Program-made: the position numbers and the translations under genes
Shown: positions 1 through 64,000 of the stretch, one piece after another
Position numbering within the stretch: position 1 is the first letter of the stretch
How the letters are laid out: each line of letters opens with the position of its first letter
NCBI RefSeq assembly: GCF_002105155.1
Contig: NW_019028998.1
Span: forward strand, 372,001 to 436,000
Source: Lobosporangium transversale
Taxonomy: Eukaryota
DNA length: 64,000 bases
Direction of reading: 5' to 3'
The notes under the pieces: generated by a model
Databases searched by the model: none
What the model was told of the DNA's origin: nothing
What the model saw: the letters and a program-made list of their open reading frames with translations, nothing else

Positions 1-722
1 GAGCATTTGAGTCACCGCTAGTGGTATGATCGACTACATCTACTGCGGCTGGTCTAGTAGTTGACTCTCCTCCAGCTTCTACCTCTGTAGACCGTAGTTT
101 TGCGATAATAGCATCTTTATACTCAATCTCCTTTTGCAACCTCACTACTAATTTCTGCAGTCGCTCTACCTCTGATTCAGCCTCCTTTGCTACAAACAAC
201 TCGAGCGCTTTGTCATCCAGAGTTGATGTGTAACTGCAAGACGCTTTAGAATCATTGGTAGGATTCGTTATTGATGGCTTTTGTTGCGATAATGACGATG
301 GATCAGAAGTGAGTTTTCTACATGTTTCCGAAGATGAGGGCGTCTCTTTAGCGCTTGTTGAGGAAGCTATAGTAGGAGGCGTGTTTTGCTTCTTCTTGCC
401 CTTCTTATCCTCGTGAAGATCCAGATGCACAGTTGTTGGTGGAGGGGTTGAGACGAATGAGGGGTTCTGTGACGAGACTAAAAGTGGAGATTGTGATGAA
501 GCTGAAGGTGCCACAGTTTGAGATGATGTTTCAGACTGTTGACTATTGCCACTAGCAACAGCGCAAAGCTCGTTCTGTGCGCGCTGCTTGGCCCGTTTAG
601 CTCTCTATCATATTACGATTCATCGATAGTGCCACTTATGAGAAGGACTATTGTTTGGTGCGACATGGTCAAAGAAAAGGGAAAGCAATGTATACCTTTT
701 TAGCATTCTTTACTTTCGACAT
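1..722 (-). CDS. Hypothetical Ser/Thr-rich protein with a coiled-coil segment (3' part runs off the window)
   Basis: ATG at 722, exon 1 MSKVKNAKK (696-722), GT-AG intron 605-695, exon 2 open from 604 to base 1 (RAKRAKQRAQNELCAV...ESEVERLQKLVVRLQKEIEYKDAIIAKL). No family motif recognised. Confidence 0.65.
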
Positions 723-1205
723 TTTGTAAGAATGACAAGATGGATGTATAAATATACAATTATAAAATGTGCTGTCAAATGAACGTTGAAAGAGAAGCGT
801 CTATTTTTTTTTTTTTGCATTTAGTGGCAAAATTTAAAGTTGATCTCGTGACCAAAATAAACTGCTACTGCTTTTTTTTTTTACCTTGACCAACAGACAT
901 GAATCCTGACCTTTTGCATTGTCTTAGAAAGTGGTTGCAGTTTTTTTGTCAAAAACAGTATCGCTTCTCAACGAATGTCATGGCTCGTCATAATAGGTCA
1001 AGCCTCAACAAAGTCCATTTCATTCTCAGTTGAGGCATGTAAATAGACAGCACTGTTGGATGAAAGTATATCCATTGGATCAAGTTACAACAAATTCTTA
1101 AGTCAAACGACTTATAAATTTCAAGCTAAAAGTGTCTGTAGAAGGGTCAAAATAATAAAACCACCTGGAGAGAGATTTATTTCTTATGCAACTGCATCTG
1201 CTGGT

Positions 1206-2123
1206 TTATTCGTTAATGTTATAAATATCGCCTCTATCACCGTCAAAACTGCTATCCAGGTCCGAGAGATCTTCACAGATGATGCTTGATTCGATGGAAA
1301 TATCAGCGTGCCTTTTTCTCCTAGAAGAAAAGAGTGTCTCGTTTCCATGATGCTCAGATTCAGCCTCAGAGTTCGATGTGCCCTCAGACATGCTATGGTC
1401 ATCCGCCTCCCATTCCTTATCCTTGTTATCGTCACTGTTGTAGATAACTCGCTGCACACCTTTACCGGAAATGATCGATTCCGGTACTGATGCACTTACT
1501 TCTGTTTTTATATTAATTTCTTCCATTTTCACAATACTACCAATATTTTCAATGTCTTCCGCGTGGCCGTTAATATTATTGCCGCTGGATGGCGCCGAAA
1601 GATGTAATTCAATAGAAATAGGGTATTCGCGCTTAAAGTTTTCGTCAAAAAAAAAAAAAAAAAAAAAAAAGGATTAAGATCGACTAAAACAATAGGCCCT
1701 CAGGTAAATGATTAGAGAACAAAAGCAATACCTCAAGTAAAGTGAGAGTACCGTTTTTGCAGATAGGGATAGGAGTATCCTTCGGAAGTACTTCCCCATC
1801 CAACATAGAGCGGTTAGTCCCTAGTCGTGTGATGGTCACATCGCTTCCAGAAGATACGATTTGGACTATTGGCGTATAAAACAAAATAACGATAATAAAA
1901 AGTCTTCAGATTCAGCAGCCGTTGTAAATGCGCATTGAGTATGATTGAATTTTTTTTTTTTTTTTTTTTTTTTTTCCTTTCAGTAACCTTGCTTGCGACT
2001 AATATGATTTGAAGGAAGGTTGAATGTTCCACGGCCGATGATGAGTGTCGCATCTTTCTTTAGCTCCAAAGTCTGGTCAGTGCTCTTAAGACAAAACGAA
2101 GCAATTACTTCGTGCATCGTCAT
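1206..2123 (-). CDS. Small FHA-domain protein (PNKP/aprataxin/APLF-type FHA) with an acidic C-terminus, 3 exons
   Basis: Spliced translation MTMHEVIASFCLKSTDQTLELKKDATLIIGRGTFNLPSNHISRKQ|VQIVSSGSDVTITRLGTNRSMLDG...LTLLE|REYPISIELH... carries the FHA GR...SRxQ...LGTN motifs. The last exon is D/E/S-rich. Confidence 0.7.
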
Positions 2124-2695
2124 GTCGTCCTTTCCACTCTTCTGTCATAAGCAATCAATACAGAAAGAAATCAAGTATATAGTTGAATGTCTGATTCCGA
2201 ATGAAATTTTGATTCGACAATTAAGGACAGGTGATTCTCACCGCTTAGTTCGTTTTATCTTTCTAAAACGAACCCGATAGTCTGGATGCAGGATTCATGT
2301 TTACATTTTTTTACATGGTCAGTGCTACAAATGGTTACCAGTCTATTTTTGTTGTCTCAATCTTTCTCCGCCGGCAGAATGCAATTCCCGAATTCGGTGA
2401 AGCCTTGGATCCAACTGGAAAAAAAGAGTAAAAAAAAAATAATTTATTCACATCTCAATGGTCTGGACTACGCTCCACGAAACTGTAACGTAAATGGGCA
2501 ATATATAAATTGCCAATTGATTGTGGCAAAGACATCATAGACAATCATCGATCGCTCTCTGTTGATTTTGATCTACATTTGTAGTCCAGAGCGCAGTCTT
2601 TTTTATTAGCAACTCTTTCTCTTTCTCTCTCTCTTTTTTTCTTCACTTTCCCCTCTCTCTACTCTTTCTATTGATTGATTCTCACACTCACAAAT

Positions 2696-4305
2696 ATGGC
2701 TGTTCCTGATACATCTTCGGCTTCTTCAAAATATTATCCAAGATTCACACTCTCTGCAGAATGTCGGCGTCCAGCTCCTGATGCACCTCTGACAGACCAA
2801 CAAATCTCAGCTCTTAATACTCTCCGCACTCAAATTCATACTGCGGTCGCAAAAACAGAGGCTCAACGTCGATGGGCCGATGACCGTTGTCTTTTACGGT
2901 ATCTCAAAGCCAGGCGTTGGAATATTAATGATACTAAACAAGCTATTCAGGATTCGATCCAATGGCGTGAGGATTTCAAACCTGATATACCTGATAAAGA
3001 AAGTCTTTGGGTTGAGGTAAAGATTAAAAAATAAAAATCACTTAATGTCCATGTCAACATGTCAACGTGCAATTGCATTTGGAATCAGACGAATGAAACA
3101 AAGGAACAAAGGAACAAAGGAATCTACGCAATTATTTCTCACGGAACCAATGTTTTGGGTTGTAAAAACGTGGAAAGAAAAGATGAGCACAGACAGAAAC
3201 GGTAAACAACTGAACACAGGTTTTTTTGTACATAATCAACAATTCAACTGGGCAACAATTCAACTGGGCAACAAGACAACATCGGATCTTATGGAGGAAA
3301 GAAGACTAGAAGTAGTGAAATCCTTCCACTCGAATCTCGAATCGTGCAAAATCTTTTTTCTTTCTGCTTGCATATCATGCTATGCGCATAATGCTGACTG
3401 ATCCTCCCCGAATCTTTTTTTTTTTTTTTTTTTTTTTTTTTGTTATTGTTGCTGTAACAATCCTAGACTGAACCTGGCAAGTTATATGTTTCTGGATTTG
3501 ACATGGAATCACGTCCTTTACTCTACATGAAGCCACGGTTAGAAAATACGACGGCCTCGATTCGACAGATCCGTCATGTGGTTTTTCATCTCGAGACAGC
3601 GATTGCTTTGATGCCGGAGGGTGTTCAGAACCTCTGTATCATCATTGACTTTGCAGGATCATCCATGACCAAGAATCCCGGCGTCGGGATTGCGCGTGAG
3701 ATTATTCATGTCCTCGGAAGCCATTACCCAGAGCGTCTAGGCAAGGCCTATATTATCAATGGTAAGATATGTGAATAGAAAAAAAAAAAAAGAAAAAAAA
3801 AAAAAAAAAAAATAAGAGAACGAACAGCTAATCAATCAATCGTTTGCTTCTTATAGCCCCATGGTTCTTCTTCCCATTCTACAAGTTGATCTCACCCTTC
3901 ATTGACCCTGTCACTAAAGCCAAGATTAATTTTGTGGATATGAAAAAGCAAAAGCCTAAATCGACTGTGATCTCGACTCCATCCTCTGCCACTGCATCTG
4001 AAACAGATCTATCTTCAACTACAACATCCACTAAAACATCCCCGTTCAAGAAAATCTCATCAGTGTCTCATCCCACTTCATCATCGTCCTCGTCTTCGTC
4101 GGTCTCTGATAATGTCAATCTGCTGGATGTAATCCCTGAAGATATGCTTGAGCAAGCTTTCGGGGGTTCATCAAGCTATGAATACAATCAGGAGATCTAT
4201 TGGAATGAAGCCTCCAGGGTCTTGGCTGAGGCTAGAAGCAATCTTGAGCAAGGAGCCCCTGTCGCTGCAATTGCCCCTGATACTAAGCCTAATACAGATT
4301 CATAA
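2696..4305 (+). CDS. CRAL-TRIO/Sec14-family phosphatidylinositol transfer protein (Pdr16/Sfh3-like), 3 exons
   Basis: Motifs DDRCLLRYLKARRWN, SIQWREDFKP, IIIDFAG, HYPERLGKAYIIN|APWFF, PFIDPVTKAKINF; GT-AG introns join the exons. Confidence 0.9.
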
Positions 4306-4325
4306 GACCTTCATAAATGATAGAA

Positions 4326-4361
4326 GGCTAGAGGGCTAGAGGGCTAGAGGGCTAGAGGGCT
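4326..4361 (+). repeat. (GGCTAGAG)4 minisatellite between convergent genes
   Basis: Four exact 8-bp copies read directly. Confidence 0.85.
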
Positions 4362-4536
4362 CCCAAATCCAAATACTTTTATTCAATTCATATTCATAGA
4401 TTCAACAAAAACATAAAGAAATACGATATACATGATATTATTTTATTGAAGATTAGTTACTACAGATTGAATAAAGATGATTATAAAACAGATTAATAGC
4501 CCCATAAGGAAAAGAAAAAAAAAAGAGGTATTTTTC

Positions 4537-6430
4537 TTAGACATCCCTACGCTTGCTGTTATCCTCAGCCAATTCTTCTTCATCTTCACTACGATCGTCT
4601 ACCACGCCACCTTTGGTGGCAAACATCTTGTAGACAATCCTGAAGATGGACCAAAGCCAAAAGAACATGAGTGATTGTAGTGTAAACAACAGGACAATGA
4701 CAACGCGATGCGTCAATTGAGAGTAGTACTCGCTACCATAAACAATCCACGCGTAGATAATGTGTCCATACAAGAAATGGCGGGTGTAAATCCAAATGAT
4801 CATGAAACACGCAAAGATGGGGTCACAGATACTGTCAGGCATTTCAATGTACTTGAAACATTTTCCAAACGATAGCACAATATCTGCCAGATCCATCGAT
4901 ACGAACACTGCAGTACCAAACGTTGTCACATTCAATGCCAATGAGAAAGTAATCAAGCTCACTGTGACAATATGGTGGCTAAGACATGAGAGAAGAGGAA
5001 TCATAACAGGAACAATAGGTTAGGAAAGTTACACTTGTAGCCAAGAACAAAGAATAGACAATTCAACAATGACATCATTGCTTATCACACTAACCAGACA
5101 GTTGCCAAAAAGTCTTTACGAGGTGCTTCAATAAAGAGGACAAACATTTGTTGGAGCCAGAACGCAAATTGGAGGTAATAATAGTACTTTGTGATGACAG
5201 GCAAGGCTGTGAGTGGATAGTCGTGAAAGAATTGGTCTGAATGAAACCAAACAAACCAGTTGTTCCATGTCGGAGTCAATTGGATACAGTACTAACACAA
5301 GTTCAACAAGTGGGGACGTTAATTCCTGATAAGCATTCATTTCATAAGGACTGATTGATTAACCCAAAATTTGAAATTTAAAGAGGTTCAAAGGAACAAA
5401 GAAGCTCTTTCAAGTGAAAAGATCCTTTCTTTCTTTCTTTTTTTTCTTCCTTCCTGTCCTCCCATTAATCTATCTATTCAAAGCTTGTCATCTTTTCTCC
5501 TTCTGATGAAAAATGATTTGATATTGATCGAACGCTCAAGGTATGTTGGATGTTTGTGTATGGTATGAGAAATGCGTGTCTCTTTTTGTGTCACGAACTG
5601 CGCTGTCTTGTATTTTGCTCTCACAAAGAGGTACATATTGCGTTGTTTTAGCTGTCTCCCTTTGAAATTGGATTTTTTTTTTTTTGAAGCTTCAACTAGG
5701 CTTAATAAATAACCTTCTTTTTTTTTTTTTTTTTTTTTTTTCTGTTTTACGGCTGTTGTTTCTTACCATGCCAAGGACCCAACTGCAAGAGTAATAGATA
5801 CAGATCCATCCTTGCTCTGCAAATCGAACCACAGATCGCTCACTGTTAGCGCCGAGATTTCGAGCCATGGGCGTCAAGATATAAGTCATGACCGAGGCCC
5901 TTAAAAATGTGAATGCTGCCACCCAGAAGATTACAAAATATGTATCGTTCCACGATTTTTCGTAAGTGGCTGTTATGGCATCATATTCCTGGAAGAACAA
6001 AAACTTCTTTGCAAAAGAGGTCGGAAACAAGACATAGATACTCATGATGGTGAGGATGAAGAACAGAGGGCCATCTAGTAGATTGTTTTATGTCCAAAGG
6101 ACAAAAAAGTAATAGGGTTAATAAAAATAAATAAAGGAGTGTCAAAATGGCGGCAAAAAAAACCCCAGGGGTTGCGGATAAATGAATAAAACCTGCTCTT
6201 CCTGAAAAGGGTTTCATTTGTTTACAACTGTCAATGCTATTTCAAGCAAAAGCAAATACGTTACCAATCTGGTGTCTGTCTAATGTTCCCAAGAACCCCT
6301 TTCTGCGTTGTTGCTGGCCATATTGCTGTTGTTGGGTGAACAGTCCTGCTGAGTTACTAGAAGCTTGCTTCTCAGTCGATGCGAGTACATGAGCACTGCC
6401 ATGAGGCTGTCTCAATGAGGAGGCCGCCAT
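4537..6430 (-). CDS. TLC-domain ceramide synthase (Lag1/Lac1 family), 4 exons
   Basis: VVRFAEQGW, KYYYYLQFAFWLQQ, Lag1 motif EAPRKDFLAT|CLSHHIVTVSLI...MDLADIVLSFGKCFKY, IWIYTRH, C-terminal DDRSEDEEE. Confidence 0.92.
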
Positions 6431-6753
6431 GAGTAAAAAAAAAAAAAAAAAAAAAGAGTCTAACAAGGGACACAGAGACGAGAACGAGAGAGAGATAGGA
6501 GCAATTGAAGCGGTAGTGAACGAGAATAAGAAAAAAGGAAGAGAAAGAAAGAAAGAGAGAGAGAGAAAGATAAAAGGTGAATGTCCATTTTTCAAATACT
6601 CCAGAAAAGACGCTTTTATACTAGACTTGATCCTCTTTCTTACCTGTCTTATGGTAAATGATGCAGAGAGATGAAAAGCACAACTAGTATAAATACCATT
6701 CCATGCAACCATGCAATCTGGTTCTATTTGTATTCCTTGAAATCATGCCATGT

Positions 6754-6784
<31 letters not shown>

Positions 6785-7315
6785 GCCATGTGTTTTGCTC
6801 TCTTCAATGATCAAATATTATTTTGTTTTCAGGCAGATCTATTTTGCGAAAGATTGATGCGCAACATGCAGTCGTTATGCACATGTTTATATTTTTTGAA
6901 CCCTGAAAGCAAAGACAAATAAAAGAAATGACAGAACTTGGATGACTAAAGACCATTGTAGGTCAATCAACATTTACTTCCTAAAAGCGAACGCCTGAAT
7001 ACTCACTTTCATAGGCGATCAACGGCTTTCAATTCGCTTTTTACTTTTTCTTTGTTCATCCCAAAATGTGACAAGAAGTTATCGACATTGATCACAAGAT
7101 ACAGATTATAATTATGCTACAGAAACAAGATATATTAATGCTATTTTGCCTTATTACATCCTTCGGAGGGCTATACTATGATGATACTAACGAGCTAACG
7201 AGCAGCAAAATTATGAAAATGATGTATAAAAAGTGAAGTTTGGGGAATATTGTGCGCTAGAGAGGAACTAAACGCACATCTCAGTGTATTTTTTTGTATG
7301 CAAGCATTGGCTTTT

Positions 7316-8906
7316 TTAAAGCTCAGACTTTTGGGGCTTCTCCTCGATAGCACCAGGAACAGAGGACTCGGTCTCATTCTCCATGTTGTTGTTGCCAAAC
7401 TGGTCCTGATGAAGATCGACATGCTTCATGAAGATCGTAGAGAAACAGGCAAATACTGCCAAGCTCATAGAGATGATCGACATTAACATCTGGGAGTCAC
7501 CCCAAGCCCGGATAACCTGTCCCTTGGTGGTAGGATCCAAAGTAGGGATGTAGAGAATGGGGGAGTCCATAGCCAACCTCTCATCATAAGGGCCAGTTAC
7601 ATACTGGCGCAACTTGCCGGGCAAATACTGGGTCCAGACACCTCCAGCTAAGGCACCTCCGAAAGCGCTTCCGAAAGATCCCAAAATTTGAGTCACACCA
7701 ATGAGGATAGCAATGTCTTTCCTATCAACCGCACCTGTGACAGCGACAGAACTGGCAATATTGGCCATACCACCAGCAGCACCGACAAGAGTCTGAGAGA
7801 TGACGACAAAGGCATCCGAAGAAGTAGGCAGGCGAGCGGGGATCATGAGGCCGATACCGATCGTGTGTACAACAATGCCAACCCAGACAAAAGGACGGAT
7901 GGTGTTGAAGCGTCTCATGGCAAGGGAGGTCAACAGCTGGAAGACCAGATAGGCTACTTGATAACCACGTTCGAGCAACAGGGCTTGACCATAGGTACGA
8001 TCACGTGAAATCATTAGGTAATAGGTATAGTATTGCCAGTTCATCGCGGCCATGACAGTCATAAAGAAGTTGACGACAAGACCTCCAAAGCAAGTAGGGT
8101 TAGCCCAGATACGCATGGGCATAATGGGCCTGTTTGTATACTTGATCTCCCAGAAAGCCAAAAGCGCCAAACAAATAACACCACTTATGAACATGCCCAG
8201 AATCTTGCCGTTTTTCCAGTTACCCTCAAAGGATTGGGCCAAAATCATGGGCAAAAGAGTCAGAGACATTCCAGCAGTGATCAAGATAGCTCCAATTACA
8301 TCGTACTCGTGCAACAACCAAAGAATCGAGCGGCGCTTAACGCTTTGGCCTTTGCGCTCAACTTTCTTTTGCAAATACCAAAGAGGAGTCAAGATGGCAA
8401 TAGCTCCAATGGCAGAAAGAACACCAATGATGACATAAACCATACGCCAGTTCTTATCAGGAGCGGTCAAAGGGTCAGTCAATGGTTGAGTTGTGAAGAT
8501 GTTTATGGCAGAGGGCAAGTCCCAAAGAGCAAAGACAATACCACGATTCATAAGAAGAGTGGTATCGGCAATCAAAACCTGTGTCAAAGTCAGCATACCG
8601 GTCGAACCAATTCCGTACGCGATCTGACCTAGAGCGTACTGCAGGAATGCTACAGAAGTGCCCTGAATTGTGTATCCGATCAAATAAAAGATCATGGCAA
8701 CAGTCAAGGCCTGAGCACGACCTACAACATCCGAAACCTTGGTATAGAAGGGAACCAGAGCAGCAGACAAAATTTGAAGGATCGTGGGGAGGATACTGAT
8801 ACGCGACGACTCCTCAAAACGGGCAACAATAGCTCCCTGGCAGTTGTACATTAAGTTGACCTCAAAGGAGTAAATGAAGGCCTGAATCAACACTCTGCAG
8901 GCAAAA

Positions 8907-8954
<48 letters not shown>

Positions 8955-9252
8955 AAAAACAAAAATAAAAAAGTTCGGATACAGAGCTTTCTGTTAGAAA
9001 TCAAGGCTCCGAGTATGATAGCAGGCAAATAGAAGTTCTGTATAAAAAGGTCACTGAAATAGCTCAGGAGACAGGCATGAAAAATATGAATGGAGTGGCT
9101 TACCCAGAAACAAGAAATAAGTATTCTTTGCGGCTGAAGAGGGAGCGATCCAGAATCTTTGAAATAGTGGCATCGCGTCCGTCTGGTTGCTGGTCCACGT
9201 TGTTTTGGAAATGAGGTTCCTCTCCCTTTAACTCTGAGTTAGTAGAGTTCAT
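7316..9252 (-). CDS. MFS siderophore-iron transporter (Sit1/Arn/MirB-like), 2 exons
   Basis: ATG 9252, intron 8895-9103. Multi-TM protein with KVSDVVGRAQ, IADTTLLMNRG, FGGALAGGVWTQYLP motifs typical of the fungal SIT subfamily; iron-GATA sites lie upstream. Confidence 0.85.
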
Positions 9253-9640
9253 GATGGAGAGATGAATAGTATGAACGTAAAAGCGTAAGGTTGTGCGTGA
9301 GTGCTCTTGCGAAGACTAAAGAAAGATAGCTCGATCACGAACAAGAGCGTTTCGGTGAAAGAGAGGATGATGTGGAGAGTAGAAAGGTGGAACCAAGGGA
9401 CTCTTTGAAGTGGAGTGAAGAGGCAAAGGAGAAAAAAAAAAGAAAAAGAAAAAGAAAAAAAAGAAGGAGAAAGAAAGAGGAAAATCACATATGAGAGAGG
9501 TACTTTTATAGATGCTAATGCTTAATGTGGGAGTTTAATGGCGGCTCTTGAGTTAGAGGAGAGTAATAGGAAAATAAAGCCCGATTCTATTCCGCATCTG
9601 GCTTTAGTATACCCTTCAAGAGTGGCTTAAAGTTGACTTG

Positions 9641-10342
9641 TTATCTGATAGAAAGAAAAAAAAAAAAAAAAAAAAAAAAGTCCAGACCATTGGCGGTTTT
9701 TTTATCAGATGCAACCTATACAATTATTAGAAAAGTATATATATATCATAAATCCATGTTGACAAAACGTAAGTGACACCGAATGCTGAAACTGATCTTA
9801 AAAAAAAAAAAAAAACTGAGCTACAACAGAAGGAACATTATTGATTCTTTCCATGGTATCCTCGCTAAAGAATTTGATGTACGCTTCAGAAGTAAGTGTT
9901 ATAATGTATATGTATATATTAGAAAATGAATAAACCCTGCGACGGGACTTTGAGCGAGAGTGAAAACGGATGATGGAAGGATGAGAAGGTTTCCATTAAC
10001 TGAAAATAAAAATAAAAATAAAAAAAAAAAAGCTTTTCAACTCTCAAAAGACTTAGCCCGAATGCGGCAAGAACCTGCATGGCTTGCTTCGGGTAGAGCA
10101 GGGAGTATAACGCACTGCAGTTCACTTGTGTATGTCATAGACACATCTCCACCCTTTGGATGGATGTTTTGTTTCTCAGTCTGAGTTATCAGATGCAATG
10201 AACTTTAAAAAATTTTCGCGCCCACGCCGTTTTCAGTGAACCTTATCTGATAAACAATTTATTAATTTTGTATCCGCTCACTCACTAACCCAAACTAATA
10301 AAAAGGGCAGTGTATAAAATAACAAATCATGACTTATCTGAT
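9641..10342. promoter_or_regulatory. Cluster of five ATCWGATAA iron-responsive GATA repressor (SreA/Fep1/Urbs1-type) sites
   Basis: TTATCWGAT at 9641-9649, 9702-9710, 10186-10194, 10243-10253 (TTATCTGATAA) and 10334-10342, all upstream of the siderophore transporter. Confidence 0.75.
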
Positions 10343-12301
10343 CCTTTCTCTTGCCGATGTTAGCTCTGGACTACGAGCGCTGATAAATGAACTGAATGAG
10401 AGGACACTAGTACAAAAAAAAAGAGGGAAGAGGAAGAAGAAAAGAACATCGTTGTTTAATTTTTTAATCTTTATTCATGTTGATGCTTTCGCAATTATGA
10501 TCTATCTTTCTATGAACACACGAACCAAAAAAAAAAAAAAAAGGTTCGATCTGTCGCTTTTCGATCGGGCACTTGCTCGTGAGGGTACAGCGATCGACTA
10601 GAAACAAAAAAGAAGAATCTTGGTTGATTTAGCGGCTCAGCTGAACTGTTCCTTTTAAACAAAACGCATTCATGATTACCATTAATTTTAAAAATGGCAA
10701 GCCAATGCTTTACAAAAAGATTGGGCTAGAACGAGATCAGGCCTAGCTTCCGACTCATTTGATCGACCTCACTCATGGATCCGTAACAATAAATCCTCTC
10801 CTACTATCCACTAGCCGAGTGTAGAGCCCAGGTGAAAGAAAGGCTTTCAGGCGCCTCTGCATGCTGGGCCATCTCTTTTTTGTTAGACTATCTCTCATCC
10901 CTTGCTTGCATGTTTGTTATTTTGTTTCTTTGTTTTGCTTGCATTATATATATATATATATTTATACATGTATATGTTTGTGTGGATTTTTTATTACGTT
11001 ACAAATGTAACAGAATCATGTTAGTCAATGCTATTTGTTCCATGCCACTGTTTCAGTGACGAAAGCTATCCATCTAACAGTTGATGCCAGCCTACCCTAA
11101 ATCGAGTTGAGTTCGCTGCTCAAGCAATTGGCAAGGGTAAGCTGGTCCTGTAAAAACAACCTGAACATCTAATGGTTACATTTCATCTTGGTCACACACA
11201 GATAAACATCCACGCGGGGGATGTATTTGCCTTCCGTCATTCTGTCATGTGTACATGGCATGTATATATATATATATATACTTTTGTTGACACTCTGTTC
11301 GACTATGAAAATAAACAAACCTAAAAAGTTAAATGCCTTCCAGTCTCAACCTGTCATTGGGCCACTGTAAACAAATGTCCGTAGAAGAGTCACTGAACAA
11401 CTAACAAACAATGTCCTGGGCCCCTCAGTAGGTGTTACATGGTTAAAGTTTTGCTTGAGCCAAAACACCATAACAACATCTCTTTTTTTTGTGTTCAAAA
11501 ATATTTGGTCTTTCAAATGAACTCGGAAAAAAAAGAGAAGGAAAGGAGGCTCCACACAGCCGTAGTTCTATTAGTGGAGGTTTCTTAATAGTCGCGAGTT
11601 TGGCAGTTTACAAATTCTCCATTGTTTTTGGTAATCGGCTGTTGCGATGAAGCTAACATGAACAAGATGAGAGATTCTTTAGTAAAACCATTATAGGATT
11701 ATATAACACTAGCTAACTCAACTTCACTCGATTTACAGAGTGACAGAAAAAATACAATTGGGTATCACGTCTTCAAGAGGCTCCAACAATAACAAAACGC
11801 CCAATCAGACCAAAATCTCATTCCGAGTATGGGACAGCCCGCCTGTATAATTCAAAAAATGGGTACAGCGATCATTTGAGACGCTTCATGCGTAGCCTCA
11901 ACTTTAATGATGACCCTGTAACCACCTTGATTCTCCTTTCAAGGAGTGCGATTAACAGCACACTTTATAACGTTGCTTCCCTCCTGTTCTTGGTATAAAC
12001 TATACAAATTCCGTCTGACCAGAATGGAAAGGAAGCAGCTTTTTAATCGACCGCCTCCTTTTTTTTTTTGCACGGAGTGCATTCTTCTTCCAGACCGAAC
12101 TCCTGTTGATTCCTTTTCCTGCGGGTGTGTGTAGAGTATATGATGAAATGGATGGGGTCATCCTGTACCGACGCTTTTTTTTTTTTACATTTTTACAGCT
12201 ATATTGAAGCTTTAATTGACAGACGCTTATTTATTTTCTCATTTTCTTTTCCTCGAGAACGATTCACTAATTTTACAATTTCATTAACAGAGATTTTGAA
12301 G

Positions 12302-15300
12302 ATGTCACTTATCGCGTTCCGACGACGATTCTTAGTCCTTTTAGTGCCGCTTATCAATTTTATCTTTCTTGCACTTTTTATCTTCTCACCATCTTCACTC
12401 CCGACGCTGTCCAAAGATCTCGCTTTCCGAGCATATCATAAATTATCATCCCCAATCTCATTGACAGATGATGGCCCCGAGTTTGAACATATCCGCTCTA
12501 ACTCAGCAAGTCTTCAAAGTAGCGACGATATACTCACTAGATCAAGCGACCCTTCTGTAAATGCTGGCCATGTTGATACTGAAATAAATGCAGCTGGATT
12601 GATGTCAGGTAGCAATAGCGCTGGATCAGGATACAGATACCTCCTAGAGCAACGCAAGCTTGTTGAAGGAATTGAGTTGAAACCTTTACCAGATCATCTT
12701 ATCACATCCTATCGACCTGGGTACTTAGACCTAGCCCTATCATCCCTTGGCAAGCAAGAGCAGGGACAGCCGAAAGAAAAGCTTCAGGCGCCAAAGGACA
12801 ATGATATAGACATGGACCCAAACACAAAGTATCTTACCTTCTTGCCGCATTCAGGGTTTCATAACCAAAGGACAGAACTCGAAAATGCATTATTATTGGC
12901 AAGGCTTTTGAACAGGACACTGATCTTACCCAAAGTTTACCTAGGCCCTCCAATGCCATGGTTGACATTCCGACAATTGCATGCACGGTTGCTTTATCAG
13001 ACCAAGATTGGGCTAGAGCATTGTCGTGCGATCATTGAGGGTCAAAAAGAAAAAGAACATGATGAGGCCGTTTTAAATGAGCAGAAACAACCTCAACAGC
13101 CACAGTACGCTTTAGAACAGGAGGAGTACCACCCAGGTACGAAGCCATTGTTTGATCAGTATCATCATCACGCACAGCAATTGGGGTACAATGAGGTTTC
13201 CGCTCGGATAGAACAGGTAGCGGCCATCGATCCTTCCCTTTCACCAGTTACAAGCACTAAAGACGGTAGTCTGTCCAGCTCTGGAAGCGAAGGCCCCGTA
13301 GCATTGAATGATCCGGACAATAGTAGCGAGGACACACCGAATATGAAGGGGGTTGTCTTGGTAAACGAAGTCAAAGACAATGTAATGCAGGATACAGCTT
13401 CTCAATTCGATACAACAGTAATGGTTGATAGTGAAGGAGCGAATGATAGAGATGAGAACGACAAGAGGCCATCTTTCTTGGATGAAGGCCAATTTGACCA
13501 GGAAAACGCAAGACTGATAACCGAAAATGAAGAAAAGGATGGTGAAAGAAAGCATGCTATCAATGGGCTACAACATGGCCAAGCGCCAGGGAACAAGCAA
13601 AAAATGAGTGAAAGCGAGAATGCTGAAGAGGACAGCATGGAACAGCTAAAAGCCTCAATTGATTATACTTTTGGTCAAAGTATCTCAAGTCACAAGGAGG
13701 ATAGTACGTCAGAAGAGAAAGAACCTAATTTAGGCTGGACGACAACCGGGAAGGAGGCATATCGAGCCGATAAAATGGATAATGACCTTGATGATTACGA
13801 TGATTACGACAGCTTCGTTGGCATTCCGGTAGATACTAGTGATGGCCTGGAAGACGATGAAGACCCGGCTGATAAGGTCGAGGATGAGCTTGATTGGAGG
13901 TCCAAATATTTTCCCTCACGCCAACAACAACCTCATCTACAGAGGCGCGGCAGGGGTTGGGATCGAATGTTGGCTCGAAGAACAATGGGTGGCCCCAATG
14001 CGGCTTCATTATCCCTTTACGCGCCAGCGATAAAACGGAGCTATCCAAACCAGATGAAGGACGAGCGATCATTATCATACGCTGATCAAGGGATACCACA
14101 AGCCCAGGTTCGAGACCCTTTTCAGGATAATACATCAAAGCTTGATAAGCGGCAAAGGCAACTTCTTGGTCAAGAAGAACAGCAACAACAGCTTAAAAGC
14201 GCATCGAGGCCTCAAATGCAACAGAAATCGGTAATCATCGACCCCATACCGATACAACAGCTGCCAATCGAAACAGCACCACGATCCGAACTACAGCGGC
14301 ACAGCGTAAAGTGGGAGCCACTACCTGCGGCATGCTTGCAATACGAGTCATGGACCATGACAGATTGGGATTTATTCTTTGATCTAAATCCGCTTCGCCG
14401 TTATGTCCGTATTTTGACTCGTGACTCTATGGCAATGACCTACCTCGCAGCTCGATTCAATCTCACAATACCCACGGAGGAAGTAACGAACATGCCCAAG
14501 TGTGATGGAGCCAGCTCTACTGAACGTAATGCATGCCCAGGATCTATTAAAGTGGAGACTCCAGGACCTTTGGATAACGGGCAAGAGAAAGAAAGCGATA
14601 GCAGCACTGGAGGCAATGTTAGTAATAAAGACTCGGATTCTGAAGGAGATTCAGATAGCGACGAAGCTACGGGGGATACCGATGGGGATGCAGGAGAGGA
14701 AGAGGAAGAAGAAGAGGACGAAAAGAGAAAAGTTCCATTACTCCGCTCCATAGGAGATATTTTAATATTTGATGATACAAGTCTCTATGACTATCGGTTT
14801 ACAGAAAATCCAATGGCAAATGAATCCATTAGAACGAGACCCAAGTTCAGACAGGAGTTCACGATCGAGTGGCTGAAGGGTCGACCGGAACGGTTGATTC
14901 ACCTGGGCTCAATCTTCGGTACAGGGCGTATTAGTATCGATTCTTTGGAGAGCAAAGCCTGGTTGTTGATGATTCGGGATCATTTGATTCTCCAAACAGA
15001 TATTTTACAAACCACCAGTCAAAAAATTGTCAACAGAATAACCGGAAGGCTGGAGCAAAACCTAAAGAAGCAGCAACAGCAACAGCGACCAATTTCTTCA
15101 TCATCTCACTCAGCATCTTTTTTGGATTCTATGGAAGTTGGCTTTGTAGGGGTTCATGTCCGAATGTCTGATGGTCATTTTTCATTGGCAGCGCGCGACA
15201 CGATTGAAAATATCCGCCAAGAGCTTATGTGGCAGATGGGAATCGAGGACAACGATGATCTTGATAATCAAGACTATGGTAACACGTTTTTGACCGAGGA

Positions 15301-15856
15301 TACAAAGGTGCAAGACAGATTAACGATTGAACAATGTCGAGCTTTGGCCCTCAACCACCACCGGAAATTACAAAATCAGCTCAGGCAACAGCAGCAGTGG
15401 CAGCAACAGCAACCTGCTCAACCCCCTCCATATCCGATCCATTACCACGAACAACAACAGGACCAACGTGCTTTTACTCCATCGGAAGCAACCCCCTCTG
15501 ACAAAAACTTGCTCTCTAACTCCCCTTCGGTCAGGAAACTACGTCGTTCCAATGGTCGGTTCACGCCCATCTACCTGGCGACGGATGCTCACCAGCCACG
15601 AGCAAACCCAATTTTCAACAGGCTATTCAGGACATTCGATTGTGTCTTTTCACTAGATGACTTCTCAGAGGATCTGGAGGTCTTGCACCAGTTCCGGAAT
15701 CCTGAAGATGGGACATTGATGGCCAATTTTTTGATTCCGATGGTAGATGCAATGGTGGTGGCGAAATCCGCTGCATTCTTTGGGACTCCCGCAAGCACGT
15801 TCTCCAATTATATCCAGAGACAGCTTCGACCAGCGTACACAGGTTTATATGATTGA
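12302..15856 (+). CDS. GDP-fucose protein O-fucosyltransferase-like glycosyltransferase, type II membrane protein with large low-complexity insertions
   Basis: N-terminal TM anchor (RRRFLVLLVPLINFIFLALFIF); HSGFHNQRTELENALLLARLLNRTLILP, FVGVHVRMSDGHF, IYLATD, VDAMVVAKSAAFFGTPASTFS. Single exon; likely start is the ATG at 12302. Confidence 0.8.
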   Translation: MSLIAFRRRFLVLLVPLINFIFLALFIFSPSSLPTLSKDLAFRAYHKLSSPISLTDDGPEFEHIRSNSASLQSSDDILTRSSDPSVNAGHVDTEINAAGLMSGSNSAGSGYRYLLEQRKLVEGIELKPLPDHLITSYRPGYLDLALSSLGKQEQGQPKEKLQAPKDNDIDMDPNTKYLTFLPHSGFHNQRTELENALLLARLLNRTLILPKVYLGPPMPWLTFRQLHARLLYQTKIGLEHCRAIIEGQKEKEHDEAVLNEQKQPQQPQYALEQEEYHPGTKPLFDQYHHHAQQLGYNEVSARIEQVAAIDPSLSPVTSTKDGSLSSSGSEGPVALNDPDNSSEDTPNMKGVVLVNEVKDNVMQDTASQFDTTVMVDSEGANDRDENDKRPSFLDEGQFDQENARLITENEEKDGERKHAINGLQHGQAPGNKQKMSESENAEEDSMEQLKASIDYTFGQSISSHKEDSTSEEKEPNLGWTTTGKEAYRADKMDNDLDDYDDYDSFVGIPVDTSDGLEDDEDPADKVEDELDWRSKYFPSRQQQPHLQRRGRGWDRMLARRTMGGPNAASLSLYAPAIKRSYPNQMKDERSLSYADQGIPQAQVRDPFQDNTSKLDKRQRQLLGQEEQQQQLKSASRPQMQQKSVIIDPIPIQQLPIETAPRSELQRHSVKWEPLPAACLQYESWTMTDWDLFFDLNPLRRYVRILTRDSMAMTYLAARFNLTIPTEEVTNMPKCDGASSTERNACPGSIKVETPGPLDNGQEKESDSSTGGNVSNKDSDSEGDSDSDEATGDTDGDAGEEEEEEEDEKRKVPLLRSIGDILIFDDTSLYDYRFTENPMANESIRTRPKFRQEFTIEWLKGRPERLIHLGSIFGTGRISIDSLESKAWLLMIRDHLILQTDILQTTSQKIVNRITGRLEQNLKKQQQQQRPISSSSHSASFLDSMEVGFVGVHVRMSDGHFSLAARDTIENIRQELMWQMGIEDNDDLDNQDYGNTFLTEDTKVQDRLTIEQCRALALNHHRKLQNQLRQQQQWQQQQPAQPPPYPIHYHEQQQDQRAFTPSEATPSDKNLLSNSPSVRKLRRSNGRFTPIYLATDAHQPRANPIFNRLFRTFDCVFSLDDFSEDLEVLHQFRNPEDGTLMANFLIPMVDAMVVAKSAAFFGTPASTFSNYIQRQLRPAYTGLYD

Positions 15857-16099
15857 AAAAGGGCAAACGACACGAAAGAAGAAGATTGCATGTCTCGCTC
15901 AATTGTTGACGTCTCTCCTCTGTGTGTCATCAATGGTACTTGAGGTTCCGAAAATACATTAATAAAATAAATATATAGTGTACGATGCACATACTAGCCT
16001 TTACATTTGTTCTTTGGTGCGGTAGAAGTAAGTGAAGGCAGATGTGATGGGGCAGGAGGAGGTTGCTCGGTAACTCGGTCAATGAACGCAAGGACGTCT

Positions 16100-17480
16100 A
16101 CTGTCGCTTTAGTGTTTCATCGTAGCATTAAATGCAAGCAAGTTTATTCAGACATTACATTTAGTCCAGAAACCGTCTCATGCTACCCAATGCTAGTAAC
16201 AAAGAAGCCCATCGTGCGAGCATGGGCCGACCAAAGGCCGTACCTTTCATCACCAATGGGTGCTTGGGGCGCTTGGAAGTGACGCTTGAGACTGGGGTCA
16301 TGATCATTGAATGGGAACAAAAGCTGAGGACTCAGAGTCCGCTTATGTGCTTGCCATCAAATGTTCATCCCAACACTGCAAACATGCACGAACATGTTGA
16401 ATTCCTTGACGCATCCTAGTTTGTATTCCTACAGTTACCTCTCGTTTATTGAGCATGCACATACAGATCCGCTATGGAGGTGATCCTATCATGGGAATCG
16501 AAAGTGCAAGGTATTATCCGCCCATTATCAATGAATATGAAGCGACTTCGTCTTGTTGCTTATATATGCATATGAGTGATATGTCTCACCACTCAGCTAG
16601 TACTCTCAGCTACCCGATCACCGAGGTCACCCTCGTGAATGCCAGAGGTGAGTTCATCACATACTCGAAGGATCTGATCCCGCAGTTGAGCACCATCTAC
16701 ACTGTGACACTCCGAGTTGAGCTTATGAATACTCGTCTACAGATGAATGCTCGTCTACAGATGCAAAACTCGAGCCCCACAGCGGTTTCCTTCGTGGGGG
16801 AGTCTGATACTGGATGGTCCTTCGAGCTGATTTGAGTTTTATTTTTATTGATCATTCAAGCATTTTATGCGACTTGGATCAAAGAATGGGAACGCACAGA
16901 CCAGCCCGCAGAAAAAGCAAATTTAAATCGTACTCCCCTAATTGATAACCCTGTCTTCTCGACCTCTTTTGTGGAAATGCCAGATGCTTTGTATTTCGAG
17001 TTTGAAGATGGAAAGACCACTAAATTGAGCGTCAATTGTGCATTCAAATCCGATAAGAGTTTCAATAATACAATCAAGCTTTCCTTGATTGAGAGAGTAA
17101 ATGCAATGTAGATGTTTATAAAGACAAATGGCGTTATATGTATATGGAGAGGTCTTCACAGCAAGTACACTGGAACGTATGGAGATGTTTTTTTATCAAG
17201 CCATTTGGCAAAATCGTGTCGCCTACATTGAGGAGGATCCTGAGGTCACCTAGTGCATTGCATACTCAATGTCATGGGGTCATCAATCACTCCTGGTTTT
17301 GAACACTGTTCCATGAAGCACTAGGTTGATAAATTTAACACAAAGTATGCCGGAATTTTTTTTTTGTCATAATTAGGCCACACTTGCCAAAGCTTTAGGA
17401 GAAGGTCTTGGGAGTATGGAAAACGTCTCGGACAGTTCAATCATGTCCGCCAGACGCAAGCTCCTATGACATGCTCCTTT
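16100..17480 (+). pseudogene. Decayed FAD-binding oxidoreductase (L-gulonolactone/D-arabinono-lactone oxidase-like)
   Basis: Fragments in shifting frames with stops: LEVTLETGVMIIEWEQKLR...LPSNV, IRYGG, STLSYPITEVTLVNARGEFITYSKD, DALYFEFEDG, and a late RPHLPK resembling RPHWAK. Boundaries approximate. Confidence 0.5.
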
Positions 17481-17620
17481 ATACCTTGCAAATATGATTA
17501 TGTGGTCCCTTCAAGTATTTTCGTGAATAGGGCTTCTTCCTCTTCAACAAAAAAATATTCATGCAAAAATTTGTATTCTCGGTTTTATTCGGTGTTCTTC
17601 TTCTTTCCTGACATAAAATT

Positions 17621-18655
17621 CTACTTTTCATCGACCCAATTCTAAGTATCCAGAAAAAAATGAAAATAAAAAGGCATCACATGCACTTGTTAGTAAGAAA
17701 AAAAAAGAAAAAAGAAAAATCTTGAGGTTTATCTTGTAAAGGTATCCTAAGGTACAAAAAACTCACTAAGAATTAGGTAGACATAATCTAGTTAGTTAAA
17801 TTTGAACTTGAAAGATGAAAGTGAAAGGGAGGATTGAAGATTCGCGTTGCTTACCATTTTCACGGCGCACTTGGTCCTCTTCTTCTGGCGTAAAGTCGTT
17901 CGTGATATTGAAGGTCTTTCGAATTTCTTCTGGCGTTTTTGCTAATTTATTTTTAGTCGGGAGATGAGTTAGCATAACATATCCATACAATATGAAGACT
18001 AATTGAAACAATGGGTACCTTTGATCATGTTAGCGACAGTTTTGCAAGTCAAGTCCAAGAGTGGTTTAATATCAAGGTAGTTGGCAGCCTACAAAATATG
18101 AAAAGACGAGCCCATTTAAGAAAAATAGCTCTTCATGCTCCTCATCATTTTCATCAGTTTGCAAATAATAATAATAATAATAAAGTTGTTGTTACCAAAA
18201 TCAGTTCATAAAGTGTCCCTTGGTCAACTTTACAATATTCAAGATCCCATTCCCCAATATCTGCTGCAGCATCATCATTAGCGCTTTGAAAGTTGGGGTT
18301 ATTGCGATGATGTGTGCAATACTCGATTACTTTTGTAAGAATCGGTCCTGAGACATTGGGCAAGGGTATAGCTAATATGAACAGATATAATCAAGAAAGA
18401 GAAAAGTTGAAGACGCCATTCCTCTTTTAATAACATATCGGTCAATCCAGTATTTACTAGTCCTTAACGATCAAAAGTCAGCATGTTACAGCGTTTGTTT
18501 TTGTCTTCTCTTTGTTTGTTACCTTGCCCAATTTCACCAATGTCCTCGAGCATGCATTTCAAAAGCATGCTCTTATCTGCAATGTCGCGGTCGATTAAAA
18601 ACTCTGTGCCTTCAGAGGATGTGAGCAAGATCTGTGAATGTGATGATGATGACAT
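17621..18655 (-). CDS. SKP1: SCF ubiquitin ligase subunit Skp1
   Basis: [11 protein letters not shown]...[27 protein letters not shown]...[64 protein letters not shown]. The frame of the last exon is ambiguous. Confidence 0.93.
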
Positions 18656-19151
18656 TATTATTGCTACTTTTCGGTGAGTAGAGGGATAGAGGAATGTATG
18701 GTAAGGACATGTTGGCTTCTCTGGCTTTCTTTATGATCACAGTCACATGAAAAAAAGGGTTTGTTCCTGTCCACCACTTTCTCAGGGCGAAGTCTCAAAA
18801 CTTTCATGCTGTGGAACTGTCATCTTGATATCAACTGATGCATTGAGGTAAAAGAAGGGAGAGAGAGGAATAACGCGTTGAATTTATTCATTCGTAAAGC
18901 TCCATTTTCATTTCAAGCATTCTGTTAAACATTTTAATCCAAAGAATGAAACCCTTTTTTTAGTCAGTTCAACACGCGAAGATCTGCGTCTGTGTTCACT
19001 CGATCCGCTGTCACATGGTCGGCTATTTTCACATCCGCTGGACCGATCACTTTTTTTTATCTTTTTTACGGTTCGGTCAATTGAAAGTTCTTTACACACT
19101 TTCCTTTGCAACATTGTTCATTTCTTTGTTTCTAACTCTTCTCATTCCATT

Positions 19152-20635
19152 ATGCCAGAGTACTCGTTCGAGACTATTAAAGTCACATTCCCATCTCCTT
19201 TTGTCGCTCATGTTGAGCTCAACCGTCCAAAGAAGTTAAATGCTATCAATGGAGCCATGTGGGCGGATATTCGCTCTGTCTTTGATACTCTCCGTGACGA
19301 CCCCGATGTCCGTGCCATTGTCCTTTCTGGGTCTGGTCGAGGCTTCACCAGTGGACTCGACTGTATGACACCTGTTGTTTGTGCTTCTGTGTCTAATAAT
19401 TTGGAGTTGGTGTTCTCATATGCTAATATTTCTTTCTAATTTTGATAAAATTAAACCAGTATTCTCTCTTGAGCTCCCCACTGTCGAAGGCGATCCCTCA
19501 CGTACTGCGTTCAAAATTCGTCCATATGTCAAGGTATAGCCAAGCACTAGGCCGATATAGCCTGCTCTCCCAGAGTAGTAGAATGTGGAGACTTTCTGGA
19601 TCCGAAATTAATCATTATACTTTCTTTTTTTTTTTTTTTTTTTTTTTTTTTCTCGTAATGCTGGAATATTCAGTCACTTCAAGATAGTTTGAGTGCAATT
19701 GAGCGTTGCGATAAGGCTGTAGTTGCTGCTATTCATGGCCCTTGCATTGGTGGTGGTATTGATATCACCACGGCCTGCGATATCCGCTATGCTTCTAAGG
19801 ATGCATTTTTCTCAGTGAAGGTAAGTTCCGTGAATTTGAAATGCACATATTATACTTATTACTAAGTTTTCTTGGGCTCCGATATGTAACCTGTTGTTCC
19901 AATTGCTAATTGATACTATAGGAAGTTGATATCGGCCTGGCAGCCGATGTTGGAACTCTCCAGCGTCTGCCCAAGGTAGTCGGCAATAACAGCTGGGTCC
20001 GTGAGCTCTGCTTGACTGGACGCAAGTAAGTTATTTGTTGAATTGGTCGGAGCATCTCTATTGATCGATCATAATTGGCTCCATAATAGACAAGTCTTTA
20101 ATTGATCGAACGTCATCTGGTATACATTCATTAGCTTTGATGCAAAGGAAGCTCTTGAATATGGTTTCATCTCTAAGCTGTTCCCAGAACCCGCCAATGT
20201 TTTGGAAGAAGCTTTAGCTACTGCCAAGTTCATTGCCGAAAAATCGCCTGTTGCTGCGATAGGTACAAAGTAAGTCGAAATAAAACAAAACAAAACAAAA
20301 AGTCCTGGTTCTGGATAACCTGCATAGTATCATTCACAGCACTTGGAATATAAATATTAACGCTATTTCATTTGTAGGCATCTATTGAACTATTCACGCG
20401 ACCATACTGTTCAAGAGGGACTGGATTACACCGCGGCATGGAACATGGTTATGTTGACTACACCTGTACGTGTTCTTTTCAAAGTATAACGTGTCAATTG
20501 TTGACAAAATAGGCATTTGGACTAACTTTATGTTTCTATTTCAATACTCTATCTCTTTCTCCACATTTTCAGGATCTCCCTGAAGCAGCTGCAGCAAACA
20601 TGCAGAAGAAGAAGGCAACCTTTGCAAAATTGTAA
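19152..20635 (+). CDS. ECH1: Peroxisomal delta(3,5)-delta(2,4)-dienoyl-CoA isomerase (crotonase superfamily)
   Basis: VELNRPKKLNA, SGSGRGFTSGLD, AIHGPCIGGGIDITTACDIR, EVDIGLAADVGTLQRLPKVVGN, LLNYSRDHTVQEGL; ends in the PTS1 signal AKL. Confidence 0.9.
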
Positions 20636-21585
20636 ACAGGCACTGGAGGAAAAAAGAAAGCACTGTTGCATTGCATATAAAATGAAATAAAGTAAAATAC
20701 TGTTTCGGTCCAACAGCCAGTTAGGACGAGTATGAACGGGCCATGCCTTGAAACGCGTGTGCCAATTTTTTGTTATTGTCTAATTATTTTTCTGGATGTG
20801 CACAAGATTGATCGAGCATCTTGAACAAGTTGAAGGATGTCAAATGATGATGCTTGATGAATAAAAATAAGGAGTTTTTCCTGTGCCTTTTGAGCATCCG
20901 TTCTTTTTTTTTTTTTTTTTTTTTTTTCTCTGTGACGTGGCATAGAATTGGAACGTACAAAAAAAGTTCATGTCCATCTCTATTTTCATTCCACTCAGTA
21001 CTCATCCATTCTTTACTCTCTTTTTGTCCTCCTTCAAGTTCTCTTTTTTATATTACCTTTATTCCTCATCTTATTCCCTGACTCCTCTTCCTCTTGCGCA
21101 AGAGGTTGCTCTTTGTCGCGTTCAAGTCATTTACTCTCCATCGCTTCTAGTATCTTGTCTAGTGTAAGGTGATCCTCGTCTTCATGCATGCAATTTTATT
21201 ATTTTATTTTTTTTCCCTAACTGATTCTCTCTTAAAAGAAAGAAAAAAGATTGTGTGGTTTTGCATCATCATTCCTTCCTTCCATGCGGATGCGATTTGC
21301 TCATCTTTCAGACTGCATAGTAGACATTTTTCTTCTTTTTAAAAAATTTACATCGACATACTGAAAAAACGCGTTCATGCTCGTTGACACACGCGTCTAT
21401 GATTCGTTCTCTCATCTCCCCTGACTCAGCTCTTAAATTCTCATCGCTATCATCCCTTCCTGTCATTTTATTAGACATTCCATCAGCGCTTTTGACGAGA
21501 CACGGCGGACCGAGATATTATTCTTTCATCCAACACCATCATCCTCTACCATCACCCTTGTTTTCTCATTCAATAGAATCTAACC

Positions 21586-23181
21586 ATGAGGCAAAAAATT
21601 GTTTCAAGGACTTCAACCTTTGCTTGGAGTCCAGGTCAACACGCGCCTCTTCTCGCTACAGGAACAGTCGCTGGTGCCTTTGATGCCAACTTCTCGAACG
21701 CATCTCAGCTTGAAATTTTTGATCTGAACCTAACAGACAAGTCGCCCGAGTCGATTGAGATTAATCAACCTGCTGGCGTTGTCTCAAGCAATGCCAGGTA
21801 AAATACCGAGAGATTTTCTTCGCTACTTCATATTAAAAACGTCATGCAATCAGGAAAGAAAGAGGAACTACTTGGAAATCAGGATATAGGACAGCGGAAC
21901 TGATGAAATTTTTATGATTGTTCATTTCAATGCTAGATTTAATCGGTTAGCATGGGCAAATCCAACAGTCGATCGACCTTATGGTATTATTGCTGGAGGA
22001 ATGGAAAATGGAGAGCTGAACTTGTGGGATGCTAATGCTATTCTCAACGGAAGGTATTGTACCATTACTTTTTGTCTTAATCAAACCTGGTTAAAAATTG
22101 ATATCCCAAAGACTAAATAGCTTGGCTTGCTGCTGACATCTTTACCCTGCCTTGTATGTCCATCATGCAGTGATGATGTTCTCTTCTCAAAACAAACCAA
22201 CCATTCAGGCCCTGTTCGTGGTCTTCATTTTAATCCTTTCCAACAGAACCTTCTCTCGTCTGCCTCTAGCAATGGCGAGGTAAGATGCGCTTTTCATTTT
22301 CTTGTGATCCCTTGACCTCTGATCTCTCATCTGTGTGTGACAATTTTTTTGTATCCTGCCTAATGTCAATCTCTACCATTGCTACTCAATTTCTTCTACT
22401 AGATTTTCATCTGGGATCTCGGCAATCTAACAAAGCCATACACCCCTGGCACAAGATCCTCCAAACTCGAGGATATCACCTGCGTTTCCTGGAACAACCA
22501 TGTCCAACATATCTTGGCCACCAGTTCAACTACTGGATATACAGTCGTCTGGGATCTCAAGTCCAAGCGTGAGGTGTTGACTCTTTCTTACCCTGGTGCC
22601 ACAGTTGCAGGCATAGGAAGCATGAGCAACCTTGGACAGATGGGCGCCAGCCGCCGCGGTATCACAGCAATTGCATGGAATCCGGACGTTGTATGTATTG
22701 CAATCAAAGCCTATCACTCTTTCAAGCATATGCTGGCATTTATTAAGACATCCACCATCTGACTCATTGGGCGTTCTCACATTGCATATCGTTCAATAGG
22801 CTACTCAAATCATCACAGCGACGGAGGACGATAACAACCCTGTCATTTTAGTTTGGGATCTCCGATATGCACATGCTCCTGAGAAGGTATGTTGATATAT
22901 TAGTTAAGGGTAACTTGAAGCACTCTCAGGGGTTTATTTTTACTAATCAATCTATATACATAGACTCTTACTGGACACACTAAAGGGATTTTGTCATTAT
23001 CCTGGTGCCAGCAGGACTCAGATCTCCTGTTATCTGCAGGCAAAGACTGTCGATCGCTTTGTTGGAATCCTAAGTCTGGAGAGGTCATTGGCGAACTCCC
23101 ACCAAGCTCTAGCTGGACATTCGATATTGCTTGGTGCCCACGCAATCCTGATCTGTTAGCATCCGCATCGTTTGATGGCAA

Positions 23182-23212
<31 letters not shown>

Positions 23213-26200
23213 CGCGATTCACCATGCGATTGTGTTATTTAATGCTCTTTTGTCCCATATTAAAATAATGACCCATCTATTTGCAGATCAATGTCGATTC
23301 TATCCAATCTACACATGATAATGATTTGACGTCAGCAGGCCATGCTGCTCAGGAAGCACACGATCCTTTCGCTCCTCAGCAGTACCAATCTCAGACCAAT
23401 GTCGCCACTATCTCATTAAAACAGCCCCCTAAATGGCTCCGTCGCCCTGTTGGTGCCTCGTTTGGATTTGGAGGGAAGCTTGCCATCTTTAGGAATAAAC
23501 CTGTACCTCCCATGAACCTTCCTCCTGGTGCTGTTGTTCCAGTGGGCGTGCCAACAACTATTTCATCTGTTACTCTGGCTAATGTAGTGACAGAACCTGA
23601 GCTTGTCCAGCGCGCTGCAGATCTTGAATACGCTTTGGAAACAAAGACTCTAGATAAGTTTTGTGAAAATCGCAGTCAAGTTAATGGATCTACAGCAGAG
23701 TATTGGACTATTTTACGCGCATTATTTGAGCCTAATCCTCGTGAGCAGCTAGTCCATCACCTTGGTTTTGATAAGCAGGAAATGGTGGATCAAGTCGCAG
23801 CACTCACCCGCCAGATGAGCATCAACGGTAACCCCTCGGTTACATCGCCTCGTCCTGATGGTGCTCTCGATCAAGGCGGTCTTCAAAATCATCGTGGCTC
23901 TAACTCTGAAATGAGTGCATTGTTTTCAGGGGCAAATGCAGACCAACAACAGCTTGGTGAAGATGCTTTTGTTAACTATCCTAGTGTGCCTGCTAGCAAT
24001 GAGTTTAAGATCAAACCAGCAAATCCCTTCCATATCTATCCTGCCACTGACACAGATATCGATAAAAAGATCACTCGTTGTATCATTGCTGGAGACTTTG
24101 ACTCTGCTGTCAATGTCTGTCTTCATGATGGTCGTCTCTCAGATGCCCTTGTCTTGGCCATTTGCGGTGGCCCCGAACTGTTAGAACGTACTCAGAAAGC
24201 CTATTTTGAGCGCCGTGCTGCCTCGACCCCATATATCCGTCTTTTGCAAAGCGTTGTCACAGGTGACTTGGAGGATGTAGTGCGCAATGCTGATCTGGTG
24301 GACTGGCAGGAAATTGTTGTCATTCTCTGCACATTTGCCCGCCCAGATGAGTTTGGAAAACTGTGCGAATCACTCGGAAACAGACTAGAGGAACAATGGA
24401 TTAGCAAAGTTCAAGCTGGAGAACAGGCGGACCAACTCCGTTGCAACACTGTTCTTTGTTACTTGGCGGCCGGAAATCTGGAGCGTGTTGTTGCCATCTG
24501 GATTAGAGAACAAGAGGAGGAAATCGCACTCAACGCCTACGACCCATCGACATCGGAGTATGAACGGAATGCTCGCTCACTGCAAGCATTCATTGAAAAG
24601 GTCACTGTCTTCCGCAAGGCTATTGGCTATGTGGATGTTGCTATTGCTGGAAATCCTAACGAAGATCAACCTGAGGAGCAGGATAGCCGCCACAAGCTCG
24701 CTGCTCTTTATGACAAATATACTGAATATGCTGAAGTCATGGCTGCACAAGGTCGCTTGGCGACTGCCCTCGAGTACTTGACTCTGACACCTGTGGATTA
24801 CCAGAACAAGGATACGCTGGCCGTGATGCGCGACCGTCTGTATCATTCTGGAGTAGATGTTAGCAAAGTCCCTGCTCCTGAGTTCCCTTTCGAGCCTGTA
24901 TATGTGATGGCTGAAGGCGAATATCAGCAGCAGCAACAATACAACCAGGAGCAGCAATATGGTCAACGATACAGCCAGCAGCCACAGCACCAGCCACAGC
25001 ATCAGCACCAGGCATACCAGAACCCATACCAACCGCAGCATCAACAAAACACATACCAACCTAGCCAATATCAACCTCACCAACATCAACAAGCCAACAA
25101 TTATGGTGGTATCCAGAACCAGAACACTTATGGTGCGCCCAATGCCTCGCCTTTTGATGGTGCTGGCTATAATACACAAGGTTATCAACAGCAGCAGTCC
25201 GCTCTCCCCCCGCCACCAACCCAGTTCACCGTTCCACCACCTCCACAGCAGAACGAACAACGCCCTTCTCAGCCCGCTGCCGTGAACAACCCCTACGCTC
25301 CTCCAGCTCCTACTTATGGTGGATACACACAGCCTGCACCGCCACCAACATTCAATCAACCTGGCTTTCCTGGACAAAATGATGCAGGGCTTCAGCCCCC
25401 ATATGGCGGAGCTTACAACCAGCAGGCTGCACCAGTGGAGAGAGCTCGCTCAGCTGAACTCCCACCATCACAGCGTAAGGATACAGGTAACTGGAATGAT
25501 CCTCCAGCGTTGCCTTTGGCCAACGCTGCTAAGCGTCAAAATGCAGCTGCGGGCTTGAACAAGGCTCAGTTCAATTCGCCTTTCCCTGGTAGTCCTGTGG
25601 CTGGTAGTGCTCTTGTAGGAGGCACTCCTCCTCCGCAAAATGCGTATAGCCAACCTCCTCAAGCATCAACTATCCCTCCTCCACCAATGGCCGGTACTCG
25701 TCCTCCTCCAGCAGCATCCTCGCCCTATTCGCCTATCCCAGCAGCTTCACATTTGCCGCCTCCACCCACGAATGCTGCAGGCGCAATGTCCCCACGCAAT
25801 GCAAACCAACGGGCACAACCTTCGCCATACCAAAATTTCGGCGGTGGCCAGAGCAATTTGATGGGCGGAGTCAGCGTTCCGCCTCCTAGTAATGCCTACG
25901 GTCAACCTCCGCAACAGCAACAGCAACAGCAACAGCCTTATCAGCAGACCTATCAGCCACAGCAATACCAGGGATATGGCCAATCCTTGCCTAACCCCAA
26001 TCCATATGCTGCACAACAAGGACCTATGGGAGGGATGACCAGTGGCATGCCCCAGGTCCTTCAGCAGCGACCCGTAACACCTGCTGCGCCTCCAACGCCA
26101 CCAAAGCCTGTCAAGTCAAGACATCGTAGGTTTTGAGGAACAACGTGAAATAGACAGAAGACAGTGATGAAAATGATAAGCAAGAATGATGGTGACTAAC

Positions 26201-26677
26201 TTTTTTGGCAATTTTTGAACAAATTGGTATGGATAATTAGCCGCAGGAGATAGAACACATATTCCTACAGGACAAAAACCCATCTACACTGTTTTGTCCA
26301 ACGAGCTTGCCCTTGCACGTCAGTACGCACCGGTATGTTAAATGTGTCTTTATCGTGTTCATATTTTTTTTTTCTGTCTATAAAAAACTATATTGACGGT
26401 TTCTCTTTTGTTTTGCGAGATTCAGCCTAGTGCAAAGCGACCTTTGGATGACGCGGAGAAGAAGCTGAACGTGTTGTTTGACATGCTGAACAATGAAGAG
26501 GTATCTGGACCGGTAGTGGAACAGATGCTATTGCTGGCACAGGCTCTACAGAGCAAGAACTACAATTCTGCGTATCAGATCCACTTGGAGCTTCACTCGA
26601 CACGCACCGACGAAGTGTCAAGTTGGATGACAGGAGTCAAGCGTTTGATTGTAGACAATGCAAAGATCCAACAATAA
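21586..26677 (+). CDS. SEC31: COPII outer coat protein Sec31
   Basis: N-terminal WD40 exons (RTSTFAWSP...[31 protein letters not shown]), [24 protein letters not shown]1 helical region, Pro/Gln-rich linker, C-terminal [15 protein letters not shown]...WMTGVKRLI. Confidence 0.96.
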
Positions 26678-26844
26678 GAGATTAAAAGGGTAGCAGCTAG
26701 CAGTTAGCGGATGGTTATTGTCAAGCGAATATCTTTATCACCTCTCACAGTTTAATGCAGCAAAACAAAAAATAAATAAATGACCAAAGAAAATAGTAAT
26801 AAAAAATAAATGGAATAGACATTCTACAATGCATTCGGAAAATC

Positions 26845-26883
<39 letters not shown>

Positions 26884-27161
26884 CAATTGCCATGTTAATC
26901 CTCATATCCTCATTTCTGTCTATACCAGCCTCTCTTTTGATCAATTTCACCTTGAAAGACAGCCTGAAAAGGGGCAAAGATGTAAATGATGAGGCTTGGG
27001 GCATGGATTATAAAATGAGAACAGTGCTCTTCTCTTGCCGAAACAATTGCCTTTGCAGCTGTCAATGAAGGAGAACTTTTGAAGGAGCCGAGAAACAGCC
27101 AAATGGCCCCAGTTGTTTATGCACAACCTCACAGCTAACGAAAAGTAGTTCAAACAAAAGA

Positions 27162-27192
<31 letters not shown>

Positions 27193-27346
27193 GATATAAA
27201 ACGCGCTGAGTGTCGAAGCTCTGGAAACATATACACTCATTCCTGTAATAGTCTCTGAATCCCCTCTACCCTCTTTAACCTCCTCGTTCAGCACGTTTAG
27301 TAGGCCCTTTCTATCATTTTCGACATTCGAAAATAAGAAAAACGAA

Positions 27347-27772
27347 ATGATCAAGCTACTGACCTTGGTACTTGTCGCCGCTCAGACATTTACCATTGTG
27401 GGCATTGCTAATGCCACTCACTACATTGCGTTTGCAAGGGGATGGAGCAATGGGTTCACTCAAAAAGTCGGGGTTTGCATCCGAGGCAGAGAAGGACTCA
27501 TTATGCAAGACTATGACACTTTCTGGGTGGGCGTCAAAAACTATGGGTTCCACAAAGACGGATATTCGGCCCTTGTGGGTGCCAAAGACAGACAAGTGAG
27601 GATTCCAGGCTGGGGTGTTTACCAGCTTCAGTCTGCCAGTTCCACACATGATTATTGGCTTGGTTGCTGGAATACCAGTCCAAACAAATGTTCAGAGTTC
27701 TATTCGAGTGCCAAGGAAGAATGCGAAAACTTTTTCAAAAAAAAAATCGATCAAAGCATTGGGAATAACTGA
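27347..27772 (+). CDS. Small secreted protein of unknown function (141 aa, 4 Cys)
   Basis: Intronless ORF with signal-peptide-like N-terminus (MIKLLTLVLVAAQTFTIVGIANA) and an aromatic/Gly-rich mature region. Confidence 0.7.
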   Translation: MIKLLTLVLVAAQTFTIVGIANATHYIAFARGWSNGFTQKVGVCIRGREGLIMQDYDTFWVGVKNYGFHKDGYSALVGAKDRQVRIPGWGVYQLQSASSTHDYWLGCWNTSPNKCSEFYSSAKEECENFFKKKIDQSIGNN

Positions 27773-27811
27773 TTGCATCACCATCCAACCCATCCTCTTC
27801 CCCTCGATCTT

Positions 27812-27890
27812 TATTATAATTATAATAATTATAATTATTACTATTATTACGACTATTATTACGACTATTATTACGACTATTATTATTATA
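27812..27890 (+). repeat. TAT/TAA trinucleotide microsatellite with (TACGACTATTAT)3
   Basis: Read directly, just downstream of the secreted-protein stop codon. Confidence 0.85.
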
Positions 27891-28256
27891 TCATTTTACT
27901 GTTATTATTTTCGATACACATTATGATTCCTTCCCTTGAATGGCTGGTACAGGAAGTCTCCAGCTTAATATATTTTGAGACACCACAATAAACCGCAAAG
28001 CTTGACTTACTATTAGACGCTCTCAAACACTGTCCTGTCTACACTGTTTACTCTTCAAGAAATAGAAATAGAGAAAAAGAGGGTAAGAGGCTGTGCTTCG
28101 GGGTCTGTGCCCATGCCTCCTTTTTTTTATTCGCCCTCGAAACACTCGGCCATTGTTTCGGATACATGGCCAGAAAAGGATTGGATGTTGTACGCTATCA
28201 ATGACTACTATTTTTTTTTTTTTTGTTATCGTTTGCTTATTTGCTATATACATTTT

Positions 28257-30394
28257 TCATTCGCGCTCTGCTACCCAGAGTCCGACAAGTGACCAACCAA
28301 GGATGCAAGGAATGCCGAAAATGCAGTAGCTCCAGAAGAGGACTGAAGCCATCTCCATCTCAAAAAAGCCCTTGATCTGACACATTTGAATGGTATTGAT
28401 CGCTGTTGGTGCTGCCACCAACAAGACCAAGGCCAAGGAGAACGTTGGGTCCATTGTTAATATAGGAGACAGATGGTCAGGATGAAAGATTACGGCCGGT
28501 AAGCATAGTACTGGGACCACTATCATCCTTGCAAACAGGACAAACGGGATGGGCTTGATCCATGGAATGCGGTAGTTAGAGGCGCCGGATGCCTTGATGG
28601 CAACGGTATCTTGAAAACGAGGTGAGGGAGAAGACTGGGTTGGAGAGGACTTGAGAAGAGGCAATGCTTCATCTGCATCTTCATTATCCGAGTCATCTGA
28701 AATAGCTGTAGAGCGGAAGCTCGGACGACCTTGGTCAGAGGGCTGATGAAAATGAAGGAGGGTGGCTGAAGAAGAGGCGTTGGACTGTGCAGTGGCAATA
28801 CCATTGCCATAAGGGGCTTGCTTGGAAGTAGGAGTGGTGTTGTAGGTTTTATGAACAGAGAGCAATGCAGGATTGCGCTCTTCGTCGCTGGACGAGTCGT
28901 CCTGGCTGGTCGAGGCGTAAATACCTAAACCAGTCTGTGGGGGTGGGGAAGATCCTTGAGGTGCTTTACCTCGAGACTTTGACTGTTTGGGAGCAACAGC
29001 TTCAGAAGAAGAGAGGATGTTGGTGGTGATATTGTCGTTGGATGAGGATGAGGAAGAGGATGGGGAGGGGGAAGGGGAGGAAGAAGAGGATGCAAAGTGA
29101 ACGACCTGTGCGCCGAGACATAACAGGATCATTGGGATAGCCGCGTCACCACAGCTTTCAATTGGACGAATCAGAAATCTGTAGACAACCGACTGTGGAC
29201 TCATGAACAGGTGATGAAGTGCCGGAACGAGGCCAATGAAAAGAGCTATCAGAGCAGTCGTCAATGGTGGTGTAAGGACCTGGCGAAGCCTTTCATTTAC
29301 TGTTGAGGTTGCACGCATGAGAACAGATTTAGTAGCGCTTTTGACCGAGAGAGCAGGCGAAGGCGCAGACGAGTTCGCGTACGTGGGATGCAGATAAGAT
29401 GTATTGATGGGAGCAGGTTTAAAAGTTTGGAGTGTAGGTGTGGCTGCAGGATCGTCTGGCCCAGCACCATTATAGGATGGATGTAATGTTGAGGCTGTGG
29501 CATCAGTGCGTCTAGATGTCGACGGATCGACATTGATTACAACAGATGGCGGTAACTGCTCATTATAGTCTGTTTCTTCTTCCTTTGTCTTGTCCCTGGG
29601 CACTAACAAGGAGAAACCATAGGACCATCGCACTAAATTTCCAAAGATGGCATAGAAAAGAATGTATGAAATTCCCCTGGAGTTGCAGGCATGGATCGGT
29701 TAAATTAGTAAAATCACTTTCTTTAAGCGAGTCGTACACAACAAAATAATTGAGCGCAAGAGCTCGAATACGCCCTATTTAAAAGAAATATGATATACAT
29801 ACCTTGCAGCGACATCTGCTTTGGTATCGTTCTCATCTCTGAGCAGGTGCTCTCCTGCAGCACTAAAAGCCAAGGACTGCATCAAGGCCATGGGTAGTGA
29901 ATTTGTATTAGAGAATAGCACGGAGGCAATTACAAATTTCTCCTCATCTTTTGAGAAACCCAGAAGGCGCGATCCAATTTTAGCGACGAGCCATGAGATA
30001 GAAGAGAAGAGGCAATAGAAAACAGGAATGGGCCAATATGCTTTAAATTGCGTCCAACTGATAGTAGACGCTATTTTTGTGAACATTAGACAAGGAGTCA
30101 TGAAATACAAGTTCACTTTTGATATTGCCTGGTAAATGTACAGCATTCATGAATAAAAATTGCAAATATATATATAAAAAAAATAAAAAAAATAAAAAAA
30201 TTTTAGTTCCATCTGATAAGATCAAAGCAGGGGTACGCCATAGAACACAGCGAGCGGGATCACAAAGTATCGGAGAGCGAACAATGTTGAATGCAATGTT
30301 GCATACCTTTTGAGCTGGCTGTGAAAGATAACCATTCCGCGAAAGGATCACACCACACGCCACTACGATGAGGACTTGACTGACAGCCTTTAAC

Positions 30395-30432
<38 letters not shown>

Positions 30433-30690
30433 TGGTAATAATGGTAATAATGATAAATGGCATTGTTAATATTTTTCCGCAATGAGAGTTGAGAGTAAAG
30501 ATCACTTTTATCATTAATATTACGTGTTTGTCATTAAATGAACAAAGCACAGACAATTTTTTTCTTGCAGAGAAATGATGTATTGACATCATTTGCTTGC
30601 AGCCAGTCCATGCACAAGTACAATACATAGCTCATAAGTCAAAACAAAACTTACCTCACCCGCAGCTGTGGTGAGTACAATCCAATCCAT
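28257..30690 (-). CDS. Auxin efflux carrier-family (PILS/ECM3-like) membrane transporter, 4 exons
   Basis: MDWIVLTTAAGE|AVSQVLIVVACGVIL|AISKVNLYFMTPCLMFTKI...FSNTNSLPMAL|...LTPPLTTALIALFIGLVPAL...GDAAIPMILLCLGA...APTAIN. Confidence 0.88.
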
Positions 30691-31385
30691 GTTATTTTAA
30701 TATATTTATAAGCAGGTAATGTGAAGTGAACTGAAAAAGGAGGGGGAGAGAAAAAGAGGAGATAATAACCAACCCAGCACAAGAGTAAGAGAGAGAGAGA
30801 GAGAGAGAGAGAGAAATGGAACTGAAGGGGAGGAAAAGGAATTTAAGTTTTTTCTTATTTCAACTGGTTACTGTCGAATAAAAAAAGTAAAGACAAAAAA
30901 TCAGATTCAATTCAGTCCAGTCCAGTATGGATGATGAATACGATAGAGGCGATAGTATTCTTGCTTATGTAGAAAAAAGAAAAAAAAGAAAGAAACAATT
31001 ACAGAGAAGAAAAAGAAAAGAGAATGGAGAATGAAGAAATGAATGAAGAAATGAATATTTCGAAGCAATAAAATTTTTTTAACTAGTGTTCAGATCCAAC
31101 TCATTTTTATACTTTATTTTCTTCTAAATTCTAATTACAGAAACTGCGTGCATGAACAAAGTTGCCTTTCCTCTGCCCCTGCTCTGGTCTGGTTCACTGC
31201 TTAAGTAGAGACATCCATCCCATCGTTTGACACGGTATGCAAGCCTATCTTGCCAACCCCTATCCCTTTTGGACAAGGCATCCCTTTCCCCACATCCTCC
31301 ATGACTATTTTGGAAAAAAAAATGTCACCAACCTTGGTCTACTCATCCCCAGGCCTCTATCGAAATTATGCAGGGTTAAAAGTGT

Positions 31386-31421
<36 letters not shown>

Positions 31422-32030
31422 GAGGACAAAAGTGTTCCGAAGGAGGGGTGGGAGTGAAAGGGTATTTGTATTGAATGTCCTCCAGGAGAGAAACACAGGT
31501 ATGGTTGATGCATATGGAGTAAATAGATGGAGGAAGAAGGGAGGTACGGGAGGAAGGGTCTACTTTTCAACATCGACATGAACATGAAAGTAAGATATGG
31601 TCAAAGAAGCATTTCAAAGAGCAAAGACGATCCTAATAGCCATTATGAATATCCTACGGACAAATGCATTTTCTGTGGATCTTCGCTTTGAGTGGTATCC
31701 AATAGATGTCCAGGCCAATGAATGACATGTTCCACTTGAGAGACAGACACCAAGGACCAAGCCAAACAAATATGCACTATGATTTGTTAATATAGAGTAT
31801 GAAATGTCAAACGTGTTGATCGATGTGGGAGAACGTGTGCGTGCAGACATAATGATTGGCTGGTGTTTTTTCTTTTGCTTGTGGGATGATAACATTGTTT
31901 TTCTCATTGACAGTCGACACTTTTAACTCTTACATGTCAAAAAATATGTCACTCTTTTTTTTTTTTTTTTTTTTTTTATTCACCTGCTCTCTTATTGCCT
32001 CTGTCTCTGTCTCTGCCCAGATAAGGCTTA

Positions 32031-32062
<32 letters not shown>

Positions 32063-33045
32063 CATTGCTTCTAGCGGCTCCAGTCTCGCTATTCTCTTTT
32101 ACGGCTTTTTTCTTTTTTTTCTTTTTTCCCTAATTCCGGAAGTCTGTAAGAAGTTATGGAATAGAACGATAAGAACATGACCAAGGAAGAAAAACTTAAG
32201 AAAAGGCTACTAGGAAGGCTAGGAATCTTCTGCGCTGACCAAAATTAAAGATCAAAGGCAGTAATCGAAGTAATTTTCTAGACACTTTCTTGAAACTCTA
32301 ACCGCCGTTACAACTGAAAAACGTTGCCACTTTTCTTAAACATCTAGTCTATTTTTTCCTCCCTTTGCTTCAAGTTTACACTGTGGAATGGGATTAAAGA
32401 AAATTGTATTGCAGGTTATTCAAGATTTTCAGATACACCCGAAATACAGAACACGGCATGATAAACAACGCGACTTGTGTAGCCCTACATAAGCATAGCA
32501 TTGCAATATTTACTATGATTTAAAAAAAATAAAATAAAATAAAATAAAATAAAATATACAATTTATATTACATGTATCGCCTATTTCGCTGTATTGCAAG
32601 AGTCCATGGACAAAGTGGACAGTGTCCATATGCTTTTCAAGTCATGCTGTAATAGGTGCTGTATACAAAAAATCTTTGTTTTGATTCATTTTCGTATGCA
32701 TGGATATTTACAAGGCTGCTTTGTTTTTGTTTTTTGTCGTGTGGACAAAAAAATACTTTTTCAGACCATTGACCATTGAGAAAACATTTTTCTATCTTTT
32801 GTCCGTGGACACCTTCTTTTTAGAGAAGGATTGGATTTAATATGCAAGACATTAGTAGTCACGTAAACGTTATTTCCATGCGGAATCGTAAACAAAAACC
32901 TACCTGTCCTTCCACCAACCTTCACATTCACATTCGCACAAGCCTGAAAGAACAAGTTAGGGACTAAAAAAAAAAACCAACACATCAGCATCGTCTTTGA
33001 ACAAATACCGTCAACTTTACTCAAAACAGGCAGTTCATTACAGCC

Positions 33046-33828
33046 ATGCTTAGGACGTTCACTAGTCGCGTGTCCGGCTTTGCCTCACATACTAATCTAG
33101 GTAAAACAAAATAAGACGAAAGCAAAAAAAAAAAAAATAGATGTTCATATACTGATATCCTTACCTTTTCTTCTTCTTCTTTCGATCTTAGCCATTACTG
33201 CCTCAACCTCTCGTTTCTTTTCGGTTCTTACTCCTACTCCACAAGGTACTTCAAAAAAAAAAAAAAAAAAAAAAATACACAAACGAGGCAAGGCATACTG
33301 TGCACATAAGAGTTTAAAAAATAATTAATTGCTTCTTTTATACTTTATATTTATTTTTCCTGAATAGCCGCGTCCACCACAGTAGCATCACCTTCATCAT
33401 CAACAACACCAGTAACAGGAGTAGCATCATCGGGACCAGGAGCAGGGGCAGGACCAGGACCAGAACCTTCTATCAACTTGCTCCGCAACCAACTCCGTTA
33501 CTACGCTGTGGCAGAAATTAAGAACCGTCCTTACTTGATCACCAAGAACGATATCATTGTTCTGGACCGTCTCAAGGACGTTTCTTTAGGCGATGTCATT
33601 GAATTGAACCAGATCAAGGAGCTTGGCTCTAAGGACTATGCTATCAAGGGTCAACCTTATGTCTCTCCTGAATACTACTCCATCAAGGCCACTGTCATTG
33701 AGCAGCCCAAGGGCAAAATGGTTGAAACTTTCAAGAAAAAGAGGAGAAAGCACTTCCAGAGACGTTATCATATTAAACCATTACACACTCTCTTGCGTGT
33801 TAGTGAGCTGGAGGTCAAGGCTCAGTAA
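33046..33828 (+). CDS. Mitochondrial ribosomal protein bL21m (yeast Mrpl49-like), 3 exons
   Basis: Mitochondrial-targeting-like N-terminus MLRTFTSRVSGF; L21 domain YAVAEIKNRPYLITKND...GSKDYAIKGQP...FKKKRRKHF...TLLRVSEL. Confidence 0.9.
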
Positions 33829-34006
33829 AAAAAGAAAAAAAAAATTGCAAAAAATAAAATAAAAGCATGGCGGTATTACAAAAGCAGCTTCTTTTTTGCT
33901 CGTTCAGAGATCAGACAAAGAACGATGGGAGAGATGTAATAAAACATTTATGTAACATTCCTATCAAAAATACAGCTATGTTACTCGGTTCTGTAACATC
34001 TTCTGA

Positions 34007-34044
<38 letters not shown>

Positions 34045-34075
34045 TCAGCCGATTTAATCTTTAATAATAATTCTT

Positions 34076-37000
34076 CTATGGATTAAGAACGTCCACATAT
34101 TTAGCACGTGCTCCTCTCCGTACAGTTCCGGCTCCAGGTCTGGCTTGTGGAGGTCCAGGCACGGGCGGACCGCCTCCAGATGTGGGGGGTCCGGCAGGAG
34201 GTCCACCGGCCCCTGCAACGCCAGGCGACGTAGGTGCAGCAACTGGTCCTGGACGAGCCTTGGGAGGAGGAGCCAATGACTGTGCGCTATTCTGGCTCTC
34301 AGGCCCTGCTTTCTTGTTGACCCATTTTTTCAATTCCTTGTCGAAATAGAATGAAGACTCCTCACCCAGGTTAGCTTGCACTGGCTTTGGGGTCGATTCG
34401 CGCCTCTCGCCGCTAAAAAGACTGATTTTTGGCCACCATCCAGCACCGCTCGCTATATCACCAGAAAAAAACATATAGATATACATTTACTTTTGGTGTT
34501 GACAATAAATAAACTACAGAGATGTGACAAAAATCAAGAGTTACCTTCTTCCGAAGCTTGCATATTCTGGTTGTTGGAGCTATCGGCTTGTTGCCCACCA
34601 GCAGAGTCACTAGTGTCCTCGGTAGCTGAGGTGCCAGCTGCAGTGGCCGTTTTCTCCTTTTTGAGTGAAGAGTTGCCCATGCCAAGATCCTCCATATCAT
34701 CATCACCTTGTTGACCATGATCTTGTTGAGTTGAAGCCACAGTTGGGTCGCTAGGCTGTTGAGTGCCTGAAGTTGGGAATGTTGGTACAGCACCAAATGA
34801 AATGAACTGTCCTTCTTCGTAATCTTCTTCTTGGAGCTCTTGCACACCTTCCGCAACCGCAGGTGCTGCAGGCTCAACAGTCCCTTGATCTTCCTCGCTT
34901 GATACAGGCAAGACTCCGGGCTCTGTCGATGGTTGAGCATGCTGTTGCTGGTGATAGTCGCCTGATTGGTATCTATCATGTTGATGATCTTGCTGGTATT
35001 CACCTTGGTGGTAGTTCTCTTGCTGATATTCGCTCTGCTGATTACCTTCCTGTTGATATTCTCCCTGCTGGTAATCACCTTGTTGGTAGTCACCTTGTTG
35101 GTAGTCACTTTGTTGGAAATCGCCTTGTTGATAGTCACCTTGCTGGTAATCACCTTGCTGGTAGTCACCTTGCTGGTAGTCACCTTGTTGGTAATCACCC
35201 TGCTGGTATTCAGCATGTTGGTAATCACCTTGTTGGTACCCTTGCTGGTAATCGCTTTGTTGGTAACCATCTTGTTGTTGTTCTCCTTGTTGATAATCGC
35301 CCTGCTGGTAATCGCCCTGCTGATAATCGCCCTGCTGGTAATCGCCTTGTTGGTAATCGCCTTGTTGGTAATCGCCTTGTTGGTAATCAGCCTGCTGGTA
35401 ATCATCTTGTTGATAATCGGTCTGCTGATAATCAGCCTGCTGGTGATCCTCCGGTTGGTAATCTCCTTGCTGGTAGTCCCCTTGCTGGTATCCATCTTGA
35501 CCATAACCTTGATGCTCATAGCCATCCTGTTGTTGATGCTGATCATAAGATACATCAGCATTGGTTGATTCCCCTTTATGCTGGTTTGCATGACTGTCAT
35601 GTTCGGGTTTGGCTTCACTGATATTTGCATCATTATGTTGGTATGACTCAGTTTGTTGCTCTAATGTCGGTATGTCCGCGAGCTTTTCTGGAAGAGTCTC
35701 GTACTGTTGTTGCTTCTGGTATAACGCTTCATTGTTTCCATAACTATCGGTTTGCTGGGGACCAGATTCGTTGTATTGGGCTCCTAAACTACCCTCTGCA
35801 GCCACATCCCCAGCTTCATCTATCTGCTGATACCCTTGGGCCTGGTCATAATATTGGCCAGATGTTTCATATTCGATAGCGGCTTCAGAATACTGCTGTT
35901 GATCTTGATATCCATTATTGCCTTCATCAAAAACCAAAGGTTCCTGTTGACCATACTCATAGCCTGCGGTATCGGGATACTGGGTTTGGTCATTATTATA
36001 GCCAGAGTCCTGATGCTCATGACCAGCTGCGGCTCCGTTATTATAATCAATAGGTGAGCGCTTTTCAGACCCTGCAACAGCTCGCGTCGAAAGAACTGAT
36101 TCAGCAACAGCAGATGCACTATCATCAAGGCGTTCAGAAGCAGTGGTCGAAGTGTCGTATTGAGGGTAGCTTTGGTTGCCATCTGCGCCATAGTAATTCT
36201 GGTTCTGTATCTGCTCATCTCCAACGTTGACAGCACCTTGACCTTGCTGTTCCTGCCCATGCTTTTCCGTTACGGAAGTATCATATGCTTGAGTATTATA
36301 AACTTGACCTTGTGCATCATATCCATATCCGGCCTGAGTATCTGTGAAAGAATCATTGCCATAGTAATCTGGATGGCCTTGAGCGTCTTCAATCTGTACA
36401 GCGTCAGTTTGCTGTGTCGGTATCTGCTCGGTAGGGTCAGTTGTGACATGTTCATCACTGGAAGCGGCATGCACTGCAGTCTCTCCAACTGTCGAATCAA
36501 AAATACTAGCTGTAGAAGGCTTAGGAACCTTCTTGGCTATCCAAGATCTACGTGAAGTAACATGGTGTTAAAGAGCAAACTCATTGATTGTAGTGGATTG
36601 AATGGCCATGGTTCATTCATTGGAGGCTTACCCAGCATGAGGAATGTGCACGCTTCCTGCGACACGCTCTGTAAGATCTTTCAGCTGAGCCAAAAATGTT
36701 GAGTTGTAGTAAGGAGAACCCTTAGTTTGTGACTTTACAATCGTCTCAATGGACTCAAGATATCTAGATTCCAAATCCAAATATATACAGGTCAGAGATC
36801 AGGAATCGACCCAAAGACGCAATTTTTATGAATAAAATACTAACCTTGCAGCTTCAAGTACCATTCCTCGGTCCAAAAGATGGGATATGTAGAGCAGCTT
36901 ATACGGCTGCAAGAACGGTAATCCCCCAGTCGCACCTGCACTCTTCAAAGCACAGCCAAACTCATAAATTTCCGTCTTCTGGAATGACTCGAAATTTTTG

Positions 37001-37723
37001 TAGTAGGGGTACGCAGCATGGGGACTATGATCCGATCCAAGAAGGACCATGCTAATGTTAGCAGCATCTGGACCTGAATGAGTGGAAACCTGGGGTGAAA
37101 GCAAGTAACAGATGTGGGCCGCCTCTATCCATCCTTCCTTCCGGAGCAGATTGCCCAAGGCATTGATGGTAGCTTGGTCGCCTTCGATACGATTTGACAA
37201 TATCAAAATCAAAGTGTCACGCCACTGAGCCAGACTTTCATTAGGCACATTAATGGGCGTAGACGGCCCATGAATCTCTGTCAAATACTGTGATCGAAGA
37301 TTTTCAGGAATCAACTCGGTGATGGCACGGTCTGACTGGTGCGAGAACAGGCTGTAGAGAACACGCAAAGATTCTCGTCCATTGGCATGTAGTCCTGTGC
37401 TAGTAGAAAGCTCGTATTTCAAAAACCCATTCACGGCCTCTTTCCACAAGTCTCGATCACCATGGCTGCTGATGACCAGCGCGTGCCCCCACAGTTTAGT
37501 GCTGATGGCATGGCGAACAGCTCCTACAAGGTCCCCTTCACGAAGAATTTCCTGAAGGGTATCGACCGCGGCTGAGATATCATCTGCGTCATTCTTTTGC
37601 AATGTTGGAGCTACAATTTTAGCCAAAGGAATCGAACGCAAGACGCTCTTAACAGCTTGATCGACCTTGGCACTACATTACAATAAATCGCAAATGTCAT
37701 TGTCACTTAGTTAGTATGTAGAC

Positions 37724-37784
<61 letters not shown>

Positions 37785-40059
37785 GTAAAGGATTTAAAGG
37801 TTACAAGATGTAGTCATGTAAACAAGCAAAAGAGACATACTTTCCAACAAGAGTACCATCTTGCTCAAACATAACTTTGAAAAGTTTCCAAATCAAAGCG
37901 CGGTGAGCATCAAAAGTATTTTCTTGGAGCTGGTTAAGCTCATTGATCTTGTCCTCAATCAACTTCAGAGCCTCTTTCCGCTTGTTCTTCAGCTGAACTG
38001 AGCTGTCATTCAATAGTGGTCCAGGGAAGTTGGCGATGGTAGGGTCGACTGGTACGATTTCGCCGAGCTGCTGAAGCTTGACCTCACGCTGAATCTGGGT
38101 TCCTTCATTAGCATGGCGTGGGTACCAAGTCATCACCTTGCCGCCGAACCCAAAAGCGATGATTGGACAACCCGCACTCCTATTTAACGGATCATCGATA
38201 CGTACTGGTTCAGGTTCCTGTGCTTGTGGCTCCTGTTCAGGCACAACTTGATGATACTGGCTGTAATCCTGACCAGGATAATACCCTGTAGAAGGATCAT
38301 ATTGCTGCTGCTGGTAGGCTTGGTAATCACCCTCGCTATACTGTTGGCCAGTCCATGGTTGGTCCTCTTGAACATACTCATGCTGGATATGCGCTTGCTC
38401 CTGTTGCACAGGCTGGTAGGGATCACCTTGGTTCTGTTCCAAAGGGTAAGAATTCATGCGATCCAAACCAGGCATGGGTGAGCTTTGACCAGAAATGAAC
38501 GCGGAACGGTGAGCCAGTAATGGGGTAGCTGCTCGACTTGCTGCCGCAATGGGCCGTCCGCATTCAGAGCAGAATTTGGCCTGGGGCTTATTCTCGCCAG
38601 AGCACTCTGAGAATGGGCACGGCTGGAGAGCAAGTTGCGTTGAACTGAACTGTGGCTGCTGATATGCACTGAGCTGAGGCGTTTGCTGCTGCCCCTGATG
38701 ATTGTTTCCAGGGATCATAGCTGCCGCTTGAGTTGCAGAAAGCAATGGTGTTTTAGGGGGAATATGAGCTGTATGAGGAGACGCAGGAGGTGGCCCTGTG
38801 AATGGTCCATGACGTGGGGTTGCAGGTGATGTCTTTCCAAATGGCGTATGCTGAAATTCTACTTGTCCTGGAGCAATTTGACCGGGTTGCTGGGTACTGT
38901 GAGGGCCAGGAGGGGCGTTTGGACTATACCGCTGAGTAGGATGACCCAGGACTGAAATTGGTACTTGCCTCAAAGGGCTTTGCTGCTGTTGCTGTTGGGA
39001 ATGTTGATGGTGCTGAAGAACACTCTGCTGCCGTTGATTAAGGAATGGTGGCGCTGAAGGGGTCTGCTGAGGCAGGGTTGCAGGTGTCAGCGACGGTCTC
39101 TTTTGCGGCATGGCTGGTGGAAGCGGTGGACGCCCCTTGGACTGTGAACCACCAGAAATAGGAGCATTCTGTTGATCCTGCTGGAATGGAATGGAGCCTG
39201 TTGTATTAGCTACAGGCGTAGGAGTGGCCCTATTCACGTTTGGTGAAGTAATTGGTGCCGAGGATTGTTGGCTCGCGTTCGCAAACAAATCCGACACGTT
39301 GCCAGAAGGGTCAGCCTGGTGTTCCATTTGAGGGAATGATGTGCTGGCATAACCCTGAGAGAACACGTCGGCCACAACAGGGTGATGTGGGTGTCGTTGG
39401 AATAGCTGCTGTTGCTGCTGTTGTTGTGGCTGCTGATACTGTTGCTGTTGTGATGGATAGCCCTGCTGCAATGACTGTTGAGACGGCACTCTATGTTGCT
39501 GTTGTTGTTGATGTTGTTGGTGCTGCTGTTGGTGCTGTTGTTGGTGCTGGTTGTTGAAAAAGGTTTGAGCAGCATATCCTTGAGGCTTAGGTGGACCTTG
39601 TGTCAGTTGGCGATTGGATGTTGGCGGGCTTGCAAACAAGTCAGCAGCTGGAGTCAGTTCAGAGGCGGTTGGTTGCTGCTGAGCGGGCGCGAATGGTTGC
39701 TGTTGTTGTTGGCTTTTCTGAAATGGCATTTGCTGCTGGTGCTGCTGGTGCTGGTGCTGGTGTGGGTGTGGGTGTGGGTGTTGTGGCTGTGGCTGTGGCT
39801 GTGGCTGTTGTTGCTGTTGCTGTTGCTGATATGGCTGTTGATATTGTTGAGGATGCCTATGAAACTGAGGTGGTCTCGGATGCTGCTGCTGCATTGGTTG
39901 CGGCGGGGGTACGCCTGGCCTACGAGCAGGAGGTGCACCCCCTCCAGCTCCGCTACCACTACCGAAGAATGGGATTGGACCATCCTCGACAGGTGGGGCT
40001 TGTTGGGAGCCCTGGTACTGTGGGCGTGTATGCTGCTGTGGACGATACGGCAGCGACAT
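34076..40059 (-). CDS. SEC16: COPII/ER exit site scaffold Sec16, 5 exons
   Basis: CPIIAFGFGGK, FPGPLL, KLWGHALVIS, QWRDTLILILSN, IEAAHICYLLS, TEIYEF, LQPYKLLY; C-terminal ANLGEESSFYFDKELKKWVNK and ARAKYVDVL. Confidence 0.95.
34990..35495 (-). repeat. Coding 15-bp tandem repeat encoding (QQGDY)n inside SEC16
   Basis: Roughly 30 degenerate pentapeptide units in the translation of ORF 34534..36474. Confidence 0.9.
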
Positions 40060-41971
40060 CCTGTCTCACTGTTAAAGATGAGCCCTGAAGCTTAAAGTAA
40101 AAAAGACAGATGGGCAGAGGAGAAGGGAAGAAGGAGATGAGAAGGAAGAGGGAAAGGAGATGAAGGTGAGATTAGTGAAGGAAGAAAAGAAGATGTGACA
40201 AAAAGGATGAGGAACGGTTTCTTATTCTGATAACACTCAACAGAGAGTGGGGAAACGCGACAATATTCTTGTGTGTAACACAAAAACGGATCATATACAG
40301 CTCAAATTACGTTAACATGCCTAACGAAGGCTTAAATCCATGCAGTATTTCTGCAAGGGAAGCTCCCTACACTTAGAAAGATGAGTATCACCCAGATCGC
40401 TATTTGATAATGAAGAGGCGGCTGTAGAGTATATAAATCAGACAGTGGCTCTAGCTTCAGTAGAGATCAATGTTGTTGTAATTAGCGGCCATTTATATGG
40501 GTTTTTACTATAGTTAAGCTTTTCCTCTTTTTATTTAATGAAGTTCCCAGGATCAGAATAAACACACCTTTATTTTTTATGATCCTGAGAAATTTCAGGT
40601 CGCGCTTTTATTCCCTCCTTCCGACCTAAGGAGAAACGGTGGTATCCAAGTATAATGCAGCGGCTTGAATGCTGTATATGTACCACCCTAGGGCCTGTTA
40701 ACGATATATGAACAACTTATCGTCCCATAAAATTGGATCTTGCGTTTTTTCGCATGCCAGTTTGAAACATTTGTTCGTTGTTGATATTCAAGAGCTCCAT
40801 ACCGCGTTCGGCATTTCAAATACGCGGTAGCTGTCATTGGATCTTTTAGAATAGCTTCATTACTCCTTCACGATTTTTCTGCACTATGTTATTGCAAAAT
40901 AAGAGTTCATCATGTCCGGTCTACTGTGATCATTTTGTGGATGCGACGCTGTCCTCATTCCTCTATTATGGATAGGGAAGTGGTCCCTGCTGTTGACTGG
41001 GTTAGACTGGGAGGCAAAATATTTAATATCTTTATAGTTCTTGCTAGCTGCTGCATGTCAATTGTCTGTAGCCACGTTGATCCCAACGACTTTATTGATC
41101 AGTCACCATACTATCCGCTAGCTGATGAGTCATAAGTAAGTAATTGAATGTCTTGAATCAGCTACGAACAAACTCTTATCATCCTATGCTCTCGAGCAAC
41201 GTAGGAGTGGGGCCGGGATAAATAAAGCGGCTTCTGAACAGACAAAGAAAGTAAAGTTTACTGATCACTTGCTGATTAAACATGTTATGTCATGCCTTTA
41301 CTCCTGGCTCTCGTATGACCACAACCATAAATACCTATAGTTTTAGGGGCCTCATTTTCTATCATTTGGTTGTTTATTTCTAGTCTACTCTTAATTTATT
41401 CCTTCTCAGTTTATATTCTCCTTCATGAATAATAATAATAAAAAAAAAAAAAAGCAAGCTTGCTGTCAAGATGTGTAAATGTAGATGATATCTATATTTC
41501 GGTGATATATTGGCTACCTATGCCAGATAGCTCCTCATGAACCCTCTTGTTCTAGCCACCTTTATTGTACTTGCTCCTACTTGAACCCCCTCTATTGTAA
41601 GAAGATGCAAATGTCTCCAGCCAAAGCAAAGCAAAAAAAGATTGTAAGGAAAAGATCCAGTCTGGTAAAAGACTTTGCTTGGAGGATTGATATCGTTCAT
41701 TAAACAGGGAATAGAAAGAATCAGCTTGAGTACTGTTTCGCATCTTTGCTGGAAGTTATACTGCATTATTGAGAGGTAGGAGTATCATCGAACTCGCTGT
41801 GAGCCTCTTGAAGGTGCGATGGCATTCATTAGCAAAATGGAGGCATTTTTTCAATAGTGTAGTATGTAAACCACTTAATAGAAATCCATGTACTTTATTA
41901 CACACCTCCCTGCTTTCGACTACCTATAACGGTATTGCAGCCATTTACTCCAATGTGATAAATAAACTGGA

Positions 41972-43332
41972 CTAGAAAATAACATCCTCGTCCCCGTCTC
42001 CCAGTAAATCGCCTGAGTCTGCAAATGATGGATCTGCAACTGTACTGCTTCCAACTTTGGTAGCCTGCATGCCTATCGTAGCCATTGTCAACAAGATATA
42101 TTCATGTTAAAACCTCGCGTAAATAATAAAATATATATATAAAGAATCAGCGCCTTGCCTTCTTCAGCTTGTCTAGCTTCTCTTTCCAGGGTATCACGGG
42201 CTGCAGCCTCTTTCTTCTTGCCTTGGACTTTCTTCAGTCTGAACAATTATAGGGGGAAGAAGAAAAAAAAAACAGGTTAATTGAAGTTTAAATATGTTTT
42301 CAACTTGACTCCTGAGAAATGTTGCGTTTCACATATTACCTGAAGAATTCCTCACGGTCCTGCTCGTCCAGTTCCGAGATAATAAACTTGATCGTATTCT
42401 CATAGCGGGGAATAATGATGTGTTCAATTGCATTAACGCGACGGTTGGTCAACTTGATCACTTCATCCAAAATAACAAATGCAGTCTTATTATAGTCAAT
42501 CAGAAGTGCCAATAAATTAAAAAAAAAAAAAAAAAAAAAAAAGTCAGGTTGTTTCTTTTTTTTTTAGGGAGATGAAGCTCCATGGATCGGGAAAAAAAAA
42601 GAAAAAAAAAGAAAAAAAAAAATACCTGCAGCGATGCCAATTCGACTAATGTTTCGACAGCCTTGATATATGTATCTTTGCATTTCTGAACCTGCTGTCC
42701 ACCACGACCAAGACCCGTAAGTTCATTGGCTGGAGGAAAAAAAAAAATCTCTTTATCATTAGTATGCTTTCCTTTTTTTTCAGACATTGGTGGTCCATAT
42801 GTAATCTGTCCCCATTACCATTTGTTCCCTCCTGATAACTTTCAAAGGCAGGAAGCATGACACCGGAGACATTCTCCTGCTTTGCACGGACACGAAACTG
42901 AGCATTCTTCACACTCTCCTGAACTTGATAACCGATATCTCCAGTGATGTACGTGACCTCCGCCAAGGAGAACGAGGCAACCTGCATGACCCTGCCCATT
43001 AAACGTTTGGCCTGAAAAAACAAATAAATAAAAATTATCATTCCAAAAACATAGAATGTCAGTTTAAGGACAGAATCTCGAAAACGCTTGGATCATACAT
43101 CGAGCCTACAATGGTTAATAAGGATATGGATGGGATAGTCATAATAACATCAACAGCAACAACAAAAGGCGTGCTTTATTGAGATAGAGCATACGTCGTC
43201 GATTTTCTTGACAATTTCTCGGAATCGTTTTGTTAGAGCTTCACTCTTGCGCTTTAGTAAACTGTGCCCTGTCTGAGCGCCTTTAAGCTTCTGCTTCATA
43301 ACACTCAGTGTCCTGTATCGTATATTATTTGA

Positions 43333-43368
<36 letters not shown>

Positions 43369-43520
43369 GGTAGAAGAATTAATTTATATTTCTAATGGAT
43401 GCAGTAGTCGTGTCATTTTTCGTTTTACTATTTTAGAATGAATATGCGAATGAAAGTTTTCTTTCTTTTTTTTTACATTCGTGTTGGGAAGACAGCCAAT
43501 CGGTTGTTTGTACCAGACAT
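41972..43520 (-). CDS. VMA8: V-type H+-ATPase subunit D
   Basis: [64 protein letters not shown]...[19 protein letters not shown]...[22 protein letters not shown]...DEQDREEFF; ends EDVIF*. Confidence 0.96.
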
Positions 43521-43565
43521 GGTGTAATATGTGAAGGATGGTGCGAAGAAAAAAAAAAAGCGAGT

Positions 43566-43607
<42 letters not shown>

Positions 43608-43829
43608 CTGACCAACGACCTTGTGATGCATCCTATTTTTTTTTTATTTTCGAGTGACGTCTGCCGCCCGCGATCTAGGGAAGTCGTGTTTATCTAGACG
43701 ACGCGTAGCATATTGTATCTTTCTCTTACTGTTTGAAAATGTGTAAACGCGCAACTATGATACATAGCACTAAGCAACAAGAAACAACAAATACGCTGTT
43801 CCTAGTTGATTCTCTCTTTATTTAGAAAA

Positions 43830-45578
43830 TCACAGTGAATTGATAGGATGAGGCACTCTGGGTTCTTCACCTTCTTCATCATAGTCAACATCTGGATCTA
43901 CTCCATCCTCTTCTTCCTCTTCTCCTTTTGACCCACTATCACTGGAGTCCTCTTCGTCTTCGTCACCTTCACTCCTATCCAACCCTTCGTCCTCGTCCTC
44001 ATCCTCTTCATTTTCTTCAACATCATCTTCACTAATAGCCGAACTGGATGATTGGGATTCATCTCGTACTGGAGCCCGCCGAGAGGATGATCCTCTAAAA
44101 TCTGTTACTCTAGTTGGTGGGGGGACCGAGAGTGGAGCCCGAGATGCTGGGACACTCAGATGTTTAAACTTCCTTGGTTTGCGTCCAAATATAAAGTGAG
44201 GCGATCCCGCACCAGTAACACTACTGCCTTCGTCCAATGTTTGATAAATCAAGTCTGAGGTGTCTGTTTCAGTAGAGACTTGCTTATCAAATTTGCGTAC
44301 AAATATCCTTGGGTGTACAAACTTGGCATTGTATTCTCTTTGGACCTCTCCAAAAAGGATTTGTTTGTCCTAGAAAAGCATTTGTCACTAAAAGTTAACA
44401 AAAAAAATTTTTTTTTATAAAAAGGAAAACCATACTTGACCTCACCTTAACATATGATTGATACACAGACACAAGAAAATGCACTTGTAACGCGACTATG
44501 ATCGAAAGTGGAAAGAACATATGGAAGTTTTCACCATCCATGAATATCAGAATAAGTACTTGTGCAGGCGAATACCAACTAGTAAAAAAAAGCATTTAAA
44601 AGATTAATTTAACTCTGCGGATCAAATTGTACAGTGTCTTATCAATGTGATCATTCTTACCAGAAAAGGTTGCGACTTAAAATGGAGGGATTCCAAACAG
44701 ACATTTCCCAAACTTGGCGCTTGTTATCCTGAGGTTTGGATCCTTTCATAAATGGTGAAATGAAAGGATAACTAGAAATCAAGGGAAGAGCAAACATGTA
44801 TTTGAATCCCCTTGTCAGTCTTTATTGGTGGTTTGGATGTCTCAATAAAAAAAACCGCTAGGGCTGCTTACATATATTTTCCAGGAAATTTGAATGACCA
44901 ATGTGCCTCATCCTGCTGAACCTCTACCATCTTGACATTTGAAGCCGATGGCCGTTCGTCCACATCCCTTTCCAACATCTTGTAATTTTTTTTGCTTTGG
45001 AACAGCCAAATTGTATTGATGAAGCTGATAGCCACTAAAATGTACTGTAACCATGCCAACTTTATGGATTTGATGATCATAACAAATATTAGAAAACGAT
45101 AACCTAGATTATCCATGTCCACCCAAGTGTCATGTCAAGATGACCCATAATGTGTTTTCTTACAATATTTGCGAATGTTGGTCGCAATGACTTTGGATAG
45201 TATGTGCGATCGTCCCTCAACACTGTAGGCGTGTTAGCTAGAGGATCATCCAACCAGTACCCCATCCTAACCGAGATTAGCAACATGTTCAGCGATATTG
45301 CTAAAGGCCAGCTTTTGATGCAATCAATACGATACCAACGTCAGTATGAGTGAGAGGACTCACGCAAATACATTCATATAAAATCAAAGAAAAAAAAAAA
45401 AAAAAAAAAAAAAAGTTGCCTCCAAGGCTATTTCGCACCTGAATCCTTCTTGAAGCATGTCCCAGTCCAAGGCTCGAATGTCGTTTCCGACTTTCATCAT
45501 CCAGTCATCGGGTCCATTAATTATTCTTTTATAAAGTGGTGCTCGCCTTACAATGCGAGGTCTCCTGTTTTGCTCCAT
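43830..45578 (-). CDS. Nuclear rim protein Nur1/Mug154-like (DUF2418), multi-exon
   Basis: RRAPLYKRII...DWD, TM segments, YSPAQVLIL, DKQILFGEVQREYNAKFVHPRIF...DKQVST, acidic tail. Confidence 0.75.
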
Positions 45579-45717
45579 GTTTGTTCTATTTGGTTGTTCT
45601 TGCTGATGAGATTCTCCTTGCCAAAAAGTCGTAAACTAATTTATTTTTCAAGATTTTAAATTGAATAAAATACTCCCATTTTTAAACACCGAAAAAGTAC
45701 GTACAAAACTCAAAATT

Positions 45718-47448
45718 TTAATTTTTTCGAAAGCGTTTTCTATTATCAATGAGACGCTCCTCCTCAGACTCACTATCCTCCACTAAATTTAATACGGTTC
45801 CAACATCTTGGACAAGATCCTCTATCTCAGACTCTAGGGTAACGGCATCGGCTTCATCTTGGTTCACTACTCTATCAAGTTCCATGTCCCACTCGTAGCT
45901 GTCCACTCTAATCGTGTCTTCCAAGTCCTCAACAGTCTCCTGTTCATCAGTGGCCTCTTGATAAACTTCTTGATCAAAGGTTTCTGCTTGTACACGACCT
46001 CTCTCATTGTAGTACCTCATACCAATTTTCACAGATTTTTTCCATACAGAGTAGAAGACTCTACAAGGAATCTGGGCAAACAAGCTGAGTAGCCTTTTCT
46101 TAAGTAACAAGGCTGTCATTGTCGTCCTTGCTTCTGAAGCGATTATATTTTTCACGACAGCCCAGATCTTTTCAATAGGCTGTAGCTCGCAATGGTACGG
46201 TGGGATCTTGAGTATTTCATGACCGCCGTTCTCCTGGGCAATCCTGCTGACAGAAAAATACGACTCGTCAGGAATTGCGCTAATCAATCCCATAAGCTCG
46301 TCTTTATTTAATGCTTTTCCATCTTCCCTCGTTGGAATAGCAATATTTTTATCCGCAAGCCATGCTTTGATAGTCGCCACAGTGTCTCTCTTAGTCGGCT
46401 TTTTATTTTCCTTGTGGAAATGATATGAAGCGCCATCATGATGGATTTGGCAAGGTCCAAGTCCCATCTGGTTGAGATTCTCACAAAGTCGTTTAAATAT
46501 ACTATCAAATATATTGGCATTGAAATTCCCATGATAGTCGTGATCCGTGGCTACAACTCCTGCGTCCCTGATCTCTACTGGCACATCGGCCCACAGCTCA
46601 GCCTCCTGTTCTTGGCCTTTCTTCGATTGAGGCTTTGGCCCTTTAGCTGGCCAGACATACACGCTGTCCCTGACAAATTTGCCCTCGACTTTTTTCATGG
46701 CTTCATCATAGTACACAACGAATGCCGCGAATATAACCACCATTGGTTTCCTTCCCGCGTCGTTAACAACGCCACCACGCCTTTGGACCCAACGTCTTGC
46801 TGCAGCATGGTCAATGTGGCAATAGGATTCATCAAGGAAGACCTCTGGCATTTTAGGCACCCAATTTCTGTCAATAAATCTTAAATTCTTGAGGCACCGC
46901 TCAAGGTAAGTTGCCCGGAATGCGACATTCTTCTTGGAGTCATGCAGGAAGTTCTGTCTAACCCCTTTACCCCAATACAAGCCCATTTTATGAAGATCGC
47001 GAGTGATTGACCTCGCTGATCTGCCGATTCCATAGTCTTCTTTAAGTTGGTTAGCGACTATTGCCGCCGAATTAGGGGTCCCAGCCTTGTTTGATTCTAC
47101 TATGATAGACATCACCTTTGAGCTTACATTCTGATCCATTTCTTTCTTTGGGCGTCCAGTTCTTCCACGCTCAGTTCTCTTACATCCCGTTCTTCCACGA
47201 TCTTTGATATCGAGGATGCCTGTGGTAGCAAGTTTAATTGCTGTCAAACAAGCGTTCCTCCCTACACTCGTCAGAGCCGATAAATTGTCCGCTCTATCGG
47301 GAGTTTTCATAAACCACTCTCGAACCGCTTGTGGTGTCTCCTCCGCGGTTATAGCTTTAAAGATATGCGCTATCATAACGTATTCATTACGTGTTATGGT
47401 CGCTTTACTGCGAGTAATTTCATCAGTGTCCTTCTGCTCGTTCGACAA
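45718..47448 (-). CDS. DDE transposase, IS630-Tc1-mariner superfamily (DD87E)
   Basis: HTH-like region (IVANQLKEDYGIGRSARSITRDLHKMG) and catalytic VFLDESY, HHDGASYH, PPYHCELQPIE. The frame stays open upstream to about 47600, so the true start is unresolved. Confidence 0.9.
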   Translation of the reverse strand: MSNEQKDTDEITRSKATITRNEYVMIAHIFKAITAEETPQAVREWFMKTPDRADNLSALTSVGRNACLTAIKLATTGILDIKDRGRTGCKRTERGRTGRPKKEMDQNVSSKVMSIIVESNKAGTPNSAAIVANQLKEDYGIGRSARSITRDLHKMGLYWGKGVRQNFLHDSKKNVAFRATYLERCLKNLRFIDRNWVPKMPEVFLDESYCHIDHAAARRWVQRRGGVVNDAGRKPMVVIFAAFVVYYDEAMKKVEGKFVRDSVYVWPAKGPKPQSKKGQEQEAELWADVPVEIRDAGVVATDHDYHGNFNANIFDSIFKRLCENLNQMGLGPCQIHHDGASYHFHKENKKPTKRDTVATIKAWLADKNIAIPTREDGKALNKDELMGLISAIPDESYFSVSRIAQENGGHEILKIPPYHCELQPIEKIWAVVKNIIASEARTTMTALLLKKRLLSLFAQIPCRVFYSVWKKSVKIGMRYYNERGRVQAETFDQEVYQEATDEQETVEDLEDTIRVDSYEWDMELDRVVNQDEADAVTLESEIEDLVQDVGTVLNLVEDSESEEERLIDNRKRFRKN

Positions 47449-47711
47449 GAATGGGTTTGAATCGGCGGAAATGGAAGACTGCCTGGCTTCTTTCTTTGAA
47501 GAAACACCCTTGGTCCTACGTCTAGGAGGAGTGATCCACCGATATTGTGTGGGATCTTTGAGGTGATCTTCGGGGTGGAGTTGCTGATGTTCCTGAAAAC
47601 CTTAGATCGATAGGGCCTAGCTCGTTATACAGATCACCTGTCATCATATGCGGGCAAGTTATGGGTTTCAGGAGGGAAAGACATTTTACTCCTTGATAGA
47701 TGAGAATATGA

Positions 47712-47757
47712 ATGAGGATGAGGATGAGGATGAGGATGAGGATGAGGATGAGGATGA
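47712..47757 (+). repeat. (ATGAGG)7 microsatellite inside the transposon 5' region
   Basis: Read directly. Confidence 0.85.
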
Positions 47758-48368
47758 AGAATGAGTGATAGTATTGATCAATAGTAATCCATATATTTTT
47801 TTAAATAAGCTCTATTGATTTAAAATATTTGTACGTAAATTTCTTATTTCTCAGAGCTCAATTCAAATTGAGTATTTTAAAAATATATTAGTTTACGACT
47901 TTTTGGCGAGGATGGTTGGTAAATTTTATTCCTGATCGCGTCACTGTAGAGCTTAAGTCCTTCAATATAATTGAAATTCTACATTCGCATTCCCTTCTCC
48001 CTCTTGATCTTGCATGTTGACAATGTAACTGCCGTAACGGATTCGGCCGTCAACAATGTCTCTTCTACTGCAATGTCAATAAAGGATATATGCTGAACAA
48101 ATAGCTGTAGCGTCTCTTTGCTTTCTGTACATCTCTCTATGCCGGTACATTTTGCATCGCGGCGTTTTAAGGCAATTTGTATCGAAGACACAGGCATTTT
48201 CCAAAGGAGCCTCCAGAAGAAATAAACAGACAATCCTCGCCTTCGCTACGACCAACAAATCCCTAGTAGTTTTCCTCTCTTTTCATGAAATATAAGAAAA
48301 GTTCATTTTTGTTTATTCGATTAAATTAAATGAGAATCCATTGACAAGCGGGGCGGACTGTACTTCAT

Positions 48369-50637
48369 TCATGCCTCCACTATACCCTTCCTGCGCTTAA
48401 CTTCCCCCCCCTCCACGGATTCCCGGCCCCTGCGTCTGACCACCCCCTCCCCGGACCGAATTCTCATCACCATATTCCGATAAGGCGTATCCAACGTCGG
48501 AAATGCACTACTGTCTCCAATGTGCTCCTGTCGCTTTTGCTTTAAGCGCTTGCTGGTAAGTCGAACCAATGATTGAATCTGGAATAGCCGGAAGAAAAAC
48601 AGCTGATCAACCGACTTAAGCTCAGATAAACAGATCGGCATTTTGAGGTCTGAGATCCTCGCATGGATGACAGTATTGCCAATCCTTGCGCCAAGGAAAA
48701 ATACTATGTCGTTGCCGATAGACTGAAAGCTTATAAGTGGCAGTTCCTCTTCTAGTTCTGGAAGTAGGTTGTCGAGGCTGTCTTTTGTGAAGACTGCAAT
48801 TCTGAGGGTATCGGCATTCTTCAGCTGCGTCGAAGGGTGCATGCCCTTGAGTTCTCCATAGTATGCTTCATGTCCCTCCTCCGTACGGCCCACAATGTCG
48901 GGGTGCCTAGCTTGTCCACCCTGACCCAAGACAGTTTTCCTGCTCTTGCCCGCAGTCGACATAGCGTTAAGGCTGTTGAAAAGAAATAGCGACAATTAAA
49001 CTAAGGAAGATCAACTCATATATCATATGATATATCGACAATCAGCCAGGGACATTACCATTTGAATTGGACATGGCCTGTAACGTTCATAAACTCACGT
49101 AAAATTGGCGAGATGACTGACAACATGGCATCACTTTCACTTTCAATCTTACTCCATGTGTTATAGTTTCGAAACACATATAGGGCCACAAACAAGATAG
49201 GCAATATATCTTTTTCTTGGCATGCATGGTATGATTCCATTATCAAGTCAACGACTGGCCCGACATCCACCTCGACCTCCTTGGCGTCTCCAAGTTCCTT
49301 AGAGAGGCAGCTCAAGAGATGCATCGATCCCCATTTCTACGTAGTCGGTTAGTATTCTCTTTCAGCTCGAAACAAAGCAAATAAGCAAACAAGAAGTCCT
49401 CAGCTATAACTACAAACCTGGACCCACGTGCCCCATAGTGCAGCTGCCTCGATTGAGCGCTCTACATCCTTCTCTTTTTGCTGGTTGCTATAGAACCGAT
49501 GGAGGACATCATTTGTAATAACGGTAATCTCATTAGCTTGGAACCCAACATGCGCTTTGTTAAGATGCAAGACACCAGAGAGTAGCCTAGATTGATAAAT
49601 TATATACTGATTAGTTTGTATGATTCCGCTCAAACGTGAATTTTATTTGCTTGGATCAAGCTCCTTACGCAATCTCGTCTACTTGTTCGTAGCCCAAAGA
49701 TGTTTTCTCCTTGATTTTGTTGTAGGACTCAGTTATCTGAGGTCCCCAGTCTTTCGACAGTGGGAGACTGAACGTGAATTCCGGCCGCTCCTTGATCCAT
49801 GACATATCTCCACAAGGTCGTCCAAATACTTCATCCTTATCTCCGTTATCTCTATCAAAAACCTCTTCACCATCAGCCTCATTCTCTTCATATTCATCGT
49901 CGCTGCTATTAAAGACTGGACGGGGCGGAGGCGACAGTGTTGGTGATGAAGAGCCCGACCCTAATGGCGGCGTGTGAACAGCTGAAAATGACGGGCGAGG
50001 GCCTGGAGACACAACGACGCGGCGTTGATTGTCCCTATTGGCAGATCCTGATGTATGTAATAAGGTTGCCTGGGCTACTGATTTAGAAATATCAACCGTT
50101 AGAGCTTAGATTTTCCGTAGTAATCTAGCATTCACTGTATTTATACGCACCTTTCTGTCCTCCTAGTTCGACTTCCGTCTGATTGGCATGTGAGGTCAAA
50201 TTGCGGCTTGGAGGCAGGGCCTCAACACCCTGTAAGGACATCTTTAATGCCAGTGCTCCTGTCTTGATGTCGGTCAACACTTGAAGGTTTGCAAGGTTGT
50301 CTTTGGCCGCCAATGTCTTGGCAATCTTCTTTTGCTCAATATCTTGCCAAAATACCTTGATTTGGCCACTCGTTTCGTTGTCCTTCGTCTGCTTCCGAAG
50401 GCGAGTGCCGAGATTTCGGAGCACCATGTCCCGATGGCGGATGAGCCAACTCAACATGTCGGTCCACCACTCTTCCATGCCCTGTTGATGTTCAGGTTGA
50501 GGTTGCGCTTCTCGGAAAAGATCCATCTGCTGAAAGTGGGAAGGATCCTCTAGGTTTATAATGTATAATGAGACGAGGGATGCATTGACGGGACACTTCT
50601 TAGCCCAAGTGATTAGTGCGCTGTTCCAATTGGCCAT
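48369..50637 (-). CDS. Intact 5-exon gene for a lineage-specific protein with a C-terminal PD-(D/E)xK restriction-endonuclease-like domain
   Basis: All four GT-AG junctions are phase-compatible (phases 1, 2, 0, 2). C-terminal RHPDIVG...YYGELKG...DTLRIAVFTKDSLD fits a PD...ExK catalytic motif. Confidence 0.7.
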
Positions 50638-50979
50638 TTCCGTTATGAATAGAGTAGCTGCAAGAGTTAGATGGCTCTAATGGCTATGACCACAAATTTG
50701 GCCCTTTAGTCTCGTCACCAGCTTGAGAGGAAGCGCCTATGTACAGTACAGTACGCTACGTGTACGTGGTGCGAGGCAAATTGCCATTGAAACAGTAGCA
50801 AGGGAGCGGAAGTAAGTGAGAATAAGATGTGGGTACACATCACATCCATAGGATATTTATTCAGATCCATATCAAAGTATAACTACAAGTTTGTCTACGG
50901 GCGCATGTTTTCTGATACACAACCGTTAGTATATATATATATATCTTGTGTATATATTAAGTTTGAAATATGCAACATT

Positions 50980-53924
50980 CAGCATCCCAAGGTCCCCATA
51001 ATCCAAATTCTTTGATCCTATCTGTGTCTGGGACTCCTCGTTCATCCATTGAAAGTACTCATTGTACGTTCCCTTCCAAACACAGGGATAGCGCTCTCAA
51101 CCTCAATCATTCCTTTTTCACGCTTCCTTTTGTTCAACAGGTGATTGAAGCGGAGGACGGGGAGGTACAACCTGCTTCTCACCTTTACCGTTTGCCGCAA
51201 GTTAGGGTTGTGAGGATCCAGGGAGGAAAACGTAAGGGCGTTAACAATACCAGGATCGCATCCGACGATAGTTGTGGTGTTTGCGGATGGGCACCGCCCT
51301 GGTTTGTTGAATGTGAGCTCAACGTTTTCAAGCAGTTTGGAGCTCCTCTTCCAGTTTATGTTTGCATAGTCTTCATCTGTCAGGTCTTCACCAGCTGCCT
51401 TTGAACACGTCGTGTTGAGAAATCCCTGAGAAAGCCCCAGTTCTTGGCTGGGGTCTTCTTCATCTACGTCAGACTGCTGCTGTCTCTTCGTCTGGGTTGT
51501 GTCATAGGCAAGTAGATTCAGAACTAGACCATTGGTAGAAATCGTTCCTTTGAGTTTGAACCGAGTTAGATCTTTGCCCTGTGACTGCAAGGATACTTTG
51601 TCTCGATATCCAAGAACCATGCGATCGCCTCCAATGTCACAAAAGAGAGCCTGAATCAAAACCCCTTTTGTTCCCTGTACACACTCAAACATTGCAGTCT
51701 TGGAAGGATTGTCGAGAGGCAGAATACGCTCTAGTAGCTGCTTGGTATCTTCGTTCGCCCAGAGGATGTCAACTAGGACGTGTTCAGACAGATACACATA
51801 CCCGGGTGGCCAGGGGGACGTAGGAAAGTCTGAGTATTTTTTCACTTTTTTGTTCTCCCGCAAAAAAAACTCAATGTCGCTCATATCTTCGTTTGTTTTC
51901 TCGACATCAAACTAGAAAAAAAAAAAAAAAAAAAAAAAAGTCTGAATAAAGAGCATTTGATTGCAGAATATGCATGAAAATACCCTACACAAGCTATACC
52001 ATTGCGTTCCTGTAGTGCTGCCTTAATGATGTCTGTACTTGACCCATTAGTAGCTCTGACGCTCTGGAAATGAGATCTTTTTGGGATCAAAGCCTTGCAC
52101 GTCCCCCAATGTGATGTCTATTTCCTTTATTGGGGAAAGTTCAGTGGTGGCCTTGAAATATTCATAAGCGAGGAGGTAATGGGGCGTTTCTACCGCCTTT
52201 CCTTGTTTTTTTGCCCTCGCGTAAGCTGAATTGGGGCCACCTTGACCACTTAAAAGAAGGATGGCGAGACGGAAGGAATAATCATTGCTATCCAAGACCT
52301 CGTCCAGTGCCTTTTTCCTCGACTTTACTGCCCCTGGTAACCGCATGATCCTCTCAATGTCCAAGGCAATCGCCCAGTATGCATATCGGCGTAGTCGGTT
52401 GAGGACAACAACTGTCCCTCGGATCTGGCTTGCAATACTATCCCTTTCATCTGCGTCCAGTCCGCCTTTCCTTGCCATGGAGGCCTTAAGAGACCCAATT
52501 GTTAAGGCCTTGATAGGGTGCTTACTGCTGTAGCTGTGATCAACCCTCGTAGCATCCTTCAAGTTCCTAATTGGTGCACCTTCTTTTTTAGCCCTGTGGG
52601 GCTTCTTGCCTTTGTGCTTCCGCTTTTGTTTTTTCTGTTGCTTCTTTTTTGCCTTTCTCCGACGTGGTGGATGCTTAAGACCCGGCCTATCGTGCTGACG
52701 GCAGTTACTGATATCAACTGTGCGCCCATTCAATATGCTCGCCTTGTCAGAAAAGATGGGCCGGAACTGGTTCCTATGTGACCCTTCCGCTATATAGAAT
52801 GATGGTGCGCCTCTACATTATCCAAGAAAGGGACTAACGATTAGTATTGGGATGTATGGTTTCAAGGCCAAAACTATAGCTTGAGCTTTCTTACGTTCTG
52901 CGGCGCTGCGCTCGCCTTTGCTGAGCCATTCTATGGCGAAGATCCTTTCCATTGAGTAGACGCTGCTTGAAGTTATCGAACTCACTGTTCAATGGTAATG
53001 CTTGGGCCGACGTTTGATGGCCGGAAGTAAAAACGCGGAGAGCTACTCTGAAACGGCCTTCTTCAGAGGCTGCGTTCCTTCCCAACACCTTACTAGCTTC
53101 CCTTAGGTAGTCCCGAAGCATTTTATTGTAGTTCTCGTTCCACGCAACCTTTCGAATTAATCGAAGATTATTAACCGGGCCTAACGTCTCGAGGTTCCTT
53201 GAGTAGTCATTGCCTGCGATGGCACAGAATAACACCAGATGCGCGTGTGATGGCAGTCTTAGTGCTTGGATAACGTTGCCTACATCGTAAACCCCAAACT
53301 TCCGTCTACGGCGCGGAAGGGGTCGCACTAGGAAGCAGACCGTTCGTACGCAAAAAAATCAGAGTCTTGGGATATCACGATTCTATCATTCTCCTCATTA
53401 TGGCACCCTATACATGGGTCCGCTTCATATGCACACAGACAGACATCGAAGACAGAGCTAAGGCCTGTTGTCAGCTGATCCTTGTCCTGGGCGCTCAGGG
53501 TGTGGACTTCTCGAAGACCCTTCTGGATGCGCCTCATGACTTGAGGGCGAGTCCATACCCCACTCCGAGAATTTCTCTCGAAGGTGCTCATAGCGTTCTC
53601 CAAAGCATCCATATTTTTTTCTGTTATGACTTGCCATTCTGTCCTTGCTTTTTCTTTCTAAGGTTCCCCATCAATATGTATAGTCAGATTGTCCGTTATG
53701 AAAAGATCCTTTATCACGAGAGCCAGGGACCTTCCTACATCAATGATGGATTCGTTTTTCATCTTTGCATGGACGACTCTGCGGAGGATGTCGTAATAGA
53801 ACGTACCGAGGAGATCTACATGAACAGAATGGTCAGGGTTTGCCGCCAAGAAAGTGCCCACGTCAGTTTCCGAAGGTAAAACCCCGCGATCCGCAACCAG
53901 TTTGAAGAAGGACTTCAGCCCCAT
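50980..53924 (-). pseudogene. Disrupted 3-exon gene: N-terminal XPG/FEN1-like nuclease fused to a C-terminal TnpB/Fanzor-like region (RuvC-I present, RuvC-II/III missing)
   Basis: XPG motifs MGLKSFF, VHVDL, IHIDG, YEADPCIG, ISQDSDF, AGNDYSRNLETLG. In-frame introns 52813-52894 and 51912-51999. C-terminal LKGTISTNGLVLNL and IVGCDPG. In-frame TAG at 53658-53660, frameshifts near 53340, 52065 and 51075, and 3' truncation. Confidence 0.72.
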
Positions 53925-53984
53925 GGCCAATATCTAAGCGAAAGAGAAAGAAAAAAGGAAAAATGGTGGCGATGAAAAGAAATG

Positions 53985-54019
<35 letters not shown>

Positions 54020-56909
54020 GACAAAGGTATAAAAGGATGAGCTTTTTTATATTGAGGAAAAGATACAGGAACAAGTGGCAGTGGTAAAAGGGATGGGACT
54101 TTGAAGGAGGAAGACAATGATCCCTTTTTATATCCTGGATTGATTGAGTTTTATCATTGTCTCATATAGTTTTGATATCGATCCTTTGCTTCACAGGCCA
54201 CATCAATCTTTATTCAGTTCCTTTGTTTGGATTGGGGTTTTGTTCAAGTCAATAGCAGAGATTGACAAATAAATACAAGCTCTCGTATGAACGGCAGATT
54301 GGAAACAATAGCATTGAGATACCAAAGTGAGCATTCGAAAAAATCATCTCCAGATACAGCATACAGTGTCGATGTCGATCCTTTGTTACATAATTTTTTT
54401 TTTTTTTCAGTTTCTTTTGTTTGCACTGGCCCTTGCTTTGTGCTTTGTGAGGAATTTAATGAATAAAAGAAGATTTATAATTTTGAACAGGGGTAATAAA
54501 TGCCTCGGTGATTATATCCTTGTCAAAGGTAACAACTAAAGAAAAAAAAGTCTTTTTTATCAGAGAATGGCTTCATATGATGCTCTTTGCTCCAACAGCC
54601 CCAGTACTATTGCGTTAAAGCAGAGATATTCGTTGACTCTCAGATTCCGGCATCAATGGCGGAGATAGGAGTGATGTAGTTGCATGCGCTTATTGCTTGG
54701 AGTAAAAGCTATCTAAGCACCCTTTCTTACTGGACGATGCCTTGTTAATGGTGATATTGCGCAGCGCCTTGTGGATGGAGGGAGAGCAGAAGCGAGAGTG
54801 GTGGTTTTTGGCGGTCGTTTGGTGTGTGTATGTGTGAATTTGATAGTTGATATCAATCGCCAAAACATATGCATCTAGAAATACAGAAGCGAGATTGATA
54901 CCGACGCGTTTGATCCTTTCCTAGGGATTGTTATAACCATGGGATGATTGTGGAGTGGCCGCCAAAATAAAGTTTGTTTGGAGGCACCAATGGAAAACGC
55001 TTGTGTTTTGAACAAAAAAAGACGTCGCGATGTAAAATGTGTTTATACATGTACAGAAACTTAAGAGATGCTTCAGCTGCTTATTCGTGCACACAGTGAT
55101 TGACGAACAAAAAAGGAAAAAAAAAGCCCGCGATGAAAGAAGGCATGTGCAGACAACAAATAAACACAGCTCACATACATTTTTTTCACCGTTGTGTCTG
55201 TATCTCTTCTAAGCTTTCTGTCTAGCCGTTTAACACAAGGAACCCTCAGAAAAAGAAATACCTCGCATGATTGGTGCCAGGTCTGAAAACAACAACAATG
55301 CATTGCTGTACGTGGAAGATAGGGTCTATAAACTATACCATTGATCACAACCGCTACCCATGCTCTCTTGCCAAGGACTTTAACAGGCATAGCAGCCCCT
55401 TCTTCCTTGCTCTCATAACCGCTCACATCCTTTCGATGCATTCTTTCGCCATTTATGTCCACTACATCTGAACCACACACAATTCACCACTCACTCCAAC
55501 AGAGATATTTGTATCACCTTGGGTATGATATGTTGCTGTGGTTCCCTCCGGTTTCAACAGGCCCAACAAACTCTATAAGCTGTTTACCAAGCCAGATATA
55601 TCAAAGGAATGCAAGAAGACGAGGAAGCGAACGATGTGACAAATCAAGTCTTGCCGAGCTGTACAAGAAAAGATCAAGTTAGTCAAGCTCCATGGTGCGG
55701 AAGAATGGTTCCACTCAGATTGCCCTCCTTTCAAGTCGATACTACGGCAGCGAATATTATCGCTGTTATATTACATCAGTCAATAAATAAACGATACAAT
55801 GGACTCCCAAGGGGATGCTAGGGTCATGCGAAAGTCTTTCTTTCGATGTCGAAATAAATGACCGAAAACTAAATTGTCATGGAGCTATCCTGGCTTCTTT
55901 ATTTGTGCAAATAAAAAACTCATGAAATTTCAAGACAATGCCCATGGATTGCTGGCAAATTTGTGAGTCCCCTTAGATACTCAAGTTAGCCAAATATGCG
56001 ACAGCGACACCCTTAAACAAAAAATAAAAGTTATTTCATGTGGGTCATGTGAGCCAAAATATATATGGAAGTTCACTCTAACCTGTCTCTAAGTCCATAA
56101 TCATATGGGAAAACCATATATAAAAGTCAATTAAATGAACCTCAATCCAAACCGAACTTTGGATAATGCCAAAAGACACTAATATAAAGCGATATAGAGT
56201 AATTGAAGTTTCTGAAGAAATTGAGTATCCGTAGTGACATAAAAACCCAAGTGTAGCTTGGTAGACACTTGTTTAAAAAAATGTTTCGTTGAAATTAGTA
56301 AAAAAAGCAGAGCTCTATGATAAAGCCTTCAAACTTCACCATATTTTCAGATTAAAAGGACATGTCAATGCTGAATCCAACTGTGGTATTTTTACAGCGA
56401 CTTAGTTTACAAAAATAACCATCCTTACTGTTTAAAGATGGAGGAGAGACTATAAATTCCAGAAATTACTCTATTTAGAGAATTCAATGGGCATATTCTT
56501 GACAACCGCATTGCTAGTTCCTTGAAGTGCATATACATGGCTTATAGATATAGCTTTTGGGTACCAGAATCTATATTTTGCAATGTGTATCGCCATTACT
56601 GACAGAGTGATATTACTTTTGAACGAAATAAGATGTACGTAATCTTGAATATTTTCAATGTACAAGTTCTTTGAATGGAGGTATCTTACTGAAGACTTAA
56701 CCGAATCTTCTCAAGTTTTTTTTTAAATCGTACCAATGGATCTTACCTACAAAATATATGGTTTTCAGTCTTGTAGATACTCTATCTCAACAGAGAATGG
56801 ATTTCTTTTTTTCATTGTTCTGTATAAAAAAAAAAAAAGAAATCCTGATTTCTGATTGGCTATTTCAATTGTGCTCTCTTTGATTGAATTGGGTTGAATA
56901 GTTTTTTGA

Positions 56910-59634
56910 TCAAATATATACATGTAAATATTTTTTTTTTTGGCGCTGCCGTTTTTGGTTCCCAGATGTATTTATCGTTCTTTGTAAAGAACAAAACCGT
57001 TCAACTATATCACTTAATTCCCTTGCTGCGTCGGAACTTCTCACAATGCTATCTGAATCATGGAGACTCTTTTTGAGTATCTCCAAAGATTCAGTAACCA
57101 CATCAGCAATCCTCTCCGCCTCAGCAACCTCCTCTGCTTCAGCATCCTCTACCTCCAACAGAGCATCACTCATGCTGGGGTTAACATTCCCTTCCAGGCC
57201 ATCTTGAAAACTCTGGATCATAGCATGTCTATCAGGGACCCTCTCAAGGACATCATGTATGATGTGGAGTGGTGGGTCTGGGTTATCCTTATGAACTTGA
57301 TGCAAAAGATACATATGTCTGCAGGGGCGCTGAAAATACATAAAGTACTGACAGTTACATCTTGAGATAGTTTCATTCGTGGCAACCACGAAATAATATC
57401 CGCCAGATACGGAGAACGAGCGCACACAGTAAACGGTTCGGTCTCCCACTTGCTGCTCGTGAACAATGCGCTGTGGAAGGTCTTCTAGACCATCTAGAAA
57501 TTTTCTTTGGTGAAAGTCATCTCTCTCGCCTTTTAAATGTTGCCCATAGCGTCGCACAGTCTGCATTGCCATCATTTGGTAAAACTCATCTACATCATGA
57601 GTTAAGATATAAACCAATCTATCTCCCCTGCAGTTTGTATAACCTCGTAAGAAGTGCGACTTAAGGTGGTTGTGCCAGGACTCGACGTAATTGTTAGTAT
57701 CCATCCCGGCATAAAACTTTCCCATACGATAACATTTCATCCACCTTCTCCTTCGGTCTTCACTGAGGTACCGTTATCTAAAATAATTCCAGACTTTGCC
57801 CTGATTATGATCCTGCCATTTCAACTCGAATTCTGAAATAAGAGTCTCAGCTCGCGTACGGTTTGGATCAAACAAAATTCTACGGAGCTCCCCCATCGCT
57901 TCCTCCCTCAACTCCTTAGCTGCCTTGTCTTGCGTTGCACAGATAACATTTCGAAGCTTGGTGCTCCAAGCTTTCATAACATGCCATAGACATAAATGAA
58001 CTGTGACTGAGTCTCCAAACGCCAATCGGATTGCTTTGTATTCTGCTCGAGCATCATCAGTGGTGATGTATTCAGGAGAGCCAATGGTTTCTCTGATATG
58101 TTTCAACCATTTTGCCAACGGTACATGGCTATGATCGTTCGTAAGCAAGAAGGCAACTGGGATAGCACTCAGACTTTGTGGGTTCCGCACAATTATGGTG
58201 TAAAGCTGGTGTTTAGAGCGATTTGTTCCATGCGTTGAATCTAGCCCAATGTGTTTAAAATTGGATCCATAAACTGATTTCTGGAACGGCGACATAAACC
58301 CATATGCAAATCTTGCATGATTCACCCCGTCTATTATGATGTGGTAGTCGAGCGTGAATACAGTGAAGCCCTTGTCCTTTAGTTTGTCCATCCAGAGCCT
58401 CATCGAGACTAAGTCATTCTTTTCAAGCTGATTCTGCCCACTTGAATATTTATAATAAATATTGTACACATCCTCATACTTCAGGACATGGTCACGCTGC
58501 AAAGACCCTCTTTGGTGTCGCGAAAATGCCTGGCTGCCAGACAGGTTTATCCTTGTCAGAATCTTTCTTGTACAGAGACCTAAACGGACAAGGTTTCGAA
58601 TTCGTGATTTTGTTTCTTCTGTCACTCTGAGATGTTGAAAGACCTCGAGACTGGCAAGAGTATGCCCAGTGTGCTTGTAGTAATATATCACACGCAGCTG
58701 GCTCCTTTCTCCTCTACTTGCGAACTCTTCCATATTGGGTTTTACGTCATGAACAATTAGTCTGGCTTTACAGCCTACTTTCTTGGTCGGTTTATAAACA
58801 TTGCGAGTTTTCTTGGCTGGCCTCTCAAGTAGTTGATCTTGGTCAGCAATCTTTTTTTTGCGTGGGGCGCCTGCACAGTGGCAGAAATAAAGTTGAAATG
58901 AATGCAGTTTGCCTTTGCTATCATTGTCGTTGATGATTTCAGAGTCTTCATTGTCTTCATTTCTACCATTTATCTCAGAGTTGCCTTTATTCCAAATAAA
59001 AAAGTGATCGCTGCCATCTCGATCCTTCCACAGTTCAAAGTCTCTTTTGTCCACATAGAATACGTGCGGCAAATAATCGTAGTCCTGTTTTTTAATCCTG
59101 AGGCCATCAACAATATCCCTAATCTTAGCCTCTGGGACCATCGACTCAATCCAAGAGTATTCTTGTAGCTGCGCAGACACAATTGTGGAAGCCAGACTGA
59201 TTGCACGAGCCTCCTCATCTTGACTCAACCCCGATATATCCTCTACTTCTTCTACGTTATTTTCAGATGGCGCCTCAACGAAAGTTTTCTTAAGAGATTC
59301 TGTTGCGAGATCATTCCCAGAGGTATTGTCTTCACCGGATGGTTCAACTGGCCCCCACACTATTTCTGGCTCGGAATCTGACACATCCGAAGAATAGTCT
59401 TCACCATCATCACAGTCGTGCTCTTCAGGATCCGTATCAACGTCGGTAGCTTCATCATGATCGTAGAATTCGAAGCCTGGCTCAAGGACCTCTTCAGTTG
59501 CATCCTCACCGTTACTCGAGGCAACTAAGGTATCAGTAGTGAGGACCTATAACTTGCATTAAGAAAAATAATTAACTATAAGCTAACGAACTAATCGAAA
59601 TAGCTAGCATGTTCGTGATATTTATAAATACCAT
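56910..59634 (-). mobile_element. Mutator-like (MULE/MuDR) transposase gene with SWIM finger, inactivated by one in-frame stop
   Basis: YFCHCAG...GCKARL...HTGH DNA-binding region; catalytic LDSTHGTN, ITTDD, CLWH, TNNYVESWHN; SWIM CNC...PCRHM. TAA at 57774-57776 is followed by in-frame RYLSEDRRRRWMKCY. TIRs not identified; 5' exon structure approximate. Confidence 0.88.
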
Positions 59635-60288
59635 TGTGGAAAGGACGGCTATCTCAGAAAGGAAGACAGAGAGTTAGAAATGAAGTAGGCTAATTTGAAT
59701 TTACGCGTTTTTTTTTTTTTTTTTTTTTTAAAAAAAGTAAAAAGGTTACCTGGGACAAGAGATGGACTACAGAAACACGAGAAGGGCCTGAATGGAGTCT
59801 GCAGGAGAGCTATCCTGACATAAATAAAATGGGTAATGAGCGATGGAAGAGGATTAAATGGCGGTGATTCGGAAGTATCAACTGGCAGAAAGGGATGGAT
59901 TTAGCAAAAAGCCTACTACGTCACCTCATTATAAGTTATAACTAAAAACCTTGTGACGGACGAAGGGATAAGCCACACAGCCTGGTGACGAACCTCCTTT
60001 CATCAGCACACCAACTCATTCCTTACAGCAAGCAACATTTAGAAGAGCTGTTTGCTCACTACAGACGACTTACTAAACAGTCTTTCTCTTCTCTCTTTTC
60101 TGTAGCCATAGCCACATGAATACTTGGAAATACCTGGCAAAGGAAGAGGACAGGACAGTAAGTGATGGAAAAATTTATACTAATTCATATTGATCATCAG
60201 TGCTGGAGACATAATTGAGGACTCATTCACATTTTCCTCCTCGGTCTTTCTCTTCATCATAGTTACCTCTCCTTTCATCTAAGGCACC

Positions 60289-60508
60289 TTGCTGAGCATT
60301 GAGTCCCTGCCTATCTGGATGCCGCTGAGCATTTGCTCCCCGCATCTGGAGACGTCGCCCAGGACGGTTGGCACGGACTATGCAACTCTGCCCAATGGCT
60401 ATGCAGTCCTAGCCGCTGATCTTGGTTCCACGGCAGTTGGAGAGATACCAATGAGTGAGAGGGACCATATGGTTCGTCGAGCTCACCCCGCACTGGGGTA
60501 CTCAGCGA
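60289..60508 (+). ncRNA. Putative structured ncRNA, unit 1
   Basis: Terminal stem TTGCTGAG/CTCAGCGA; several internal hairpins with G-U pairs favouring the + strand. No known family recognised. Confidence 0.45.
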
Positions 60509-60531
60509 ATTCTTTCTTGTCCTTGCGTATT

Positions 60532-60800
60532 GCTGAACATTGAGTCCCTGCCTATCTGGATGCCGCTGAGTATTTGCTCCCCGCATGCCGCTGAGTATTT
60601 GCTCCCCGCATGCCGCTGAGTATTTGCTCCCCGCATCTGGAGACGTCGCCCAGGACGGTTGGCACGGACTATGCAACTCTGCCCAATGGCTATGCAGTCC
60701 TAGCCGCTGATCTTGGTTCCACGGCAGTTGGAGAGATACCAATGAGTGAGAGGAGCTACATCGCTCGTCGAGCTCACCCTGCTTGGAGTGGGTGTTCAGC
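60532..60800 (+). ncRNA. Putative structured ncRNA, unit 2
   Basis: Terminal stem GCTGAACA/TGTTCAGC; compensatory variant hairpin GAGC-TACATC-GCTC at 60753-60766. Confidence 0.45.
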
Positions 60801-60831
60801 CAAATTTTGATGTTTTACGCAATGGGTGCCT

Positions 60832-61073
60832 TTCTGGATATTGAGTCCCTGCCTATCTGGATGCCGCTGAGTATTTGCTCCCCGCATGCCGCTGAGTATT
60901 TGCTCCCCGCATCTGGAGACGTCGCCCAGGACGGTTGGCACGGACTATGCAACTCTGCCCAATGGCTATGCAGTCCTAGCCGCTGATCTTGGTTCCACGG
61001 CAGTTGGAGAGATACCAATGAGTGAGAGGGACCATATGGTTCGTCGAGCTCACCCTTCATTGGGTGTCCAGAG
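60832..61073 (+). ncRNA. Putative structured ncRNA, unit 3
   Basis: Terminal stem TCTGGATA/TGTCCAGA, followed by T-runs (TTTT, then TTTTTT). Confidence 0.45.
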
Positions 61074-62439
61074 TTTCATCTCTTTTGTCGCTTTTTTATC
61101 TATCGATTTTTATCCGCCTGCTTTCTTTTTTTAGTAATGGACCGTGGAAGCAAGATCACGTTGCAAGTAAGCATTGACTGCTATAACGGTAGAGCCGGCA
61201 GAAGAGATCAACCTAGATGCTTGTCTGCTAGGGCCATGGGCTCACCACAGAATCCTTCTTTTGGTCTTTCTCCTCCTCCGTTCATTGTAATTAGGAAGAC
61301 AACCAAGATTGTTCAAATAACATATGAAATACTGTTCACAAACGAGACGAATGATGCATAATTTAGCGTCTTCAACCAAAATGAATAAAAGTCTCTTCTA
61401 CATTCGTCACTCTAAAATAACGTTCGGGATTCAGCAAGTCGAGCTGTAAAAAGACTCCGATATCTTATCCTAATACATAGTCCACGCATAAATCCTCGTC
61501 TGAAAAACTGCTTCCTCTAGTTCTTAAACTAAAAATAAACCTCAATATAAGCGTTATCCCATCTTATTCAACTTGGCAACCTCTTAATATTTTTAATTGG
61601 ATTAATCTAATTTGCAGCCTAGGTGCCAAATATAATGAATTTAGAAGACTCTCTTTGGCAAACCAGTTGTCAAGGAACACCCTCATGATTTGCTTGGCAA
61701 CCTATCTAGTGTTATTTGACCTCTATTTCTTGTTTTTCTGTAAAATTCTCGTATCTTGTTTACTGAGAACTATCCTGTGTTGATGAGAAGCACAGGAGTT
61801 CCTGTTGAACTTGTTGACATCCAACAAAAAAAGGTTTCAACGAGCTTTTTGATCGTGACATTCATCTATAATCCAGTGACAGTAACGGCTAGAGGTGCGT
61901 CAACATATTTATACGATCCTAATGCTTCCTGTCTTTCGACATTTTTATTTAGAGGAAGCCCGCCGATTAAAAGCGAGTTTTAATTGAAAGACTGAAATAA
62001 GGATAAAGCTATTTGCGCGACTCGTACACCCCTTATTTGTACCACCCCCGTGCAAATAAAAATAAAAACTATTTGCAAGGCGTCTTTATTTCATCTACAA
62101 GCGGCAACGTGTATCCTACAGACTACATTATTCTAGCTTTTTTATTTCGAATGAAATAAACAAAGATGAGTCTAGAGTAGTCTAGAAGTATTACTGTTGG
62201 AAGTTGCAGTGCCGTAGGAGCCGCGATACTCATCGCGTTCTGTTGCATATTCCACAGTATGCAATATTATGGTAGAAAAAAATTAGGGTAAAAAACACTA
62301 ATGCGCTAAAAAGATTAGCAGTAGAAATTAGTGGCAATAACGCGCCACACATAGACGCGATAAATCTTTGATTTGAAGTTTTTAAAACGAATTTTTGTCA
62401 TCCTATAGATAGATACGTAATTACCTCCACCAGAAAATG

Positions 62440-63611
62440 AATAAATGCCCCATGGGTGTGATGTGTAGACCCATATCCTGTTCTCACTTACTTTTCTATC
62501 TACAAAATATTTTAACGCTCTATTCCGCTCTACAGTCACCCGAAAGAAAGTCTGGTCAGAGTTTTTTTTTTTTTGAATTCCTGACAAGCAGCTCATTTGT
62601 GATATACAAAAATACTTCACCACCCAAGATGGAATTTACACTTTTATTAATGAGGCCAATGTGGATAATCACTGAAGTTTTTGGGCAGTACATGCTGATT
62701 GAAGAGTACTTCTCTTTAAAATTTTATTTTTTGAGCAAACTTTCTTTCAGGTGATTGTACAATATGAAGCTCTACATGTGCTGCTGAGTATGCGACACTG
62801 CGTGCTTCAGACGACCCAAGGCAGGTTCTGACTATTTTATTGGTGAAAAATCAACCCTGATAATAATAAACTTGGAATGTAATGAGACAAAAATAAGGAT
62901 CTTTATCAATGTAACAAAAAAGAGTGTTTTGGTCTCTTCGCTATCACTATTCTATTAAAGTATTTTAGCTATTTAGATATAGGGATATAGGTAATTATAG
63001 CACGATCGGCTTTGAGTGAGAACTGCCACCAACTATCAAAAGATTAGTAATCTCTCGGGTTACAAACGGGTGAGAGGATAAACATTCCACAAAATAAATT
63101 GAGGTCTACCCATTGCATTTTGGTGAATTTAAACAAAATTTAGTACCGAGGAAACACACTCAAACGCGTCGCTTCTGTTAAAAACCATGTTGTAATCTAT
63201 ATTTCTGTATGCATATATTTTCTCAACTATCCAATTCACACACCCACACATCAAAAGATTGCCCTCTTTCTCGCTCTCCCATCCATCTACAAGACGCACT
63301 GTACAACATCACCAACAAGGTACCACCCAGCAAGAAGAGGGTGATTAAATAGCTTTTACCTCCAAGCAATAAACACAATCAACAATGTCGCTCCTATTTC
63401 CACCATTGATGCCGAAATCTGAGAGCCAATGAATATCTAACGCACGCAAATGTACTGAAGGTGTTGAAACAAAGAGCAACATCTGAATCCATTTTCTGAT
63501 AAAAATAAAACAGTCCATGCATTCACTGATGAAAAGTTTTTGGCAGACAAGATAAATAGTAGAGTAAGAACAAGATGTAGGTCTACATACCATACCCATG
63601 GGGTATTTATT
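62440..63611. repeat. Old 49-bp inverted repeat pair about 1.07 kb apart (possible TIR relic)
   Basis: 62440-62488 matches the reverse complement of 63563-63611 at 41/49 ungapped positions; all 8 differences are transitions. Confidence 0.7.
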
Positions 63612-64000
63612 GAAGTTTTTATCATATTTATCAGAGCATATTAAAAGCATAGCTACAGGTCTGTGTACGAGAAACATAGAGAGAGGTATGTTCAGAAAAA
63701 GTATAAAATGTGCGTCATTAATACAGGATGAATGTCCATAAGCACAAGAAAAGTATTTTCTTTAATCTTTTATGCAATGGGCGCCCTGTAAAGAATGCAA
63801 CAACTGTCTCCATCCCTGTGAGAAATTATAATTTACTATTTTCTTTCGACCTTGAACGTAACTCAGGCAAAGCATTAGATTTTCCAACAAGACAAGAGCC
63901 GACCGCGGCGAGGCCATGATCTTTGGCTCGTTTATTTTATTTCTTTGGCATTTATAATATCATGAGGTTTTATATGTGCTGTGCCTTGTGTGTATACTTG

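Follow-up and report, generated by a model that had tools for sequence, protein, structure and literature searches.

The window analysed here, a stretch of 64,000 nucleotides of Lobosporangium transversale DNA, carries on its minus strand a dead copy of a likely mobile gene in which an EXO1-like 5' nuclease is joined to a Fanzor1 protein. In the reading that we favour, with a probability of roughly 0.55, the intact protein would cut a site specified by RNA and resect the break, and repair would then copy the element in. The Fanzor part is already catalogued (as FZ1, Saito 2023), and its fusion with an EXO1-like head is apparently new within the literature searched. The interest of the family lies in its intact relatives, the copy in the window being itself dead.

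The broken gene of the window

Five short open reading frames on the minus strand (53658-53933, 53328-53657, 52891-53358, 52047-52817 and 51042-51911) had been joined by a first-pass annotation of this DNA into one gene of about 900 codons with two GT-AG introns, and this structure is borne out. The minus strand from an ATG at 53924 down to 51001 forms a single spliced gene with some 918 codons (exon lengths summed down to 51001), whose exon phases (phase 2, phase 0) close once the indels of the other copies are put in. Exon 1 (52895-53924) encodes the EXO1/FEN-like 5' nuclease domain, recognized from its motifs, the family alignment, profile matches in the PDB and the fold of a relative: the MG start is followed by VDLLG (53825-53805), IDG (53681-53667), YEAD (53429-53418), SQDSD (53372-53358), GNDY (53214-53203) and then an H2TH-like segment. 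Intron 1 (52813-52894, 82 nt, phase 2, GT..AG) is skipped exactly in one contig of the public run X7, which we guess to be RNA. Exon 2 (52000-52812) comprises a Lys-rich linker (52655-52602), by its composition a putative NLS, and the start of the Fanzor body. Intron 2 (51912-51999, 88 nt, phase 0), in a stretch where the reads break off at a repeat, is predicted from its GT..AG ends, its phase and a junction as in the L. transversale paralogue P0169. The remnant of exon 3 (51001-51911) holds WED-like strands (LKGTISTNGLVLNL, 51554-51513), an acidic insert, TIVGCDPG (51272-51249), in which GCDPG is the DPG-like motif with the RuvC-I aspartate, and a bridge-helix-like basic helix (51140-51111), these domain names being taken from SpuFz1, the match that Foldseek gives for a relative. 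Two of these motifs had been placed at 51528-51548 and 51249-51269, and the feature had been extended to 50980; both are corrected here, homology to the relatives stopping at 51001.

Contigs of four public runs were aligned to 48500-54370 at 85% likeness and allowed the lesions of this copy to be located on the minus strand. An in-frame TAG (53658-53660) lies where other copies have 6 more bases, and a first frameshift (53340-53341) consists of 1 base fewer than in the other copies. The latter have 1 extra base at about 52064 (second frameshift), 3 extra bases at 51168, where the window has thus lost three, and 1 extra base at 51069 (third frameshift). As the stop codon and the indels are absent from the other copies, they are particular to the window copy. 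The stop and two frameshifts had been noted at first pass; the frameshift at 51069 adds a third to that count. Past 51001 the other copies run on and translate to the same region as the paralogue P0097, while the window copy continues into about 100 unrelated bases with a (TA)n run (50903-51000), which stand in place of RuvC-II, the zinc finger, RuvC-III and any 3' guide RNA region; the other contigs diverge from the window sequence both at 51001 and at 50902. The C-terminal Fanzor1 motif (C4 ... RD) is deleted after 51001, and none of 166 proteins compared matches the window outside 50900-54000, so that the window nowhere encodes RuvC-II, the zinc finger or RuvC-III. The copy is a dead pseudogene, as had been recognized from the letters at the outset.

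Two nuclease domains in one chain

A Pfam scan of the window's pieces found neither half, with only XPG_I_2 at E 0.07, and a single-sequence phmmer search against the PDB returned low-complexity matches only. The last exon matches four longer Mortierellaceae proteins. The Mortierella alpina protein KAF9574392 (P0002, 1186 aa) can be aligned with the window copy throughout, starting at codon 1; past the break it continues with HEYFTS, a C4 zinc finger and RD, where Pfam Cas12f1-like_TNB scores above cut-off. An HMMER search with KAF9574392 gave 920 representatives at E ≤0.001 and 98 at 1e-30, of which the best 150 were examined. Long members occur in Mortierella, Entomortierella, Dissophora, Actinomortierella, Linnemannia and Benniella.

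Both motif sets are present in one chain in KAF9574392, P0006 and P0007. Among 173 proteins, 23 of the 24 relatives of at least 900 aa match both domain profiles, a fraction which is no estimate for Fanzor1 overall as the query used to collect the relatives was itself fused and favours fused matches. The relatives are mostly automatic gene models and many database entries carry one half only, as would be expected if gene prediction or nested insertions had fused two nucleases that are in fact separate genes. That account is largely refuted and we consider it very improbable: the nuclease precedes the Fanzor part in all 34 two-domain proteins, the probable RNA contig of run X7 joins the exon 1 head to the linker and Fanzor body of exon 2 in the expected phase, and the distances of head and tail co-vary (Spearman 0.68 over 151 pairs of 18 proteins, a value reached by 0 of 2000 permutations). 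Such co-variation would be expected of a unit inherited together and argues against independent nesting, but no further than that, because kinship alone yields it.

The fusion appears, from its sequence motifs, to extend beyond Mortierellaceae to chytrids and a basidiomycete. The Synchytrium protein P0140 matches both profiles (E 9e-16 and 1e-51), and the portions consulted of the Saito 2023 table list FZ1 rows with the same head motifs, judged by eye from the first 400 residues, for many Mortierellaceae, two Synchytrium entries and Tilletiopsis PWN96948. The ESM Atlas contains a 58-member cluster of Mucoromycota (1312 aa, TNB domain, score 0.98). Four metagenome loci cover the Fanzor half only. 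Two metagenome proteins, P0110 and P0157, are full-length and divergent; their two active sites are kept and the C4 zinc finger is absent. When a profile was built from 13 divergent members and searched, it recovered a single member and a single XPG-type protein. On viral contigs, 0 of 69 candidate stretches match the head profile, and a viral fold library yielded Fanzor-like and FEN/XPG-like matches separately from each other.

The head has a FEN-like PIN fold with a helical arch and an H2TH/H3TH segment. A profile of 18 N-terminal sequences retrieved 29 sequences from the PDB, FEN1, Rad2, EXO1 and XPG chains, over residues 1-270 with E from 4e-7 to 1e-5. A model of the head alone (P0027, pLDDT 90) ranked human EXO1 first in a wide structural search (Z 20.7, rmsd 3.4, 284 residues aligned), followed by FEN1 (18.1), XPG (17.7), GEN1 (15.5), Xrn1 (14.6) and T4 RNase H (10.8). 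By modelled structure EXO1 therefore seems to be the nearest of these to the head, although Foldseek ties EXO1 (E 6.6e-11) with FEN1 (2.9e-11); the identity of the head is about 14% to EXO1 and 13-16% to the human enzymes of the superfamily. The head had at first been called an XPG/FEN1-type nuclease, which names the right superfamily and misses EXO1 as the nearest member. In an alignment of 139 sequences, the head columns, which we take to correspond to numbered residues of human FEN1, are D or E in 40/41, 50/51, 56/61, 61/61, 63/65, 63/65 and 68/71 of the covering rows, with the arch K in 51/53 and the arch R in 54/54; all seven acids are kept in 14 of the 23 long members.

These features also bear on what the head does. 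Instead of a long-range resector it may be a flap endonuclease acting on branched intermediates, which would remove the R-loop's displaced strand, or 5' flaps arising in integration or repair, and so leave clean ends or short deletions. Helical-arch K and R serve in flap threading, and in this family they are nearly invariant; Foldseek moreover places FEN1 just before EXO1. The lead of EXO1 by 2.6 Z units in the wide structural search, together with an E-A-D motif presumably nearer to EXO1 than to the E-A-E of FEN1, makes a flap endonuclease the unlikely choice, albeit one that deserves weight. We give clearly less credit to a role in RNA processing, in which the head would trim the element transcript from its 5' side and release a mature guide RNA. 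The superfamily does include RNA nucleases (Xrn1 and T4 RNase H among the structural matches above, and herpes vhs according to the sections consulted of PMC5499597), and Fanzor guide RNAs derive from the 3' end of the element transcript, as stated in the portions of PMC13565253 available. DNA-specific members nevertheless score clearly higher, and solved Fanzor1 proteins (about 600-730 residues) match the tail only and work without such a head, so that RNA trimming is improbable.

The tail had been assigned to the RuvC region of TnpB/Fanzor proteins, and profile and fold searches agree with this. A profile of 21 C-terminal sequences matched ApmFz2, TranC, TnpB/Cas12f and SpuFz1 in the PDB, the best being ApmFz2 (E 3e-8, about 65 residues). 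Foldseek with the full-length AlphaFold model of the relative P0006 (pLDDT 86.7, pTM 0.66) returned SpuFz1 (E 4.7e-12, TM 0.60 by target), FEN1 (8e-10), PpFz1 (8e-9), then EXO1 and GtFz1 (1e-7); with a pTM of 0.66 the model does not reliably show where the head sits with respect to the RuvC site. The Fanzor motif is described in the sections consulted of PMC3627910 and PMC13565253 as D-X(n)-[TS][TS]-X-X-C4-X(5,50)-RD, the catalytic E preceding the zinc finger by six residues, and the motif is found in P0002, P0006, P0007 and the paralogue P0169. The intact homologues sought at first pass thus exist, with a 5' nuclease and a Fanzor in one chain ending E-x6-C4-RD. Assignment to the Fz1 clade rests on look-up in Supplementary Table 1 of Saito 2023 (PMC10432273), where 2 of 6 accessions sought occur, both as FZ1: KAF9574392 is FZ1 there, and the sequence of P0005 and two L. 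transversale entries are likewise FZ1.

In the 139-sequence alignment the RuvC D, E and D are present in 73/78, 40/43 and 36/42 covering rows, and the catalytic columns of both domains are conserved in 86-100% of covering rows. Among the 23 long members the RuvC triad is kept in 12 and, by alignment columns, all ten acidic residues of both sites in nine; at least one catalytic column is missing in the other 14, mostly through gaps in gene models. A motif count by regular expressions (4/23 complete) overlooked true variants such as HLDG and was replaced by the alignment columns.

Known systems and a proposed role

The family resembles Fanzor1 (SpuFz1, PpFz1, GtFz1) in its DPG-type RuvC-I, the E six residues before a C4 zinc finger, the RD and the fold, as well as in residing in a dispersed repeat (PMC3627910, PMC10432273 and PMC11423790, in the parts consulted). 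It differs in having some 330 additional N-terminal residues, a domain in which the 5' nuclease active site is complete, and in its length of about 1050-1500 aa, where the solved Fanzor1 chains have about 600-730 modelled residues. With EXO1, FEN1 and XPG/Rad2 (PMC5499597) the head shares the fold, the seven acids, the arch K and R, the H2TH-like segment and the N-terminal MG, whereas its low identity to the human enzymes, its multi-copy state and its fusion to a Fanzor set it apart. The segment from RuvC-II through the zinc finger to RuvC-III is like that of Fanzor2, TnpB and Cas12f, but the ApmFz2 match is short and the whole-fold match is to Fanzor1. Engineered Cas12/TnpB-exonuclease fusions likewise combine a guided RuvC nuclease with a 5' exonuclease; those are artificial, whereas the fungal fusion is natural and conserved across fungal phyla.

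Descriptions of an EXO1-like head fused to a Fanzor were not found in the literature searched, although an unread supplement, a subscription paper or Repbase may note one. The parts consulted of PMC10432273, PMC10530073, PMC10312701, PMC3627910, 10.1101/2023.08.09.552727, PMC11423790, PMC10691335, PMC13565253 and PMC5499597 make no mention of it. The Saito 2023 table mentions 'Mortierella' 84 times and 'XPG' never, and 'RuvC' and 'TnpB' are absent from the main text of the 2017 classification of FEN-like PIN domains (PMC5499597). Fanzors are said to carry extra domains often, with fig. S1B cited for them, in the sections of PMC10530073 consulted.

The most likely role of the EXO1-like head, conserved on one chain with the Fanzor, is to resect the guided break and so tilt repair toward copying of the element; a coupling of guided targeting to resection had been suggested at first pass. 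Reasoning from the studied Fanzor1 proteins, the 3' end of the element would yield a guide RNA, and the Fanzor part would make a staggered double-strand break at the DNA site specified by it. EXO1 resects 5' ends, giving 3' tails for recombination; by analogy with its biochemistry, the head would degrade the break 5'-to-3' and leave 3' single-stranded tails. Resection would then steer repair from end-joining to homing or gene conversion, and the element would be copied by homologous recombination. The studied Fanzor1 proteins are RNA-guided and cleavage by SpuFz1 leaves 5' overhangs, according to the sections consulted of PMC11423790. For OMEGA nucleases, PMC13565253, in its portions consulted, describes a restorative-homing model, with homing into the empty site, which requires an excising element.

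Homing after excision is the leading idea of what Fanzors do for their own elements. In this large Fanzor1 branch, where the 5' nuclease looks active and is part of the same chain, the question can be tested directly, since each active site can be inactivated separately and the repair outcome measured. If the proposed activity is real, the family would provide a natural guided nuclease with end processing built into its single chain, of use for large deletions and homology-directed editing. We more tentatively entertain a wider possibility, that these genes form a widespread class of fungal self-spreading elements in which one protein makes and resects an RNA-guided break and which multiply by recombination without a transposase of their own; such a unit would resemble a gene drive, occurring naturally in eukaryotes, and would supply an editing enzyme that cuts and resects as it stands.

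Copies and surroundings of the gene

Eleven L. transversale proteins, spread over 10 contigs, match the window at 62-96% identity in their best segments, and this dispersal suggests that the fusion gene is likely a mobile element. Most of these paralogues are visibly broken or partial, and P0169 extends from the MG start through the zinc finger and RD. In runs X1 and X3, individual contigs on the gene have a depth about 14-21 times that of the unique flank, a rough indicator that gives no copy number. In Linnemannia gamsii six members fall in one 90% cluster. These copies bear on a further account, in which the fusion promotes no copying and acts as a guided shredder that destroys rival elements, viruses or the empty alleles of other nuclei; it may have been domesticated for host defence. 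A cut followed by an exonuclease gives long deletions in principle, and the family, which reaches chytrids and a basidiomycete, is a large and old one (with the whole query, 920 representatives at E ≤0.001). The L. transversale copies behave as a dispersed, decaying repeat with many broken members, unlike a conserved single-copy host gene, and we regard shredding as quite unlikely compared with the copying of the element.

Multi-copy cover, as seen in the contigs of the public runs, continues into the 5' flank (53925-54370, minus strand) up to the last bin compared (54370), so the element's 5' end, not found up to that point, lies further upstream. Terminal repeats, a target-site duplication or a linked transposase could not be established around the gene in the window. 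An inverted match between 50810-50863 and 62438-62493 was considered as the terminal repeats of an 11.7-kb element including a MULE gene and was rejected, because a third copy at 63558-63669 belongs to a separate dispersed repeat. This non-coding repeat family (68-84% alike) has blocks on both sides of the fusion gene, at 50810-50899, 62434-62493 and 63558-63669, and in the pairs 54554-54925 with 63146-63505 and 48075-48222 with 54973-55104. The MULE transposase gene itself (56910-59546, minus strand), with a SWIM finger, consists of two in-frame ORFs split by one stop and lies on the same strand, 3 kb upstream of the fusion gene. It is possibly the partner transposase of the latter; Fanzor1 has been found in MuDR-like elements of Mucorales (PMC3627910, in the part consulted).

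Other features of the window include a Tc1/mariner-type element (45615-47912), with 52-nt inverted repeats (83% complementary) and between them an open 627-codon frame with a DDE_3 match, and three tandem units of about 290 bases (60287-61071), 85-98% alike and with short repeats inside each. Rfam gave no match in 49500-64000. The only related 3' flank examined (L002) folds no better than its shuffles (z +0.51); its sole stable element in the predicted fold is a short perfect hairpin (2376-2394) at the stop codon of the related gene, followed by A and U runs. Directly downstream of the fusion gene lies a single-copy host gene (48369-50811, minus strand), in which four introns are skipped in run X7 and which has a 660-codon open stretch once spliced; the three ORF pieces of it that were scanned have no Pfam match. 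On the plus strand, 329 bases between 50811 and 51141, bounded by GT..AG, are missing from one X7 contig, which has 30 letters on its short side and faintly suggests a spliced antisense transcript entering the element.

Follow-up and report, generated by a model that had tools for sequence, protein, structure and literature searches.

Three tandem structured repeat units within an exon of a spliced, probably noncoding RNA of Lobosporangium transversale

In a 64-kb window of contig NW_019028998.1 of Lobosporangium transversale (the window being the whole stretch of DNA that was analysed, to which all coordinates refer), repeat searching and alignments confirmed the presence of three tandem units. 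Their number, place and near-identical cores were as the initial annotation of this DNA had described them. The units lie together in the second exon of a spliced RNA, the features of which are as follows.

60082..60157, + strand: exon 1, RNA contig joined to 60263; 5' end approximate, C/T-rich tract
60116..60295, + strand: 24-codon frame opened by the first AUG of the spliced RNA, crossing intron 1
60158..60262, + strand: intron 1, 105 nt, GTAAGT...ATAG, with a branch-point-like TACTAAT
60263..61166, + strand: exon 2, containing the entire three-unit array
60291..60506, + strand: unit 1, 216 nt, with closing stem (P1), conserved core and 3' hairpin
60319-60343, + strand: 25-nt repeat of unit 1, one copy
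60462-60475, + strand: variable hairpin of unit 1
60476-60488, + strand: invariant island of unit 1
60507..60531, + strand: linker 1, 25 nt, U-rich
60532..60800, + strand: unit 2, 269 nt
60560-60634, + strand: 25-nt repeats of unit 2, three copies
60753-60766, + strand: divergent variable hairpin of unit 2
60767-60779, + strand: island of unit 2
60801..60832, + strand: linker 2, 32 nt, U-rich, spanned by RNA contig 60724-60869
60833..61072, + strand: unit 3, 240 nt
60861-60910, + strand: 25-nt repeats of unit 3, two copies
61029-61042, + strand: variable hairpin of unit 3, same sequence as that of unit 1
61043-61055, + strand: island of unit 3
61167..61294, + strand: intron 2, 128 nt, GTAAGC...TTAG
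61295..61560, + strand: exon 3, 3' end approximate
61534-61539, + strand: AATAAA, about 20 nt upstream of the RNA contig end

A segment-wise comparison of the units detected a core identity of 99 to 100% (21/21 and 143 to 144 of 144 positions), and a 20-nt word of the core occurred three times where 0.01 occurrences were expected by chance. The units differed in the number of copies of a 25-nt internal repeat located in the first long hairpin, with 1, 3 and 2 copies in units 1, 2 and 3, respectively, a difference that was absent from the initial annotation. Only 3 to 6 of the 7 positions of the P1 strands were common between units. The variable hairpin was identical in units 1 and 3 (12/12 positions) and shared 6 of 12 positions with unit 2, while the 13-nt island immediately 3' of this hairpin was identical in all three units; the flanks of the island in unit 2 were diverged, with 6/12 and 4 to 5 of 9 positions in common. 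The linkers had been described as unique sequences of 21 to 31 nt, but they measure 25 and 32 nt between P1 ends and are U-rich look-alikes which resemble each other and are not independent. As the variable parts pair internally and the linkers are alike, the proposed scaffold-plus-variable, guide-like layout could not be upheld. The GC content of the units was 0.56, compared to 0.43 and 0.35 in the flanking exons. A model derived from the three units detected no fourth unit in the 64-kb window, and self-BLAST found nothing else in the window that resembles the units. Two candidate protein-binding words were observed: the 8-mer GCCGCTGA, present in both long hairpins of every unit with 9 copies in total, and TGAGT, with 11 occurrences on the + strand of 60291-61072.

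Transcription of the + strand was confirmed by spliced contigs in one run, X5. Joints were present at 60157>60263 and 61166>61295, both with GT..AG borders in the + orientation, and both were missing from all three DNA runs; X5 was recognised as RNA by these joints, none of the listed runs that contain the stretch being on record as RNA. There was no X5 cover in either intron or flank, the listed contigs explaining all of the bin depth, nor in the bin at 59955-60025 upstream of exon 1. X5 contigs ran from exon 1 into unit 1, from unit 2 across linker 2 into unit 3, and from unit 3 into exon 3, which indicated that a long transcript exists. The spliced RNA is about 1.25 kb in length (1246 nt), comprising three exons of the + strand between about 60082 and 61560; this expression evidence derives from assembled contigs of a single RNA run, in which ends are approximate and level and processing are unreadable. 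X5 was without cover at 60463-60522, around linker 1; as records are removed by a filter and DNA run X4 has a similar hole, nothing was drawn from this gap. The unique parts of the RNA gene were covered by single contigs in the DNA runs, and the stretch was present in 7 of the 8 listed runs, all with one species label.

As introns are spliced on either side of the array, the array is part of exon 2 and not a set of separate Pol III genes. T-runs had been noted after unit 3 and discrete transcripts of 220 to 290 nt had been envisaged. The T-runs are not an RNA end, since the RNA crosses them to 61166 and is spliced to 61295-61560. The units lie inside one spliced transcript, and the contigs gave no support for discrete transcripts ending at the T-runs. 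The GT-AG introns and the AATAAA about 20 nt before the end would be consistent with transcription by RNA polymerase II followed by polyadenylation. A tRNA or Pol III gene was rejected, as ARAGORN detected no tRNA, there is no B box and the RNA contig runs through the T-runs.

The coding potential of this RNA was low. The 24-codon first frame stops at a TGA within the 5' strand of the P1 stem of unit 1, the longest AUG frame has 82 codons and each unit has an AUG frame of 66 to 82 codons; a stop-free stretch of 60 codons appeared in 35% of shuffles. The 74-codon frame of unit 1 had no relatives at an E value of ≤0.1 in a word-indexed protein search, and an exhaustive search of 1.84 billion proteins detected one weak match (E value of 1.2e-4, 33% identity), a repeat protein that looks unrelated. 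A scan of metagenome contigs with six peptides matched 596 stretches, none of which was confirmed. A protein-coding repeat exon was rejected because there were no credible relatives, because the variable hairpin changes 4/4 residues between units and because the 25-nt repeat shifts the reading frame. A selenoprotein with two in-frame TGA codons was also discarded, as the AUGA...GA helix is too short and is without an adenine-rich loop, judged by SECIS rules. The RNA is therefore probably noncoding, as had been proposed, with no AUG frame longer than 82 codons and no credible protein relatives.

The influence of strand on folding was consistent across the units. Folds on the + strand were better than those of dinucleotide shuffles in all three cases (z scores of -2.7, -4.4 and -3.2), while the - strand was not better than shuffles in any (z scores of -1.0, -1.3 and -0.4), in agreement with the strand favoured previously. 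In the predicted fold, P1 would close each unit and a CUGCC/GGCAG stem would enclose two long hairpins, the first of which could be extended by the 25-nt repeats. These elements would be followed by a hairpin with an AGAGAUA loop, an irregular helix that contains tandem G-A pairs and carries a sequence-free hairpin as its cap, and a short 3' hairpin. The predicted closure of P1 depends on sequence context: the modelled probabilities for units 1, 2 and 3 were 0.28, 0.78 and 0.0 in the whole spliced RNA, 0.77, 0.98 and 0.0 with span limited to 300, and 0.08, 0.98 and 0.98 when each unit was folded with its own flanks. Pairing of the 5' UGAGU with GCUCA, considered as an alternative, had a probability of 0 and was dismissed.

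Comparison of the divergent stems detected a retention of pairing. The P1 strands are GCTGAGC/ACTCAGC in unit 1, where 6 of 7 positions pair and there is one C-A mismatch, GCTGAAC/GTTCAGC in unit 2 (7/7) and TCTGGAT/GTCCAGA in unit 3 (7/7, one being G-U), and three pairs have changed on both sides with pairing kept. The variable hairpin is 14 nt in every unit and that of unit 2 differs at 6 positions; among its pairs, one has changed on both sides, one has gone from G-U to A-U and one is broken. For the two variable helices together, 37 of 39 cells were standard pairs and 4 pairs were double changed, whereas only 26 to 41% of cells were paired when the register was slid by 1 to 3 columns. The observed covariation scores were reached by 17 to 18 of 500 shuffles. 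In a neutral-mutation test that holds the number of changes constant, P1 gave p values of 1.5e-5 to 1.5e-3, depending on which unit was taken as the ancestor, and the variable hairpin alone gave a borderline p value of 0.056; these values are based on three sequences from one locus and on four pairs. An unanchored duplex test of the flanks gave p values of 0.15, 0.16 and 0.036, reaching significance in one of three units, and the 5' flank of unit 1 paired equally well with the 3' flank of unit 2 as with its own. The core helices are invariant, with zero covariation and hence no comparative support.

Three statements of the initial annotation on these stems were accordingly retained in part. 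The divergent unit ends do pair and carry double changes, but the C-A mismatch of unit 1 had been left out. The internal hairpin of unit 2 is mostly paired despite its different sequence, but one pair is broken and the test is borderline. The 3' hairpin was seen with ACCC/GGGT kept and with differing loops, but its stem is invariant and so shows no covariation. The compensated stems and the invariant island between divergent segments point to selection on RNA shape. Identity of the 13-nt island despite divergence on both of its sides points to selection rather than to gene conversion alone.

Searches for known RNA families did not identify the units, in line with the earlier failure to match them. 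Rfam 15 gave no matches at an E value of ≤1 over 58000-64000, none at an E value of ≤10 over unit 1 with ribozyme families included and none at gathering score over the 64-kb window. A box C/D snoRNA would carry a C box (RUGAUGA) 3' of its 5' stem and a D box (CUGA) next to the 3' strand of the closing stem; it was rejected, as the + strand has no C box even with one mismatch and CUGA occurs only internally. A box H/ACA snoRNA, with its two hairpins joined by a hinge and its ACA tail, was judged not to fit the predicted fold, which is a closed multi-branch, and had no Rfam match. There was no Sm site common to all units. RNase P/MRP RNA was set aside, the CR-I and CR-V motifs that would form P4 being absent and Rfam giving no match, and the TPP riboswitch, SRP RNA, sarcin-ricin loop, VS ribozyme and group I intron were rejected for a wrong order of elements or a missing partner and for lack of Rfam support. 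Crude descriptors detected no hammerhead core, hairpin-ribozyme loop B or HDV topology on either strand. A Pumilio-type motif was absent. With regard to telomerase RNA, the template of which would be complementary to the telomere repeat, neither CCCTAA nor TTAGGG occurs in the spliced RNA, although the telomere repeat of the host may differ.

In order to find homologues, collections of viral, metagenome and prokaryote sequences were scanned. Four DNA patterns detected 17, 26, 19 and 2 loci in viral contigs, a pattern detected 119 loci in the 27 of 64 parts of the metagenome contigs that were scanned (about 290 being estimated in all), and 23 loci were detected in prokaryote genomes. None of the 206 loci was an RNA homologue, with scores of ≤17.9 bits compared to 276 to 306 bits for the units themselves; as the collections hold no fungal genome set, this negative result does not show species specificity. 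The best locus, at 17.9 bits, was rejected since its alignment leaves out 149 positions of the model and it is located within a long open frame. A blastn search returned no phage records and 3 plasmid records with matches of 27 to 41 nt. Literature searches found no description of such an RNA in the main texts covered. A screen for structured fungal RNAs by covariation (PMC8216456) concerns Ascomycota only, as far as its main text goes, and the main text of PMC5640933 makes no mention of Mucor, Mortierella or Rhizopus; Mucor, Mortierella and the word "tandem" are absent from both main texts. The RNAs of these two reports are comparable with the present one in that, by the same main texts, they were found by covariation.

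The region from about 45 kb onward is rich in transposons and decayed elements, and the features nearest to the RNA gene are as follows.

50900-53925, - strand: broken gene with XPG/PIN-like and DUF8286 regions, stops and frameshifts
about 55965-59950: MULE element of about 4 kb, its ends taken from the continuation of other copies
56940-59453, - strand: MULE transposase, a single frame interrupted by one internal stop near 57771

The MULE transposase is 52% identical to an unnamed protein of 879 amino acids. Several differing copies of this element were detected in the DNA runs, and the left terminal repeat of the copy in the window looks decayed. Near 59948, the sequence of other copies runs on into 18 nt that mirror 55970-55987, and from this the ends were placed at about 55965 and about 59950. 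At 59774-59948, and again from 61596 onward, the DNA runs show stacks of several contigs that differ from one another. The start of the RNA gene is about 135 nt past the end of this multi-copy MULE; the gene is oriented head to head with the transposase and most likely lies just outside the adjacent MULE. The possibility that the array is Pack-MULE-like cargo within MULE inverted repeats was weakened by the loose-end match of the other MULE copies, and local alignments of 61550-62450 or 59900-60100 against the far end gave scores below the shuffled maximum. Contigs of X5 were also observed over the MULE 5' region (59742-59948), one of them from a differing copy, and the MULE family appears to be transcribed. 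A multi-copy diverged repeat (61596-61700) begins about 35 nt past the apparent 3' end of the RNA.

The broken gene joins an N-terminal XPG/PIN-like nuclease motif to a C-terminal DUF8286 (PF26935) region which matches mostly Mucoromycota clusters and contains a RuvC-I-like motif. No Pfam match was obtained for the ORFs of this gene, and it is possibly a Fanzor/TnpB-related, lineage-specific element.

Overall, the locus is a real, transcribed, structured repeat in a spliced fungal RNA, and in kind a repeat-built noncoding RNA. None of the four outcomes that the initial annotation had named as refuting its proposal was observed, the covariation evidence being that of the three units, as no homologues were found. 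It is likely that this fungal noncoding RNA has not been described before, and its fold is unmatched in Rfam. The explanation we consider best, with a probability of roughly 0.4, is an intact, modular, spliced lncRNA that offers the same folded module in three copies to a protein or RNP partner. Such an RNA would be a noncoding platform for the putative multivalent binding of the same protein or RNP by three modules. In P1 and the hairpin caps only shape would matter, while the invariant core and the 13-nt island may carry the putative binding surface. Segment groupings conflict, with P1 linking units 1 and 2, the repeat arm units 2 and 3, and the variable hairpin units 1 and 3. These three conflicting groupings fit an old tandem triplication followed by gene conversion: the stems would have diverged with compensation and the cores would have been homogenised later. 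Gene conversion means that core identity alone is no proof of constraint, and the identical core may reflect recent conversion instead. Against a platform, neither a conserved homologue nor a recognised protein-binding motif was found in the searches made, and the location in a transposon-rich stretch is a further caveat.

A related but broader proposal is that the units represent a new eukaryotic class of structured RNA, in which a multi-branched domain of about 220 nt occurs three times in a spliced Pol II exon. The domain would be a catalytic or tRNA-elbow-like recognition module, the neighbouring AGAGA and UGAGA sequences would form a double T-loop platform, and the copies would be insulated or cut out by their closing stems. 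We regard this as unlikely. To our knowledge, large ornate structured RNAs beyond the textbook set are rare in eukaryotes.

The precursors of box C/D and H/ACA snoRNAs in yeast and plants are Pol II transcripts of tandem units with sequence-free terminal stems and short linkers, and yeast and plant snoRNA clusters are processed by a double-strand endonuclease and linker trimming. The present RNA resembles them in its noncoding precursor layout of tandem related units, sequence-free terminal stems and short linkers. By analogy, the transcript could be a polycistronic precursor in which P1 stems mark or protect the ends of three stable RNAs of 215 to 270 nt, released by a double-strand endonuclease together with trimming of the U-rich linkers. 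Unit ends that pair yet are free in sequence, linkers that are short, U-rich and poorly conserved, GC-rich units (0.56) between poorer exons (0.43 and 0.35) and a first frame of only 24 codons are all in keeping with such processing. However, snoRNA precursors differ from this RNA in having a C box and a terminal-stem D box, neither of which was found here, and there was no common Sm site and no Rfam match to an snoRNA or snRNA. The long spliced form was also readily assembled, with a contig across linker 2, which argues weakly against cutting since contigs hide RNA ends. A precursor is the main rival explanation, though a somewhat unlikely one. Self-cleaving or self-ligating ribozymes of an unlisted class, whether retrozyme-like or from a captured viroid-like RNA, might be expected as tandem, GC-rich units of 200 to 300 nt with paired ends, and variant fungal ribozymes escape standard descriptors, as the text of PMC5640933 has it. 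The absence of a hammerhead core, hairpin loop B or crude HDV topology on both strands, the lack of an Rfam ribozyme match at an E value of ≤10 for unit 1, the bridging of the transcript across linker 2 with no back-joint listed for X5, and the restriction to three copies at one place in the window make ribozymes improbable. Insofar as retrozymes and viroid-like ribozyme repeats are described in published texts, they share with the array tandem, short, GC-rich, structured and transcribed units, whereas the units here have no known ribozyme core and are found at one locus, in a spliced host transcript with unique linkers.

An absence of function was also weighed. A foreign or transposon-derived GC-rich structured fragment could have been triplicated and be transcribed from the MULE end as a neutral relic. 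In favour are the start of the gene about 135 nt past the end of a multi-copy MULE, its head-to-head orientation with the transposase, the many decayed elements of the region, the lack of any homologue in the searches made, and the single species label of all runs with a near-identical stretch (7 of 8 listed runs). Nevertheless, the compensatory changes and the invariant island need structural selection at least during the divergence of the units, and both introns are removed, neither having any cover in X5, such that we consider a relic rather improbable. An mRNA for a micropeptide, with the 24-codon first frame followed by a long 3' UTR holding three regulatory or localisation elements, draws on the fact that this frame stays in phase across intron 1 and ends where unit 1 begins. 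It is quite improbable: 24 codons are within chance and too short for protein searches, and an intron lies about 870 nt downstream of the stop. Very improbable is a scaffold-plus-guide array serving a transposon-borne RNA-guided nuclease, such as that of the broken DUF8286 gene 6 to 9 kb away. The proximity of a gene with XPG/PIN-like and RuvC-I-like motifs and a Mucoromycota DUF8286 match suggested this array, but self-BLAST detected no similarity of the units to the 3' end of this gene or to the rest of the window, the variable segments are paired and the linkers are alike. A Fanzor/TnpB omega-RNA array was rejected on similar grounds, there being in the window neither nuclease 3'-end homology nor unpaired unique guides.

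The preferred reading of a platform RNA was compared with NORAD, which has, in the portion of PMC4947167 describing its repeats, 12 diverged, structured units of about 300 nt with Pumilio elements bound by Pumilio proteins. Likeness to NORAD, as portrayed there, consists of a long noncoding RNA of tandem duplicated units of a few hundred nucleotides each, with predicted stem-loops, structure-preserving changes and U-rich stretches. Two NORAD-like features were found at this locus, a 1246-nt RNA without a substantial frame (in one RNA run) and tandem structure-preserving units (in three sequences). NORAD, by the same portion, works by multivalent protein binding; such binding is putative here and the analogy is one of mechanism only, the two RNAs not being homologous. 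In contrast to NORAD as described in that portion, this RNA has three units, an identical GC-rich multi-branched core, end-closing stems and two introns, and has no Pumilio-type motif.

Similarities to RNase MRP and P RNA are the length, the paired ends, a long 5' hairpin with internal loops, a hairpin directly preceding the 3' closing strand and the AGAGA and UGAGA pentamers. Differences are the absence of CR-I and CR-V, the lack of an Rfam match, the triplication and the exonic location. The three copies already mark sequence-free helices as opposed to fixed nucleotides. If homologues exist across Mucoromycota, the units would constitute a new RNA family; if they are confined to this species, they would provide a clear case of a structured lncRNA that was born amid transposons, with gene conversion maintaining its uniformity.

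Further repeats were observed around the gene. Inverted repeats of about 330 nt with 74% identity (54554-54887 and 63196-63505) enclose the MULE and the RNA gene and represent either the termini of an older element of 9 kb, which would then carry the gene, or two insertions that occurred separately. A Tc1/mariner-type element at 45615-47912 has a 552-codon DDE_3 frame between 52-nt inverted repeats. Members of a terminal-repeat-like family of 55 to 60 nt were present at 50810-50863, 62438-62501 and 63550-63611, the latter two being inverted and bounding a MITE-like stretch of 1.17 kb.
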